Program-made: the position numbers and the translations under genes
Shown here: positions 1-64,000 of the stretch, piece by piece
Numbering within the stretch: the stretch's first letter is position 1
How the letters are laid out: every line of letters begins with the position of its first letter
Notes under the pieces: generated by a model
Databases searched by the model: none
Told to the model about the DNA's origin: nothing
Seen by the model: only the letters and a program-made list of their open reading frames with translations
Source of the DNA: Fervidicoccaceae archaeon
Lineage (GTDB): Archaea; Thermoproteota; Thermoprotei_A; Sulfolobales; Fervidicoccaceae
Reading direction: 5' to 3'
DNA: 64,000 nt
Assembly (NCBI GenBank): GCA_038734945.1
Contig: JAVYOA010000009.1
Location: 248,001-312,000 of the forward strand

Positions 1-2
1 AG

Positions 3-533
3 TTCAAATATTCGCAGGCAGTAGCGCTAGAGGGATCACTTCCTCACATTATAAAAGCAGACGAGGATTTCAGAAAACTGTATGGAAGAGGCTATGGAGT
101 TGTGGACAGCTACAGATTAGAGGATGCTGAAATAGCAGTTCTAGCAACATCTTCATACTATATCAACCTAAAGTATGCTGTAGATGAGGTAAGGAAGAGA
201 GGAATAAAGGCGGGAGCAATAAAGCTGAGGGTTTACAGACCTTTCCCAAGAGAGCAATTGTACTCAATGATCAAAGGGCTGAGTGCACTAGGAGTAATTG
301 ATAGATCTGTTAGCTTCGGCATGACTCCGAGTGGACCAATTGCACTGGACATAATGTCCTCCTACAGATACAGAGATGCTCCTCCCGTTCAGAGTTTCAT
401 AGCTGGTCTTGGGCAGAGAAGGATGCTTATTGAGGATTTCGTAAAAATATTCGAGATATTGGAGAAGAGAGCTGCAACCAATTCAATTTCTGAGAAGAGC
501 ATATTCTATGGGGTGAAGGGAGTTGAGCTTTGA
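3..533 (+). CDS. porA: Pyruvate/2-ketoacid:ferredoxin oxidoreductase alpha subunit, C-terminal part (5' end outside window)
   Basis: Frame is open back to the window edge (FKYSQAVALEG...YGRGYGVVDSYRLEDAE); KLRVYRPFP and GLGQR motifs; directly upstream of porB. Confidence 0.9.
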   Translation, partial: FKYSQAVALEGSLPHIIKADEDFRKLYGRGYGVVDSYRLEDAEIAVLATSSYYINLKYAVDEVRKRGIKAGAIKLRVYRPFPREQLYSMIKGLSALGVIDRSVSFGMTPSGPIALDIMSSYRYRDAPPVQSFIAGLGQRRMLIEDFVKIFEILEKRAATNSISEKSIFYGVKGVEL

Positions 534-1479
534 GGAAACCAGAATAAAAACACTGTGGGACATACCTAAAGAGGAGCACTTCGTTGGAGGGCATTCTCTC
601 TGTGCTGGATGCACTGCTTCAACAATAGTAAGACATCTTCTCAAAGTAGCAGGACGAAACACAATCGTTGTCAATGCCACAGGCTGTGTAGAGGTCTCAA
701 CCACTTCATTCCCATATACAGCCTGGAGAGTTCCGTGGCTTCATGTAGCTTTCGAAAATGCTGGAGCTGTTGCCTCAGGAGTTGAATCGGCAATAAAGGC
801 GATGAAAGCCAAGGGAATGATTCCCTTCGAGAAGGAAATAAACGTTATAGCTCTTGCTGGGGATGGAGGCAGCTTTGATATTGGATTCCAGGCACTGAGC
901 GGTCTCATGGAAAGAGGCCACAAAGTGATGTTCGTCATCTATGATAATGAGGCATACATGAACACGGGGATTCAGAGAAGCGGTGCCACTCCATTTGGAG
1001 CTTGGACAACAACAACACCTGTGACAAGGAGAATAAGGGGTGAATGGAGGACAAAGAAGGACATGTTCGATATAGCTATAGCACATGGGCTGGATTATGT
1101 TGCTACAGCTAATCCAGCATACCCAGTGGACATGGATGTTAAGTTCCAGAAGGGTCTCAACACCGATGGCCCTTCCTTAGTTCACGTGATCATGCCATGC
1201 ACCACAGGTTGGAGATTCGAGCCAAGATATGGAATAACCATAGCGAAGCTAGCTACAGAAACTGCCGTGTGGATAAACATGGAATATGATAGGGGTAACT
1301 TCAGCGTAACTGTACCAGTGAGAAAGAGGAAGCACGTGAGAGAATATCTGAAGCTGCAAGGAAGATACTCTCACCTGAGCGATTTAGAAATAGAGCTCAT
1401 TCAGCAGCAGATCGATAGAAAAGTGGAGGAAATAAACAGAAGAGCCGGAAAGGAAGTTATCGGCCCCCTCGAGGCTTAA
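523..1479 (+). CDS. porB: Pyruvate/2-ketoacid:ferredoxin oxidoreductase beta subunit
   Basis: GHSLCAGC, ATGC, TPP-binding GDGG...DNEAYMNTGIQRS, PCTTGW motifs. Confidence 0.95.
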   Translation: MSFEETRIKTLWDIPKEEHFVGGHSLCAGCTASTIVRHLLKVAGRNTIVVNATGCVEVSTTSFPYTAWRVPWLHVAFENAGAVASGVESAIKAMKAKGMIPFEKEINVIALAGDGGSFDIGFQALSGLMERGHKVMFVIYDNEAYMNTGIQRSGATPFGAWTTTTPVTRRIRGEWRTKKDMFDIAIAHGLDYVATANPAYPVDMDVKFQKGLNTDGPSLVHVIMPCTTGWRFEPRYGITIAKLATETAVWINMEYDRGNFSVTVPVRKRKHVREYLKLQGRYSHLSDLEIELIQQQIDRKVEEINRRAGKEVIGPLEA

Positions 1480-2942
1480 ACCCTCCTTTTTTGTTTATAT
1501 TCATCTATTCTTTTAGCTAAAAGCTCATAGGTTTCCTTCGGATCAGCCTTCTTGTTGGTAGCTTCCATCACCTTTCCAATCAAAAATTGGATAGCCCTTG
1601 GATTGTTAATAGCATCTTCGACAGCCTTTCTGTTTTCGGAAACTATCTTTTCAATAACTTTGGAGAGCTCCTCACCACTAACTTTCCCGATCCAACCTCT
1701 TGCATTGAGAATATCCTCCAATCTCTTTCCAGAGACTAACTCAGGAATTACTTCCTTAGCAATTTTTATGGAAATAGCTTCAGTTCTTAAGAGCTCTAAC
1801 AGTTTGGCCATTTCGGACGGAGGAACAACATTTCCTATCTCCTTGATTCTCTCAGCACCTATCCACCCAACTAGATCATTGGCTATAAGCGCTGCTGCTC
1901 TTTCAGCATTTATAGTAGTACCCTTCATCACCTCCTCAAAATATTCAGCCAATCTTCTGTTAGAAGAGATTGCATGAGCCAAGTATTCGCTAATCCCATA
2001 CTTTTCTACGAATCTGCGCCTCTTAACGGAAGGTAATTCAGGCATCTCCATTGCAATTTTCCCTAGAAGATCTCTATCTATTTCAATTGGAGGTAAGTTT
2101 GGATCGGGAAAATATCTGTAGTCCTCTTCGCTTTCCTTAGCTCTTGTTCCAAATGTCGCCTTCTTATCCTGATCCCAGTGCCTCGTTTCCATTTCTACTT
2201 CTATTCCTTTTTCTACCAGCGATTTCTGTCTAGTTATTTCATAGAGAATCGCTGCTTCAATATCTGAGAGGCTTCCTATGTTCTTAATTTCCACTCTCTT
2301 TCCTTTCCCAACACTTATATTGACATCAACTCTCATAGCGCCTTCAAGATCGAGATCTGTAATATCCAGATATTCAAGCACGGTTCTAAGCTCACGCAGA
2401 AAAGCAAGAACTTCCTTTGAACTTCTGAAATCAGGCTCAGTAACAATTTCCAGAAGTGCAACTCCGCTTCTGTTATAGTCTATCAGGCTGTACTTGCTAG
2501 TGAGCATTGAGCCACTATGATATAAAATTTTTCCAGGATCTTCCTCTAAATTGATCCTTCTTATTCTTGCTCTCTTCACGCTTCCATTTAAGTAGTAATC
2601 TAAATAGCCATCTTTGGCTATGCTTGCTACACCCTTCCCCTCATATTGGGTTATTTGGTAATTCTTTGGGAGATCCGGATAGAAGTAATGCTTCCTAGCC
2701 CAGGAAACGCTCTCAGCTATCTTCATGTTCAGCGCAATGGCAACCATCAGAGCCTTTTCAATAGCTTTCTTATTCACCTTGGGAAGGGCTCCAGGGAGAC
2801 CAAGGCAGACAGGACAAACATTGGTATTTGGAGGCAGGTTTCTGTAGTCAGAAGAGCAGCCACAGAAGAGCTTTGTCTTCAGAGAAGTTATCTGCACATG
2901 AATTTCCAGGCCAATCATTACGTCTATAAAATTCTCGCTCAT
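1476..2942 (-). CDS. gatB: Asp-tRNA(Asn)/Glu-tRNA(Gln) amidotransferase subunit B
   Basis: IGLEIHVQ, CPVCLGLPGALP, RKHYFYPDLPKNYQITQ, DYRYFPDP; start set at ATG 2942 overlapping the gatA stop. Confidence 0.97.
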   Translation of the reverse strand: MSENFIDVMIGLEIHVQITSLKTKLFCGCSSDYRNLPPNTNVCPVCLGLPGALPKVNKKAIEKALMVAIALNMKIAESVSWARKHYFYPDLPKNYQITQYEGKGVASIAKDGYLDYYLNGSVKRARIRRINLEEDPGKILYHSGSMLTSKYSLIDYNRSGVALLEIVTEPDFRSSKEVLAFLRELRTVLEYLDITDLDLEGAMRVDVNISVGKGKRVEIKNIGSLSDIEAAILYEITRQKSLVEKGIEVEMETRHWDQDKKATFGTRAKESEEDYRYFPDPNLPPIEIDRDLLGKIAMEMPELPSVKRRRFVEKYGISEYLAHAISSNRRLAEYFEEVMKGTTINAERAAALIANDLVGWIGAERIKEIGNVVPPSEMAKLLELLRTEAISIKIAKEVIPELVSGKRLEDILNARGWIGKVSGEELSKVIEKIVSENRKAVEDAINNPRAIQFLIGKVMEATNKKADPKETYELLAKRIDEYKQKRRV

Positions 2943-4357
2943 CCAAAGATCTCCTCCATGACTTTTGCCAATTCGATGAGGCGATCGTCCGACCATGGTG
3001 GACCTATTAGCTGAATAGAGAGAGGAGAATTGAAAGCTGTTCCCATTGGAACAGTGATTGCCGGGAGACCTGCTAGGTTCGCAATCATCAAGGGTGCATC
3101 GATTGAGTTCAACTTGGAGAGATCCGTAGCATCATAATCTATGGGAAGAGGCCTTATTGGTGAGCCCGGGGTAGCTATTACTCTCCCCTTCCCTAATAGC
3201 TCTTCAACCTTCCTTTTAATCATACCTCTTGCCTTCAATGCCTGAGAGTAATACATGTCGTAGTAACCCTTGCTCAGAATGAATGAGCCGAGAACTATTC
3301 TTCGCTTGACCTCCCATCCAAACATCGAACGATTCTCCATATAGTAGCTGTCCCAGTCCAAATCATCTGGGGGAACGACTCTTGAACCGTATCTGACTCC
3401 ATCAAACCTTGCAAGGTTGCTGCTTGCTTCACTGAATGCTATTACATAATATATCTGAGGCACTTTCAGAAAGAGGGGCTCAGAAATCTCAATTATTTGA
3501 GCCCCCTCACCTTCGAGCTTTTTTATTCCTTTCCAGAAGTTAGAGACAATATTCTCATCAGCTTCTGGATGCTCTGCAAGCTCTCTTGGCACAACAATGT
3601 TCAGCCCATGTAGGTGATCGAAATTTGGTGGACTTAGCGATATTTTTTCTAAACTGTTTCCCCAGGGGTTTTGGGAGCTAGTTGGATCCATGGAATCATA
3701 AGATGATATAATGGAGAAGAGAAGCGCCAAATCGCTAGCACTGGAAGACATTGGCCCAATTTGATCCATGCTATCAGCGTATGATATCAGTCCGAATCTG
3801 CTCACAGCACCATATGTTGGTTTCAATCCAAATATTCCTGTCCAAGCTGCTGGAAGCCTTATACTTCCTCCCGTATCGCTACCAAGTGCAATATCAACAA
3901 CTCCAGATGCCACAGCTGCAGCGCTCCCAGAGCTACTTCCTCCCGGGGAAAGGTCTGGATCAAGAGGATTTAATGTTGGACCAAATGCGCTTGTTGTTCC
4001 AAGCGCCCCCATAGCAAATTCATCCATATTGGTCTTTCCAATTATAATGGCACCCTCTTTCTCAAGAAGCTTTACTACTGTTGCTGAATATTGAGGAATG
4101 AAGTTTTCCAATATTCTGCTAGCACAGGTAGTTCTAAGACCTCTTGTAACAATGTTGTCCTTTACTGCTATGGGAACTCCTGGCAACCTTCCCTTCAAAT
4201 TTATCTTTTCAGGAATTTCGCTTCTTATTGTAATGAACATATTGAATAGGGGATCCTTTCTCGCAATTTCTTCCAGTGACTTTTCTACATATTTATGTGG
4301 ATCGGCATCTCCTCTCCTCACCGCATCAACAAAATCGACAACCTTCCCTCTCCCCAT
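2939..4357 (-). CDS. gatA: Amidotransferase subunit A
   Basis: Amidase signature VKDNI, GKTNMDEFAMG, PGGSSSGS, GSDTGGSIRLPA; EVKRRIVLG. Confidence 0.97.
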   Translation of the reverse strand: MGRGKVVDFVDAVRRGDADPHKYVEKSLEEIARKDPLFNMFITIRSEIPEKINLKGRLPGVPIAVKDNIVTRGLRTTCASRILENFIPQYSATVVKLLEKEGAIIIGKTNMDEFAMGALGTTSAFGPTLNPLDPDLSPGGSSSGSAAAVASGVVDIALGSDTGGSIRLPAAWTGIFGLKPTYGAVSRFGLISYADSMDQIGPMSSSASDLALLFSIISSYDSMDPTSSQNPWGNSLEKISLSPPNFDHLHGLNIVVPRELAEHPEADENIVSNFWKGIKKLEGEGAQIIEISEPLFLKVPQIYYVIAFSEASSNLARFDGVRYGSRVVPPDDLDWDSYYMENRSMFGWEVKRRIVLGSFILSKGYYDMYYSQALKARGMIKRKVEELLGKGRVIATPGSPIRPLPIDYDATDLSKLNSIDAPLMIANLAGLPAITVPMGTAFNSPLSIQLIGPPWSDDRLIELAKVMEEIFG

Positions 4358-4360
4358 ATT

Positions 4361-4657
4361 TCATCCCTTATAGACCTTGGGTCCTTTCACATATCCGTTT
4401 TCCAAAATAGACTGATGTAAAAGATCTATGCCATTTTCAACATCTATCTGGACAACATCATCTCTTAGAGTTCCAGGAGAGAGATGCGTAACCTCCTCTG
4501 CACCAATATCCAAAGATAAAATATCATTTATGTAGCTGAGAATTATTTCGATCTCTTCAAGCAATCTCTTTTTCTCTTCTTCTGTCAGCTTTATTCTTGT
4601 GAGCCATGCGAGCCTATCGACTAGCTCGTAGTTCAGCTCGATTTTCTTATGATTCAT
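4361..4657 (-). CDS. gatC: Amidotransferase subunit C
   Basis: Small ORF upstream of gatA; LAWLTRIKLTEEE, LRDD, GYVKGPKV pattern; start at ATG 4657 (4684 alternative). Confidence 0.9.
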   Translation of the reverse strand: MNHKKIELNYELVDRLAWLTRIKLTEEEKKRLLEEIEIILSYINDILSLDIGAEEVTHLSPGTLRDDVVQIDVENGIDLLHQSILENGYVKGPKVYKG

Positions 4658-4900
4658 TCCTCTCAATCTCCAGTATGGCTTCATTTAATAATGGGATTAT
4701 TATTTATCACCCTTCCTTTTTTAAAATTTTTTCAATAGTAGAGTCAAAATTTGGAAAATATTTATCGAGCTTGCACCTTTAGATATCAAAGGAAAAAACA
4801 TCCCCAATTTTCTCTGGATCTCCGATTTGTAAAAATTGAGTTTATAATCAGTTGATTATTTGTTCAAATTCCTCCGAATATCATGATCGTTTTCTCTCTG

Positions 4901-5644
4901 CTATATTTTCTCATCCAGGAAGTCCATTAGGGAAATCTTTCCTTTCTTGAACTCATATTTAAAAAGGTCCTTTCTTGCTGGAAGCGATACATTGTAGACT
5001 TCAGCTTCCCCTATTTTTACTGAAAGAACCTTTCCTCTATGAGCATGTCCATGTATTACCAAATCGACTCCACCAAGCTTTTTTATAAGTTCTTCAGCTC
5101 TCCTTGAACCCATTTCATGCCAAGCAAATGAGGGCTCTCCATAAAGAGTTTTATATGTTGGAGGGTAATGGAAAACAGCTATTTTTGTCCCATTGAATTT
5201 GATTTTCAGAAACTCTTCGAGTTTTCTCAACCTAGCGTTATACCTTTCTTCTATTGAGGGAATGTTTTTTCTCTGCCAAATAGTCGGCTCATCTAAAATC
5301 CCAGTTGAGCCAAACACCAGAATTTTTTCGCCGTTAATACTGATATCCTTCACATCGTCATTGAGCCACAAAACCCATTCATTGTTTTTCTCTATTTCAT
5401 CTCTCAGATCATCAAATTCCTCGTTTCCAAAAATACCAATAGTAATCCTTGCCTTGCATTTGCTCAATATCTCCTTCACTCTTGGATATAGAGCGATTTT
5501 TCCTCTCTCTATCATATCTCCAGCCAGTATGAGAACATCTACTTCCTCTCCCTGTCCGCATGATGCCTCTACAGCCTTTTGGAGTTCAGCTTCTCCCTTT
5601 GGGATATGTGCATCACTAGTGGCCAAGATCTTCAATCTACTCAC
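4901..5644 (-). CDS. Calcineurin-like metallophosphoesterase
   Basis: SDAH, AGD, GNEE, FHYPP, HGHAH motifs. Confidence 0.9.
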   Translation of the reverse strand: MSRLKILATSDAHIPKGEAELQKAVEASCGQGEEVDVLILAGDMIERGKIALYPRVKEILSKCKARITIGIFGNEEFDDLRDEIEKNNEWVLWLNDDVKDISINGEKILVFGSTGILDEPTIWQRKNIPSIEERYNARLRKLEEFLKIKFNGTKIAVFHYPPTYKTLYGEPSFAWHEMGSRRAEELIKKLGGVDLVIHGHAHRGKVLSVKIGEAEVYNVSLPARKDLFKYEFKKGKISLMDFLDEKI

Positions 5645-6378
5645 CTCAGCAGCTTCAGAGCATTCTTCAATACTATTTCTCTCATCTTTTCTAAATCAAT
5701 ACCAACTTCTTTAGCTAAAAATTCCAGGAGCACTGGAATTCTATCAGTAGTTAGCTTCTGACCTCTGTAAGTATAGGGACCATCGCTTTCTGTTAGTACA
5801 TTATCTAATTTTGCCGTTCTAATTAATTCTGCATGCTTTTTCTGAATTACTGCTGCCACGTTGAATGAAATAAAATACCCAAAATCTTGAAGCCTATACA
5901 TAAGATCTGGAGGGCCGGTGTACCAGTGGAACAATGCTTTTGAAATATCTTTCTTAATTACCAGTTCTGCTACTTCCTGCCACGCCCCAGCAGCATGCAA
6001 GTTAATAACTGCATCATTCTCTCTTGCAGCCTGTAAAAATCTCTCAAAGGCTCTCAGCTGAAGCTCATATGTAGAAGGAACAAACTTTTTGTCCAAGCCA
6101 ATTTCGCCTAGGCATGGATGATCCATTTCATTCAGCAGTGTCTCAAGTTCTTTCAATGCTTCCTTGTTTGCCATCTCAATTTTCCAGGGATGGATTCCAA
6201 TGCATGGTTTCACAAAATCAAATCTTGCGGATAGGTCAATGGTTCTTCTTGAGCTCTGGATATCATCAGAAACAGCAATTATGATAAACTCGTTCCCAAG
6301 CGACTTTAAAAAATCCACATCATATTCATGAGCATGTGAATGTGCATCAACATATTTCTGAAAAATTCCTTCGCTCAT
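5641..6378 (-). CDS. tatD: TatD family nuclease
   Basis: DAHSH, GIHPW, GEIGLD, FHWY, TESDGPY motifs. Confidence 0.92.
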   Translation of the reverse strand: MSEGIFQKYVDAHSHAHEYDVDFLKSLGNEFIIIAVSDDIQSSRRTIDLSARFDFVKPCIGIHPWKIEMANKEALKELETLLNEMDHPCLGEIGLDKKFVPSTYELQLRAFERFLQAARENDAVINLHAAGAWQEVAELVIKKDISKALFHWYTGPPDLMYRLQDFGYFISFNVAAVIQKKHAELIRTAKLDNVLTESDGPYTYRGQKLTTDRIPVLLEFLAKEVGIDLEKMREIVLKNALKLLR

Positions 6379-6381
6379 TCT

Positions 6382-8394
6382 CTATAGGACCCCATTTGTC
6401 TGCTTTGATATAGTTTCTTTTATCCATTCCAGCATGCTTTTTTCACTGCTGAACTCAATTTCCTCTTCTTTTGGAACGAATCTTCTTCTTTCATCCTCAG
6501 AATAAGTAATATATTTAGCAGAGATCCCTCCACTTTTCATTTCCCGCTCCCCAACAATTGCTATAAGTGGCACTCTCATAGCTCTAGCATCCCTCAATCT
6601 TGGATTAAGCCTTCCCTCGGTCAGCAAAACAGATCTTACACTGCTGGAGATCAAGAACTTGTAAATATCCTCAGCTCTCCTAACTTGCTCGCTGTTGCTT
6701 TCCTCAACTGGTAGAACAGCTACCTGAACCGGTGCTAGCCATAGAGGAACCCTTCCCGCATATTGCTCCAGCATGATTCCAATGAATCTTTCGAGACTTC
6801 CCAATATAGCCCTATGTATAATAACCATTCTCTTCAGAGAATTATCCTTGTCTACATATGATAGATCGAATCGCTCGGGCAAGTTGAAATCGAGCTGTAT
6901 TGTTGCTGCCTGCCACTCTCTTCCGAGGGAATCTGTGAATATTACATCAATTTTTGGTCCATAGAATGCTGCATCTCCAATAGATTTAGTAAAGCTTAGC
7001 CCCATCTCCTTCATTGCTCTCTCGAGTGAGCTCTCCGCATGATCCCAGATCTCGTCGCTGCCCATATAGCTTTTCTTGTCGCTGGGATCCCTGAGGCTCA
7101 ATATGAACTTGTAGTCCTTGAGTCCCATGGCGCTGTAAATTTCTCTAATGAGAGATAGAATCTGTGATATTTCCTGTTCTATTTGGTCCTCCCTTACAAA
7201 TATGTGAGCATCATCTATTACGAAGCCTCTAACCCTTGTTAATCCATGCAAAGTGCCAGCCCTTTCATATCTGTAGACATTTCCCATTTCGAAATATCTT
7301 ATTGGTAGATCCTTATAGCTCCATTTTTTCCTCTTTAGTATCAATATGTGAAATGGACAATTCATCGGCTTCAGCGCATGCTCTTTTTCATCGAGATTGA
7401 AGAGAAACATATTCTGCCTGTAATATGATAGGTGGCCACTTATTTGAAAAAGATCAGTTGTAGCAACATGAGGAGTAGCTACAAGCTGATATCCTTTTTT
7501 CTGATGAAGCTTCACTATGTACTCATCTAGTGCCCTCCTCATTGCAGCTCCATTAGGAAGCCACAAAATTAGACCAGCTCCCACAAGAGGGGAAGTCATG
7601 AATATGTCCATCTCCTTTCCCAGCCGAACATGATCCCTCTTCTCAGCCTCTTCTCTCCTTTCTTCAAAAATTGCTTTGTCTCTACTGGAAGGAAATGCTG
7701 CTACATGTATGCTATTGAGTAGAACAGAGTCTTCCCTTCCCATCCAATGAGATGTGCTTATATTTGTGAGAGAGATCTCCTCTATCTTCCCCAACATCTT
7801 TGGATGAAGATCGGAATCACAAACTGTCTTTATTCCATCTACTACAATTATTTTAGGAGAACCCATCCTTCTGACCAAGCTTGCAAGGAAATCCTCCCCG
7901 CTCTTCTTCAGCTCTTCTTCAGCCTCCGAAGAAGATGTATTAACTGTCACTATTTCTGCCTTCTCAGCAATGTTCCTTGCTAAATCTACTATTCTTTCAG
8001 CATCAACTCTGCTGATCTTTCCTCCTTCCATGTAGAAATCTACTCTGACTTCTCCCTCTCTCACGTAATACCCTGCCAGCTTTGCTGAGGGAAATAATCT
8101 TTTAATTGATGCCTCAATTAAGTGAGCTATAGAGTCCATGAAAATTTCGTATCCTTTTTTGCTGAAGAAATATAGAACTTCAGCCTTTTCCCAATCCTCC
8201 TCCACCTTTGCCGGAATTCCAACGATCTCTTTCTTCTTTGCTTTTGTTAGAACCAGGAGAAATATGGAAGTGCCTAGAGAATCATCGAACTTTCTCTCCA
8301 CAATGTATCCAGGAGAAACTTCTTTAGCTTCAGAGGAATCTATGAGGGAAACCAACTGAGCTTTCCCCCTTTTATTCTTCTTCTGGTTCCGCAC
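6382..8394 (-). CDS. thrS: Threonine--tRNA ligase, bacterial-type catalytic form with a degenerate N-terminal editing region
   Basis: RDHVRLG, LKPMNCPFH, YRYERAGTLHGLTRVRGF, AAFYGPKID, TIQLDF, IHRAILGSLERF. Confidence 0.96.
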   Translation of the reverse strand: MRNQKKNKRGKAQLVSLIDSSEAKEVSPGYIVERKFDDSLGTSIFLLVLTKAKKKEIVGIPAKVEEDWEKAEVLYFFSKKGYEIFMDSIAHLIEASIKRLFPSAKLAGYYVREGEVRVDFYMEGGKISRVDAERIVDLARNIAEKAEIVTVNTSSSEAEEELKKSGEDFLASLVRRMGSPKIIVVDGIKTVCDSDLHPKMLGKIEEISLTNISTSHWMGREDSVLLNSIHVAAFPSSRDKAIFEERREEAEKRDHVRLGKEMDIFMTSPLVGAGLILWLPNGAAMRRALDEYIVKLHQKKGYQLVATPHVATTDLFQISGHLSYYRQNMFLFNLDEKEHALKPMNCPFHILILKRKKWSYKDLPIRYFEMGNVYRYERAGTLHGLTRVRGFVIDDAHIFVREDQIEQEISQILSLIREIYSAMGLKDYKFILSLRDPSDKKSYMGSDEIWDHAESSLERAMKEMGLSFTKSIGDAAFYGPKIDVIFTDSLGREWQAATIQLDFNLPERFDLSYVDKDNSLKRMVIIHRAILGSLERFIGIMLEQYAGRVPLWLAPVQVAVLPVEESNSEQVRRAEDIYKFLISSSVRSVLLTEGRLNPRLRDARAMRVPLIAIVGEREMKSGGISAKYITYSEDERRRFVPKEEEIEFSSEKSMLEWIKETISKQTNGVL

Positions 8395-8614
8395 TGAGTT
8401 TAATTCTTGCTAGTTCATCTATCCTCTCCAAATCCTCCTCTTCTGTATAGCCCTTTCTAGTCAGCTCTGCTATTTTTTTCAAGGCTTCATCCAGCTTTTC
8501 CTTCTGAACCCATATTATTACTCCCTCGCTATCCTCGAAGAAAATAGCAAATTTTTTCCTTCTATCATCAGTTACCACGTGAAGGCATGGTGGAAACTCG
8601 CATTCTTCCTCCAT
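8372..8614 (-). CDS. Small hypothetical protein
   Basis: 80 aa acidic ORF, ATG preceded by GGTG SD, overlaps the thrS start (co-operonic). Confidence 0.75.
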   Translation of the reverse strand: MEEECEFPPCLHVVTDDRRKKFAIFFEDSEGVIIWVQKEKLDEALKKIAELTRKGYTEEEDLERIDELARIKLSAEPEEE

Positions 8615-8717
8615 CTATAGCACCCTTTTCAGCGCACTTAGCTATTTAATGAAGAACTTTATCATAATATATACTTGTCTATGCTCCTATCTTTATTACA
8701 ATAGAAAGGGATTGAGA

Positions 8718-9311
8718 TTGAAGGCAACAATAGTTTTAGCAGTTAACAAACGTTATTCCCAGGCGATATATTCAGAGTTGAGAAGGAGACGTTTTATTTA
8801 CCTGCGGGATATGGGATGGCTTATTCCTGTAGAAAGAGTAAAAGAATTTGAGGAAGTTACAGGAACAGCAATCGAATTAGATGACAATGATATAAGCATT
8901 GTAAGATCTTTACAGAGGAGCGTCGAGGAAGCTGAGGTCATAATTGAGGAAAAAGGGGAAAGCTCGAGAAATATGGAAATTGCCTATGACGAATCTGTCT
9001 ACAGAGTCACTCTCCCGAGTGGAATGAAATACACAATTCCATCCTCAATAGTTCAGGCTTATAGAGAGGTAGTCGAGGAGCTCAGAAAGCAGGGTATTTC
9101 TCGAATAAAGAAAAAAGAGCTCGTAGAAATAGTTCTGAGAAAAATTGGATTTTCAAAATTCTTCAGCAGGGATGGAAGCTACTTTTATTGGGAGACTTTC
9201 TACGGAGATAGAGTCTCATATCATACTCATTATTACATTCCAGTAAAAATACTCGAAAGTATGGGGCTCATAATTGTGACAAAACAGGACGAAGTGATTA
9301 TAAGGAAGTAA
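8718..9311 (+). CDS. Hypothetical protein, possible C-terminal winged helix
   Basis: Long ORF with normal codon usage; start probably TTG 8718 (8712 or 8649 possible); C-terminal PVKILESMGLIIV resembles a wHTH recognition helix/wing. Confidence 0.7.
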   Translation: MKATIVLAVNKRYSQAIYSELRRRRFIYLRDMGWLIPVERVKEFEEVTGTAIELDDNDISIVRSLQRSVEEAEVIIEEKGESSRNMEIAYDESVYRVTLPSGMKYTIPSSIVQAYREVVEELRKQGISRIKKKELVEIVLRKIGFSKFFSRDGSYFYWETFYGDRVSYHTHYYIPVKILESMGLIIVTKQDEVIIRK

Positions 9312-9345
9312 TTTAGTGATGAACATAGATAAATAACAAAATTTG

Positions 9346-10500
9346 CTATCCAATGACGAACTTTTCCTCAAGGGTTCTTTTCTCTTCAAACCTATCAGGA
9401 TTATAAGGAATCATGAGCTTGGGCTCCTTTCCTGTGAAGATGTACTCGGCAATAAGCTTACCTGCGAGAGGTCCAAGCATGAAGCCATGACCGCTGAATC
9501 CACCAACAACGTATAAACCCTCTGGCCACCTCTTGGATCTTCCCATTATATGAGACCTATCAGGAGTCATCTCATAGAATCCACTCCAAACCCTCATTAT
9601 TCTGATAGAAGAAGCCCCCTTTAAAGCAGTCATTAGTCTCCTAGCATACGTTCTGAGCCAAGAGAAAGTGTTGTCCATTTTTACCAAACCCTTCGGCTCA
9701 TTCCCAGTACTAGTTGATCCAATTATTTCTCCCTTCAGCGTCTGGGAAAAGTATAAGTGCAGAGATGAGTCCACAATGAACGGAGAAATTTTGAAAGAAT
9801 AGGCCTCAGTTACTGCTATTTCCTTCCTAACTGGCTCTATAAGAAGCCCCAAACCTAACTTATCTGAAAATTCTCTCATCCAAGCTCCATTCGCCAGTAC
9901 GACTCTCTCCACACTGATCTCTTTATTTCCTAAAACGATTGAATAAACTCTGTTATCTTTAATCAATACGTTGTCTACCCTAGAATTTTCGAAAATCTTC
10001 ACTCCGAGCTCTCTGGCTTTTCTCTCCATACCAAATATCACGGAATCAGGATGAATCGAACCGTTTTCCTTTCCAAAGAAACCAGCAATTATCTCCTTTC
10101 TTTCTCTTAGATAGGGGTACAATCTGTACAGCTCTGAGTCAGGGATCTCTTCAAGGGGAACTCCATGTTTTTTAAATAGAGAATTAGTATCTCTAAGCGT
10201 TCTGTATGCTGCTTCATCAGACGCTATCCACAAATAACCTGTTTTAACAATCAAAGGATTCATCTTGGTTACTTTTGACAGAGTGCTCAGATATTCAGCT
10301 GATTTAATAGCGAATTCCAGATTTCTCTCATCTCCAAAGTGAACCCTGAATCTTCCAGCATTTCTGAGAGATGATCCGTAGCCAAGATATTTCTCATCAA
10401 ATATGCATATTTTTTCTCCCTTTCCTTCAATCATTGCTAAATTCATTGCTACAGATAGTCCAACTACTCCTCCCCCGACAATAGAGGTCTGGCAGTTCAT
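9346..10500 (-). CDS. FAD-dependent oxidoreductase, L-proline dehydrogenase/sarcosine oxidase beta-like (DAO family)
   Basis: IVGGGVVG, GSSLRNAG, WSGFYEMTPD, GFSGHGFMLGP. Confidence 0.9.
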   Translation of the reverse strand: MNCQTSIVGGGVVGLSVAMNLAMIEGKGEKICIFDEKYLGYGSSLRNAGRFRVHFGDERNLEFAIKSAEYLSTLSKVTKMNPLIVKTGYLWIASDEAAYRTLRDTNSLFKKHGVPLEEIPDSELYRLYPYLRERKEIIAGFFGKENGSIHPDSVIFGMERKARELGVKIFENSRVDNVLIKDNRVYSIVLGNKEISVERVVLANGAWMREFSDKLGLGLLIEPVRKEIAVTEAYSFKISPFIVDSSLHLYFSQTLKGEIIGSTSTGNEPKGLVKMDNTFSWLRTYARRLMTALKGASSIRIMRVWSGFYEMTPDRSHIMGRSKRWPEGLYVVGGFSGHGFMLGPLAGKLIAEYIFTGKEPKLMIPYNPDRFEEKRTLEEKFVIG

Positions 10501-10512
10501 AGCTCATCTGCC

Positions 10513-12078
10513 TCATGACAGAAACTCTATCTCAATTGGTTCGAGCGGAGGCCTTTGCCTAAAAGTTCCTAGAGATTCTAAGGAAACACTCCTAAGATAT
10601 GAGAGTATCATTGCTGTTGAAAATCTGCATATTCTTCCCTGGCAGCTCCCAGTTCCCAGGGCTGTGAATCTCTTTATTCTCTCTATATCCTTGTATCCCA
10701 AATCGTATGCCTTCACTACATCGCTGAGAGTTACATCTTGACACGGACAAATGAACTTCATCCCCTCGATATTCCTCGCTAAAAAGAATTCAGGCGGCTC
10801 TCTAATAGTAGCTTCATTTAGTGGAACGAGGCCTTTTGCTCTGTCTATCCTTTCCATCTCCTCTTCCTCATTGCCTGATAGCTTCTCGCCGGATAGGAAT
10901 TTTGAAAATATTTCTATCTCCATGTTTACTAAGCTATTTGGAGTTCCAGAAGCTCTGCCCAATAGGTATACTCCATCTATACCATCAACCGCACCCCTTT
11001 TTGTCGCAATCGTTGGTCTGCCTATCGATACGCTAAAAACAACACTTCCACCCATCTGCAATAAGGACTCTATGTCCGGAAAGCCTGTAATAGCAGAAAC
11101 AAGGAGATCTGTATGAATTCTTTCCTTTCCTGGATGAACAATCTCCAGCTCTCTTATGTTTGGATAACCCCTTGCCATTATTTCGCTTGCAAATACGATA
11201 TCCTTGCTCTCAACTTCACTCAGGCCATCTTTTTTAGTAAGAGGAGCAATTATCCTCACATCCTTCTTTTTTGATATTTCTTCAGCAACGCTGATGCCTC
11301 TTTGGCCATCGGCTAGAACAGAAACCTTATCCACTTCTTTCAGTGCTGAATATTCAAAGATTAGTTGAATGGCTAGGTCAGAGCTCACAATTCCTGGAAG
11401 ATCATTGTTTTCAAATATCGGAAAAGCGTCCCTAATTGCTGGAAAGAACACTACTTTTTGGGAGGAGATTCTATATATTTTCCTCTCTTCTCTGTTAACA
11501 GCAAACATTCCGTCTTCGAATTTCCCCAAATATACCGCATTTATTGTTAGAACACCACTGCGAACTCTCTCTCCAGCTTCTTTTTCCAAAAAATTACGCG
11601 ATTTTGTTTGAATGAGCAAAACAGTGCTCCCAGACATTTCAGCTAGTCTATTGGCAAATTTTATTCCAGAACCTTCACCTGCAATTACTAGGAATTCTCC
11701 AGATATGGCTTCTTCTTTTATCCCGCCGCCAATAGAATCATGTGATGGAATATCAGGATTTCCGCTCATAGTGGCAACTCTCTTTCCAATAAAATTCCAG
11801 AACTTTCTCATGAAAAAAGAATGGTAGAAGCCCCCCTTTCCCAGCATCATTCTTAATCTGCTCATCATCTCTCCACTGTACTTAGGTGAGACACCTTCCA
11901 CACTGTGCGGAGAATAGAGATATACAGCATATGCAGATTGTCCCCTTATCCAAGGACACCAGCTCTCTAAATAGAAGGGAGCTCTTGGTCTTTTGAACTT
12001 AGGGCTGGTGGATGTTGGAATTACATTATTTTTAAATAAATTTGAGAGGGGAAAGTAGCTCAATTGCTTAACCCTCAC
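10513..12078 (-). CDS. Proline dehydrogenase/sarcosine oxidase alpha-like subunit with C-terminal BFD-like [2Fe-2S] domain
   Basis: SPKFKRPRAPF, FENNDLPGI, ICPCQDVT, KRFTALGTGSCQGRIC, RQRPPLEP; adjacent to the beta subunit. Confidence 0.85.
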   Translation of the reverse strand: MRVKQLSYFPLSNLFKNNVIPTSTSPKFKRPRAPFYLESWCPWIRGQSAYAVYLYSPHSVEGVSPKYSGEMMSRLRMMLGKGGFYHSFFMRKFWNFIGKRVATMSGNPDIPSHDSIGGGIKEEAISGEFLVIAGEGSGIKFANRLAEMSGSTVLLIQTKSRNFLEKEAGERVRSGVLTINAVYLGKFEDGMFAVNREERKIYRISSQKVVFFPAIRDAFPIFENNDLPGIVSSDLAIQLIFEYSALKEVDKVSVLADGQRGISVAEEISKKKDVRIIAPLTKKDGLSEVESKDIVFASEIMARGYPNIRELEIVHPGKERIHTDLLVSAITGFPDIESLLQMGGSVVFSVSIGRPTIATKRGAVDGIDGVYLLGRASGTPNSLVNMEIEIFSKFLSGEKLSGNEEEEMERIDRAKGLVPLNEATIREPPEFFLARNIEGMKFICPCQDVTLSDVVKAYDLGYKDIERIKRFTALGTGSCQGRICRFSTAMILSYLRSVSLESLGTFRQRPPLEPIEIEFLS

Positions 12079-13181
12079 TTCCCCTGGTTGAAGAATTCCA
12101 ATATAGAAATTGCAATATATTCGAGATCGTCTTTGCTCAAGAGAGGATGAACAGGAATGCTGAGAACCTCCTTAGCTACTTTCTTCGAAACAGGATTGAG
12201 GCTTTCAGGGTATCCAAGAGCTCTATATACAGGATGGTCGTGGAGCGGATATGGGTAATGTATTGCTGTCCCAATTCCCTTCTTAGTTAGATAATCAATT
12301 AGCTTGTCTCTAATCTCCGCTGGAACCCTTATGACAAATTGGTGATAGACATGTTTGTATCCAGGAAGCTCACTTGGAAGAACTATATCCTTGACAGAGG
12401 AGAGCTTTTCTATGTAGAATTTCGCATTATTCCTCCTGATATCGTTCCACTTGTCCAGCTTTCTAAGCTGAACCCTTCCCAATGCAGCCTGCATCTCAGT
12501 CATGAACAAATTGCTTCCAATCATATCGCTCAGATATCGCTTAGCCTCTCCATGCTTTCTCAACTTCAAGAGAAGCTCGTGAACACTATCTATGCTAGTT
12601 GTTACCATTCCTCCTTCTCCTGTCATCATGTTCTTCGTAGCATAGAAACTGAATGCTGATGCATGGCCAAGGGATCCAACTTTCTCTCCTTTTATTTCAG
12701 CTCCATGTGCTTGAGCAGAGTCCTCAAGAACAAGCAGCCTATTGTCTTCTGCTATTTCATTAATAGCATCCATATCAGCTGGATGGCCGAACAAATGCAC
12801 AGGTATTATCGCCTTTGTTCTGTTTGTTATTAGCTCATTGATCGAGTCTGGATCGATGCAGTAGGTTCTCTCATCTATATCAGCAAATACAGGTCTCGCT
12901 CCTACATTGATAACTGCGTTTGCCGTTGCTATAAAAGTGAAATCAGGTACTATTACTTCATCTCCACTTCTAATCCCAAGAGCTCTAAGCGCTGTTTCTA
13001 GGGCTATTGTCCCATTCATTACGCTGACTGCATATTTTGCTCCAACATATGAGGCAAACTCCTTCTCGAAGTTCTCGGTCTCTTTCCCTCTTGTCAGCAT
13101 TCCCGATTTCAAGACATTAACAACTGCCTCTATCTCTTCATTTTCTATTATGGGTTTTGAAATTGGAATTTTTATGCTCAT
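12075..13181 (-). CDS. DegT/DnrJ/EryC1/StrS PLP-dependent aminotransferase
   Basis: FEKEFA, NGTIAL, PVHLFG, EDSAQAHG, FSFYATKNMMTGEGG. Confidence 0.93.
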   Translation of the reverse strand: MSIKIPISKPIIENEEIEAVVNVLKSGMLTRGKETENFEKEFASYVGAKYAVSVMNGTIALETALRALGIRSGDEVIVPDFTFIATANAVINVGARPVFADIDERTYCIDPDSINELITNRTKAIIPVHLFGHPADMDAINEIAEDNRLLVLEDSAQAHGAEIKGEKVGSLGHASAFSFYATKNMMTGEGGMVTTSIDSVHELLLKLRKHGEAKRYLSDMIGSNLFMTEMQAALGRVQLRKLDKWNDIRRNNAKFYIEKLSSVKDIVLPSELPGYKHVYHQFVIRVPAEIRDKLIDYLTKKGIGTAIHYPYPLHDHPVYRALGYPESLNPVSKKVAKEVLSIPVHPLLSKDDLEYIAISILEFFNQGK

Positions 13182-13388
13182 TTTTCATCACTTGAAGCGG
13201 AATGATATTTTCAAGGAGGAATGAAAAAACATGAAAGGCAGAGAATAAGAGCTCATGCAAAAGTAAGTTTTATGCATAATAAGAAGTAAAGAAGACAAGT
13301 TTATGGGCGAAAGCTTCATTATCAGAGCGCCTCTGACAGGCTGATCATTGAAATATAGAGCTTATAAGCTTTCCAAGAACCTTCACCC

Positions 13389-14525
13389 TCAATCAATTGG
13401 GGAGATGCCCGTGCTCATTATGTTCCTCAGCTCTAAATTTGTCCTCTTTGGCTTCATGAACCATATCAATATTTCATCGTTTTCCCTTTCCATGTTTTTT
13501 ATGTTTAGAAGAATTCCCTGTTTCTGCATGAAGCTCAAGAATTCATCTATAACATTCTCTGAATAGAACTTCAGCACAAATTCCTCAGCTACTGCTTCTC
13601 CTAAATTAACCTTTCTTATAGCCTCAATAGGTTCCAGCAAGAGAGCCTCGCCCAACATCCTCGCTCTTTCACTTAGAACTTCCTTAGGAGAGCTTTCCTC
13701 GAAGTTCTTAAAAATTTCTCTGAGCACCCTCGGAAAAATGTAGGTTTTTCCCTCATCAAAGAGGAACTTCATTCCCTCAGCAATATCTCCAATGTTTGTT
13801 GTAGACGTAGTATATTTGAGAGGTGGAACTCTGTTGAAGGGATCTTTGAGAACAACCCCCTCTCTCCGCTCAACTTCCATCTTTTTGATTATTTCCCATA
13901 TCTTCTCAACTTCATCTTTTTTTACCCTTGCTAATTCTCTAACACAGTCTAGGCCTTTGGATTCACAGAACTCCTTTTTCGAATCTACCGGGAGAAAAGA
14001 CCTATTTTTCATAATATCGATAACATAGAAGCAGAAATCTCTGCACTCTGGATAGCTGTATCTCGTATATGGATTTTCCTCGCCAACAACCTCTCCGAAG
14101 ACAATGTGCCCATCCAGCTCATCCACCTCTCTTTCCCTAAAAATCCTCTCGAGCCTATGAGTTGTATATGGGCAAATGAATCCCCCCCTCGTAAGAGCCA
14201 ATAGCTTACCGGCATACTCCACTACTCTCACATTGTATCCATTCATTTTTTCTTCAACAACTACCAAGTCCTTAAAGTGCTGAGGTACTGCCTTATTTAG
14301 GATAAGTATTCGAGCTATTTGCGGATAGCCTGGAATAACAGCAGGTTCGTAATCGTTGTGAAATATAACTGTTGTCCCCTCAGGATATGGACCAAGATCC
14401 CTCCTAAAAACTAAATATTCAAAATCGTTGTAGGATGCTCTTCTCAAGCTTTTAGATTTCAGGAGTCTTCTTGCCCTTATCTCAGTTATGTTTAAAGCCT
14501 TTGCAAGCGATTTATAGGTTATCAT
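13389..14525 (-). CDS. ATP-dependent RNA ligase, Pab1020/Rnl3 family
   Basis: Nucleotidyltransferase motif I EEKMNGYNVR, TRGGFICPYTT, GEVVGEENPY, REGVVLK, LKYTT. Confidence 0.93.
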   Translation of the reverse strand: MITYKSLAKALNITEIRARRLLKSKSLRRASYNDFEYLVFRRDLGPYPEGTTVIFHNDYEPAVIPGYPQIARILILNKAVPQHFKDLVVVEEKMNGYNVRVVEYAGKLLALTRGGFICPYTTHRLERIFREREVDELDGHIVFGEVVGEENPYTRYSYPECRDFCFYVIDIMKNRSFLPVDSKKEFCESKGLDCVRELARVKKDEVEKIWEIIKKMEVERREGVVLKDPFNRVPPLKYTTSTTNIGDIAEGMKFLFDEGKTYIFPRVLREIFKNFEESSPKEVLSERARMLGEALLLEPIEAIRKVNLGEAVAEEFVLKFYSENVIDEFLSFMQKQGILLNIKNMERENDEILIWFMKPKRTNLELRNIMSTGISPID

Positions 14526-14542
14526 TTTTTCTCACTTTCCGA

Positions 14543-14600
14543 TCAGTCAGGGGATTTTTCTTCATTACCAGGTGAGCTCAGTTTACCATCGTATCATCAT
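14543..14600 (-). ncRNA. Box C/D guide sRNA
   Basis: Minus strand: C ATGATGA (14600-14594), 12-nt guide TACGATGGTAAA, D' CTGA (14581-14578), C' ATGAAGA (14565-14559), 12-nt guide AAAATCCCCTGA, D CTGA (14546-14543); canonical archaeal spacing, intergenic. Confidence 0.85.
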
Positions 14601-14678
14601 TTCTTAACATGATTTCATTCTAATTAAAAAAGGTAAAATACTCAAATAAATCAATTACGTTTTTTAAAAGAAGAGCTA

Positions 14679-15359
14679 TTATCCTGATAGCATTATTTTT
14701 AGCTTCTTTAATCCTTCTATAAATGTTATTGGATCAATTACAATAATTCCCATCTTCTCTGCCAACCTCTTGATTCCTTCATCGTTGGTGACGAGAGTTC
14801 CTTTGAGCTCGTATGCTAATATTATAACATCGAAGTCCTCAGGACTATCGACAATTCCCTTCCTCATGATTTCACGATACTTTTCTCTTGCTTCATGTAT
14901 GAGCTCAGCATACACTTTATTTTTATCTAATTTATCTAGATTACTTGCTATTGCTCTCTTTATCAAATCTTCCAGGAGCCTGAGTCCTCTAAACGTTCTG
15001 AGTCTAATAGATGAAATGTATTCATTCATAATTACTGCAGGAATCTTTGTAGTAAGCATATCTGGAGCCTTTACTATTATCCAGGCAAAAAGATCATTAA
15101 CAGTGTTGATGCTCACTCCATTTGATAGCAAATACTTTCTCATCTCGTTTGCCATTGAAGGGGTTGTATAGAAAAGCAAGTCAAGCTTGAACCTGAGCTC
15201 AGCTATAAGAGCAGAAATGGCCTTCATTGTCGAGTCAAGATCGCTGGATTCAAGCAAATTCTTTAGCCTAGGATCGCTGAATGCACTAGTGTCTATTACA
15301 TGAATGGAGAGAGGTCCTTTCCTCGAGCGACGATTTTTTGACTCCTGTTGAGTTACTAT
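14679..15359 (-). CDS. HARP protein-only RNase P (PIN-like, RNA ligase partner family); probable non-canonical start
   Basis: HVIDTSAFSDP (upstream of the ORF-track start), YTTPS, IRLRTFRGLR, REKYREIMRKGIVDSPEDFDVIILAYEL, LVTNDEGI. Frame is open to 15365 with no ATG/GTG/TTG before 15257; start position uncertain. Confidence 0.88.
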   Translation of the reverse strand: MVTQQESKNRRSRKGPLSIHVIDTSAFSDPRLKNLLESSDLDSTMKAISALIAELRFKLDLLFYTTPSMANEMRKYLLSNGVSINTVNDLFAWIIVKAPDMLTTKIPAVIMNEYISSIRLRTFRGLRLLEDLIKRAIASNLDKLDKNKVYAELIHEAREKYREIMRKGIVDSPEDFDVIILAYELKGTLVTNDEGIKRLAEKMGIIVIDPITFIEGLKKLKIMLSG

Positions 15360-15561
15360 TGGGATCTACCTCTTGTAACCTTATCGCAACTTTCGCGCGC
15401 CATCAAAAATAATTCTTTGTTCTGTTTTAACTTATAATCTATTAGTAAGGCAAAGAGGAACTTATTTATTGTAGAGATCTACAGAATTGAAAATTCAGGC
15501 CTAGCTCAAATAGTTTATTAATTCGTTACCTTTCCTATTTCATAAAAGATGGTGATTCGAT

Positions 15562-18489
15562 CTGAAGGAACAGAAGAGCTTCAGCGACTATGATCTGGAA
15601 ATCTCAAGAAAGTGGAGAAAACTTTGGGAAGATGAAAGGCTATATGAACCTGAACCAGATTCTAGCAAGAAAAAATTCTTTCTTACAGCAGCATATCCTT
15701 ATCCCAATGCTCCTCTACATCTTGGACATGCCAGAACATACCTTATTCCGGACATAGTAGCAAGGTACAAGAGAATGAGGGGATATAACGTACTCTTTCC
15801 CATGGGATTTCACTTTACTGGAACTCCAATACTTACCGCGACAGAGTCCCTTCTCAAGCGTGATGAGGGATTGCTCAGGGAGTACAGAGAGCTATATGAA
15901 GTTAGCGATGAGGAAATTGAGAAGATTAAGACTCCACTTGACCTAGCTACCTACTTCAAAAGAAGAGCAGAAAACGATATGAAAGATTATCTTCTCTCCA
16001 TTGATTGGAGAAGAGAGTTCACTACAGTAGATGAGGAGTACAAATCATTCATTAGATGGCAGTTCTCCAAGCTCAGAGAAAAGAACTACATAGTCAGGGG
16101 AACGCATCCCGTAGGATGGTGTCCCCTTCATCAGATGCCTGTGGGGATGCATGACACCAAGGGCGATGTTGAGCCAGAAATTGAGGAGCTCTTTCTTATA
16201 CACTTTCAAGCAGTTGACGGAACGATTTTTCCAGCTGCAACGCTTAGACCTGAAACAGTTTTTGGTGCCGTTAACATTTGGGTAAACCCAAATTCGACGT
16301 ACGTAATCGCAGCTATTGATGAGAGGAAAATGCTTCTTTCCAAGGAAGCTTATAGAAAGATATCATTCCAGAAGAAAAATGTTAATCCTCCTGAAAGAGA
16401 ATTGAAGGGAAAAGAGCTTGCCGGTACTTATGTAAAGAATCCAATGACAGGGAAGAGAATACCAGTTATTCCAGCATCATTTGTAGATGAGGGCTTCGGC
16501 ACTGGAGTTGTTATGAGCGTTCCTGCTCATGCGCCATACGACTTTGTCTCACTCCTTGAATTGAAAAAGGAAGCAGTTAGAAGCGAAGCAAATAGTGATT
16601 TCTCAAATATAGAGCCAATAAAGGTAATCCATCTGAGAGGATATTCTGATATTCCTGCCAGGGATATAGTGGTATCAATGAATATTGAGAGCACAAATCA
16701 GAAAGAACTTCTTGACAAAGCAACTAAGGAATTATATTTGAAAGAATTCAATGAAGGGATAATGGATCCATCAATAGGCAAAATTCCAGAGGACGAAGAA
16801 TCAAAAAGGTTTGCCTCAAGCATTGCTGGAATGCCTGTAAAGGAAGCGAGAAGGATCGTTGTGGAATTCCTAAAAAAGAGAGGCAGCGCTGACACTTTTT
16901 ATGAGATTGCTAATAGACCAGTCTATTGCAGGTGCGGTACAGAAATTGTCGTAAAGATTCTCGAGAACCAATGGTTCATAGACTATGAGAACGAGGAATG
17001 GAAAAGCATCGTGAGAAGGGCCTTGAATGAAATGGTCGAAATAATTCCTCCTGAATACAAGAGCTGGTTCCTAAATGTAGTCGATTGGCTGAAAAAGAGG
17101 GCCTGTGCTAGGAGCAGAGGAATGGGAACCCCTTTGCCTTGGGATGATAAATGGATAATTGAGAGTTTGAGCGATTCTACAATTTATATGGCTTTCTATA
17201 CAGTTATTTCAAAAATAAGGGGCTTGGGGATTCGCCCAGAATTGCTGGATGGAGAGTTCTGGGACTATGTCTTTCTTGGAAAGGGAAATTCAGAGAAGCT
17301 CTCTGAGAAACTGGGAATCAGCTTAAATGCTCTGCAGAGTATTAGGAATGAGTTTCTTTACTGGTATCCCCTTGACAATAGACACAGTGGAAAGGATCTT
17401 GTTCCGAACCATTTAACTTTCATGATATTCAACCACGCAGCCATATTTCCAGAAAAACTATGGCCAAAGAGAATTATAGTGAATGGCCATATAATGGTCG
17501 AAGGAGAAAAAATGAGCAAGAGCTTGGGGAACTTCATACCCCTTTTTAGGGCAATTAGAGAAGTCGGGCCAAACTCGCTGCGCCTCATATTAACATATTC
17601 TGCTGAAATTGGTAATGATGCGAATTACAGCAGAGAGCTTATTCCCATAGTTCAAGATAGGCTCAGAAGGATATCTGAGCTAATAGAAGTAATCAGTTCA
17701 AACAATGCTGAGGAAGAGGAAGAGGACATCGCAGATAAATGGCTAAAGAGTATGATGAGAAGGAGAATCATTAATGCCACAGAAAGTATGGAAAAATATG
17801 CGTTCAGAGACGCTTCCATAGAAATATATTTCAAGCTGGAACAGGATATACGCCGATACATCTCAATAAAAAGCTCCCCCAATTGGAGAGTTCTCAAGAG
17901 CATTGCTGAGGAATGGGTAAAAATGATGTCTCCCATTACACCAGCATTTGCTGAAGAGATGTGGCATCTCCTTGGAAAGAATAGTTCCGTAACTGTTGAA
18001 GAATGGCCCTCTCCAGAGAAAATGGATTACCATCCACAAGAAGAGGTACTCTTCACCATGATAAACAGAATAGAAAATGATGTTGAGAACATTAGAAAAG
18101 CCCTCAAGAAGGAGCCGAGTGAAGTTGTGGTAGTAGTGTCTTCTTCAGATAAATGGGCAGTGATTCAGAAGCTGTTCGCAATGCTTCATTCAGGAGCTCA
18201 GATGAGAGATCTCATGAAAGAAATTGCAAGGCTTAATCTCGGAGCAAGGCCTCAGGAAACTTCAGAATATATATATGAGCTCTTCCAGAGCCTTCCAGAA
18301 GATCTGAGAAAATTCCTCATGCATTCTAACATAGACGAAGCAGAAACTCTAAAATCTGCTTCCTATATACTGGAGAAAGAGCTTGGATTGAAGGTCAGAA
18401 TAATAAGAGAGACCGAAATCGAAGCTCAAGAATTGATAAGAAGAAGGAGACCAATACCATTTCGCCCAACAATTAGCTTCATTTTCTAA
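15562..18489 (+). CDS. leuS: Leucine--tRNA ligase (archaeal type), probable CTG start
   Basis: AYPYPNAPLHLGH (HIGH motif) lies in frame upstream of the ORF-track ATG 15775; in-frame stop at 15553-15555; GGTGA SD then CTG at 15562; GTGVVMSVPAHAP, KMSKS. Confidence 0.96.
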   Translation: MKEQKSFSDYDLEISRKWRKLWEDERLYEPEPDSSKKKFFLTAAYPYPNAPLHLGHARTYLIPDIVARYKRMRGYNVLFPMGFHFTGTPILTATESLLKRDEGLLREYRELYEVSDEEIEKIKTPLDLATYFKRRAENDMKDYLLSIDWRREFTTVDEEYKSFIRWQFSKLREKNYIVRGTHPVGWCPLHQMPVGMHDTKGDVEPEIEELFLIHFQAVDGTIFPAATLRPETVFGAVNIWVNPNSTYVIAAIDERKMLLSKEAYRKISFQKKNVNPPERELKGKELAGTYVKNPMTGKRIPVIPASFVDEGFGTGVVMSVPAHAPYDFVSLLELKKEAVRSEANSDFSNIEPIKVIHLRGYSDIPARDIVVSMNIESTNQKELLDKATKELYLKEFNEGIMDPSIGKIPEDEESKRFASSIAGMPVKEARRIVVEFLKKRGSADTFYEIANRPVYCRCGTEIVVKILENQWFIDYENEEWKSIVRRALNEMVEIIPPEYKSWFLNVVDWLKKRACARSRGMGTPLPWDDKWIIESLSDSTIYMAFYTVISKIRGLGIRPELLDGEFWDYVFLGKGNSEKLSEKLGISLNALQSIRNEFLYWYPLDNRHSGKDLVPNHLTFMIFNHAAIFPEKLWPKRIIVNGHIMVEGEKMSKSLGNFIPLFRAIREVGPNSLRLILTYSAEIGNDANYSRELIPIVQDRLRRISELIEVISSNNAEEEEEDIADKWLKSMMRRRIINATESMEKYAFRDASIEIYFKLEQDIRRYISIKSSPNWRVLKSIAEEWVKMMSPITPAFAEEMWHLLGKNSSVTVEEWPSPEKMDYHPQEEVLFTMINRIENDVENIRKALKKEPSEVVVVVSSSDKWAVIQKLFAMLHSGAQMRDLMKEIARLNLGARPQETSEYIYELFQSLPEDLRKFLMHSNIDEAETLKSASYILEKELGLKVRIIRETEIEAQELIRRRRPIPFRPTISFIF

Positions 18490-18513
18490 AACAGATATTT
18501 TAGCCTAGGAATT

Positions 18514-19311
18514 TTATTTTAGAAATAGAAAAATCTCATTTCCAAAGCTCCATATTTCATAATTGGCATAGATGCCCCTCTCTTCAATTTTCCTCGCTAA
18601 AGTTAGGAGAAAATTCCTTTCCCTCCTTCTGATCTCTCTCTTTTTCACTAAGCTTATTGTTGGTTCGCTTATAAGTATCGAACTGGCTGGAATTGATTCT
18701 ATGAATTCTAAGGGATCTATTTTTCTAGTTCTCATAAGCACTCTGAGAACTCTCAGAAGAAGAGCAAGATCGGCCCTTAAAAATCCATTATCTTTCAAGA
18801 TGCTTCTGAAGTCTGCCTTCGAGGCATCACATAAAACAGGAATCAAATTTATCCCTTGATAAGTAAATCTTCTTAGATCATCAATGACTTCTCTTCTTGA
18901 GTCAATAGCTATATATACAGTACCAGCCGGAAGCTTTTTTGCTAGATATATGGGAAAAGTCCCACTGCCAATATCAAGAATTGTCCTTCCATTCATATGT
19001 GTGAATATCGATGCTATTCTGTCGGTTATTTTTTCCAGATCGCTTCCTCTTTCCTCTATGCTGATTTCCTCTCCTTTACTACCTCTAAATCTCCTTTCTT
19101 CATAATATCCTATCATTCTGCACTTTTTCACGAGAGCCTTGAATTCCTTAAGTCTTCTTAAATCTTCGGAGGATTTTCCTCTAGACAAGGTTTCAAGGAG
19201 TATTTTCATTTCTCTACTTTTCAAAACTATATCAAGATGTCTATTCAGAAACTCCTCTCCAATTTCTTTTTTCAATTCTCTCATTACTTTTTCAACATCC
19301 TCTGATGGCAC
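18514..19311 (-). CDS. SAM-dependent methyltransferase resembling the Arm/Rmt (FmrO) 16S rRNA m7G1405 family
   Basis: ISIEER, ILDIGSGTFP, IAID, DLALLLRVL, ISEPTISL and FGNEIFLFLK in the order and spacing of RmtB/ArmA motifs; 265 aa. Confidence 0.7.
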   Translation of the reverse strand: MPSEDVEKVMRELKKEIGEEFLNRHLDIVLKSREMKILLETLSRGKSSEDLRRLKEFKALVKKCRMIGYYEERRFRGSKGEEISIEERGSDLEKITDRIASIFTHMNGRTILDIGSGTFPIYLAKKLPAGTVYIAIDSRREVIDDLRRFTYQGINLIPVLCDASKADFRSILKDNGFLRADLALLLRVLRVLMRTRKIDPLEFIESIPASSILISEPTISLVKKREIRRRERNFLLTLARKIEERGIYANYEIWSFGNEIFLFLK

Positions 19312-19539
19312 ACCTTCTCATCCTTCCAATGGAAAAGGCTCATCTATCCTCTTAAAAGTATTACTCGCAATTATCACTCTGTGCTCATAAAAACATTTCT
19401 GTTAAAGGCATCTTGATTCAATTTATATTGAAATTTTTTTTGATAAATGACAAATTACAGGAATAATTTTCAAAATAAAATACAAAAAGCTTTTATTTAT
19501 TAAGACATACCTCTTATTTCATAAAAAAAGGTTATTGAT

Positions 19540-20934
19540 ATGAGCGAAAACGTGCTTGAAGAGATAAGAAAAAACAAGCTAAGATGGATAAACCTATTTC
19601 TCACAGATCTTGTTGGCCAGCTCCACCAGGTAACAATATCTTCAACGCTAGTTAATGAGGAAACAATTAAAGACGGTTTTGGGAAGCTGGATGGAAGCAG
19701 CATAGCTGGCTTCAAAGAAATATTTGAAAGCGACCTGGTTCTCCGAATCATAGCAGATACATTTAGAACCGATCCCTTCTTTCAAATGACTGGGGATGCC
19801 TTCGTTGCAGTTTTTGATAGTTTTGGCACTAATAGACTTGAAAAGGATCCGAGATTCGTGGCAGAAAAAGCTGAGTCAGCTTTGAACTCTGAAGGATATT
19901 CTCCTCTAGTTGGAACAGAGCTGGAGTTCCACATATTTGATGATGTTAAGGCCTGGCTTTCAAGTAAATCCTCTGGATATAGAATACGCTCCTCAGTTGC
20001 TGGATTTGAGAAGAAAAGGAACTACTCTCTATCTCCAAAGGGAGGATATTACGTTCCTCCTCCTTTTGATGACTCCCTGGAAATAAGGAAAGAAATAGGG
20101 GAAATACTTGAGAACAGCTTCAAAATATCCGTTGAGGCTCACCACCATGAAGTCGGTGCAGCAGGACAAGGTGAGATAAATTTTCAATCATCGACCCCTC
20201 CAAAAATAGGAGACTCAGTTCAGATAGTGAAGTATGTGTCCAGATTGGTTGCAAGGAAATACGGTAAAATTATAACATTTATGCCAAAACCAATTTATGG
20301 AGACAATGGAAGCGGAATGCATGTGCATGTAAGCTTGTGGAAAGGTAGCAGCAACTTGTTCTATGATGAGTCAGACAGCTATGCTAGCCTCAGCCAAATA
20401 GCTAGGTATTTTATTGGAGGGCTGATTGAGCACGGAAGAGCTATTTCAGCTATAGTATCTCCAACCGTCAATAGCTATAAGAGGCTTCTTCCAGGCTACG
20501 AGGCTCCAATATTTCTTGCTTGGAGCAAGGGGAACAGAAGTGCAGCAATTAGAATACCTTCTTATCATAAAGACACAAAATCATCAAAGAGGATTGAATA
20601 CAGACCTCCAGATCCCTCTTCCAACCCATATTTAGCAGTTTCGGCGGTACTTCTTGCAGGCCTTGATGGCCTTAAAAAGAAAATCGATCCAGGAGATCCT
20701 GTTGATGAGAACATCTATCATATGCCTCCTGATAAAATCAGAGAGAAAGGTATCTTGAAGCTCCCATCATCATTGGATGAAGCTCTTGACGAGCTTGAAT
20801 CAGATCATGAATTTCTCCTCCCAGCATTTTCGAAGAGCCTAATAGAGAAATACATAGAAGTTAAGAGAGAGGAGGCTAGGAAGCTGAGTTCCTTGATATC
20901 ACCTGCAGAAATTTACTTCTATCTGAATACTTGA
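19540..20934 (+). CDS. glnA: Glutamine synthetase type I
   Basis: DGSSIAGF, HHHEVG, FMPKPIYGDNGSGMHVH, NSYKRLLPGYEAP, NRSAAIRIP, RIEYRPPDPSSNPYL. Confidence 0.97.
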   Translation: MSENVLEEIRKNKLRWINLFLTDLVGQLHQVTISSTLVNEETIKDGFGKLDGSSIAGFKEIFESDLVLRIIADTFRTDPFFQMTGDAFVAVFDSFGTNRLEKDPRFVAEKAESALNSEGYSPLVGTELEFHIFDDVKAWLSSKSSGYRIRSSVAGFEKKRNYSLSPKGGYYVPPPFDDSLEIRKEIGEILENSFKISVEAHHHEVGAAGQGEINFQSSTPPKIGDSVQIVKYVSRLVARKYGKIITFMPKPIYGDNGSGMHVHVSLWKGSSNLFYDESDSYASLSQIARYFIGGLIEHGRAISAIVSPTVNSYKRLLPGYEAPIFLAWSKGNRSAAIRIPSYHKDTKSSKRIEYRPPDPSSNPYLAVSAVLLAGLDGLKKKIDPGDPVDENIYHMPPDKIREKGILKLPSSLDEALDELESDHEFLLPAFSKSLIEKYIEVKREEARKLSSLISPAEIYFYLNT

Positions 20935-21042
20935 AGTTTACAAGATGCCATCTTTTCGATTCTGCGTTCCTTCTTTTCTTAAAATGCATTGGGAAATAAA
21001 ACTTAAATCCAATGGAAAACTATTTACTTTGAGCGTGGTTCC

Positions 21043-21888
21043 ATGACGCTAACTGATCTGGCAAGCATCCTGTTTTGGCTCATTCTCTTTATACTCATAT
21101 TATCTCCAACTACCTCTCAGGCGAGAATAAGGGCCGCTCGCGCTAAAATTCTGTCCTCTCTTGAGGAAAAAACTGGGATGAAATTCATAACTCTCATACA
21201 CAGGCAGGAGAGAGTAGGAATACTGGGAATCCCCGTATACAGATACATAGACATAGAGGATAGCGAGGAAGTTCTGAGAGCTATAAGAGAAGTTCCAGAA
21301 GACACAGGTATTGCTATTGTTCTGCATACCCCAGGAGGCTTAGTGGTTGCTGCTTCTCAGATAGCTTTAGCCCTAAAGAGACATCCAGGAAAGAAAGTAG
21401 TTATAGTTCCTCACTATGCTATGAGCGGAGGCACTCTCATTTCCTTGGCTGCCGATGAAATTTGGATGGACAGAAATGCTATTCTAGGTCCAATTGATCC
21501 TCAAATTCCCTTCCAACAATACGGATCCCTTCCTGCTCCAAGCATAATAAAGCTTGCAAAGATGAAGGGAGAGAAGGCAGATGACATAACTCTAATAATG
21601 GCCGATGTAGCAGAAAAAGCTATCAGTGGAGTACAAGGTATAGTAGTTGAACTGCTCAAGGATAAGATAGGGGAAGAAAAGGCGAAGGAACTGGCTGAGA
21701 AATTGACCGGAGGTCAATGGACGCATGATTATCCGATAACTTTTGAAGAGGCATTGAAGCTAGGGCTTCCCGTCAAGGATACTGTGCCCTCAGAGATCTA
21801 CGATCTAATGTCTCTCTACAAAGCTCCTCTAATGCAGAGGAGCGGAGTGGAATATATTCCAAAAACTCCGCAGAGAGCAGAGAGATAA
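21043..21888 (+). CDS. ClpP/crotonase-fold serine proteinase (SDH family), membrane anchored
   Basis: N-terminal TM, LHTPGG, PHYAMSGGTL, LGPIDPQ, WTHDYPIT. Confidence 0.9.
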   Translation: MTLTDLASILFWLILFILILSPTTSQARIRAARAKILSSLEEKTGMKFITLIHRQERVGILGIPVYRYIDIEDSEEVLRAIREVPEDTGIAIVLHTPGGLVVAASQIALALKRHPGKKVVIVPHYAMSGGTLISLAADEIWMDRNAILGPIDPQIPFQQYGSLPAPSIIKLAKMKGEKADDITLIMADVAEKAISGVQGIVVELLKDKIGEEKAKELAEKLTGGQWTHDYPITFEEALKLGLPVKDTVPSEIYDLMSLYKAPLMQRSGVEYIPKTPQRAER

Positions 21889-21995
21889 ACGAAATTTCCT
21901 TTCAAATAAACTCAGAATCACTTCATAGAGTGCGGAAAACCAAGAAAGGAAAATTATGGAAAGCGTCTTTTCCAGCATTTTTCTAGAACCATATA

Positions 21996-22691
21996 TTAAA
22001 ATGAAACTCTCCAAGCATTTTCATTAGGGTCGAATGATATTCTTCCCTCAGAAAGCAGCTTCTTATATAGAGTGGCCATCTTTTCTGGTAAAAGTTTTAC
22101 TACTTTGGCTGGATCTTTTTCTTTAACCGATGCCATCTTCGCTTGGAACTTATCCCAAAATTCCGGATCAACAGCAACATATTCCTTTTCTAATTCCAAT
22201 ACTATTGCTCCTTCTCTCCTCAGCTTATCGAAGAATGCTCTTGGATTCTTCAACCATGTGAGCTCGCTTTGAAACACAACCCCCTCAATGCTCAGTCTCT
22301 CTATTGCTGTCCCTCCCCTTGCTGTTCTTGCCGTTCGCCTCTCTTCAATTTCGGGCAAAGGGTGTTCAGACTGTTTCTGGATAGTCTCCTCAAGCTTGTC
22401 TATTCTTTCTCTCAGCTCAGCAATAGAGCGAGCTAGCTCGTCAATCTTCCCTGTAAATGGATTCACAATGTCCTGAACTGCTCTAGCCACACTTTGAGCA
22501 ATCTCTTTTTCCTTCTGAACAGACTCCTGACTTATAGCCTCTTTTTGTGGTTGAAGAGGCTGTAGAGATTTTTGTTCAGCAAAGATGATGCTCTTTATAT
22601 AATCTGAGATGCTCTCAAATCCTTTTGAGGCAGCCTTTGTTCTAAGCTGGTTGAACTCTTCATCAGTAAATTTTATTGTTACTATAGGCAA
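21996..22691 (-). CDS. Ribbon-helix-helix (CopG-like) N-terminal protein with coiled coil and C-terminal domain
   Basis: IVTIKFTDEEFNQLRTKAASKGFESISDYIKSII is RHH-like; TTG start after GGTGA; directly downstream of the ESCRT-III gene. Confidence 0.75.
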   Translation of the reverse strand: MPIVTIKFTDEEFNQLRTKAASKGFESISDYIKSIIFAEQKSLQPLQPQKEAISQESVQKEKEIAQSVARAVQDIVNPFTGKIDELARSIAELRERIDKLEETIQKQSEHPLPEIEERRTARTARGGTAIERLSIEGVVFQSELTWLKNPRAFFDKLRREGAIVLELEKEYVAVDPEFWDKFQAKMASVKEKDPAKVVKLLPEKMATLYKKLLSEGRISFDPNENAWRVSF

Positions 22692-22703
22692 GAGTCTTCA
22701 CCG

Positions 22704-23252
22704 CTAGGGAGGTGAGGGAAGCTTTCCCCTCTCTCTGCTCTTAGCTACTTCTGCAGCTTCTCTCAATATTGACTCTACCTCATTGCTTACCTCATTATTG
22801 TATGTGAAGCTTCCCTCTATCTGAGCGAATGAGCTGATTTCTATTCCCATATCATTAAGCTTTTCCTCAAGGTCTGAAAACATAAGCGAGAGCTCTGGAG
22901 CAGCCTTAATAAAGCTCTTTTTCAGGTCTGCTACCAAAGGGATTACTTCCTTTGCAATATCTATGGTGGCATTCATATCAAGCATCGTCTCAAATTTTAC
23001 TCTGAGCCTCTCCACGGAAAATCTCATGGCCTTTATATTTCCCAGCACCTTCTTTCTCTCTGCCAGTTCAGAAGCTATTTGAAGAGCCATATCTTTTCCA
23101 TAGAGATCATTGACCTTCAATATTTCCTGCATTTTCTCTTCAATTCCTCTCTCTAGCTTTCCTTCAATGAACCTTAGCTTGTTCTCCATAACTCTAAGAG
23201 TAGAGACTGTCCTGGCAAGCTTCGTTCTATCGATCTTTTTCTTACCAAACAA
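22704..23252 (-). CDS. ESCRT-III/Snf7 (CdvB-like) paralogue
   Basis: Helical Snf7 core (ASELAERKK...SVERLRVKFETM...PELSLMFSDL), C-terminal ESILREAAEVA followed by proline-rich LPSPP. Confidence 0.85.
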   Translation of the reverse strand: MFGKKKIDRTKLARTVSTLRVMENKLRFIEGKLERGIEEKMQEILKVNDLYGKDMALQIASELAERKKVLGNIKAMRFSVERLRVKFETMLDMNATIDIAKEVIPLVADLKKSFIKAAPELSLMFSDLEEKLNDMGIEISSFAQIEGSFTYNNEVSNEVESILREAAEVAKSRERGKLPSPP

Positions 23253-23337
23253 CTTTGAGCACCAGAGGGAAAAACAGATACAATTGCCTCTACATGCATA
23301 TATTGTTATCTGGCATTTAAAAATAAAATGGCACTAT

Positions 23338-24624
23338 CTACGTTTTCCTTCTAAAGAGCTTCTTTCCCGAAATTTTGCTTGACAGTATTCTCTCTCCTTG
23401 GAACCACCTAGCTCCTAAATATAGCACTATAGCAAAGTAGAGAATGTTTGCCAAAAAGCTAAGAATCACTGGCTCAGACCATCCCTGTATTGAGGCCTTT
23501 ATTGCTATTAGCGGTGTTGATGCTGGTATGGCAGAAATAGCTAGAACTTGCGCAGTGCTTAGCTGAGAGAGATCTATATACATCAGCAGAATATATGGAA
23601 TCAACATAGGAAGCCATGCATAGGAAGCCATTGCTTGTGCTTCCCTAACATTATTAGCCAAGGAAGCTATGAGAATGGAAGCTGCTAGAAGGAAGAGAAG
23701 CGATAGAAGAAGTCCTAGCGCTGCTTCAACAAGAGATGCTGGAGAAAGGAGCTCCACCGATTCAGCAATGCTAACACTTCCTCCGGGAATATTTGATGTT
23801 ATAGAACTTATGTAATAGTAGAATCCAATAACCATTCCTACCATACCGGCAAGGGATATCAAGAACGCCCCAACTATTTTGCTAATTAATATTTGAGATC
23901 TCTTCACAGGAAACGAAAGCAAGATCTCTAGGGTTTTCTCCTCTTTCTCAATTCCCATGCTGGATGCTGCCAGGCTGGTAGCTATTGAAAAGATCATCAG
24001 AGGGGCAACGATCAGCATTATTGCTCCGCTGAGAAGAGAATTTATGGTTTTGACATTAAATTCCCTACCTCCTATAAATGCTGTTTCATTCAGTGATATT
24101 AGATGAAGGAGAGAAGAGGCGTTCAAATTCGGATATGCCTGGGATATTAGACCTAAAAGTATCTGCTGCTGGAAAGCATTGATGGATGAGGAAATTGCGG
24201 AGAATTTAGCAATGGATGAAATGCTTATGTCTCTAACGACTTCATAAGATTGCAGTGTAGTTCCGGTGCCTGAGCTGATCAGCTTCGTGAAGTTTTCTGG
24301 AATCAGTAAAAGTGCATCAAATTTTCCGCTTGCAAGAATTGATTTAGGATCTGAATTTGCTGGAAAGACCTCAATCTTCGAATTAGTAGATGTCTTTATA
24401 AACTCTACGAGAAGTTTTGAGAGATCTCCACCATCCTCATTTATTACAGCTAAATTTAGTCCTGAAGTAGCTGCCCGTGCCGTATTAGATGTCGCATATC
24501 CTATTACCTGACCAAGGAGTATGAAAATTACTATTGGAGCAAGGATCATCAAAACAAATATCCTAGGATCCCTAAGCAACTCCTTCGTTTCCTTGGAAAT
24601 CAGAGTAACAAGAGGGCTTCTCAA
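23338..24624 (-). CDS. ABC-2 type exporter permease (NatB-like)
   Basis: KETKELLRDPR, EKEEKTLEILLSFPV, multiple TM helices. Confidence 0.9.
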   Translation of the reverse strand: MRSPLVTLISKETKELLRDPRIFVLMILAPIVIFILLGQVIGYATSNTARAATSGLNLAVINEDGGDLSKLLVEFIKTSTNSKIEVFPANSDPKSILASGKFDALLLIPENFTKLISSGTGTTLQSYEVVRDISISSIAKFSAISSSINAFQQQILLGLISQAYPNLNASSLLHLISLNETAFIGGREFNVKTINSLLSGAIMLIVAPLMIFSIATSLAASSMGIEKEEKTLEILLSFPVKRSQILISKIVGAFLISLAGMVGMVIGFYYYISSITSNIPGGSVSIAESVELLSPASLVEAALGLLLSLLFLLAASILIASLANNVREAQAMASYAWLPMLIPYILLMYIDLSQLSTAQVLAISAIPASTPLIAIKASIQGWSEPVILSFLANILYFAIVLYLGARWFQGERILSSKISGKKLFRRKT

Positions 24625-25340
24625 GCTCTTATCGCCTCCATGAAAGCCTCCTCTAGGTTTGAGGATCTGTATCTTTCAATGAGCTCTCTAGGGCTCCCCA
24701 TATCGATTATATTTCCATTATGAATGAACGCAACTCTGTCGCAGAGGAACTCTACTTCTAGCATATTGTGGCTACTGAGAAGAACTGTGATGTGAAATTT
24801 CTTCGCCCTTTTCTTTATTTCGTCTCTGAGCTGGAGTGAGTACAATACATCTATACCGCTTGTAGGCTCATCAAGTATAGCAACTTTTGGTCTAATCATT
24901 AGAGCTCTAGCCAATTGAAGTCTCCTTTTCATTCCTTTGCTGTAAGTCTTTATTCTTTCATTCAGGGCTTCTCCTAAGCCAGTTATCTCAATGCCTTCAC
25001 TGACTGCATCTTCTCCAACATTATATAGCGAAGCGACAAATCGAAGGTACTCTATTCCCGTCATATACGGATATGCACCTGCATCTTCAGGAAGATAGCT
25101 AATTATTTTTCTCACTTCCTCTGCTTGACTAACAACATCTTTTCCATAAACCTGTACTTTTCCTCCGCTTGGCTTTAAAAGTGTAGCGATTATCCTCAGC
25201 GTTGTTGTCTTTCCTGCCCCATTTGGACCGACCAATCCAAATATTTCCCCCTCTTTCACTTCAAATGAAATAGATTTGATAGCCTCTTTTTTTCCGAATG
25301 TTTTAACCAAGTCTGCTACAGATATAGCAGCTTCAATCAT
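24621..25340 (-). CDS. ABC transporter ATP-binding protein
   Basis: GPNGAGKTT, YSKGMKRR, LDEPTSG, SSH. Confidence 0.95.
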   Translation of the reverse strand: MIEAAISVADLVKTFGKKEAIKSISFEVKEGEIFGLVGPNGAGKTTTLRIIATLLKPSGGKVQVYGKDVVSQAEEVRKIISYLPEDAGAYPYMTGIEYLRFVASLYNVGEDAVSEGIEITGLGEALNERIKTYSKGMKRRLQLARALMIRPKVAILDEPTSGIDVLYSLQLRDEIKKRAKKFHITVLLSSHNMLEVEFLCDRVAFIHNGNIIDMGSPRELIERYRSSNLEEAFMEAIRA

Positions 25341-25471
25341 CTATTAAACCTCCAATATTTTCTTTCTAACTTTCTATCATTCCCTTTTTTCGGATGCAAT
25401 TATATTCGATAATTGTAATGTTTTGATATAATAAGATTTATAGAATTATTTTTCTCGAGAGGTAATGAACT

Positions 25472-26212
25472 ATGAGCAAGTCTTTCAAAATTTCAACTCT
25501 CTTTCCTGTTGATCTAATTGTCGATGTAAACGAAGAAATTCATTCCAAGAATCTATTTGAGGAGCTGAAAAGATTGGGAATAAAGATAGCTGTTTTGAAG
25601 TTGGAAGCGGGCGACTACCTGATTCCAGCAGAAAATGGAGCAGGGATTCTGATTGAGAGAAAAAGAGACGAAGATTTCATTTCAAGCATAATTGACTCTA
25701 GATTATGGAGCCAAGCTGAGCTCCTTTCTAAAGCTTCAAAAGAAAAAGGCTTAATTTCTGTTTTGCTAATTGAAGGAGATCTTTGGAAAGCCATTAAGGA
25801 AAGGGGAATTTCGGAAACTGCTGTCATTAGATCTATAGATGAAATAGCAATTGATTTTAGAATTCCCATCATCTATACTTCTGGTCCGAAATCTACTGCC
25901 TCGTGGATTGCAGCGAAAATAAAATCGATCAATAGAAAAAGAGGAAAAGAAAAATTCCTGCCGTATGTCAGAAAAAAAGCGAGAAGCGATAGCGAAAGGA
26001 TTTTGAATTCTTTAGCCATATTGACAGGATACGAAACTGCTAGGAAACTTCTATTAAAATATAGGACACTGAAGAACGTGTATTCATGCACCATAGAAGA
26101 TCTAATGAGCATAGAGGGAATTGGAGAAACGAGAGCCAGAAAGATTTTCACACTTTTCAATCTGTCCTATGAAGAGAAAAACAATGCGGAGGCCAGGGGA
26201 GAGGAAAGATAA
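25472..26212 (+). CDS. xpf: XPF/ERCC4 structure-specific endonuclease (short crenarchaeal form)
   Basis: VDVNE, GDYL, IERKRDEDF nuclease motif, C-terminal HhH (IEGIGETRA). Confidence 0.92.
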   Translation: MSKSFKISTLFPVDLIVDVNEEIHSKNLFEELKRLGIKIAVLKLEAGDYLIPAENGAGILIERKRDEDFISSIIDSRLWSQAELLSKASKEKGLISVLLIEGDLWKAIKERGISETAVIRSIDEIAIDFRIPIIYTSGPKSTASWIAAKIKSINRKRGKEKFLPYVRKKARSDSERILNSLAILTGYETARKLLLKYRTLKNVYSCTIEDLMSIEGIGETRARKIFTLFNLSYEEKNNAEARGEER

Positions 26213-26274
26213 TGGTAGCCGGGCGGGGATTCGAACCCCGGTCGCGGGGGATCTCCCCAGCCTCCTCAACCCCC
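26213..26274 (-). tRNA. 3' half of tRNA-Gln (positions 38-76 incl. CCA; 26250-26213) with a 24-nt G-rich leader; candidate split (trans-spliced) tRNA gene
   Basis: Minus strand GGGGGTTGAGGAGGCTGGGGAGAT|C CCCCG CGAC CGGGG TTCGAAT CCCCG CCCGGCT A CCA: perfect T-arm, U72/A73 with a CCCGGCT acceptor strand typical of crenarchaeal tRNA-Gln; no D-arm or anticodon upstream. Confidence 0.85.
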
Positions 26275-26298
26275 TTAGATGTTTTTGTATCATCCCCC

Positions 26299-26310
26299 TT
26301 TTAAATTTTT
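26299..26310 (-). promoter_or_regulatory. BRE-TATA promoter of the tRNA-Gln 3' half
   Basis: Minus strand AAAAA TTTAAAA; the TATA occupies -31 to -25 relative to the first G of the leader (26274). Confidence 0.7.
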
Positions 26311-26371
26311 AATGAAAAGATCCAAGTTATCTCCCTTAAAATCTCAATCAAATCTGTATTGTATTCTGGAG

Positions 26372-27406
26372 ATGGAGAAATTGTTATCTCCTCCGCCCGA
26401 AAGCTTAAAAAAAGGGAATTTGAGAGAGGCGATGGAACTTTTTCTGAATTTACTGAGGGCAGGAGGCTCCAGCGAAAAAACTATCTTGAGCTACCGCGCA
26501 GCAATAGAGGACTTTCTAAATTCAACAGGATTGCAGAAAGCTGAAGACATAAAGCAGGAGATTATTGTTTCATGGATAAATTCAAAGCTGAAAAAAGGAG
26601 GAAGAGAGAGAAAGAAAGTTCAGGCTACAATGCATTATTATACATTGTTTGTTCGGAGATGGCTAGTTTGGCTAGGTTTCTCCAAGGATATTATTCCAGT
26701 TGTAAAGAAGCCCAGCTCATCAGAGGTAACAGCCCTTACAGAGGAAGAAGTAGAAAGACTCATGAACTCATGCAGAGATCTTACGGATTTGCTTATTGTT
26801 TCCCTCCTCTTTGAAACAGGAATGAGAGCGAATGAGCTTCTTTCTATTACAGATGATGATATAGATATCCAGAAGGGAGAGGTTGTAATTAGAAATGCTA
26901 AGTATGGCAAAGAAAGGGTTGTTTTTTTGGGAGAGATATCCAAAAAAGCTGTGGAGATGAGGCTTGAAGAACTGAGAAAGATTGGCGGAGGAAGAATTGT
27001 GAGCTTATCATATAATGGGCTATACAAGAGATTGAAGAGCTTGGCAAGAAGATCTGGATTGGACGAAGAGAAGGTTCATCCACACATTCTCAGACATACT
27101 TTTGCTACCGTTGCTATACGAAGAGGTATGAGCCTTCCTGCTCTGCAGAGAATACTTGGTCATTCTGATATAAAGATCACTCAAGTCTACATGCACCTCG
27201 TAAAGGATGATTTGAAGAGAGAATACAGAGAAAAATTCTTTAAAGAAACCATGATCTCAGAAAAAATTAACTCCAACCCAGCAGAAAAGAAGAAAATCAA
27301 CTATTGCCCAAATTGTGGAAGCAGAATAATACCTGGTTCAAAATTCTGTCCATACTGTGGATTCCATCTTGAGTTGAATTCTGAAGCAGCAGAAGATGTT
27401 TCATGA
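26372..27406 (+). CDS. xerA: Tyrosine recombinase XerA-like with C-terminal zinc ribbon
   Basis: N-terminal SEKTILSY, catalytic ETGMRANE, HPHILRHTFAT, LGHSDIKITQVY; CPNC...CPYC tail; start set at ATG 26372; flanked by housekeeping genes. Confidence 0.88.
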   Translation: MEKLLSPPPESLKKGNLREAMELFLNLLRAGGSSEKTILSYRAAIEDFLNSTGLQKAEDIKQEIIVSWINSKLKKGGRERKKVQATMHYYTLFVRRWLVWLGFSKDIIPVVKKPSSSEVTALTEEEVERLMNSCRDLTDLLIVSLLFETGMRANELLSITDDDIDIQKGEVVIRNAKYGKERVVFLGEISKKAVEMRLEELRKIGGGRIVSLSYNGLYKRLKSLARRSGLDEEKVHPHILRHTFATVAIRRGMSLPALQRILGHSDIKITQVYMHLVKDDLKREYREKFFKETMISEKINSNPAEKKKINYCPNCGSRIIPGSKFCPYCGFHLELNSEAAEDVS

Positions 27407-27593
27407 TTTTTAGAAGTTTTCAATATTTGCTATAAATAACTATATCTTTGCAGTCTTGTTAATACCTTTTTATTACTTTATCACAGGCAGAAAGAATATT
27501 TGTTCAGGACAGTTTTAATTAATATTTAAATTTTTTGTTTTTATCTATAACTATCATAATGTTTTATAAGAACAAAAGAAAAACCTAATTACG

Positions 27594-27776
27594 GTGTTCG
27601 GAATGAAAAAGCTAAAAGTTAAAAAAATTGCAATGATCGGAAAGCATCTTTACTTGGAGCTCCCCATCGAATGGACTTCGAGAAATAATCTATCGCCTGG
27701 AGACACTGTTTATGTAGTCGACTCAAATGGTGAGCTAAGAATAATACCTTTGCCATCCCAAGGAAGAACAAAGTAA
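27594..27776 (+). CDS. Small AbrB/SpoVT family DNA-binding protein
   Basis: KKIAMIGKHLYLELPIEW...LSPGDTVYV...LRIIP. Confidence 0.8.
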   Translation: MFGMKKLKVKKIAMIGKHLYLELPIEWTSRNNLSPGDTVYVVDSNGELRIIPLPSQGRTK

Positions 27777-27786
27777 GTGAGGTTAA

Positions 27787-28779
27787 ATGGTCGAGATAAG
27801 GAAAGTACAGAAATTAGGAACTTCATCTCTTATAATAACTTTGCCGAAAACTTGGGTTAACAGACTAGGTATAAGACCTGGAGATTCCGTCTACTTAGTT
27901 GAAAAAGAAAGAGAGCTAAGAATAATTCCATTTCAAGGAGAAGGAGAATTTACAGTCTTACTGAAAAATGAAGCAGTAAAGGAAAAGGATGTTACAAAAA
28001 TATTGAGATGTGCTATGATGATGGGCTTCTCAAAGATAAGGATAAAGTTTGAATCTCCCATAACAAAAAATGAGGAAAATATCATCAGCTCAGTTGTTTC
28101 TCTCGACAGAGACTATGAAGGGAAAGTTGTAGATCCATTTACCTACGATGTGAACCTAGTAAATAGGATAGGTATCGAGGAAGTTGGCGCTATGATTAGA
28201 GAAACGCTCTCGTTATTAGAAAAATCTCTTATGCAGCTAGCAGAGGCGGTTGAATCTCTCTCTCCAAAAATTCTCGAAGATCTGGAGAGAACGCAGAAGC
28301 TATTAGAGCAAAGGAGATTCAATAGAAAGCATGTGGCAAGGATAATTGAGGGCAGTAGGGGAGACCTCATTGAAGAAAGAAGAGTATGCTCCTTTGTCTA
28401 CTCATCTTATAACGTGTGCATGGGATTCAACAGTCTTCACAGATCACTAATTGAGATTGTCAAGGAAATTGGACCAGAGGGAATAGTTAGCAGAGAAAAT
28501 GCTGAGCTAATAAAAAAGATAATTTCGATGTATTTGAATGCTCTCTGGGAGACAATTGGAGCATTGACAAATGAGAGCCTAAAAAGAATAGACAATGCAA
28601 GGGAAATTCTGACAAATCTAGCTTCTTATTACAGGACTATATTCAAAAATGAAAATATCAAGAACCCCGCTATTATGGGAATATTAGTAACAATACTCAA
28701 CTCACTTAGATACTTTGAAGTACTTCTGGAAGATATCTATTGCTATATTGAGTCAAAGAACTTAGAATTTGTTGTCTAA
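27787..28779 (+). CDS. AbrB-domain PhoU-like regulator
   Basis: IRKVQKLGTSSLIITLPKTWV...IRPGDSV followed by a helical PhoU-like region. Confidence 0.8.
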   Translation: MVEIRKVQKLGTSSLIITLPKTWVNRLGIRPGDSVYLVEKERELRIIPFQGEGEFTVLLKNEAVKEKDVTKILRCAMMMGFSKIRIKFESPITKNEENIISSVVSLDRDYEGKVVDPFTYDVNLVNRIGIEEVGAMIRETLSLLEKSLMQLAEAVESLSPKILEDLERTQKLLEQRRFNRKHVARIIEGSRGDLIEERRVCSFVYSSYNVCMGFNSLHRSLIEIVKEIGPEGIVSRENAELIKKIISMYLNALWETIGALTNESLKRIDNAREILTNLASYYRTIFKNENIKNPAIMGILVTILNSLRYFEVLLEDIYCYIESKNLEFVV

Positions 28780-28996
28780 ATTTTCTACTTTAGTGAAGAA
28801 TGATTTTTCGTCTGCAAAAAAGAATAGAGAATGTTAGGAACTCAAATTACTTGATTTTATGAATATGGGAAAATTTCAAGTAGGAAGCCCCTTTCTTCAT
28901 TGGAATATATGCTATGTCATGAATTTACAGCCTGATATTATTGTTCGCGCGCACGGTAATTTTAAGCTCATGCTGCATGAAAGCAGCGAAGAATTT

Positions 28997-29383
28997 TCAA
29001 GACAGATCGCTGCCTCTCTTTCTTTCCAGCCAAATCTTGAGTATCTCGCAAGTTTGTGGAGAAGGATTCTTATCAACTTCACATTCTTTTAGATATTTAC
29101 ATATGAAGCAAGGGACTTCAGAAACAGTGTTCAAGGATATCGGAATTGTAGGTATTTTTATCCTAGCAGGATAAATAATGAATTCCTCCTTGCTTCCTTG
29201 CTTCACCTTAACAACTTTAACCAGCTTTCGCTTGCTCAGCATCGTTAAAGTCTCGTTCAATTCATCGCTATCAACTTTAAAATATTTGACTAAGCTCTTC
29301 AACGATATTCCACTTGTTCCAGATGCCTCAACTATTTTCAATAGCTCCTTTTGGAAGGTCTTCTCCTCTGAAATATTTTTCAA
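28997..29383 (-). CDS. Transcription factor E beta subunit (RPC34-like, wHTH + Fe-S)
   Basis: N-terminal winged helix; C-terminal VPCFICKYLKEC...SPQTC..L..WL four-Cys motif; TTG start after GGTGA. Confidence 0.82.
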   Translation of the reverse strand: MKNISEEKTFQKELLKIVEASGTSGISLKSLVKYFKVDSDELNETLTMLSKRKLVKVVKVKQGSKEEFIIYPARIKIPTIPISLNTVSEVPCFICKYLKECEVDKNPSPQTCEILKIWLERKRGSDLS

Positions 29384-29485
29384 ATTTCTTTCACCTTTTT
29401 GCTAAACAGGAATCAATCTGAAATTCCTCAGCAGCAATATAATATTAGAAAAGTTAGGACTATTAAATTTGTGAGTTGTAAGAAT

Positions 29486-30268
29486 CTAGGAACCAAAATT
29501 TCTCCTCCTCTTTTGGTAGGACCTAATCGCTCTCCAAAGATCAATCTTTCTGAATTCAGGCCAATAAACATCGGTAAAATAGAGTTCCGAGTAAGCGCTC
29601 TGCCAAAGAAGAAAATTGCTTATCCTTTCCTCCCCGCTTGTCCTTATAATAAGATCAGGATCAGGCGAATCTTTTGTAAAAAGATAACTGCTGACCAGCT
29701 TCTCATCTATTTCATCAATTCGCAATTTTCCACTGCTGAAGTCTCTGGCAATTGACTTGATTGCTTCAATAATTTCATATCTTCCTCCATAGCAAACAGC
29801 TATGTTGAGCAACCTTTCTCCATGATTAGCCGTAGCTATCTCCACCTCCCTGGCGAGCCGCTTCACATCATCCGGAATCAAAGATTCATTCCCTATTACC
29901 CTGACTTTAACTTTGGAATCATAAATTCTTCTTTCCTCCTTTATCTTTTTCAAGGCTTCAGTGAGGAGGAAAAAAATATGCTCTCTTTCTTCTTTGCTCC
30001 TTTTTATGCAATTTTCCGTAGAAAGAACATAGATCGTGACAACTTTTACTCCAAGATCCCATATCCACTGCAGAACATCCTGAGCCCTCTCATATCCTAC
30101 TCTATGACCTATGAACTCTTCAAGTCCCTGCCTTCTTGCCCATCTCCTGTTTCCATCTGGTATTATTGCGATGTGTTGAGGCATGTCCTTGTTCTTTATT
30201 TGACTCCACAAGTACTTCTCATATATACGATAGATCGGCTTAATTGCTTTCTCTACTATTTTCTCCAT
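29486..30268 (-). CDS. uppS: cis-prenyltransferase (UppS family)
   Basis: PQHIAIIPDGNRRWA, STEN, YGGRYEI, PDLIIRTSGEERISNFLLWQ, RNFG. Confidence 0.96.
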   Translation of the reverse strand: MEKIVEKAIKPIYRIYEKYLWSQIKNKDMPQHIAIIPDGNRRWARRQGLEEFIGHRVGYERAQDVLQWIWDLGVKVVTIYVLSTENCIKRSKEEREHIFFLLTEALKKIKEERRIYDSKVKVRVIGNESLIPDDVKRLAREVEIATANHGERLLNIAVCYGGRYEIIEAIKSIARDFSSGKLRIDEIDEKLVSSYLFTKDSPDPDLIIRTSGEERISNFLLWQSAYSELYFTDVYWPEFRKIDLWRAIRSYQKRRRNFGS

Positions 30269-30397
30269 CTTTGACAAAGCAGGGCACGCTCTGTTGCTTG
30301 CTTTCAAATCCTTTTCAGTATTCTATCCAAATAAGCTTTTAAGATGAGGAATCCTTAAAAACCTGGTTTATTTATGAGTAGCTGGAGGGAAGCAGTT

Positions 30398-30784
30398 ATG
30401 GGGATATATCAGGAAAATGACCTAAAGAAACCCAGCGGAGGAAGAAGGAGAAGAAATTATAAAGTTAAAAGGAAGGCCCTACTAGGGAGAAACCCCACAG
30501 AAACCAAGCTTGCCCAAGAGGATGATAGGATTAGAGAAAGAGTAAGAGGAGGCGGTTTCAAGATAAGGCTGAAGAAAGCTAGCAAGGCAGTAGTCGTTGA
30601 TAAAAAGGAAAACAGAGTGAAAGTTGAAAAAATTCTGAGGGTTATTGAAACTCCGAGCAATAAGGAATATGCTAGGAGAGGGATCATAACAAAAGGATCC
30701 ATAATAGAAGTTGAGTCTGGGAAAGCTATCGTAGTTTCAAGACCTGGTCAGGATGGAGTAATCAATGCCATTTTAATGAAGTAA
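30398..30784 (+). CDS. rps8e: 30S ribosomal protein S8e
   Basis: MGIYQENDLKKPSGG, RVRGGG, IITKG, SRPGQDGVINA. Confidence 0.97.
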   Translation: MGIYQENDLKKPSGGRRRRNYKVKRKALLGRNPTETKLAQEDDRIRERVRGGGFKIRLKKASKAVVVDKKENRVKVEKILRVIETPSNKEYARRGIITKGSIIEVESGKAIVVSRPGQDGVINAILMK

Positions 30785-30819
30785 TCAAACTGCAAAAAGA
30801 CCTCCAAGGATACGCTCCT

Positions 30820-31137
30820 ATGAGCAGCTCTAGAAAATTCATTGGGAAAAAAGTGATTATTTACCCCTCAAATTTGGACTCCTCTCAATCCAAAGGTAAG
30901 GGAAGAAAGATTTCTATTTCGAATGCAGTTTCAAAACCTTCCGTGAAGGAAATTATTATGGCAGCCGAGAGGCTTGGATTGGAGCCCATTCTTGAGCAGA
31001 AAAAATATCCAAGGAAGTGGTGGGAAGAAACTGAGAGAGTTGTTGTTAACAAGGCTGGAAGCAAGAGAGATATATTGAAAAGAATTTCAGCTGAGCTGAA
31101 GAGAATAAGAGAAGAAAAGTCATTATCTTCCCAGTAA
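30820..31137 (+). CDS. srp19: Signal recognition particle 19 kDa protein
   Basis: IIYPSNLDS..KGRKI, AVSKPSVKEI, KKYPRKWWE; follows rps8e. Confidence 0.92.
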   Translation: MSSSRKFIGKKVIIYPSNLDSSQSKGKGRKISISNAVSKPSVKEIIMAAERLGLEPILEQKKYPRKWWEETERVVVNKAGSKRDILKRISAELKRIREEKSLSSQ

Positions 31138-31250
31138 TGGTTCCTTCTGTTCGGGCTCTGGGAAACCTCATTATCAAAGTCCTATTGCCTAAGCCTTTGC
31201 CCTCTACTATTTAAATTTATCTTTTTGTAATACTTTGAACCCAAATAGGA

Positions 31251-31308
31251 ATTACCGATTTTTGCTCAATAATTAGGAAAATTGTCTAACTCTCGGTAAA
31301 TCGGTAAT
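31251..31308. repeat. 11-bp perfect inverted repeat upstream of gar1-tfb
   Basis: ATTACCGATTT (31251-31261) and AAATCGGTAAT (31298-31308), 36-nt spacer; TCGGTAA also repeated in tandem at 31293 and 31301. Confidence 0.6.
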
Positions 31309-31367
31309 ACCCATCAAACTAGTTTTAAACCAAAAATTCTATAATTCGAATACGGGCGTGGCCTTCA

Positions 31368-31637
31368 ATGAAGTTAAAGGGAAGGGTTGAGAAGGCTATT
31401 AACGGAAAAAGATTTCTAATTGCACTCGAAAATGAAAAGATCCCCGAGCTGGGAGACGCTGTTCTTTCTCCAGATATGATGCTCATAGGAAAAGTAGTAG
31501 ATGTTCTGGGGAAGGTTACATCCCCCCATGTTCTAGCTGTTACAATAAGGCCAGATATAGATCCAGGCAAATTGATTGGAAGGGATGTGCTGATAGTAAA
31601 GAAATCGGTTGGAAGGCCACCCCGGAGGAGAAAATAA
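31368..31637 (+). CDS. gar1: H/ACA RNP protein Gar1
   Basis: IGKVVDVLGKVTSPHVLA motif, basic tail, upstream of tfb. Confidence 0.85.
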   Translation: MKLKGRVEKAINGKRFLIALENEKIPELGDAVLSPDMMLIGKVVDVLGKVTSPHVLAVTIRPDIDPGKLIGRDVLIVKKSVGRPPRRRK

Positions 31638-31639
31638 GC

Positions 31640-32536
31640 TTGTCAAGCATGTCCACTAGCAGTAATAATTGCCCAGATATAATTGTGGATCAAGAGAGAG
31701 GAGAAATAATTTGCTTGTCAACAGGTGAAGTTCTCGGTAGCATATTAGATTCAGGTCCTGAGTGGAGGGAATTCGAGAGTGGAGAGGGAAAGCGTAGATC
31801 GAGAGTTGGTTCTCCTTTAACTAATTCCATGCATGACTATGGGATTTCAACTACAATAAGTGAGCAGGATATAAGAAAGTTGAATTTTTCTCAGAGAAAG
31901 AAAATGTACATGCTAAGAAGAAGAATAGCATCTACGCGCATGAGAGAGAACAAAAGAATGATCTCGGCACTGACCCTATTGAAAGAAGAAGCATCAAGAC
32001 TTCAGTTGCCTCAAGTAGTCATAGAAACAGCTTCATTGTTAATGAGGAAAGTTGTTGAAGCAGGATTAGGAAGAGGAGAAAAGATAAGAGCATACGCTGC
32101 AGCTGCCTTATATATCTCATGCAAGTTAGCCAAAATTCCAAGATCTTTCGCCCATCTTGCCAGTGTCATGGAAGTCGATGAAGAAAGTGTTAGATATGCA
32201 TATAGAAAAATAGTGGAGCTCAGCGGAGGGAAAATAAATGCCAAGGTCTCAAAGCCGATAGAATATGTCCCATCTTTCGTGAAAGTCCTTTCCCTAAGCA
32301 AGGGTACAGAAAAGCTCATGTATAGGCTCTCTAATGCTGTCGAGAGGACGAACATGCTTCAAGGCAAATCTCCAATTGCTGTGGCAGCTGCCATAGCATA
32401 CATATCTTCTGCTATAATGGGAGAAAAGAGAAATCAGAGAGATATTGCTTCAGCCTTTGGAACATTCACAGATGTGGCCGTGAGAAATAGATACAGAGAC
32501 ATTGTAGACAACCTCTATATAGAAGTTATCCTATAG
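31640..32536 (+). CDS. tfb: Transcription initiation factor IIB paralogue
   Basis: DQERGEIICLSTGEV, DSGPEWREF B-reader, SRVGSP, two cyclin folds, GKSPIAVAAA, TDVAVRNRY. Confidence 0.93.
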   Translation: MSSMSTSSNNCPDIIVDQERGEIICLSTGEVLGSILDSGPEWREFESGEGKRRSRVGSPLTNSMHDYGISTTISEQDIRKLNFSQRKKMYMLRRRIASTRMRENKRMISALTLLKEEASRLQLPQVVIETASLLMRKVVEAGLGRGEKIRAYAAAALYISCKLAKIPRSFAHLASVMEVDEESVRYAYRKIVELSGGKINAKVSKPIEYVPSFVKVLSLSKGTEKLMYRLSNAVERTNMLQGKSPIAVAAAIAYISSAIMGEKRNQRDIASAFGTFTDVAVRNRYRDIVDNLYIEVIL

Positions 32537-32553
32537 CAAGAATTTCTGAGAAG

Positions 32554-33651
32554 CTATTTCTCGAAGTACTTTTTCTCAATATAAGTTATTGCCACAGTTA
32601 GCAATCCTGCTGCTCCAATACCTATAACGAGGATATCGAGAAAACCAGAGCTGAATATTGCTGTATGGAGAGCATCAAGTGTGGTCTTTTCTGTTCTCGA
32701 TGATAGAGCATCACCGAATCTCATAAATGCAAAGACAAATATCAGCGTGAGAATCATTCCTATTATATCCCTCCATACTTTTATGCTTCTGTTTATCAAC
32801 TTAATGATGCCTCTTCCTACTAGAATGGCGAATATGCTCAGACCAAAGATTGGAGATGAATTCTCTATGGCAGAGCCCACAGAATATATTGATGGGGAAG
32901 AAGATACAGTATAGAAGAATAGGACTGTTCCAGTAACTATCAAGATTGTTGCCACACTTGAAGATACAAACATGATAGGGCTGCTTGCCCAATATTCGTA
33001 TATTTTTTCCTCCAAATTGAAACCTCTCACAATCATCGCTCCGCTCAAAATAATACCAATTACAAGAGTGGCATACTGCAAATATCCGATGAAGCTCAAT
33101 ATAACTAATGAGAGCAGTAAAATTCCGGGAACTCCCAGAAAAATTCTAGAAAATCTCGGCTCAAATATGGCTTTTCTTATATATTTGCCCAAAAGTATAT
33201 ATGTTTCTTCCACTCCTCTCAGTTGCTCTACAACAACCCTTCGTACAGAGATAATTGGAATAATTGACTGAAGGACAGGTATAATTACTTCATCTTCTGT
33301 ACCATCACTTATTACTATAGCTCCATCTACCGACAGTTCGCGCTTGAGCCTCTCAACATCATTTCTTATTCTGAGATCTCCCTTCACAGGATCACTCTCA
33401 TCTCCAGCAACAAGGGCTATTTCTGTATTGTATCCTTCTTTGATCATTTTTTCTAGGAGCTGAAGTCCTGAAAACATCACATTCAGGTCGCTATCCTCAG
33501 GTGAATGTTTTGCAAATTCTATTGCTGCTTTAAGAAGCTCCTCTTTTCCTATGATGGGTGCCTTCAGCCCTGTGTACTTCTCAATATCATTATCTCTATC
33601 AATCACCAGAAGCAGTATCTTTTTCTCTGACAATCTCTTCACTCTCTGCAT
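32554..33651 (-). CDS. DUF373-like membrane protein
   Basis: VIDRDNDI, PEDSDLN, ISDGTEDE, VVVEQ..GVEETY, C-terminal TM helices. Confidence 0.85.
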   Translation of the reverse strand: MQRVKRLSEKKILLLVIDRDNDIEKYTGLKAPIIGKEELLKAAIEFAKHSPEDSDLNVMFSGLQLLEKMIKEGYNTEIALVAGDESDPVKGDLRIRNDVERLKRELSVDGAIVISDGTEDEVIIPVLQSIIPIISVRRVVVEQLRGVEETYILLGKYIRKAIFEPRFSRIFLGVPGILLLSLVILSFIGYLQYATLVIGIILSGAMIVRGFNLEEKIYEYWASSPIMFVSSSVATILIVTGTVLFFYTVSSSPSIYSVGSAIENSSPIFGLSIFAILVGRGIIKLINRSIKVWRDIIGMILTLIFVFAFMRFGDALSSRTEKTTLDALHTAIFSSGFLDILVIGIGAAGLLTVAITYIEKKYFEK

Positions 33652-33705
33652 ATTTGAAGATTTTTACCATTTAACAATTTCCTCTGCAGAGTTGAAATAA
33701 AATTT

Positions 33706-34341
33706 TCATTTCAACACTTTTCCTGTTTCCAAATACCATAAATATAAGTCGAGCGCGTCGAGGCCTATCTTCATTCTGGAGGCAATACCTTCTAAAATTG
33801 TCTCTATCTCTAGATATTTTTTCTTGGTTAGCGTTTTTGGTCTTTCATATATTCTATATCTCTCAAGAAGGTCGAGGATATGGAAATCTATTATCGCAAC
33901 ATCAGAAAAACCCACGTTTCTAAGAAAGTGACTTGCTTCTTTTAGCCCGATTCCATTCACCCTCTCAACCAACCAATTCCTTTTAGCCTTCCCCGATCCC
34001 TTTAACTTAACTAACTTGCAAATCTCATTGAGGAGAGGCCTATTTCTAACTATGAATTCTGCTCTCTTTTCAGGGAATCTATGACCAAGCTCTCTGAGAG
34101 TCTTGGTCAGTTGGGAATAAGAGAGGGTTAAAAAACCCCGCCCCAAGACTCTTTGAATATATATGCTTCTCTCTGCTGAAAAATTCGCTGTGAGAATGCA
34201 GAAGGATAGCTCAGAGAAAATATCCTCACAGCTCCCCTCCTCGCCGAGCTTCTTGAATTCCTCTAGCCTGCTCTGAACCAATCTCTTCACACTTTCATCT
34301 TCGAGCAGCTTCTTCACTGACTCTTCAAGAGAGCTCTCCAT
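33706..34341 (-). CDS. ogg: 8-oxoguanine DNA glycosylase/AP lyase
   Basis: ELSFCILTAN, GHRFP, GIGLKEASHFLRNVG, AIIDFHI, LDLYLWYLETGKVLK. Confidence 0.95.
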   Translation of the reverse strand: MESSLEESVKKLLEDESVKRLVQSRLEEFKKLGEEGSCEDIFSELSFCILTANFSAERSIYIQRVLGRGFLTLSYSQLTKTLRELGHRFPEKRAEFIVRNRPLLNEICKLVKLKGSGKAKRNWLVERVNGIGLKEASHFLRNVGFSDVAIIDFHILDLLERYRIYERPKTLTKKKYLEIETILEGIASRMKIGLDALDLYLWYLETGKVLK

Positions 34342-34411
34342 AAAAACCCCTTGCTTCCTTTCTGGCCTCTTTCCCGCTCTAAAGGAAGAGGCTTTCAGGT
34401 TATTAAAAAAA

Positions 34412-35185
34412 TTAGGAAAGAACTATTCCTCCATCAATCACAACAACGCTTCCGTTCATGTAAGATGAGTCTTCAGATGCCAAGAAAGCAACTAAGTTCG
34501 CTATCTCGTTCGGCTCAGCAAATCTACCAAGGGGGATTCTCTGCGAATTAACCTTCTCAAATTGCTCAAGCGTCAGATTAGATGCTTTTGCTGCTCTCTC
34601 AACCATGGGTGTTCTAACCCAACCAGGAGCAACTGCATTAACCCTTATTTTGTACTTGCCAAGCTCCAATGCCGACAACTTCGTGAGCATTATTACTCCT
34701 GCCTTGGATACTGAGTAAGGAAAAGCTCCAGCCAGAGGCTTTATGCCTGCCACAGAAGCTATGTTGACTATAGAACCCCCACCCCTTGATATCATATGTG
34801 GGGCAACATATTTTATCATAAACCAAATGCCCTTCAAATTAACATTCATCACTTTGTCGAACCATTCAGTGGAAGTTTCCAGGATTGAAGCTGGTGGAGG
34901 CTCAATACCTGCATTGTTTATGAGTACATCAATTCCTCCAAATTTTTCCACCACGGAATTTACTACTTGCTTTACACTTGACTCATCCGAGACATCTAGT
35001 TTTATGAACTCTGCCTTTTTACCAAGAGATTTTATATAATCAACAGTTTCTTTTCCGCCTTTTTCAGAAATATCAAGCACAGCGACTGCAGATCCCAGAG
35101 AAGCGAGCTTTATCGATATTGCCCTTCCAATGCCGCTCCCCCCTCCTGTCACAACTGAAACCTTTCCTTCTAAGTTCATTTCCAT
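34412..35185 (-). CDS. Short-chain dehydrogenase/reductase
   Basis: TGGGSGIG, NNAG, YSVSK, VNAVAPG. Confidence 0.93.
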   Translation of the reverse strand: MEMNLEGKVSVVTGGGSGIGRAISIKLASLGSAVAVLDISEKGGKETVDYIKSLGKKAEFIKLDVSDESSVKQVVNSVVEKFGGIDVLINNAGIEPPPASILETSTEWFDKVMNVNLKGIWFMIKYVAPHMISRGGGSIVNIASVAGIKPLAGAFPYSVSKAGVIMLTKLSALELGKYKIRVNAVAPGWVRTPMVERAAKASNLTLEQFEKVNSQRIPLGRFAEPNEIANLVAFLASEDSSYMNGSVVVIDGGIVLS

Positions 35186-35354
35186 CGCCTATGCTCTTTT
35201 TTTACTATAAAATTAATAATAATCTTTTTCTACATATTTCTACTGCTCTATTTAAGATGGAAAAAGAAGGAGAAGCAATAAAGGCAAATATCAACAGAAT
35301 GAATTATAAACCTCATAGAAAAGATATTTAAATGAATAGCCTGGGGGATATAAA

Positions 35355-35519
35355 TTGCCAAGCCACGGATCGCTTACTAAGGCTGGAAAGGTTAGAAACC
35401 AAACTCCAAAAATTGAGCCAAAGGGAAAGAAGAACAAACCACCGAAAGTTAGAAATAGAATTGAATATTTTGTACGAGTCATAAAGCCTACATTGAAAGC
35501 AGCCCCATCCAGAAGATGA
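35355..35519 (+). CDS. rps30e: 30S ribosomal protein S30e (54 aa, below ORF-track cutoff)
   Basis: TTG start; [38 protein letters not shown]... Confidence 0.96.
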
Positions 35520-35554
35520 AGTCATGAAATTGAAGTAAGCAGGAAGATAGTATC

Positions 35555-35839
35555 TTGCCGTGCAGACTATCACCAAGGAGAATTTTGAGGGCTTTCGCAG
35601 TAGGTAGTCTTATCTCATTTTTCGGCTTTTTTGGGGTTCTTTTATCCTTCACCCTCATTAAGCTCATCTATTTAGCTTTTTCCTCAGAAATGCTCATTAT
35701 TGTCATTCTCAGATTTCTGGCTTCTGGGCTCATCATTCTCCTTTGGCTCGTTCTATGGTGGAAAACAACTTTATACATCAGGAACACTCTAATCAGGAAA
35801 ATGAGCAGGGATGATGAGAAAGGGGGATACCAGCGCTAG
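35555..35839 (+). CDS. Small two-TM membrane protein
   Basis: Two hydrophobic segments, downstream of rps30e. Confidence 0.65.
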   Translation: MPCRLSPRRILRAFAVGSLISFFGFFGVLLSFTLIKLIYLAFSSEMLIIVILRFLASGLIILLWLVLWWKTTLYIRNTLIRKMSRDDEKGGYQR

Positions 35840-35874
35840 AATTACAAGATGTGGAAAATGGTAGCCCCTGACCT
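35807..35874 (+). ncRNA. Candidate box C/D guide sRNA
   Basis: C ATGATGA 35811-35817, D CTGA 35868-35871, terminal AGG/CCT stem, C'-like ATGTGGA 35849-35855 followed by a 12-nt guide; D' degenerate. Confidence 0.65.
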
Positions 35875-36018
35875 AAATGATATTCCATCTTTTCTACAAG
35901 CACAACAGCTTTTCTCGAATATTTCAAAAATAGACTCATGTATTGCCATTTAGTTGTAAAATATATATGTTAGCATTATACTTAATTAATTAATAGGAAT
36001 CCCTGAGGACGGAAAGTA

Positions 36019-36939
36019 TTGATCGGAATAATATCGCACTGGGATATAGATGGCATTGCTTCGGCAGCAATGTTAGCCACTACTCTTGGAGTATCGAAAG
36101 ACAACATAAGGCTTTCAAGTACAACTAAGACGCATTATTATTTAAAGGAGCTCAAAAAAGCCAGAGCGAAGGAAATATACATAGCAGATCTCAATCCCGG
36201 ACCGGATATAGCTGAACTGATCCTCAAGGAAACTACTAAAAAATGTCAGACAAGAATTCACTGGATAGATCACCATCTTTGGGATGACGATACTCTAGAA
36301 ACACTAAAGCTCTGCTCAAACATAGAGCTCATTTTATCTCCTAGCGCTGAATGCACATCGAAACTTATAAGCCAAACAGTTCTTAGAGGCTATGATATTC
36401 CCAGCCACTTGCTTGACCTCATGAATCTAGCAGAGGACGATGATACATATTCAAACAAGTACGAATTAACTCCAAAATGGAGAATAATTTTGAGATGGGG
36501 CGATTGGGAAATTAGATATAAAACCCTGGAGAGCTGGATAGATGGATATATTTGGCCTAAATGGGCGCAGGAGTTCTATGAAAAGGCCCACAGAGAGTAT
36601 AGAGAACTCATGGAAAAGGCAATAGGAACAGCAGAATACTCACTATTTGATGAAAAGAGAATAATCTTTCTCTACCCAAGCGAAAAGATTCATCCTGGAG
36701 ATCTGCAGAGATTTGTTGAGGAAAGAAGCGGTTCAAAAGCAGATGTCTATGTTTTTGTTTATAAAAAGGGAATTAGCTTGAGAAGCAAAACAGTAGATGT
36801 ATCTCTCCTTGCAAAGGCAATGGGCGGTGGAGGACATAAATATGCAGCAGGAGTTATTCTGAGAGAGCCTCTAGAAGATAAGGAGAGCATAAAGCAAAGG
36901 ATAGTCTCTATTTTCAAAAAGATCTATCAGAGAAAGTGA
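36019..36939 (+). CDS. DHH/DHHA1 family phosphoesterase
   Basis: SHWDIDG, IADL, WIDHH, ISLRS, GGGGHKYAAG. Confidence 0.92.
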   Translation: MIGIISHWDIDGIASAAMLATTLGVSKDNIRLSSTTKTHYYLKELKKARAKEIYIADLNPGPDIAELILKETTKKCQTRIHWIDHHLWDDDTLETLKLCSNIELILSPSAECTSKLISQTVLRGYDIPSHLLDLMNLAEDDDTYSNKYELTPKWRIILRWGDWEIRYKTLESWIDGYIWPKWAQEFYEKAHREYRELMEKAIGTAEYSLFDEKRIIFLYPSEKIHPGDLQRFVEERSGSKADVYVFVYKKGISLRSKTVDVSLLAKAMGGGGHKYAAGVILREPLEDKESIKQRIVSIFKKIYQRK

Positions 36940-36945
36940 AATTAA

Positions 36946-37749
36946 TTATTTACCGACTAGCTTTGCCTCCGCAATAGTCTTGCAAAGCTGAGCAAAACCG
37001 TATCCACTATCGTAATCAGTGACAATCTCTACCCTCTCCCTGAGCTCAGGATCTCCATTAGCGACTGAAACCTTTATTCCAACCTCTCTTATGAAGTCCC
37101 AATCCATTATGCTATCTCCAATTCCAACGATTTCCTCCAGGCCGAGATCGAACATTGATAACAGGATCTTCAGACCATTTAGCTTTCCAGCACCTCTTGG
37201 TGTTAGATGGACAGCATACCCGCTGTAATTAACATCCACCTTGTCATGGAACCCTTCCTTTTCCAGTATTTGCTTCACATAGCTTACAATTTCTTCTTTA
37301 CTCAAAGAACTATTTAGAACCTCGAGGGCAAAATCGAATTTTCTGAAATCATTCTGCCAAGATTCTCTGAACAAGGCAGGGAGCTTCTCTGCCACTATTT
37401 TGGCTGCTTCTCTGAAGGACTCCCTGCAGATCTCCTTTATTTGTGGCCTCTTCACAGATTCATCGATTCTAGCAACTATGCATCCATTCTCAGCAACAAC
37501 TCCATCAAATCCAAGGTATCTTGCTATTCCAAATACTATTGGAAAAGCATTGGCAGATACTAGAAATATCTTCACACCAGCCTTCTTTACCAGGAAGGCA
37601 CCTTCTATTGCTTCAGGAGGTATACGATATCCTTTCCTGTTCTCTGTTAGTGTTCCATCCAGGTCTGTTGCGAGACCCCTAGCAAATGACAGCTTCTCAA
37701 CCAGCTTCATTCCCCTGGTAATGCGCTCTACCATCGCTGTTTCCCTCAT
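36946..37749 (-). CDS. HAD IIB phosphoglycolate phosphatase-like
   Basis: DLDGTLT, VVAENG, SGYAVHL, GIGDSIMD, VANG. Confidence 0.9.
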   Translation of the reverse strand: MRETAMVERITRGMKLVEKLSFARGLATDLDGTLTENRKGYRIPPEAIEGAFLVKKAGVKIFLVSANAFPIVFGIARYLGFDGVVAENGCIVARIDESVKRPQIKEICRESFREAAKIVAEKLPALFRESWQNDFRKFDFALEVLNSSLSKEEIVSYVKQILEKEGFHDKVDVNYSGYAVHLTPRGAGKLNGLKILLSMFDLGLEEIVGIGDSIMDWDFIREVGIKVSVANGDPELRERVEIVTDYDSGYGFAQLCKTIAEAKLVGK

Positions 37750-37812
37750 AAATAGGAAACTATTTTCAAGAGAGCACTAATCTTTAAAAACCTTTAAGCA
37801 ATATGTATTTAT

Positions 37813-37941
37813 CGGTCCGGGCCGGCCATAGCGGCTGGGCAACACCCGGTCTCGTCAGATCCCGGAAGTTAAGCCGGCCGCGTTGGGGCTCCCAGTGAGC
37901 GCCGAGAGGGCTCGCAGGGACCCCAAGCTGGTGCCGGACCG
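37813..37941 (+). rRNA. rrf: 5S rRNA (stand-alone)
   Basis: GC-rich island with GGCCATAGCGG, CACCCGG, CCCGGAAGTTAAGCC; terminal stem CGGTCCGG/CCGGACCG; TTTAAA box about 25 nt upstream; exact mature ends uncertain. Confidence 0.96.
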
Positions 37942-38112
37942 CTATATTTTCATTTTCAGCGAAAGGAGAAGAGCAGTAATCAAAATCGCGGTTTCCACAA
38001 AATGTCTTCTATCTTTCGTTAACACATATGCAATTATGCTCATAGCTAGTGCAACGATTACGAAGAAAATTGTTATCATGCTCAACGCTCTTCCTGCTCT
38101 TCTCAAACTCAT
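37942..38112 (-). CDS. Small two-TM membrane protein (56 aa, missed by ORF track)
   Basis: MSLRRAGRALSMITIFFVIVALAMSIIAYVLTKDRRHFVETAILITALLLSLKMKI; ATG with upstream GGAG; fills the gap between lrp and 5S. Confidence 0.6.
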   Translation of the reverse strand: MSLRRAGRALSMITIFFVIVALAMSIIAYVLTKDRRHFVETAILITALLLSLKMKI

Positions 38113-38187
38113 ATAGGGATACTCTCCAATTTGTGAACTTATTTCATTTTTTATTCAAATTCAAAATCAAAAATATTCAAGAACAAG

Positions 38188-38673
38188 CTATAGTGGTACA
38201 TGGGGGTGCATTTCCTTCACAACCCTCAATGCTATGCTCGTCGTGGTTTTCTTCACATGTGGATTTCTCAATGTATCTTTGACAAATTTATCCAGCTCCT
38301 CTATGCTTCTGAATCTGGCAACAGCCAGAATATCGAATTCCCCAGTAATGTCATAAAGGAATATGACATTTTGCTTGGAGGAAAGCTGCTTCTCTATTTC
38401 TTCTAAATAGGGACCTTCAACGCTGAAGTGTATAATGGCAGTTATTTTATAGCCAAGCTTCTCGTGGTCTAAGTCCAAAGTGTATCCCCTAATTATCCCG
38501 AGCTGCTCTAGCCTTCTTATTCTAGAGAATGCTGTCGATATTGGTATTCCGGCTACCTCGGAAATTTCCTTGAGACTTCCTCTTGCATTTCTTGCAAGGG
38601 CTTCAAGGATCTTGAGATCAACTTCTTCCAATACGAGCTCTTCAACTTCTTTTTTCCTTGGCATTGCTGGCAC
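38188..38673 (-). CDS. Lrp/AsnC family transcriptional regulator
   Basis: LEEVDLKILEALARNAR, RIRRLEQLGIIRGY, ITGEFD. Confidence 0.93.
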   Translation of the reverse strand: MPAMPRKKEVEELVLEEVDLKILEALARNARGSLKEISEVAGIPISTAFSRIRRLEQLGIIRGYTLDLDHEKLGYKITAIIHFSVEGPYLEEIEKQLSSKQNVIFLYDITGEFDILAVARFRSIEELDKFVKDTLRNPHVKKTTTSIALRVVKEMHPHVPL

Positions 38674-38773
38674 CTGAAATTATTTATTAATTCCTTGGAA
38701 GGGAATGGATAAAAATTTTAATTCAATACCATTATAAAAAATATACTTTTCAATGTGAGGGGTAGTTGGTACT

Positions 38774-40186
38774 TTGCCGGAAAAGAAGCTATGGCAGGCC
38801 CTCAACAATAGGGGAAAGAAAGCTCTAGTAATTTCCCTCGTTGTGATAACCTTCCTATCTTTTTCAAAGATCTATTTAACATTCTCTCAGGCTTCAGCTC
38901 TTTCTGGATATATTAGCGATGAAATATGGTATGTGCCAAGTGCTAGATTAATCGCTAATTTTGTCCTCGGAATTCATACATCATATGTCTACAATGGCAT
39001 GTATGGCTATACAATACAATTGAACTCCTCAGAAGCTGTTGCCTCATGTAAATTGAAAGCCCTAGAAACTGGGGGAATAATACTGAAGGACGACTATGTG
39101 AAGAACAATGCTATAGCCATCGCCCTTCCAAAAGGAACATCCCCCAGTGATCTATGTGAGGGAACTTTGAAGATTGTTCCAGGCTATCCAATGCCAGACA
39201 ATGAGGGAGTTTTCGAATATGTGAATCCTGAACATCCTCCATTGGGGAAATATATAATAGCCCTCTCCATGTATGTCCTAGGAGACTATCCGACAGCATG
39301 GAGGATCCCAGGAGTAATAGAGGCCGGATTCATTGTATTAATAGCTGGCTTGATTGGGTGGAAGTTATCGGGAGCATTCGGCTCTATCCTCGCATCTCTT
39401 GCGGCATCGCTCGATCCCCTTACAAAAAACATGGGAAGTGTAGCTATGCTTGACATACATCTTGCATTCTTCACAGCTCTCGGGCTCCTCTTCTATGTTT
39501 ACAACAGACCCCTTCTGTCGGCACTTTTCATATCACTTTCAGGACTTGTCAAGTACAGCGGATTCTTTCTCCTTCCGTTCATCATGCTCTATATCTCGAG
39601 AGAGAAGAGGGACTTCTTTGGAGCTATATTATATCCATCTCTATTTTCTCTGCTTCTAGCGATAATTGCATTCTTACCTCTGGCCTACCACTACAGCATT
39701 GGATGGGTCTTCATGCAGATCAGATCTGCTCTCGCGTGGCACATGGAGAGCAGACCTCCAGGACCCCCAACGAGCACACCTATAGAGTGGATTCTGGGAT
39801 ATAGTCCATTCTATCTTTCTTACAACCCGGACATATCAGCATCTGGCTCTCCAATTATCTACGTTCCTGTTTTTGTTGTTTCACTCATAGCTCCATTTCT
39901 CTATTTAGTTGAAAAAGAGAGACCTGGCTATGAGCTAAAGAGCTACGGAGTCATGTTCTCAATTGACATTTTTTTGCTGATGTACTGTATTCTCTACGCA
40001 ATTGGAAACAGAACATTATACAGCTTTTATTTCACGCAGATAGTACCAGCTTTCTATGCTTCTTTTCCACAATCTATTCTTATTCTCTCTGATCGCTACA
40101 AATCATTCGAGGAGCTGGGAGGCATAATAAAGAATTTTTTCTTAGGATATCGAAGAAAAAATCAACTAGGTGGGAACAGTGCTTAA
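38774..40186 (+). CDS. GT-C glycosyltransferase (dolichyl-phosphate-mannose protein mannosyltransferase-like)
   Basis: YISDEIWYV, NPEHPPLGK, WRIPG, AMLDIH, VKYSG, many TM helices. Confidence 0.85.
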   Translation: MPEKKLWQALNNRGKKALVISLVVITFLSFSKIYLTFSQASALSGYISDEIWYVPSARLIANFVLGIHTSYVYNGMYGYTIQLNSSEAVASCKLKALETGGIILKDDYVKNNAIAIALPKGTSPSDLCEGTLKIVPGYPMPDNEGVFEYVNPEHPPLGKYIIALSMYVLGDYPTAWRIPGVIEAGFIVLIAGLIGWKLSGAFGSILASLAASLDPLTKNMGSVAMLDIHLAFFTALGLLFYVYNRPLLSALFISLSGLVKYSGFFLLPFIMLYISREKRDFFGAILYPSLFSLLLAIIAFLPLAYHYSIGWVFMQIRSALAWHMESRPPGPPTSTPIEWILGYSPFYLSYNPDISASGSPIIYVPVFVVSLIAPFLYLVEKERPGYELKSYGVMFSIDIFLLMYCILYAIGNRTLYSFYFTQIVPAFYASFPQSILILSDRYKSFEELGGIIKNFFLGYRRKNQLGGNSA

Positions 40187-40859
40187 ACTGGAAGATTTGG
40201 GGATCTGGGAGAGAGCATTAGTATTGACGCATCATGCTACAGCTGGATCTTACCTAGCAGCACTTGCATGCGCTAATGCGTTGAAAAGCAGCAGAACACC
40301 ACTTTTGATCGAGCTTTCACCCATCAATAGGAGATTGTTTGAAGAATTTCTAGAAAGAAGGAGCCTTTCGTTTGAGAAAATATCTATATCAACTGACCTT
40401 CATAACGAGTTCTCATTTCCAACAATCATATATGCAGTCGGATATGATTTGAGGCAGCACATGGAGTTGCTCCGAAAAAAACAGCATGATATAACTTTAG
40501 TTGTCACTCATGTGGGTAGCTTCATTGGGAATATTCTAAGAGCTAGAGCATTTTCGCTGAGGAAAATCGAGGAGGACATATTTCTATTAGAGGAAAAAAG
40601 AGGAGGAGATAAGCTATATCTCGAAATGAACAATATGGAAGTAAAATTGGTTGAAAGGAAGGAAAATAAAATGGCTTTTGAAGGACTCAGAGCGCTAGAG
40701 GACTCAATGTTCGAATATGGTTCATTGAGAACCAAGGATGCCATTTTTATCCTCCAGGGACGACTGAAGATAGAGAAGGAAGAAGCAAGAAGGATATTGG
40801 ATGAATTGGTGAGAATGGGTAAAATAAAAATAATACATGGAATGATTGAGCTTGGTTGA
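40170..40859 (+). CDS. Hypothetical protein, possible C-terminal winged helix
   Basis: 229 aa ORF overlapping the upstream stop; EEARRILDELVRMGKIKI pattern. Confidence 0.7.
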   Translation: MGTVLKLEDLGIWERALVLTHHATAGSYLAALACANALKSSRTPLLIELSPINRRLFEEFLERRSLSFEKISISTDLHNEFSFPTIIYAVGYDLRQHMELLRKKQHDITLVVTHVGSFIGNILRARAFSLRKIEEDIFLLEEKRGGDKLYLEMNNMEVKLVERKENKMAFEGLRALEDSMFEYGSLRTKDAIFILQGRLKIEKEEARRILDELVRMGKIKIIHGMIELG

Positions 40860-40866
40860 ACTTTTC

Positions 40867-41604
40867 TTAAATCAACTTTCTCTTCCTTAAGATCTCCAAG
40901 GCTCTCTCCAGAACTTCTTCGGGGGGGAGAGATGCATCTATTATGTCAATTGGTGGGCTCTCTATCTTCGATGATAGCTTTAGATAAGTTTCTCTGAGCT
41001 TTCCCAATATCTCTCTGGCTTCTAGATGCTGAAGCTGTCTGTCCCCCTTCTTTTTCAGCCTTTCCCAGGCAATTCCGGGATCCACATCTAGCAATATAAT
41101 AGCATCAGGTTCCACAGCAAATGAATTAATTGATAGAATTATCTCAAGTGGTGCCCCCCTTGTGCTCTGATAGACAAGGCTTGCCAGATAGCTCCTGTCT
41201 CCGATCACTATTATCTCATCTTCCCTGAGCAATCGAATTAGCTTTTCTGTATGCATTATTAGCCTATCTGCTGCGAAAAGATATGCCTCAGCAATTGGAT
41301 TCATGTTTGGCATTTTGTGGAGAAGTGCCTTTATTTCCTCATAGAATGGCTCTCTAACTATCTCACATTTTTCTCCGGCCTCACTCATTTTTCTACATAT
41401 TAGGTTTGAGAGAGTGGTCTTTCCTGAGCCATCAATGCCCTCTATTGCCACATATTTACCCCGTCTCTCTTCCTTCGGTATCAATGTCACCGAAGGCTCC
41501 AGTATATCTTTTTCATCAATTGTTTTCTTCCCTCTCAAAACAGTTCCAGGCTTCAGAATCCTCTCTTTTCTGAACAGCTCATCTACGCCCAAGATAGCAT
41601 GCAC
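40867..41604 (-). CDS. tmk: Thymidylate kinase
   Basis: IEGIDGSGKTT, REP, LFAADR, DRSYLASLVYQ. Confidence 0.93.
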   Translation of the reverse strand: MHAILGVDELFRKERILKPGTVLRGKKTIDEKDILEPSVTLIPKEERRGKYVAIEGIDGSGKTTLSNLICRKMSEAGEKCEIVREPFYEEIKALLHKMPNMNPIAEAYLFAADRLIMHTEKLIRLLREDEIIVIGDRSYLASLVYQSTRGAPLEIILSINSFAVEPDAIILLDVDPGIAWERLKKKGDRQLQHLEAREILGKLRETYLKLSSKIESPPIDIIDASLPPEEVLERALEILRKRKLI

Positions 41605-41629
41605 CCTTGCTTATGTTGCGATTACTGTT

Positions 41630-42877
41630 CTACCCTAGCAGATCCCCCATTGTTAGCAGGGTTATTCCATCCCCCCTCTTGGCAATGTTTCCTATTCTGG
41701 AGGCAATAAGTAGCTTCACCTTCTTTTCAGAAGCAGCATCCATTATTCTCTGCGTTACTATTCCATCAAATACAACTGCTCCTGCCTTTCCCGGCTCCAT
41801 CTTTTCAAGTTCATTGTATAGATCTCGCACTGGTATCCTTTTGAGTTGGTTCCAATTCTCATCAAAGATTATTGCTTCAAGCGTCCCCCTCAATTCTGTT
41901 ATCATCTTCATGGCGTTCTCTGGAATTTCGATTGAGACTGGGAGAGGCTGAGGGGGAGCAAGCTCAGCTTCCTGGGGGGGAGGAGATAGCTCTTGAGTCT
42001 CCACTGAGGCCTGCGGGGCTTCAGCCTTTATTTGCTCTGCTGCCTTTTTCTCAACTTTGCGCTCAATTTCTGCCCTATATTGTTCAGCTGGGACAATATT
42101 CTGGAGCGCTTGCTCAATTTCCCTTCCAACAAGATCCTCAACCTCCTTTCCCGGAGGAGCTCTCGCCACAAAATCCACTTTTGTGGAATTGAGAAGAGTT
42201 CTCAGTATAAGCTCCCCGCCATGATCACCATCAACAAATGCGATTACTCTCTTTTTCTTGGCGGCCAGCTGTTTCACAGTATCAGGTATGCTCTCCTTAG
42301 CACCCTCAACCGCTATAGTATTGTTGTAACCATAGCGAGCTAGGTTGAGCACATCGGCCCTCCCCTCGACTATTATGAGCTCATCACTCCTTTCAACATC
42401 GCTTCCTGCTGGAAGCTTCTCGGGGCCATATTCTATTATTTCAGCTGGTCTAATGGCGCTCTGTATTTCTCTCAACAAATCCCTGATATCTGGCATTTCT
42501 GTGGCCTGCCATGTTCTAAGAAGCTCTTTTGCTCTCTCCACGGCCTTCTTCAGCTTCTCTACTCTCAGATCAACAATCCTGACAATTTGTATTTTTGCTG
42601 TATATGGACCAACTTTGTCTATGGTTTCGAGGAGCGCAGCTATCAGGGCAGTCTCTGCCTTGTCAAGGTTTGATGGAATCTTTATTTCTCCCTTTATTTT
42701 CCCGTTGCTTGGCTTTAGATCCACCTGTATTCTTCCTATCCTTCCCTTGTCCTGAAGCTCTCTTAGATCCAGCTCAGGAGAAAGTAGACCCTCTGTCTGT
42801 CCAAATAGAGCTCCAATTACATCATTTTTATCAACTATACCGTCCACTTCTATTCTTGCTCTTACCAGATATTTCAT
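41630..42877 (-). CDS. dnaG: Archaeal DnaG (exosome-associated TOPRIM protein)
   Basis: DVIGALFGQTEGLL, GRIGRI, IIVEGRADVLNL, FVDGDHGG, FDGIVTQR. Confidence 0.96.
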   Translation of the reverse strand: MKYLVRARIEVDGIVDKNDVIGALFGQTEGLLSPELDLRELQDKGRIGRIQVDLKPSNGKIKGEIKIPSNLDKAETALIAALLETIDKVGPYTAKIQIVRIVDLRVEKLKKAVERAKELLRTWQATEMPDIRDLLREIQSAIRPAEIIEYGPEKLPAGSDVERSDELIIVEGRADVLNLARYGYNNTIAVEGAKESIPDTVKQLAAKKKRVIAFVDGDHGGELILRTLLNSTKVDFVARAPPGKEVEDLVGREIEQALQNIVPAEQYRAEIERKVEKKAAEQIKAEAPQASVETQELSPPPQEAELAPPQPLPVSIEIPENAMKMITELRGTLEAIIFDENWNQLKRIPVRDLYNELEKMEPGKAGAVVFDGIVTQRIMDAASEKKVKLLIASRIGNIAKRGDGITLLTMGDLLG

Positions 42878-42994
42878 TTGTAATCATCCTCCACACCAAA
42901 AAGCAGGTGTGCTTGATGATGTAAGCGTGATGCTCGAGGAACCCCCTTTACTCGGAACTTTAGCATTTACGTTTCCGAGTATATGGGGCCTCAC
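42878..42994 (-). promoter_or_regulatory. Structured 5' leader of dnaG (two hairpins)
   Basis: Hairpin 42992-42936 (9-bp core TACTCGGAA/TTCCGAGTA plus CCCC/GGGG and GAGG/CCTC) and hairpin 42920-42883 covering the SD; TATA-like CTTAATTT at 43022-43015. Confidence 0.6.
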
Positions 42995-43042
42995 TATAAG
43001 CTCAAAATAAACAAAAATTAAGTTTTCTCTCTTTTAGAAAAG

Positions 43043-44146
43043 CTAAATAGATATCTTCATATTGAAGTAGCCGGCTATGTCCTCCGCTAATCTCTTTGCC
43101 TCTGCATTGTCCCTAAAGTAATCCCTGACGGGCTTGAGCCTTCTAGCTAATTCTCTTGCTGTTGCTCTTTTCAAGTCTAGCGGATGTATTTTTCCCTCAA
43201 TGAACATTCTCTCAAGCTCCTCATAGCTATTGATCTCAAGGCTACCTCCATACTCTTGAGGTCTATCTATGACTAAGGTGAAGTCTCTCTCATAGAATAG
43301 GATGTATTTGTTTATCTCAAGTATAGGATTGAACTCTTTAATTCCCCGGGGACAATATGCTGATAGTATCTTTCTCTCGATCTCCTCCTCAGCATCGTGA
43401 ATCAAAATCGTGGATTCAGGCGAGGATTTGCTCATCTTTGTTTGGGAAAGAACTTCATCTCTTGATCCTTCTCCCCCAGCTCTTCCCCTCCCCATAAGGC
43501 CGGTTAAAATGGGTGTATGAACAGCCACAATTTTCCTCCTTTTGAGCTTCTCTGCTAATTCTCTAGCAAGCATATGCGCTTTCCTCTGATCCATACCGCC
43601 CAGCGCAATATTTAGATCCATATAGAAAATGTCTGAAACTTGCATGAAGGGATAGATGATCTTGCTGGAATCTAGTTCTGCCTCATCCTCTTTTCTTCCC
43701 ATAATCGTGAGAGCCCTCTTTGCTCTGGCCAGAGATGTTCCCTTTGCCACTCTTATGACAAGTTCCCAATACGACTTATCACTGACGAGCTTCTCCGCAT
43801 CGATAAAGGTTATTTTATCTACAGGTATGCCTAGTGCTCTAAGCCCATGCTTTATATATGCTGCAGCCTCTCTTATTAGATTCAAGTTACCTCCGAATTT
43901 ATCGTTTATCATAGCATGCCAAGTCGCTTCTAGCAACCTGAAGTTTACCCCAGCTTCTATCATGTCCTTTACCTTATATGCCCAGATGACCCATCCTATA
44001 TGGAACAGCCCGCTTGGCTCATAGCCCAGATATCCATCAAGCCTCTCTCCAGTCTCCAGCATCTCCCTGAGCTCTTCCTCCGTTATAATTTCCTCCGCAT
44101 TCCTAGTTATTAGCTCAAGTCTTCTCTCCATGTCCACGAAGATCAC
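43043..44146 (-). CDS. tyrS: Tyrosine--tRNA ligase
   Basis: YLGYEPSGLFHIG, YPFMQVSD, GGMDQRKAH, KMSKS, IHPLDLK. Confidence 0.97.
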   Translation of the reverse strand: MIFVDMERRLELITRNAEEIITEEELREMLETGERLDGYLGYEPSGLFHIGWVIWAYKVKDMIEAGVNFRLLEATWHAMINDKFGGNLNLIREAAAYIKHGLRALGIPVDKITFIDAEKLVSDKSYWELVIRVAKGTSLARAKRALTIMGRKEDEAELDSSKIIYPFMQVSDIFYMDLNIALGGMDQRKAHMLARELAEKLKRRKIVAVHTPILTGLMGRGRAGGEGSRDEVLSQTKMSKSSPESTILIHDAEEEIERKILSAYCPRGIKEFNPILEINKYILFYERDFTLVIDRPQEYGGSLEINSYEELERMFIEGKIHPLDLKRATARELARRLKPVRDYFRDNAEAKRLAEDIAGYFNMKISI

Positions 44147-45375
44147 CCCAAGTACTTCTTTCTAGCATCGATGAGTGAAGTTGTAAGATAATCAACTTCC
44201 TCGACAGTATTATAAATATAGAAGCTGGCTCTAACAGTACCTTCTTCTGCTCCCATAGCATAATGATAAGGATGTGCACAGTGAAGCCCAGTTCTGACTG
44301 CTATATGGTAAAAATCTCCCAGAACTTTTCCCACAACATGTGGGTTCTGTCCCTTTACGTTGAATGCTACGGTGCCGACGAAGGAGCTTTCCAGCTTTTT
44401 TGGATAAACATCTACCCACTCGATTTCTGTTAGTCTCTTTCTAAGCTCACTAACGAGTATCTTCTCATGTGCTGCAATGTTTTCCTTCCCAACATTCTCT
44501 ATATATTCAACAGCAGCCCTGAGCCCAACAGCTCCTGCCACATTTGGAGTTCCAGCTTCTAGCTTGTATGGAGGTCTTGCATATAGAACATTTTCCAAAG
44601 TAACATCCTTAATTGTGCCTCCTCCTGTAAATACGGGATTCAATTCTTCCAGAATTTCTTTTTTTCCATAGAGGGCGCCAATTCCAAATGGTCCCAACAT
44701 TTTATGTCCGCTGAAGGCAAGGAAATCAACGCCCAAATTCTTAACGTTTATTTCCATGTGTGGGATGCTCTGGGCGGCATCCAAAACAACCAAAGCTCCA
44801 TATTTTTTTGCTTTCCTTACTATTTCCTCAACAGGATTCACAATTCCCGTAACGTTGCTAGCATGTGGAAGAGCTATAGCAATCAAGTCTTCATCCAGCT
44901 TACTCTCAAGATCTTTCAAATCCAAATAACCCTCTCTGCTAACCTTAACATAGTCGATTTTAGCCTTCAGGAGATCAGCAGCTCTCCTCCAAGGTAGCAT
45001 GTTGCTGTGATGATCCATTTCTGTCACAAGGATCCTCCTTCTCCCTCTTTTTATCCCCCATTCAACAATAGGTATAGCAATTGATGATATCGCATGGGTT
45101 GTATTATAGAAGAAGGAAATTTCTTCCCAACTCTCAGCACCAACGTGTTTAGCTACCACTTCATGGGCTTCTTCGTATAGCCTATCTGCTTTTTCACTCA
45201 AAGGATAGTGACCTCTGTGAACATTTGCATTGCTATTTTCGTAGAATTCCTTTATCGATTCTATTACTACTCTTGGTCTCTGAGTAGTTGCTGCGTTATC
45301 CAAGTATACTAGAGGCCTTTCCTCTCCTTTTGCGAAAATTGGAAAATCTTTCCTTATTATATACGGATCAAGCAA
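44143..45375 (-). CDS. sufS: Cysteine desulfurase, SufS group
   Basis: YLDNAATTQ, NVHRG, HHSN, FSGHKMLGP, EAGTPN, VRTGLHCA, RASFYIYN; start set at TTG 45375 after GGAGGTGA. Confidence 0.93.
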   Translation of the reverse strand: MLDPYIIRKDFPIFAKGEERPLVYLDNAATTQRPRVVIESIKEFYENSNANVHRGHYPLSEKADRLYEEAHEVVAKHVGAESWEEISFFYNTTHAISSIAIPIVEWGIKRGRRRILVTEMDHHSNMLPWRRAADLLKAKIDYVKVSREGYLDLKDLESKLDEDLIAIALPHASNVTGIVNPVEEIVRKAKKYGALVVLDAAQSIPHMEINVKNLGVDFLAFSGHKMLGPFGIGALYGKKEILEELNPVFTGGGTIKDVTLENVLYARPPYKLEAGTPNVAGAVGLRAAVEYIENVGKENIAAHEKILVSELRKRLTEIEWVDVYPKKLESSFVGTVAFNVKGQNPHVVGKVLGDFYHIAVRTGLHCAHPYHYAMGAEEGTVRASFYIYNTVEEVDYLTTSLIDARKKYLG

Positions 45376-45380
45376 AAATT

Positions 45381-47843
45381 TCACCTCCTCTCCTTTATCC
45401 AAACAACCTCTCCTATTTTGCTGGCATCGCTTGGTGGCTCAGAATAAATTGCCTTCTGAAGTCGATGAAAACCTTCTATGTCCTTAGATGCTTTGATAAG
45501 AGGAGGAGGCAAATATACCTCTAAATCCAATGGCTCTGTAAGTTTCATCCCTCTATCTATCTTGTACTTCCAAATATCATTGTTCACCTTTATAGCAAGT
45601 TCCATCAGCTCTGCCTCCTCATCTACCCTTTCACCAGAAAGTTCCTCTTGAGTAAATTTCTCTCTATGGATGCTGTTCCCATATCCCATACTCCTCCAGA
45701 TCTCATCTGTTACTATTGGCATGATTGGTGCCATCATCTTCAGAGAGACCTTCAATATAGTATGCAGGCTCTTCCATGCTGATTTTTGCTCGCTTTCACT
45801 AAATGCCCCCCCATCGTTATATGCCCTCCTCTTTACAAGCTCTATGTAGTGACTAGCAAAAATGTTCCAGATGAATTCATAGGCAGTAGTAGTAGGTTCA
45901 AACGTATCCATCTCATCGAATCCCTTAATGTACTTTCTCAGATATTTCTTCATCAGAGCTATTGCTGAAGCATCGATGGGAAGAATGTTATCAACATCAT
46001 CGATCTGCTCTGGAAACTGAGAGACAAATCTGGCAATGTTCCAGAGCTTTGTTGCAAAAAGCTGCCCAGTTCTCAAGAGCTGGGGACTGAAGCGATAATC
46101 ATAGCCAACTTTTGCTGAAGCAGCCGACCAGAACCTGAAAGCATCAGCCCCATACTGCTCAATAACAGGAATGGGATCTATGACGTTTCCCTTAGACTTG
46201 TGCATTGCTTCTCCCTTCTCATCCAAGCCCATTCCCGTTATTCTAACCCACTGGAAAGGCATTCTACCTGTCAGTTGATAAACTCTCAGCACGCTATAAT
46301 ATAGCCAAGTTCTTATAATTTCGTATCCCTGAGGTCTCATTACAGAGGATTTCACCTTCTCATAGAAGTTATTATCTCTCTTGAAGCCTGTAACATACAG
46401 CATTGAGATGCTCGAGTCAAACCAAGTATCGAAAACTTTTCTCTCACCTTCCAGATTTTCCTTTCCTGCCCCACATACTGGACATCTCTCGAAAGGAGGA
46501 TCCTCCTTCCATGGTCTATAATACCTGAACTCCTCTGGAACAAGAAGGGCCCCACACTTCCTGCACTTCCATACTGGAATTTCTGTAGCATAATATCTAT
46601 CTCTCGAGATTGGCCAATCAGTCGATATTGACTTTATCCAATCTATTAGCTTCTGTCTGTGCATTTCAGGAAAGAACTTCATCTTGCTTATTTCAGTGAG
46701 CAGCTTTTCCTTGTATTCTACCTGCTTCAAGAAGTACTCCTTGACATGAATGAACTCAACTGGGGTTCCGCATCTCCAGCAAATAGGAATCTTATGGACA
46801 ATTTTCTCCTTCTTTTCCAAGAGACCAGCCTGCTCCAACTCCCTAGCAATTCTCTCTCTTGCCTCAGATATGCTCAGACCCTTAAGAAAGCCGGATAATT
46901 CATTCATTCTTCCATTCCTATCTATGAGTACTGTTGGTTCTAAGTTAAGCTCTCGGAATAGCCTAACGTCTGTAGTGTCTCCATAGCTACAAACCATGAC
47001 TAAACCTGTACCAAATGAGGGATCTGCGGCCTCGCTCTCCAGTATGGGGATTTCCTTCTTATAAATGGGGACAACGGCTTTCTTGCCCTTCAAGCCAACA
47101 TATCTTTCATCCTTTGGATTGTATATCACAGCACTGCATCCTGCCAGTAGCTCAGGTCTGGTCGTTGCTACAGTGATTTCTCCTCCTTCCCTGAGGCCGA
47201 ATTTTATATAATAGAGAAAGGTTTCCTTTGTGGAGTACTCGAGCTCTGCATCGCTGAGAGTTGTTCTGCATCTGGGACACCAATTGACTGCCCTCTCAGC
47301 AAAGTAGACCAACCCCCTCTTCCAGAGATCTACAAATGTTGCTTGAGTTAGCTTTCTATATTCTTCGCTATCAGTCCCATCTTTCCAATATTCATAGCTG
47401 CATCCCAGCCTCTTTAGAATTTCAACGAGCTCTTTTTCCACACCATCAAGCTCCTTTCTGCAGAGCTCTAGGAACTTCTCCCTTCCAGAGGGCGTTGAGG
47501 AGAGCTCATGAGGGTTCAAGCCAGTCTTTTTCTCCACACTAACTTCAACTGGAAGCCCATTTCTATCAGCATAGAATGGAAGGAGAACATTGTAACCTCT
47601 CATTCTGAAGTACCTGGCAATTATGTCATGCTGCACATAGTGAGCAGCACCAGCTACATGCCATTTTCCGCTTGGATATGGTGGAGGAGTATCTATTATT
47701 AGCACATTGGAAAAATCAAGAGCATTTCTGTCAAATTTTGGTAAATCACCTTCTTTTTCCCATCTAAGAAGCACTTCGTTTTCTCTAGATTTGTCCCATC
47801 TTTTTTCCTTAATCTTTGCCTCAAACTTCTCGCTTGTTCCCAA
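45381..47843 (-). CDS. valS: Valine--tRNA ligase
   Basis: IDTPPPYPSGKWHVAG, ATTRPE, FGTGLVMVCSYGD, DTWFDSS, QGYEIIRTW, AMHKSKGN. Confidence 0.96.
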   Translation of the reverse strand: MGTSEKFEAKIKEKRWDKSRENEVLLRWEKEGDLPKFDRNALDFSNVLIIDTPPPYPSGKWHVAGAAHYVQHDIIARYFRMRGYNVLLPFYADRNGLPVEVSVEKKTGLNPHELSSTPSGREKFLELCRKELDGVEKELVEILKRLGCSYEYWKDGTDSEEYRKLTQATFVDLWKRGLVYFAERAVNWCPRCRTTLSDAELEYSTKETFLYYIKFGLREGGEITVATTRPELLAGCSAVIYNPKDERYVGLKGKKAVVPIYKKEIPILESEAADPSFGTGLVMVCSYGDTTDVRLFRELNLEPTVLIDRNGRMNELSGFLKGLSISEARERIARELEQAGLLEKKEKIVHKIPICWRCGTPVEFIHVKEYFLKQVEYKEKLLTEISKMKFFPEMHRQKLIDWIKSISTDWPISRDRYYATEIPVWKCRKCGALLVPEEFRYYRPWKEDPPFERCPVCGAGKENLEGERKVFDTWFDSSISMLYVTGFKRDNNFYEKVKSSVMRPQGYEIIRTWLYYSVLRVYQLTGRMPFQWVRITGMGLDEKGEAMHKSKGNVIDPIPVIEQYGADAFRFWSAASAKVGYDYRFSPQLLRTGQLFATKLWNIARFVSQFPEQIDDVDNILPIDASAIALMKKYLRKYIKGFDEMDTFEPTTTAYEFIWNIFASHYIELVKRRAYNDGGAFSESEQKSAWKSLHTILKVSLKMMAPIMPIVTDEIWRSMGYGNSIHREKFTQEELSGERVDEEAELMELAIKVNNDIWKYKIDRGMKLTEPLDLEVYLPPPLIKASKDIEGFHRLQKAIYSEPPSDASKIGEVVWIKERR

Positions 47844-47952
47844 TTTCGGCCCCCATGCTATTGTTTGAATTTTGAGAGTGTTAATTAGATTAGATAAGTA
47901 AACCTATTAATATTGCTTTGATATATCTGGAGCACTATCCAGGTAATGGGGG

Positions 47953-48771
47953 GTGAATGCATTGGAATCACTGGAAAAGGAGGTAACTGTGGGTCCATCA
48001 CTCATAAACAAGCATTTACAGAGGAATCCATTGCTGGAGAGAGCTCTCAATATAATATGGGAGGATCCCGAGTTCTCAGCATTGGTCGAAATGAGCAACA
48101 TAATTGCTGTCAAGAGACTTAGATATAATGATCACGGCCCGGTCCATGCCAAAGTAGTTGCAGGTTCTAGCCTGGAAATTTTCAGGAGAATAATAGCAAG
48201 AGGAATATTGCCCACAACCGTCTCCGATGGAACAACATCGAGCATTGATGAGGCTGAGCTCATAGTTCTTCTAGCAGCTCTTCTTCACGACATCGGGAAC
48301 AGCATCCACAGAACAAACCACGAGCTTATTGGTGCTATAATCTCCAAAGAAATCTTGGATAGAGTTCTTTCCTCTCTCATTCCCGATGATGCGAGAAAGA
48401 GGTTCATGATTAGGCAGGAGATAATGCATGCTATATATTCAACTAGCTTCGATGTGCATTCTTTGACAATTGAAGCTGGTTGCGTTAAAATAGCGGATGG
48501 AACAGATATGTCGGAGGGGAGGGCAAGGATCCCCTATAGAATGGGAAAGAACGACATTCATGCTATCTCAGCTCTAAGCATAGAAAAGGTAACGATCAGC
48601 AGCTCAAATGAATTTCCAGTTTTAATCACTGTCTACATGAAGGAGAGAGCAGGAGTTTTCCAGATAGAGCAGGTTCTTGCCCCAAAAATAAGAGGAAGCG
48701 GTCTCTCAAACTACACGAGGGTTAAAGCTGTTTGGGCAGGCAACGAATTGCCAATGGATATCTCAAGGTGA
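47953..48771 (+). CDS. HD-domain phosphohydrolase
   Basis: RLRYNDHGPVH, LLHDIGNSIHR, KIADGTDMSEGRAR. Confidence 0.9.
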   Translation: MNALESLEKEVTVGPSLINKHLQRNPLLERALNIIWEDPEFSALVEMSNIIAVKRLRYNDHGPVHAKVVAGSSLEIFRRIIARGILPTTVSDGTTSSIDEAELIVLLAALLHDIGNSIHRTNHELIGAIISKEILDRVLSSLIPDDARKRFMIRQEIMHAIYSTSFDVHSLTIEAGCVKIADGTDMSEGRARIPYRMGKNDIHAISALSIEKVTISSSNEFPVLITVYMKERAGVFQIEQVLAPKIRGSGLSNYTRVKAVWAGNELPMDISR

Positions 48772-48778
48772 TGATATT

Positions 48779-49321
48779 TTGGAAGTTGAAGTGAAAATAA
48801 AAATATCACTGGAGGAATATGAAGAATTGAAGAAAAAGCTCAGTAGCATTTGTAAAGAAATAAATGAAACTGAAATGAGCGACACCTACTTTTCCCATCC
48901 TTGCTATGATCTTGCAGAGAGAGATGAAGCAATCAGATTGAGAAGAACATCTACTGTTAGCGGAAAAGTTATCTCGGAGCTCACATATAAAGGAAAAAGA
49001 ATGGAGGCTGGATATGTGAAGACAAGAAATGAAATAACAGTTAACGTGGAGAATGACAGCACAATTCTGCAATTGCTTAGAGCTCTGGGCTTCAAAGAGG
49101 CAATTGTGGTCAGAAAGAAAAGAACGGAATTCGACTGCTCTTCATACATTGTTTCTCTAGATGAGGTATCTGGTCTGGGAACATTCATAGAGATCGAGGG
49201 AAAAGAGGGGTGCGGTCCTGACTGCGTCATGCGAGCAAGGGACTCGCTTGGAATAAAAGGAACAATAGAGAGGAAGACATACTTGGAACTACTGATGGAG
49301 AGAGAAGCAAAGAGAAAATAA
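48779..49321 (+). CDS. cyaB: CYTH family class IV adenylate cyclase-like protein
   Basis: EVEVK, DTYF, EAIRLR, LTYKG, VRKKR, LDEVSGLGTFIEIE, YLELL. Confidence 0.9.
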   Translation: MEVEVKIKISLEEYEELKKKLSSICKEINETEMSDTYFSHPCYDLAERDEAIRLRRTSTVSGKVISELTYKGKRMEAGYVKTRNEITVNVENDSTILQLLRALGFKEAIVVRKKRTEFDCSSYIVSLDEVSGLGTFIEIEGKEGCGPDCVMRARDSLGIKGTIERKTYLELLMEREAKRK

Positions 49322-49466
49322 TGCCTTTTCAATGAGAATAGCAACCTTCGATTTTTGGAATAAAATTTCAAGATCAGGATTTATTATGGAGTGAAAAGCG
49401 GCAAAAATTCCATATATAAACAACAATCTTTAAACTTCCAAGCAAAAAGAAAAAACGGGGTTTGGC

Positions 49467-50456
49467 ATGTCGCTCAGATTAGGAGCACCGAAGCCAAAAG
49501 AAGAAAAAATTGATACTGATGTATTAATCATAGGAGGAGGTCCTGCTGCATTTGGAGCAGCACTTTACACAGCACGTTATAGGCTAAGGGGTCTAGTAGT
49601 TGGTGAATCTCTTGGAGGACAGCTGAACAATACCGGAGACATAGAAAACTACTTGGGCTTTGAGAGGATCTCGGCTAGTGAGCTGATAAACAAATTCAGA
49701 AAGCATGTCGAAATTTATGGAACCAGAATCCTGAGTGATCGCATCATTGATTTGAAGAAAGAAGGCGATAGCTTCATTGCTTTTACGAAGGGGGGAACTA
49801 GGATAACCGCCAAGACAGTTATTGTAGCCATAGGACTTAAGAGGAGAACGCTTGGAGTCCCCGGAGAAAAAGAATTTGTAGGAAGGGGAGTAAGCTACTG
49901 CAGCATATGCGATGCTGCTTTCTTCAAAGACGCTGATGCTGTGGCAATTGTAGGAGGAGGAGACTCTGCTATGGAGGGAGCATCCATTCTCAGCAGCTTT
50001 GCGAAGAAGGTTTACCTTATACATAGGAGAAGCGAGTTCAGAGCCCAGCCAATCCTAGTCGAAGAAGTAAAGTCAAAGAATAACATTGAGCTAGTTCTTG
50101 ATAGCATCATAACAGAGATTCAGGGAGACACGAAGGTCAGAGCAGTGAAGGTAAGGAATCTGAAAAGCATGAGCGAAAGAACAATCCCAGTAAACGGAGT
50201 ATTCATTGAGATAGGGTTCGAACCAGACGTGCAGTTCATAAAATCAATAGGGCTGGAAACCGATGACTACGGATTTATAAAAGTTCATGGTTATATGGAA
50301 ACAAACATTAAGGGGATATTTGCTGCTGGAGATTGTACGGACCTATGGAAAGCCTTCAGGCAAATAATAACGGCAGCAGCTCAGGGTGCTGTGGCTGCTC
50401 ATGGAGCCTTCAGGTACATTGAGGAAATGAAGCTGAAGAAAAATACCACTCAATGA
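49467..50456 (+). CDS. trxB: Thioredoxin reductase
   Basis: GGGPA, GRGVSYCSICD, VGGGDSA, IHRR, GIFAAGD. Confidence 0.95.
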   Translation: MSLRLGAPKPKEEKIDTDVLIIGGGPAAFGAALYTARYRLRGLVVGESLGGQLNNTGDIENYLGFERISASELINKFRKHVEIYGTRILSDRIIDLKKEGDSFIAFTKGGTRITAKTVIVAIGLKRRTLGVPGEKEFVGRGVSYCSICDAAFFKDADAVAIVGGGDSAMEGASILSSFAKKVYLIHRRSEFRAQPILVEEVKSKNNIELVLDSIITEIQGDTKVRAVKVRNLKSMSERTIPVNGVFIEIGFEPDVQFIKSIGLETDDYGFIKVHGYMETNIKGIFAAGDCTDLWKAFRQIITAAAQGAVAAHGAFRYIEEMKLKKNTTQ

Positions 50457-51832
50457 GACAGGTTGAGCTCCTCGAAGAAGCTTTTTCTCAGAGCTCTCTG
50501 CTCTTCCTGCCATTCTCTGAGTCCACTGGGAGATTTCGGATAGTTGAGGTAGAATAGCTTCATTTTATTCATATAGCTCTGAAGCAATCTGAGCTTTAGC
50601 AAGAGAGAAGGCCTGGAGCTCAGTTTGAGAACTTTGAAGAAATCGTCAATAATTCTCATAGCTCTTTCAATGCTTCCCTCTCTCAGCTCTCCTTTTCTCC
50701 CCAAAATATCAACATCTTCCTCATCAACAATTCTTCTCTCCATGATGAACTCAAGATCTCTATCGCTTAGATTCTGAAGGAAAATTCTAGTAAGCTCTAG
50801 AGATGCCTGCTTGGCGCCAATCATCCTCATGTAGCCCAAATTGGTTTCCCACATATCAAAGGCAGAGAATCTTCCTTTTTCATGAGCCTTCTCAATTCCC
50901 TGAGCAGCCCAATAAGCAGCTATCATCGCGTACCCCATTCCCCCTCCATGCACTGGATTGACTGTGAATGCTGCATCTCCGATAACTATGAAACCGTTCC
51001 AGACTAAGCTGTCAATAGGTCTTCTTGTTGGCACGCTTGCACCCTGGCTGGATAAAACAACCCTCCTTCTCGAAATATCTGGCCTTTTCAACAATTTTGA
51101 ATTGTATATGCTCATTGGGCTTGGATAGCCCATCCCCCCTTGGACGCCCAGCCCTATGTTAGCTCTATTTCCTCCTTCCGGAAAGAACCACCAATAACCT
51201 CCAGGAGCTATGTCCTGGTTAAGATAGATCCTTATTATGTCCTTATTGCGAACTTCATAGTCCAACTCCACTATTTCTCTGAAGGCGATATCGCTATCCT
51301 TTGGATCGAGTTGCTCCGACACAGGCCATTCTCTTGGAAGGCTTCTCTTGAGGACACCAGCAGTGCCCGAGGCATCGACTACTACATTTGCAAGATATTC
51401 TTTCTTCCCATCGCTGCTGCTCGTTTCTATCCCCCTTACAAATCCCTCACTGACAATTGGTCTTACCGCATGTGTGTGCGGATAGAATTCAACTCCATTG
51501 TTGACTGCATCCTTGAGAAGTCTGTTTCCCAGCTTGTTTCTATCTATTATATATCCCTCTCCATAGACTGTGAAAACATTTCTCTCTGTTGGACTGTAAA
51601 TGCTTATTCCTCTTATCTTCTGCTTTATCTCATCAGCTCTTGGTGAGGGAATTCCTAGCTCAGTGAAATGATGTGCCCCTATAGCATTTCCGCACGGCTT
51701 TCCCCAGAGATCTTCCCAGCTTCTAGTATCGAAAATTGCAACTTTGTAGGACTTTTTTGTTGAAAGAATATAAGCAAGAGTTGAGCCAGCTGGGCCTGCT
51801 CCCACTATTATTATATCATATTTTTCGCTCAT
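50450..51832 (-). CDS. Digeranylgeranylglycerophospholipid reductase (GGR)
   Basis: VGAGPAG, KPCG, APGGYWWFFP, IGDAA...NPVHGGGM. Confidence 0.92.
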   Translation of the reverse strand: MSEKYDIIIVGAGPAGSTLAYILSTKKSYKVAIFDTRSWEDLWGKPCGNAIGAHHFTELGIPSPRADEIKQKIRGISIYSPTERNVFTVYGEGYIIDRNKLGNRLLKDAVNNGVEFYPHTHAVRPIVSEGFVRGIETSSSDGKKEYLANVVVDASGTAGVLKRSLPREWPVSEQLDPKDSDIAFREIVELDYEVRNKDIIRIYLNQDIAPGGYWWFFPEGGNRANIGLGVQGGMGYPSPMSIYNSKLLKRPDISRRRVVLSSQGASVPTRRPIDSLVWNGFIVIGDAAFTVNPVHGGGMGYAMIAAYWAAQGIEKAHEKGRFSAFDMWETNLGYMRMIGAKQASLELTRIFLQNLSDRDLEFIMERRIVDEEDVDILGRKGELREGSIERAMRIIDDFFKVLKLSSRPSLLLKLRLLQSYMNKMKLFYLNYPKSPSGLREWQEEQRALRKSFFEELNLSH

Positions 51833-51884
51833 CTTCTACAACCCCCATAACCAGCAATCAGATAAGAATAGCTAAAAATCAGGA

Positions 51885-52271
51885 CTATATATTTGAGCCC
51901 ATCCAAATCGAATCTGTATGCTTGCACTTAGCAGCAATTTCCTCCTCTGCCGATTTCAACAGCGCGATTAAATCATTGGCAGATAATCTTCTTCCTGATC
52001 TCAGCTCTAGGCTTATTATCTGCACTATTCTGTACTCCTCATCAAGAAGCATTTCTACTCTTCTATCAATGCCGTCGATAGTGGGCAAGGGAATCTCGCA
52101 TATAGAAATTCCTCCCTGAACTTTCAACTGACTTTCAATATCCTCTTCTCTAAAGAACATGTTTGCACACTGCAGAAACATATCAACAAAATAGATAAAG
52201 GAACCGTCTTGTAATGGACCTATTTCTAGCGCTCTCCTATGCGGATCTATCCAAATATAATTGTGGCTCAT
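51885..52271 (-). CDS. Hypothetical protein
   Basis: 128 aa ORF co-oriented between the zinc-finger gene and GGR; ATG with GGGG upstream. Confidence 0.75.
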   Translation of the reverse strand: MSHNYIWIDPHRRALEIGPLQDGSFIYFVDMFLQCANMFFREEDIESQLKVQGGISICEIPLPTIDGIDRRVEMLLDEEYRIVQIISLELRSGRRLSANDLIALLKSAEEEIAAKCKHTDSIWMGSNI

Positions 52272-52281
52272 CTGGGCCCCT

Positions 52282-52515
52282 TCACTTCAATCTTTCTGTG
52301 AAGAGGACCAGCTGACCCTTACAATAGGGACATCTATAATGCAGCAATTTAGCATCTGCTTCGCAGAAATAAGCACTATATTTTTTCTCACATGTCGGGC
52401 ACTTGTAAACTATTTGTCTGGTTACGTCCATAAGCCTTCCGCAAATTCTGCACCTCTTTGTTACCCATCCTAGATGTCCATGCGTATTTATTCCCTTGAC
52501 TTTTCCCACTGACAC
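52282..52515 (-). CDS. Small multi-Cys zinc-finger protein
   Basis: CRIC, CPTC, FCEAD, CPYC; GAGGTG SD before the GTG start. Confidence 0.8.
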   Translation of the reverse strand: MSVGKVKGINTHGHLGWVTKRCRICGRLMDVTRQIVYKCPTCEKKYSAYFCEADAKLLHYRCPYCKGQLVLFTERLK

Positions 52516-52665
52516 TGCACTGCACCTCTTAGCTTTGAATAAATTACAATTACGTTTTGCAGCAGAATGCTATTAGGATAAAAATTAATAAACTTAGTGA
52601 TTTATTCTGGAGCCTCACTCTTTATGATAGTCAGGGAAATCAGCATTCCAGGAAGACAGCTATTT

Positions 52666-53718
52666 CTAGAACCTGCCCAGAAGAGAGGAAAATGGCAGCT
52701 CGTCATATCTTATATATCTATCGATGGAGAGAGACAGAGCGCTTATCATGTTTCTTCTGATCCTTGGTGGAATTGTTGAAAAAATATTCAGGAGCCTTCT
52801 CTGCCACTTGATCTGTCTAACTATTTGGGCTACATCTTTTGCTTTGAAGCTCTCCAAATACGCTTCATTTGCAGTATCTCCAAGGGCAAGGGCTCTTGCA
52901 AATTCCCTAGAGTGCGTAATAGATGGTCTAATTCCTTCTCCTGAAAGAGGAAATACCATCCCTGCTGCCTCTCCAATCTTGAAAAATTTTCCATTTGCTG
53001 TTTGACTAGGGCCGCTCAAAGTAATTATTGAACTAGAGATCTCCACAATTTTTTGACTGGTGAGCTTTTTTCCAATATAATTAAGAAGATAATTTGCTGG
53101 ATCCTTTACTTGAATAGAACCATAACCAACGTTTAGCTTCCCCCCCTTCGATGGAAAAATCCAGTAAAACCCAACATTCTTGAAATCCAACTCCATTATT
53201 ACACCCTCATGCGGCGCTTTTCCATCAACGATGGCCCTAGATATTGGTACTCTAAGCTTTCTTTCCTCCGTAAATGGCCCTCTGGCATCAATTATTAAAT
53301 CATCATTCAGAGAGGAAGGGCGCACGCGAGCACAGGAAAATTTTCCTCCCTCTTTTTCAATTTTATTCCTCATCAGCTCGATCCACAATTTCTTATCAAC
53401 TATGAACCATGGTGGAGTATTGTAATGTCTCTCAACCAAAAGCTTTCCATCCACATATATATAGAAATCCCTGATTTCTTCAATCACCGGCGGTTGAACC
53501 TCATACTTGTCAATTCCAATGCTGAGGATGGCTTCACCGCAGGGCTTTCTATATGGACAATCCCCATCATATACTCGAACTTCAGGAACACTGCGGGCCT
53601 CTCTCAGATAAACAATGGAAAAAGTAGCACCAGATGGGCCCCCTCCCAATACCCTTACTCTATCCCTGATCAATTTCAAGGCACCTAATGCATTTACTGC
53701 TTTGCTAAGCCTCAACAT
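52666..53718 (-). CDS. GGR-like FAD-dependent oxidoreductase
   Basis: VLGGGPSG, KPCG, GFYWIFP, IGEAAGMVFPLSGEGIR. Confidence 0.85.
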   Translation of the reverse strand: MLRLSKAVNALGALKLIRDRVRVLGGGPSGATFSIVYLREARSVPEVRVYDGDCPYRKPCGEAILSIGIDKYEVQPPVIEEIRDFYIYVDGKLLVERHYNTPPWFIVDKKLWIELMRNKIEKEGGKFSCARVRPSSLNDDLIIDARGPFTEERKLRVPISRAIVDGKAPHEGVIMELDFKNVGFYWIFPSKGGKLNVGYGSIQVKDPANYLLNYIGKKLTSQKIVEISSSIITLSGPSQTANGKFFKIGEAAGMVFPLSGEGIRPSITHSREFARALALGDTANEAYLESFKAKDVAQIVRQIKWQRRLLNIFSTIPPRIRRNMISALSLSIDRYIRYDELPFSSLLGRF

Positions 53719-53903
53719 TTAAAAACATTGTAGATTGATTAAGCATTTTCAGCAAATGAGCTTTAATTACATTTATTTAGCCCTATTGAGGTCACCTTCG
53801 GAAAAGTTTATCTTCCAATCTCATATCATGTTCTGGGATTTCAATTTCAAATCAGCAAAAGACTTATTGTTAAATTATAAATATATAACACTGGTAACAT
53901 CTC

Positions 53904-55205
53904 ATGACAGTGGAAAGCTTTATTGTAAATGAAGAATTTACCAACGGGATAATAGGTCCCCATGTAAGGATGTTAGGAACACTTGCTGATGGAGGAAAAG
54001 TCAGATTTGTTACTGCTCCAGGTTGCTGGGGTCCTATGATTACACCAACACTTAGAGGAGGACATGAAGTAAATGTCCCCGTTCTCATTGAAGGGGCGAA
54101 TGTAGGAGACTCAATTGCCATTAAAATTGAGAAAATATCCGTGAGGTCGAAAGTATCCACAACTGGAGTTGATAGCTCCGTAGCAAACGCATTTATAGGA
54201 GATCCCTATGTTTTCAAAAAATGTCCTGTATGCAATGAGCCTTGGCCTAATTTTGAAATTGTAGGTATAGGAGTTGAGGCTATAAGATGCAAAAAATGTG
54301 GCTCGCCAGTGTCGCCCTTCAGGATGCTTCATGGCTATACTGCAGTATTCGATGAAAAAATGAAATATGCTTTAACTGTAAGAAAGGAAATGGCAGAGAG
54401 AATAGCTCAAGATGCAGAGAAGGAAATAGCACTGCCGAAAAACTCAAAACAGATTCCAGCACCTCTATTAGCAAAGGCAGATATTGTGGGAACTCCATCG
54501 AGATTGAGACCATTTCTTGGGCAGATAGGAACGAGCCCAGCAGTTGATATACCAGATTCTCATAATGCTGGAGATTTTGGTTACTTCCTCATAGATGCTC
54601 CGCATCCTTATAGAATAACAAGAGAGCAGTATGATAAGGCCCTCACAGATGGACACTTAGATGTTGATGCAACGAGGGAAGGAGCAATAATCATTGCCCC
54701 ATCAAAGATAAAAGGAGCTGGCGTGTACATTGGAGATGCTCATGCCCTTCAGGGAGACGGAGAGGTAGCGGGGCATACACTCGACGTTTCCAGCGAAGTT
54801 GTTTTGAGGGTTGAGGTTATCAAAGGTCTGGAAATCGAGGGCCCAATAATTCTTCCTCAAGAACAGGATCTTCCTCCTCTAGCTAAACCCTGGAGAAAGG
54901 ATGAATGGGAAGAGGTACTATCTTACGCCAGATCATCTGGAATTGAAATTGAACAAGTTGCCCCAATTCAAGTCATTGGCTCAGGTCCCACATTAAACGA
55001 TGCTGCTAAAAAGGGATTTGAGAGAGCTTCAAAGCTACTTGGAATGAGATATGAGGAAGTTTTGAACAGGGTAACCTATTCCGGTGCTGTTGAAATTGGT
55101 CGTCTGCCAGGGATAGTTCAAGTTTCTCTGCAGGTTCCAATTGAGAAGCTAGAAAAAATAAACCTAGCAGATATTGTAATCAAGCACTACAACCTTCCAT
55201 TCTAA
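53904..55205 (+). CDS. Acetamidase/formamidase family protein
   Basis: TAPGCWGPMITP, GGHEV, DSHNAGDF, TDGHLD, GDAHALQGDGEVAGH. Confidence 0.9.
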   Translation: MTVESFIVNEEFTNGIIGPHVRMLGTLADGGKVRFVTAPGCWGPMITPTLRGGHEVNVPVLIEGANVGDSIAIKIEKISVRSKVSTTGVDSSVANAFIGDPYVFKKCPVCNEPWPNFEIVGIGVEAIRCKKCGSPVSPFRMLHGYTAVFDEKMKYALTVRKEMAERIAQDAEKEIALPKNSKQIPAPLLAKADIVGTPSRLRPFLGQIGTSPAVDIPDSHNAGDFGYFLIDAPHPYRITREQYDKALTDGHLDVDATREGAIIIAPSKIKGAGVYIGDAHALQGDGEVAGHTLDVSSEVVLRVEVIKGLEIEGPIILPQEQDLPPLAKPWRKDEWEEVLSYARSSGIEIEQVAPIQVIGSGPTLNDAAKKGFERASKLLGMRYEEVLNRVTYSGAVEIGRLPGIVQVSLQVPIEKLEKINLADIVIKHYNLPF

Positions 55206-55210
55206 AAGAT

Positions 55211-56032
55211 CTACTTTTTTTCAAGGAGAGAGAGGTATTTCTTCAAAACATTTTCATCTAAATATATCATCTTTTTCGTCATTCCACCATCAATAATTAT
55301 ATCAATACCAGTCATCCAATCTGCTTCATCCGAAGCAAGAAAAGCAACAAGGTTTGCGACATCCTCCGGTCTTCCAACTCTTCCAGCAGGATGCTGCAAA
55401 TGATCAAGAGGGGAAAGCTCTACTTTTTTCGGAGGAACTTGCCATTCGCTTGTGTCTATCCAGCCTGGAGATATCGATACTACTCTGATTCTATATTTTG
55501 AGAGACTAATAGCAAGTGAATGCGTTAGAGCGATTACTCCTCCTTTGGATGCTGAATACGGTTCAGTATTCTCCTCCGATTGATATGCTCTAGTCGATGC
55601 AATGTTAACAATCACACCACCTCTTTCCTTCATATACTTCAAAGCATATTTAGCACAAAGCCATAATCCATATAAATTAGTTTCAATTATCCTTCTGAAT
55701 TCATCCTCAGTTTGTTTCTCAATATCGTTCCCAGTGAAGGGTATTCCTGCATTGTTCACTAATACGTCGATCCTCCCCTTGAACTCACCGGCTGTATCCA
55801 TCAATCTTTTCACTTCATCGCTTTTCGTTACATCGGCTTTCAAAAAGTAAACTTCCATTCCTTCTCTTCTTAATTCCTCCTCTCTGAATTTTCCAGCATC
55901 AGAATCGATATCTCCTATTATTACGAGACACCCCTCTCTTCCAAGTCTTGAGGATATTGCAGCTCCAATCCCCTTAGCGCCACCAGTTACAACACAAACT
56001 TTCCCAAAGAATCTCTTCATTACAATCACCAA
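55211..56032 (-). CDS. Short-chain dehydrogenase/reductase
   Basis: TGGAKGIG, NNAG, ASTRA, YSASKGG, QHPAGRVG. Confidence 0.93.
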   Translation of the reverse strand: MVIVMKRFFGKVCVVTGGAKGIGAAISSRLGREGCLVIIGDIDSDAGKFREEELRREGMEVYFLKADVTKSDEVKRLMDTAGEFKGRIDVLVNNAGIPFTGNDIEKQTEDEFRRIIETNLYGLWLCAKYALKYMKERGGVIVNIASTRAYQSEENTEPYSASKGGVIALTHSLAISLSKYRIRVVSISPGWIDTSEWQVPPKKVELSPLDHLQHPAGRVGRPEDVANLVAFLASDEADWMTGIDIIIDGGMTKKMIYLDENVLKKYLSLLEKK

Positions 56033-56034
56033 AA

Positions 56035-56967
56035 CTATAGCTCTTCTACTATAATGTCAACATCTGTCTCAAAAACAATCTCTCCCCTTTTTATCTCAAT
56101 CTTCACTCTCCCTCTTTCCACGCTATCCTCTATAGCTTCCCTCAAATTGCTTACTTTTCTAACAACCCTCCCATTAGCTTTAAGGATTACATCGCCTTCT
56201 CTCAACCCAGCTTTGCTTGCCGGAGTTCCAGGAATTACCCTCACAACCATGAGCCCCTCCCTTGCTCCAAGGCCATACATCCTCGCAATCATTGGTCCAA
56301 TTGAGGTAACATTAACTCCTATCCAAGCCCTAACTGGCTTTCCAAACTTTCTCAGCATATATATAAATCTCTTCACACTATTTATCGGAAGGGCAAAGCC
56401 TATTCCCTGTGCAAATGGAACAATTGCCGTCGTGACTCCAATAGCTTCTCCTCTCAAATTCACCAGAGGTCCACCGCTGTTTCCTGGGTTTATTGCAGCA
56501 TCGGTCTGGATGAGGTCTTCTAGAGAAAAGGACTCATTCACTATTATTCTACCAGTTGCGCTGACAATCCCCATGGAGACCGATGGGCCTGGGAGCCCAA
56601 GAGGGGATCCTATGGCCAGGACTATTTCTCCAACATTTATATTTTCTGAATCCCCCATGCCAATTGGCTTTCCATGCGAAGTTGCTTCAAGGAGTGCCAG
56701 ATCTCTGGAATTGTCTGAAGCAATAACTTCCGCAGTTTCTGCGTACCCGTCCCAATACATTACGTTTACTCTTTTGGCATTTTGGACAACATGAGCGTTT
56801 GTTATTATAAACCCTTCCTCCACAAGGAAGCCAGACCCAAAGCTCTTCAATGGTTCAAAGCCAAAAAGAGTGAGAGGATGGGGTATCTGAGAAGCTATAG
56901 TGACAACGGATTCTTTTGCCTGCTCTACAATCCTGACAATATCTTTGCTAAGATGATCTATCGACAT
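56035..56967 (-). CDS. HtrA/DegP-like serine protease with PDZ domain
   Basis: GSGF, TNAHVV, DLALL, IQTDAAINPGNSGGPL, PDZ; start set at ATG 56967. Confidence 0.93.
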   Translation of the reverse strand: MSIDHLSKDIVRIVEQAKESVVTIASQIPHPLTLFGFEPLKSFGSGFLVEEGFIITNAHVVQNAKRVNVMYWDGYAETAEVIASDNSRDLALLEATSHGKPIGMGDSENINVGEIVLAIGSPLGLPGPSVSMGIVSATGRIIVNESFSLEDLIQTDAAINPGNSGGPLVNLRGEAIGVTTAIVPFAQGIGFALPINSVKRFIYMLRKFGKPVRAWIGVNVTSIGPMIARMYGLGAREGLMVVRVIPGTPASKAGLREGDVILKANGRVVRKVSNLREAIEDSVERGRVKIEIKRGEIVFETDVDIIVEEL

Positions 56968-57128
56968 TCTATCAACCAATTTTTCCTCAGTGCGGTTACA
57001 TTTATTGTTTCCGATGCACTTCAAACTATAACTTTTTAAGCTCGTCTGAATTGTCTAGGTTGATTATATAGAAAAGTTACCCTTTTTGAGCGTATGATAT
57101 CCGACAGATTCTTTCGCGCAGATTCCAA

Positions 57129-57944
57129 TTAAGGATAGAGAAGGAAATTGGCAGCGCTCTCCTGATATAGAGAGCATTCTTTCTTCTTGCTTACAAGCTC
57201 GCTTTTCAAGAAATTCTCCATTCTCCTCAGAAGGAATCCTATGGAAACCGTTCCAACTAATAAAGAAATTATTCCTATTGCTGTGCTGAAATAGAACAAT
57301 GCGAAGAGAAGGAAAACAAACCCTCCAGAAAGGACTCGAACCTCCAGACTTAGCCTCTTGAATCTATCGCTTTTTTCCACCAATTCTTTCTGCTTTCTGC
57401 ATTCTCTTATCATAGAAACTAACTCACTGGGAGGCTCTGAAAATACAGTTAGAAGCAGCACTGTTGTGAGCTTGATAAGCTTCAATACATTCTCATTGGG
57501 ATTTCTGCTCTTCTTCATGCTCTCAGCTATATAGCTTTCAATAAATTGCAGAGAGAGCTTGAACTCGTTTTTTCCTTTCTCTATCTCCTCATCCAAGGCT
57601 TTTCCAAGGCATTTTTCCAAGCTACTTATCTCTGAGCACTCAGATATAGCGATTTTATTCGTGAGCAAATGCTCTGCTGCAAAATAAAGTGCCAAAGAAG
57701 CAATTTCTACAGACTCCTCTCTTTTCTTCTCCATCCAAAGCTTTCTTGCCTGCAGTGCTGCCCTAATGATCCATTCTGGGGAGCGATATCTCCAATACAG
57801 CAGCTTTTTTCCGAATGATCTTTCTTCCTTTTCCAATTTGCCTATAGAAGAGAGAGCTTCAAGCAGATCCGTTGAGCTGCCTTCTGGCAACTTCAATCTC
57901 TTCACAACTTCCTCCACGATATTCTCCAGCAAATCCCTTCTCAA
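57129..57944 (-). CDS. Hypothetical protein with C-terminal TM hairpin
   Basis: 271 aa ORF, TTG start, two hydrophobic helices near the C-terminus. Confidence 0.7.
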   Translation of the reverse strand: MRRDLLENIVEEVVKRLKLPEGSSTDLLEALSSIGKLEKEERSFGKKLLYWRYRSPEWIIRAALQARKLWMEKKREESVEIASLALYFAAEHLLTNKIAISECSEISSLEKCLGKALDEEIEKGKNEFKLSLQFIESYIAESMKKSRNPNENVLKLIKLTTVLLLTVFSEPPSELVSMIRECRKQKELVEKSDRFKRLSLEVRVLSGGFVFLLFALFYFSTAIGIISLLVGTVSIGFLLRRMENFLKSELVSKKKECSLYQESAANFLLYP

Positions 57945-58044
57945 TTAGCAGCACCTTATGGATAAAAAGATGCCAGCATTTCAAAATAATAAATACTATT
58001 TCTTTATAAAAAAATACTACGACATTATCCTTAGGTGGAATCAA

Positions 58045-58365
58045 TTGTCCAAAAAAGGCACTTGCTATGAGTGTCTCCACTATCGTCCTCACCTCTTCTT
58101 TCAACAAATGGGAATCTGTGATGCTAAGAACGAGCTCACGAGTGCTTCAACGCTAGCTGAAAATTGCCCTCTTTTTAGCGAGAAAAGCAGAGAATCTCTA
58201 CTAAGAGCTCTTGAGGAAAACGGATGGATATTCTGCTCAACATGCTACAAGATGCTCACAGAAAAGGATGAGCTTATATCCCACTATAGCGAGAGAGGTC
58301 ATGCCTTATTTATCTCTCCCTTCTTGGATAAATCAACTAGTGAAGAGTCCTACGCTGCTGACTAG
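58045..58365 (+). CDS. Small Cys/His-rich metal-binding protein
   Basis: CYEC...GIC...CPLF and CSTC...HYSERGH; start set at TTG 58045 after AGGTGG. Confidence 0.75.
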   Translation: MSKKGTCYECLHYRPHLFFQQMGICDAKNELTSASTLAENCPLFSEKSRESLLRALEENGWIFCSTCYKMLTEKDELISHYSERGHALFISPFLDKSTSEESYAAD

Positions 58366-58375
58366 GTGAATCTCA

Positions 58376-61220
<2,845 letters not shown>

Positions 61221-61281
61221 ACTTTTTTAGACTATACGTTGCGAATTTAAGCATGGATACTTATCTGAGAAATGATGGATC

Positions 61282-61452
61282 ATGACAGTCGAAACAGACC
61301 CAGTCTGTGGCATGAAGGTCGATACCTCAAAAACAAAGCACAAGACGATATACAAGGGGAGAACATATTACTTTTGCAGCGAGAGATGCCGAAAAGCCTT
61401 CGAGGAAAAGCCTGAATATTATTTAGAGCATGGTCCACAGGGAATGCCGTAA
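61282..61452 (+). CDS. TRASH/YHS-domain copper metallochaperone (CopM-like, 56 aa, missed by ORF track)
   Basis: MTVETDPVCGMKVD...YKGRTYYFCSERCRKAFEEKPEYYLEHGPQGMP directly upstream of copA. Confidence 0.93.
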   Translation: MTVETDPVCGMKVDTSKTKHKTIYKGRTYYFCSERCRKAFEEKPEYYLEHGPQGMP

Positions 61453-61480
61453 TTAAGCATTGCAGGAAAGAGAGCATCCC

Positions 61481-63871
61481 ATGGTCAGAGAGAAAATAAA
61501 GATAATTGGAATTGACTGCCCAACGTGCGTTTATGCCATAAATAAAAGCTTGTTGAAAGTTATAGGCTTCATGAAGCTTGAAGTAGACGTTTCCAGCGGA
61601 GTTGCAATAATTGAATATGACAATAGCCTAACAAATTTGAACAAAATTTATGAAGCTATTAGGGAGGCAGGCTATGATGCTGAAAAAGAAATTATTGAAT
61701 TTACAGCAGATTTTGAGGCTGAGCAGGTTAAGAGCATCGAGGAAAAGATTCTCAATGCCCGAGGAATTTTCGACGTAAAGGCCTCTCCACTTTCAGGAAC
61801 TATCAGAATTGCGCTTAATCCGCATTCATCTGAAAAAGAGAAGCTTGGAGAGATGCTGGAATCTATCGGAATCAGGAAGAAGGAAACTACAAAGAAAGAA
61901 GGAGGAAAGGAAGAGGGTAAAGCAGTTCTAGCTAAGAAGCTGTTGGCCTTCTCCCTTGGAATTTGTGTGATAGCTCTCTCCATGCTGGGCCTCGGCTCAA
62001 GCGGAGGGATCCCCCTTCTTGCAATAATACTTCTAGCATCAATCGTTCAGCTCCTATCTCTTGAGACATTGAAAAGAGGACTGAAAAGTCTGATTGTTGG
62101 AACCCCAATTATGGACTCTCTCATCGCTTTATCTTCCACAATTTCCTTCGTTTTTGGATTGTTTTTTTCAATATTGGAGCCATCACCATCTATAAGTCCA
62201 GTCCACCCCACCTCATTCTTCGAGGCATCATCGGGAGTCCTCGGCTTTGTCGGTCTAGGAAAATATCTTGAGGGCAGACTCAGATATAGGGCAGCAAGTT
62301 ATCTTAGAGAAATTGAGAGAACGATGGAGGGAAAAGCCAGGGTTTTAAGAGATGGAAGCTTGGTTGAAGTCGAAGCGAAGGAGCTTAAACCAAATGACAT
62401 AATTGAGGTCAAGAATGGTGAGAAAATTCCTGCTGATGGAATAGTGATAGAGGGAAAGGGCTATGTGAATGAATCAGCCTTCACAGGGGAGAGCTTGCCA
62501 GTCTTCAAGACAAGTGAAAGGAGGGATAGTGTATTAGCGGGGACAATGCTGGTGTCTGGTTATATGAAGATTAGAGCAACGAGAGTTGGAAAAGATACCT
62601 CCATTTCTCATATAGCGGCAAGTGCGAGGGAGGCACAGCTATACAAGCCCCGCTTTCAGATGATGGCAGATAGAATAGTTGGACGAATGACTTGGGCTGT
62701 TATCATAATTGCTCTATCTTCCTTCTTAGCATGGTTCACCTATACACACAATATATCTCTTTCCCTAATTTTTACAGCATCTGTCTTGGCCGTTACTTGT
62801 CCTTGCCCCCTTGGTATAGCAATTCCAATGGTTGTTTCCCTTGGTATTTCTAACCTTGCCAGAAAGGGGGTTATCGTAAGAAGGGGAGATGTATTCGAAA
62901 GGGCAAAAAATGCCACAATGGTAATCTTTGATAAGACAGGAACGCTTACAAAAGGCAAGCCGAAGGTAGCTAAATTTATTTCTTTGAGCAATCAAAACAA
63001 TATTGATTTTTTATCATATGTTTGCTCCATTGAGAAGAAAAGTGAGCATATTCTGGGAGAGGCAATACTGGAGTTTTGCGCGGCTAAAGGTATAGAAAAA
63101 GCCGACGAACCCTCAGATTTTGAGAACTTTCCTGGTCTCGGAATTGTTTCCAGATTCAACGAGGAAATTTTCGCTGTAGGTAGCATCGAATTGATGAAAA
63201 AGATGGGAGCTCAAATTGAAGAAAGTGTTTATGATGAGGTGAGCAGAATAGGAAGAAATGGTGGTACCCCTATACTTGTATATCACAATGGCAGAGTTTG
63301 GGGGATATTCGAAATACATGATGAGCTTAGAGAGGAGGCAAAGGAGATTGTGGATTTCTTCAAGAAAAGGGGATTGAAGGTTGGAATTGCTAGTGGAGAT
63401 GTGGAAGAGAGCGTGAAGAATATAACTGAAAAAGTCGGTGCTGATTTTTTCAGAGCATCCCTAAGGCCTGAGGATAAGGCAGATCTCATTAGGGAGATGG
63501 AGAGTAAAGGGGAGAAAGCGGTCTTTGTTGGCGATGGAGTCAATGATGCAGTGGCTCTGGGGGCATCATTTCTCGGCATTTCCACAAGCAAGGCAGCAGA
63601 TATTGCGAAAGAAGCAGGAGACGTGGTTCTCGCTTCTGATGGCCTCAATGGACTGAAGGAACTATTCATTGTGAGCAACAAAGTTCTGAAGGGAGCCAAG
63701 GAAAATTTGATTTGGGCTTTTCTCTACAATGGAGTGCTAATTCCAGTTGCATCAGGCCTTCTCTATCCTTTCTTCGGCATCATTCTTATGCCCCACTTTG
63801 CTGCTCTTAGCATGGTTCTCAGCGATATAACCGTAATACTTAATTCATTTAGGGTTCTCACTGTGGGTTAA
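61481..63871 (+). CDS. copA: P1B-type copper-transporting ATPase
   Basis: GIDCPTC HMA, TGES, CPC, DKTGT, SEH, GDGVND, YN and M-x-x-S in the last TMs. Confidence 0.93.
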   Translation: MVREKIKIIGIDCPTCVYAINKSLLKVIGFMKLEVDVSSGVAIIEYDNSLTNLNKIYEAIREAGYDAEKEIIEFTADFEAEQVKSIEEKILNARGIFDVKASPLSGTIRIALNPHSSEKEKLGEMLESIGIRKKETTKKEGGKEEGKAVLAKKLLAFSLGICVIALSMLGLGSSGGIPLLAIILLASIVQLLSLETLKRGLKSLIVGTPIMDSLIALSSTISFVFGLFFSILEPSPSISPVHPTSFFEASSGVLGFVGLGKYLEGRLRYRAASYLREIERTMEGKARVLRDGSLVEVEAKELKPNDIIEVKNGEKIPADGIVIEGKGYVNESAFTGESLPVFKTSERRDSVLAGTMLVSGYMKIRATRVGKDTSISHIAASAREAQLYKPRFQMMADRIVGRMTWAVIIIALSSFLAWFTYTHNISLSLIFTASVLAVTCPCPLGIAIPMVVSLGISNLARKGVIVRRGDVFERAKNATMVIFDKTGTLTKGKPKVAKFISLSNQNNIDFLSYVCSIEKKSEHILGEAILEFCAAKGIEKADEPSDFENFPGLGIVSRFNEEIFAVGSIELMKKMGAQIEESVYDEVSRIGRNGGTPILVYHNGRVWGIFEIHDELREEAKEIVDFFKKRGLKVGIASGDVEESVKNITEKVGADFFRASLRPEDKADLIREMESKGEKAVFVGDGVNDAVALGASFLGISTSKAADIAKEAGDVVLASDGLNGLKELFIVSNKVLKGAKENLIWAFLYNGVLIPVASGLLYPFFGIILMPHFAALSMVLSDITVILNSFRVLTVG

Positions 63872-63918
63872 CCTTGTAGGTTTTTCAACGCTCTTGAATA
63901 ATTAGGAGTCGCAAGCCT

Positions 63919-64000
63919 CTAGAGGGATATACTTCTGTACCTTCTTATTGATGCTATGAAGCACATTGAAATCGTGAATATATTGAGACCTATAACTATG
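63919..64000 (-). CDS. 3' end of a probable membrane protein extending beyond the window
   Basis: Open frame IVIGLNIFTISMCFIASIRRYRSISL-stop. Confidence 0.4.
   Translation of the reverse strand, partial: IVIGLNIFTISMCFIASIRRYRSISL

Follow-up and report, generated by a model that had tools for sequence, protein, structure and literature searches.

The minus strand of a 64,000-nt stretch of DNA from a hot-spring Fervidicoccaceae archaeon (GCA_038734945.1, contig JAVYOA010000009.1, positions 248,001-312,000 of the forward strand; hereafter, the window) carries a segment that resembles the 3' half of a tRNA-Gln and nothing of its 5' half. Is this segment a gene that contributes to a working tRNA and, if so, where is the remainder of that tRNA encoded? 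Split tRNA genes are rare, amounting to 29 half genes in seven genomes in the tally given in a 2014 review (PMC4033280), and they are central to an old debate: either tRNAs started out as two half molecules, or the split forms derive, late, from genes that contained introns. The genome to which the window belongs (G000) is a 9-contig assembly that is 99.95% complete. Its family (f1) is represented by eight genomes, G000 and seven relatives, which include a one-contig genome (G004) and two less complete ones (G003, 71%; G006, 91%).

The half gene spans positions 26213-26274 of the window, minus strand, and all of its elements are read on that strand. Its exon (26213..26250) corresponds to tRNA-Gln positions 38-76 and reads directly, from C38 at 26250, as CCCCG, CGAC, CGGGG, TTCGAAT, CCCCG, CCCGGCT, A and CCA, ending at 26213; it comprises the 3' strand of the anticodon stem, a 4-nt variable loop, the T arm, the 3' strand of the acceptor stem, A73 and an encoded CCA. 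The exon is preceded by a leader of 24 nt in total. The outermost part of this leader, GGGGGTTGAGGAGGCTGG (26257..26274), pairs with the trailers of the two 5' halves described below, and it is followed by GGAG (26253..26256), which lies opposite C32-U33-Y34-U35 as one strand of the central 4-bp helix of a bulge-helix-bulge (BHB) motif. The 3-nt bulge A-U-C38 (26250..26252), as placed by a gap-free register and by constrained cofolds, spans the junction, and the endonuclease cut is predicted to fall between 26251, the last leader base, and 26250, the first exon base. Upstream of the leader lies a BRE/TATA-like element (26299..26310), composed of a purine run (AAAAA) and TTTAAAA (26305-26299), that would act as the promoter. 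The box had been placed 25 nt from the leader in the first-pass annotation of this DNA, and the actual distance is 24 nt. At the level of motifs, each half in G000 and its relatives has a TATA-like box at an upstream distance of 24-35 nt, and the family's other 3' halves show, on inspection by eye, an A/T-rich box that precedes the leader helix by 22-32 nt. After the CCA, a pyrimidine-rich tail, TTATCTTTCC (26203..26212), overlaps the stop codon of a convergent Hef/XPF-like gene (ORF end 26212) and may act as a terminator.

The first-pass annotation had described the element as a stand-alone 3' half, with tRNA similarity ending at the 37/38 splice position and no 5' part in the window, and on each of these points the description was borne out. 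No tRNA is called in the window by ARAGORN, and the sole Rfam match at gathering score is a 5S rRNA, the element itself scoring 21 bits with the tRNA model against a cut-off of 29. The likeness to the intron-less tRNA-Gln genes of relatives starts precisely at C38, and cis tRNA-Gln genes throughout the order have a 3' part that differs from this exon at 0-1 positions. No 5' part of a tRNA-Gln is present within the window; the only two in G000 lie on contigs C3 and C4.

These two 5' halves are the complementary partners that the same annotation had predicted to exist elsewhere in the genome. A search of G000 for AGCCGGG...CGGGGCT[CT]TGG with a leader-complementary sequence behind it returned a single instance with anticodon UUG (C3:24325-24362, minus strand) and a single instance with anticodon CUG (C4:17898-17935, plus strand). 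Their exons are the same except at position 34, each carries a trailer complementary to the leader, and both are flanked by ordinary genes with no mobile-element genes nearby. The accompanying expectation that intact tRNA-Gln genes would be missing also agrees with the data: ARAGORN reports 43 tRNA genes in G000, none of them for Gln, the Rfam tRNA model yields 41 hits above its cut-off, none at a Gln locus, and the pattern of a cis tRNA-Gln gene has no match in this genome. Both finders have blind spots in G000, missing heavily interrupted genes (Trp and Thr(CGU) are not found and Thr(UGU) is mis-called), and a hidden, very unusual tRNA-Gln gene is therefore conceivable. In silico ligation of the 3' half with the UUG or the CUG 5' half gives 76-nt sequences that ARAGORN recognizes as tRNA-Gln(ttg) and tRNA-Gln(ctg), respectively, and these products, compared by eye, differ at 2 positions from the intron-less gene of a relative (L028). 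The enzymes for processing are encoded as well, with two tRNA_int_endo genes (C1:82711-82965 and C2:192847-193083; 103 and 44 bits) and one RtcB gene (C3:17402-18709; 584 bits).

We consider it highly probable that the window element is a real, independently transcribed 3'-half gene and that G000 encodes tRNA-Gln only in three pieces, two 5' halves and one 3' half. In the mechanism that we propose from these genes, the GC-rich trailer of each 5'-half transcript would anneal to the leader of the 3'-half transcript through 11-14 contiguous base pairs, some 16-17 in all. The duplex would run into a BHB consisting of a 3-nt bulge G36-G37-N, the 4-bp helix C32-U33-Y34-U35/GGAG and the 3-nt bulge A-U-C38, stacked on the anticodon stem. 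A splicing endonuclease formed from two EndA paralogues, as in the heteromeric enzymes of Crenarchaeota, would then cut after G37 and before C38, and RtcB would ligate the exons into 76-nt tRNA-Gln(UUG) and tRNA-Gln(CUG). A G opposite position 34 can pair with either C or U, and hence one 3' half could serve both isoacceptors. The available RNA run (X15, from the same study as one of the DNA runs) gave 0 reads over 12 kb in about 3 in 100 of the run, and since this held even over the 5S rRNA gene, it constitutes no test of transcription.

The specificity of the leader-trailer pairing was evaluated against the rest of the genome. The leader forms duplexes of -35.1 kcal/mol with the UUG trailer on C3 and of -33.2 kcal/mol with the CUG trailer on C4; among random 25-mers of G000 paired with the leader (mean -11.1, sd 4.5), 1 in 20000 reached the latter value. 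Matches to the leader complement with at most 4 mismatches number 27 in G000, one of which is the leader itself, and 2 are located directly 3' of a Gln 5' half. A blind screen, in which tRNA-like 5' parts (14) and 3' parts (38) lying outside ARAGORN genes were matched by acceptor-stem complementarity only, gave 3 pairs: two link the window 3' half to the Gln 5' halves, one to each, and the third is an unrelated CAU tRNA that is split as well.

The GGAG/C32-U33-Y34-U35 helix and A-U-C38 bulge put forward in the first-pass annotation can be formed, in a gap-free register with 3-nt bulges on both strands and four standard central pairs, by all 13 cognate pairs of the family, with position 34 engaged in a U-G pair in five of them, a C-G pair in five and a U-A pair in three. 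The central helix of the UUG pair in G000 includes two U-G pairs. An unconstrained cofold at 37 C returns the acceptor and anticodon stems and the leader-trailer helix for the UUG pair of G000 and a non-cloverleaf fold for the CUG pair; because of the latter, folds with only the anticodon stem fixed were used instead, together with the gap-free register count. In these folds a 3-nt 5' bulge is obtained for 11 of the 13 pairs and the full 4-bp central helix for only 4 of 13. The minimum-energy fold of the CUG pair in G000 has a 2-nt rather than a 3-nt 5' bulge, and its junction is at best a relaxed form of the BHB motif.

It is on this asymmetry between the two trailers that the best-surviving alternative draws. 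It holds that only the UUG pairing is functional, the CUG 5' half being a decaying copy, and that the UUG tRNA decodes CAG by wobble; decoding of both Gln codons is in principle within the reach of a tRNA with U34. In the gap-free register, from the bulge onward, the UUG trailer is near-perfect, pairing at 16 of 18 positions in G000 and 18 of 18 in G002, whereas the CUG trailers require an internal loop after 2-3 bp; in G000, a 2x1 internal loop, whose 2-nt side lies in the leader, separates the first 3 bp from a further 14 bp. Against such decay, a CUG trailer-leader helix of 13-14 bp is kept in genus g1, the CUG trailer and the leader of genus g3 have changed in concert, and the CUG exon departs from the UUG exon at position 34 alone. 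Furthermore, six of the eight family genomes retain an intact CUG 5' half preceded by a TATA-like box, the other two being 91% and 61% complete. Shared leaders keep G, not A, opposite position 34, and the design of two 5' halves and one 3' half recurs in two other families, as detailed below. On balance we regard the loss of CUG function as improbable.

The family-wide comparison provides further evidence for the three-piece reading. All eight f1 genomes carry 5' halves, 14 in total, and the cis tRNA-Gln pattern is absent from all seven relatives of G000, versus its presence in 217 of 325 genomes in the order. One 3' half accompanies two 5' halves in G000, G001, G002 and G004. The leader core is identical in G001 and G002, and in other genera it differs yet stays complementary to the trailers. 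For 13 of the 14 trailers the best leader is one of their own genus. The exception is the CUG trailer of G003, for which no clear leader was identified in the 71%-complete assembly. In G005, two 3' halves are present, one per trailer, and each prefers its own partner (-33.7 vs -11.9 and -34.5 vs -27.3 kcal/mol). The same division extends to the nucleotide that faces position 34: it is G in shared 3' halves and in the CUG-dedicated 3' half of G005, and A in the UUG-dedicated 3' halves of G005, G003 and G007, with the exception of G006, where G lies opposite U34. The correspondence offers a sequence rule for half-sharing, namely a G facing the wobble base. G006 has a second 3' half (L008), and a search of that 91%-complete genome at up to 3 mismatches detected no CUG 5' half to partner it. 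Two further candidates for second Gln 3' halves were rejected: G004:956497-956525 forms the end of a CAU tRNA that contains an intron and whose acceptor stem is different, and G002:C7:36641-36683 is the orthologue of the 3' part of the split CAU tRNA.

The surroundings of the 3' half bring up a second, highly improbable explanation, in which the segment is a leftover attachment site: an element would have integrated into a tRNA-Gln gene by means of a recombinase and left behind a functionless duplicate of its 3' part. A tyrosine recombinase gene with a C-terminal zinc ribbon (26279..27406, plus strand; Pfam Phage_integrase, 8.5e-33), whose true start is probably the ATG at 26372, does lie divergently beside the 3' half, and the 3' parts of tRNAs are usual integration targets in Crenarchaeota according to the accounts in PMC3218864 and PMC4033280. 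This recombinase is, however, a single-copy XerA-like gene and not a prophage integrase. It matches only itself in G000, is present in one copy in each of five relatives searched, and covers the whole profile of the NCBIfam model recomb_XerA_Arch, at 211.4 bits against a cut-off of 220. In two relatives it lies apart from the 3' half (180 kb in G004, 9 kb in G005); its adjacency, found only in genera g1 and g5, was also discarded as a marker of the split and as evidence for a mechanism. On the opposite side, the half gene abuts a convergent ERCC4/Hef-XPF-type nuclease gene (25472..26212, plus strand; Pfam ERCC4, 6.9e-24; NCBIfam Hef/Xpf models score under their cut-offs), which also adjoins the 3' half in G001, G002 and G006. 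The order nuclease, 3' half, recombinase is conserved in two genera, and is therefore not the product of a recent insertion. The remaining flanking genes in the window encode an ABC transporter, an AbrB-domain protein, UppS and S8e, and no further mobile-element genes lie near the 3' half. A direct repeat of the attachment-site type, which the first-pass annotation had named as a sign against its own reading, is absent: the 3' segment is single-copy in G000, where its other matches are 19-nt T-arm stretches inside other tRNAs, and G000 holds no intact tRNA-Gln with which it could form a repeat and no element-borne integrase accompanied by mobile genes. A leftover site would, moreover, leave unexplained the complementarity of the leader to two distant trailers and its co-variation with them.

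That the pieces belong to one very long cis transcript, or that their separation is an artefact of assembling a metagenome bin, has a negligible probability, for while those of G000 do fall on three contigs (C3, C4 and C9) of the assembly, so that the distances between them are unreadable from this genome, none of these pieces comes closer than 17 kb to a contig end, the three pieces of G004 map to 102 kb, 963 kb and 1009 kb of one contig, at separations of 46 kb and 907 kb, in G003, G006 and G007 the 3' half is 3.4-3.8 kb from its UUG 5' half and on the opposite strand, and, among the contigs of an independent DNA run (X4) that match this stretch of the window, one extends from the interior of the 3' exon through the leader into the recombinase gene.

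The three-gene encoding of tRNA-Gln extends beyond the family. Two 5' halves and one 3' half with complementary tails, each on a separate contig, are found in G045 and G046 (family f7) and in G215 and G216 (family f3), and these gene counts, together with those of the four f1 genomes named above, match the earlier proposal that one 3' half serves both Gln isoacceptors. Elsewhere in the order, cis tRNA-Gln genes with a 37/38 intron have identical or near-identical exons and the same junction geometry; their introns end in GGGGAGAT/GGGGAGAA, the same as the leader and inclusive of its GGAG. They differ from the genes of G000 in that their exons form part of one transcript and not separate genes. 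The cis exons are mostly 13-61 nt apart, with distances of up to 271 nt and, in L011, of about 745 nt. With the same exons throughout, the order thus presents a graded series: no intron, an intron of 13-61 nt, an intron of 127-271 nt, halves some 150-750 nt apart, and dispersed halves, with the 3' end of the intron retained as leader all along the series. The likely ancestor is an ordinary tRNA-Gln gene that had a canonical intron at 37/38 and became separated within it, and one 5' half with its trailer was likely duplicated afterwards and then changed at position 34. The graded series with its retained intron end supports this late, intron-derived origin and makes it testable.

A broader version of this proposal would have all Gln decoding in f1 and at least two other lineages of the order depend on trans-splicing from three genes, a system whose anticodon cassettes are exchangeable and which derived late from intron-containing genes by separation within the intron followed by duplication of a 5' half, with the leader subsequently held at G opposite position 34, where it fits both anticodons, and with every intermediate present in the order. 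We judge the chances of this full scenario being right or wrong to be about equal. If it is right, the order would furnish a natural series in which to test whether split tRNAs are derived or ancestral.

Among known systems, the closest is the tRNA-Glu of Nanoarchaeum equitans, in which tRNA-Glu(UUC) and tRNA-Glu(CUC) share one 3' half (Randau et al. 2005, as related in PMC3218864, PMC4033280 and PMC4390854). By these accounts, the two systems have in common a pair of 5' halves that differ in their anticodon, a single 3' half, a 37/38 junction, GC-rich complementary leader and trailer, a (relaxed) BHB and processing by the splicing endonuclease. They differ in the amino acid, here Gln, and in the phylum and lifestyle of the host, N. 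equitans being a reduced symbiont; the arrangement reported here is also family-wide and recurs in two more families. Trans-splicing of the N. equitans tRNA-Glu is backed by RNA data, whereas that of the G000 tRNA-Gln is predicted from the genes. Within the literature searched, which comprised the main text of openly accessible articles, no crenarchaeal split tRNA-Gln was found, in line with the first-pass annotation, and the only split tRNA-Gln is the tRNA-Gln(UUG) of N. equitans, given as split at 32/33 (Table 1 of PMC3218864; PMC4390854). It shares tRNA identity and the use of half genes with the present system, yet in those sources UUG is the only tRNA-Gln given as split, and there a single 5' half and a single 3' half meet at 32/33 and not at 37/38. 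The lineage of N. equitans is unrelated, which implies an independent origin of its split tRNA-Gln.

The crenarchaeal split tRNA-Asp comes from the same broad group and, as described, likewise combines a 37/38 split with complementary extensions and with relatives that have the uninterrupted or intron-containing form. Its halves are adjacent or a few kb apart, with one split tRNA reported per genome, unlike the dispersed Gln pieces, as seen in G004, and their single 3' half serving two 5' halves. Caldivirga maquilingensis, with its split and tri-split tRNAs (Fujishima et al. 2009, as summarized in PMC4033280), offers a crenarchaeal example of anticodon-bearing pieces swapped on a common partner to yield synonymous tRNAs; in that account other tRNAs and other split positions are involved and some tRNAs are in three pieces, in contrast to the two pieces per tRNA-Gln here. 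Within the literature searched, the genes described here add a tRNA not previously reported as split in Crenarchaeota and a second natural example of one 3' half common to two anticodon-bearing 5' halves. For annotation, standard tRNA finders will list such genomes as being without tRNA-Gln.

G000 also holds the split CAU (initiator-like) tRNA mentioned above and a Lys(CUU) gene divided into two parts that lie next to each other; if the broader scenario is right, these and the tRNA-Gln halves would place its tRNA set among the most fragmented outside Nanoarchaeum and Caldivirga.

The element at window positions 26213-26274 on the minus strand is a true gene for the 3' half of a split tRNA-Gln, common to two 5' halves located elsewhere in the genome. 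Direct reading of the window bore out the minus-strand sequence described in the first-pass annotation: an A-run followed by TTTAAAA (26310-26299) is separated by 24 nt from the leader GGGGGTTGAGGAGGCTGG (26274-26257), which is followed by GGAG (26256-26253), AT (26252-26251) and the tRNA 3' part starting at a C (26250-26213). From 26250 onward, the latter comprises that C, the anticodon-stem strand CCCCG, the variable loop CGAC and the T arm CGGGG-TTCGAAT-CCCCG, followed by the acceptor strand CCCGGCT, A73 and CCA, which ends at 26213. ARAGORN reported no tRNA in the window, and the sole Rfam match in the window at gathering score was a stand-alone 5S rRNA gene (37818-37936, plus strand, 49.4 bits); the 3'-half element itself scored 21 bits under the Rfam tRNA model, against a cut-off of 29.

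The genome (1.34 Mb in 9 contigs, with the window at 248001-312000 of contig C9; completeness 99.95%, contamination 0.21%) was searched for the complement of the leader with up to four mismatches. The search returned 27 places, one of which was the leader itself and two of which lay immediately after a tRNA-Gln 5' part, so that the complementary 5' halves predicted from the 3' half were both found, one with TTG and one with CTG as anticodon. The UUG 5' half (contig C3, 24362-24325, minus strand) comprises positions 1-37 followed by A and the trailer CCAGCCTCCTCCCCCC, and the CUG 5' half (contig C4, 17898-17935, plus strand) has the same 37 bases save for C at position 34, followed by TCCTCCTCCTCAACCCCC. 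In both, a TTAAAA or TTAAAT box lies 26-27 nt upstream of position 1 and a pyrimidine-rich stretch lies downstream of the trailer. Both sit among ordinary genes, the former flanked by a nucleotidyltransferase and a DUF2286 gene, the latter by a Na/H exchanger and a 2-hydroxyacid dehydrogenase.

An intact tRNA-Gln gene, the absence of which had been anticipated, was indeed not detected by any of three approaches. ARAGORN run on the whole genome returned 43 tRNA genes, none for Gln; the Rfam tRNA model returned 43 matches at E-values up to 1, 41 of them over the cut-off, with no Gln locus; and a cis-gene pattern (5' part, 1-61 nt, 3' part) had no match. ARAGORN and the Rfam tRNA model do overlook heavily interrupted tRNA genes in this genome. 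Neither tRNA-Trp nor tRNA-Thr(CGU) was found with ARAGORN, the Rfam model or a screen for orphan halves and, since they are missing from all three, more interrupted tRNA genes are probably still hidden in the genome. The third 'Met' tRNA called by ARAGORN (C4, 22843-22933, plus strand) presents a TGT (Thr) anticodon loop and a D-arm insert.

The pairing of the halves was evaluated against chance in two ways. A 25-nt slice of the leader forms duplexes of -35.1 and -33.2 kcal/mol with the two trailers, and only one in 20,000 random 25-mers from the genome reached -33.2 kcal/mol (mean -11.1, sd 4.5). In a blind screen that made no use of the leader, 14 tRNA-like 5' parts and 38 3' parts outside ARAGORN genes were matched on the sole criterion of a 7-bp acceptor stem, yielding three pairs: the window 3' half with each of the Gln 5' halves, and one unrelated split tRNA with a CAU anticodon. 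When joined in silico, the halves were called as tRNA-Gln(ttg) and tRNA-Gln(ctg), each of 76 nt, and the joined sequence differs from the intron-less tRNA-Gln of a relative (locus L028) at two positions by eye, 9 and 45. The trailer of the UUG half pairs with the leader without gaps at 16 of 18 positions, and that of the CUG half through three pairs, then a 2x1 internal loop whose leader side has 2 nt, then a helix of 14 bp. In a register anchored on the junction, C32-U33-Y34-U35 is paired opposite GGAG, flanked by two 3-nt bulges (G36-G37 plus the first trailer base, and A-U-C38), with the leader-trailer helix coming next. The predicted folds are less tidy than this bulge-helix-bulge as drawn: with the anticodon stem alone fixed, minimum-energy folds of 13 pairs from the family presented the 3-nt 5' bulge in 11 cases and a complete central helix of 4 bp in 4 cases, and an unconstrained cofold of the CUG pair gave no cloverleaf. 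As for processing enzymes, the genome has genes for two tRNA_int_endo proteins (103 and 44 bits), matching the expectation of a heteromeric endonuclease in a crenarchaeon, and for a single RtcB (584 bits). From the precedent of proven split tRNAs, we infer that the halves would be transcribed, cleaved and ligated.

Stand-alone 5' halves, 14 in total, are present in all eight genomes of the family, which span five genera, and the cis tRNA-Gln pattern is absent from all seven relatives, versus its presence in 217 of 325 genomes of the order. Two 5' halves share a single 3' half in the three genomes of genus g1 (the source genome, G001 and G002) and in G004 (genus g3), where they map on one contig at 102 kb (CUG), 963 kb (UUG) and 1009 kb (3' half); a further partial 3'-half match in G004 belongs to a different tRNA. 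G005 (g4) has two halves of each kind, with one trailer per leader (-33.7 vs -11.9 and -34.5 vs -27.3 kcal/mol). One 5' half and two 3' halves were found in G006 (g5, 91% complete), two and one in G003 (g2, 71% complete), and one of each in G007 (g2, 61% complete). Leaders and trailers vary from genus to genus with their complementarity kept; 13 of the 14 trailers have their best-pairing leader within their own genus, and no clear leader partner was identified for the CUG trailer of G003. All 13 cognate pairs have four standard pairs in the central helix. Shared 3' halves carry G opposite position 34 (GGAG in g1, AGAG in g3), as does the CUG-dedicated 3' half of G005 (AGAG), and UUG-dedicated 3' halves carry A (GAAG in G005, G003 and G007), with the exception of G006, where the UUG-dedicated leader reads GGGG. 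This co-variation is what the split-tRNA model predicts, and it lends direct support to the earlier proposal that a G opposite position 34 lets one 3' half serve both anticodons. The three genes, the leader-trailer complementarity and the co-variation are all directly observed in the genomes.

The 3' segment could instead be the trace of an integration event, that is, a leftover attachment site, a reading suggested by the tyrosine recombinase encoded divergently from it (26279-27406, plus strand, start probably at 26372). This protein, XerA-like with a C-terminal zinc-ribbon extension, covers the entire archaeal XerA model (211 bits, cut-off 220), is the only tyrosine recombinase of the genome and is single-copy in five relatives. 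The attachment-site reading is very unlikely on these grounds and because neither a repeat of the 3' segment nor the intact tRNA-Gln that it would accompany was found in the genome. The recombinase adjoins a Gln 3' half in g1 and g5 only, lying 9 kb off in G005 and 180 kb off in G004, and its adjacency is taken as conserved gene order rather than integration. G001, G002 and G006 share the arrangement Hef/XPF nuclease, 3' half, recombinase; G004 and G005 do not. Downstream lie a small ORF with an AbrB/MazE-type domain (27612-27764, plus strand) and a 330-aa protein whose N terminus has the same domain and which otherwise matches no recognised family (27787-28779, plus strand); two more copies of the domain occur elsewhere on contig C9.

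Across the order, the 37/38 introns of cis tRNA-Gln genes end in GGGGAGAT or GGGGAGAA, as the leader does. Named public genomes were scanned for the junction motif, giving 95 stretches, 80 of which were retrieved. A 5' part lay within 400 nt upstream in 50 of them (spacers of 13 to 271 nt) and was present with an additional insert in 5; the remaining 25 had none within 400 nt, most of them with an A/T-rich box upstream. At loci L011 and L027 the halves lie about 745 and 150 nt apart, respectively, with complementary tails. Under strict patterns, a manual comparison of the lists leaves 40 genomes in the order, including the source genome, with a 5' part and no cis gene, among them 6/6 genomes of genus g29 and 10/10 of genus g71. 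In the two genomes checked in each of these genera, two 5' halves and one 3' half occupy separate contigs, the trailers can pair with the leader, and GGAG faces positions 32-35; the three-gene tRNA-Gln design therefore occurs outside the family too. In two genomes of another genus (G036, locus L012; G016, locus L019), a Gln 3' half with a GC-rich leader lies about 50 nt behind another complete tRNA (positions 1450-1550, approximately), with which it may be co-transcribed; each has two 5' parts and, by pattern, a single cis gene. The hot-spring metagenome DNA run X4 contains the window's stretch at 95-100% identity. Contigs from other organisms in X4 have the 3' exon in common with the window and part from it at the exon boundary or slightly upstream (window 26241-26257). 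In one of them the leader type found at locus L109 follows, so several organisms whose split tRNA-Gln genes carry different tails live together in that hot spring.

Besides those of Caldivirga, Chan, Cozen and Lowe (2011; PMC3218864, including Table 1) give Asp(GUC) and Lys(CUU) as crenarchaeal split tRNAs; the only split tRNA-Gln listed there is that of N. equitans (UUG, split at 32/33), whose tRNA-Glu(UUC) and (CUC) have one 3' half common to both. The same set is cited in the portions consulted of reviews from 2014 and 2015 (PMC4033280, PMC4390854) and of a 2025 endonuclease paper (PMC12397907). The literature searched, comprising openly accessible main texts, yielded no account of a split tRNA-Gln in a crenarchaeon.

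Other fragmented tRNAs lie outside the window. The parts of the split CAU tRNA are encoded 2.4 kb apart on opposite strands of contig C2 (38731-38790, plus; 36266-36400, minus). Its 5' part ends at about position 30 with trailer GGGCTACCGCC; its 3' part, conserved in G002 (L145), has leader GGCGGTAGCCC, includes the anticodon loop and carries an additional 22-nt canonical intron at 37/38. An A1-U72 pair and, at the base of the anticodon stem, three G-C pairs make this tRNA initiator-like; G1-C72 is present in the genome's two other true CAU tRNAs. The tRNA-Lys(CUU) gene (C9, 427908-428140, plus strand) consists of two parts about 150 nt apart, with GCCCGATACCCC as trailer and GGGGTATCGGGC as leader; a T-run lies behind the first part and a TATA-like box ahead of the second. 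ARAGORN calls the gap a 156-nt intron; with its adjacent halves, the arrangement resembles the Staphylothermus-type split near 30/31.
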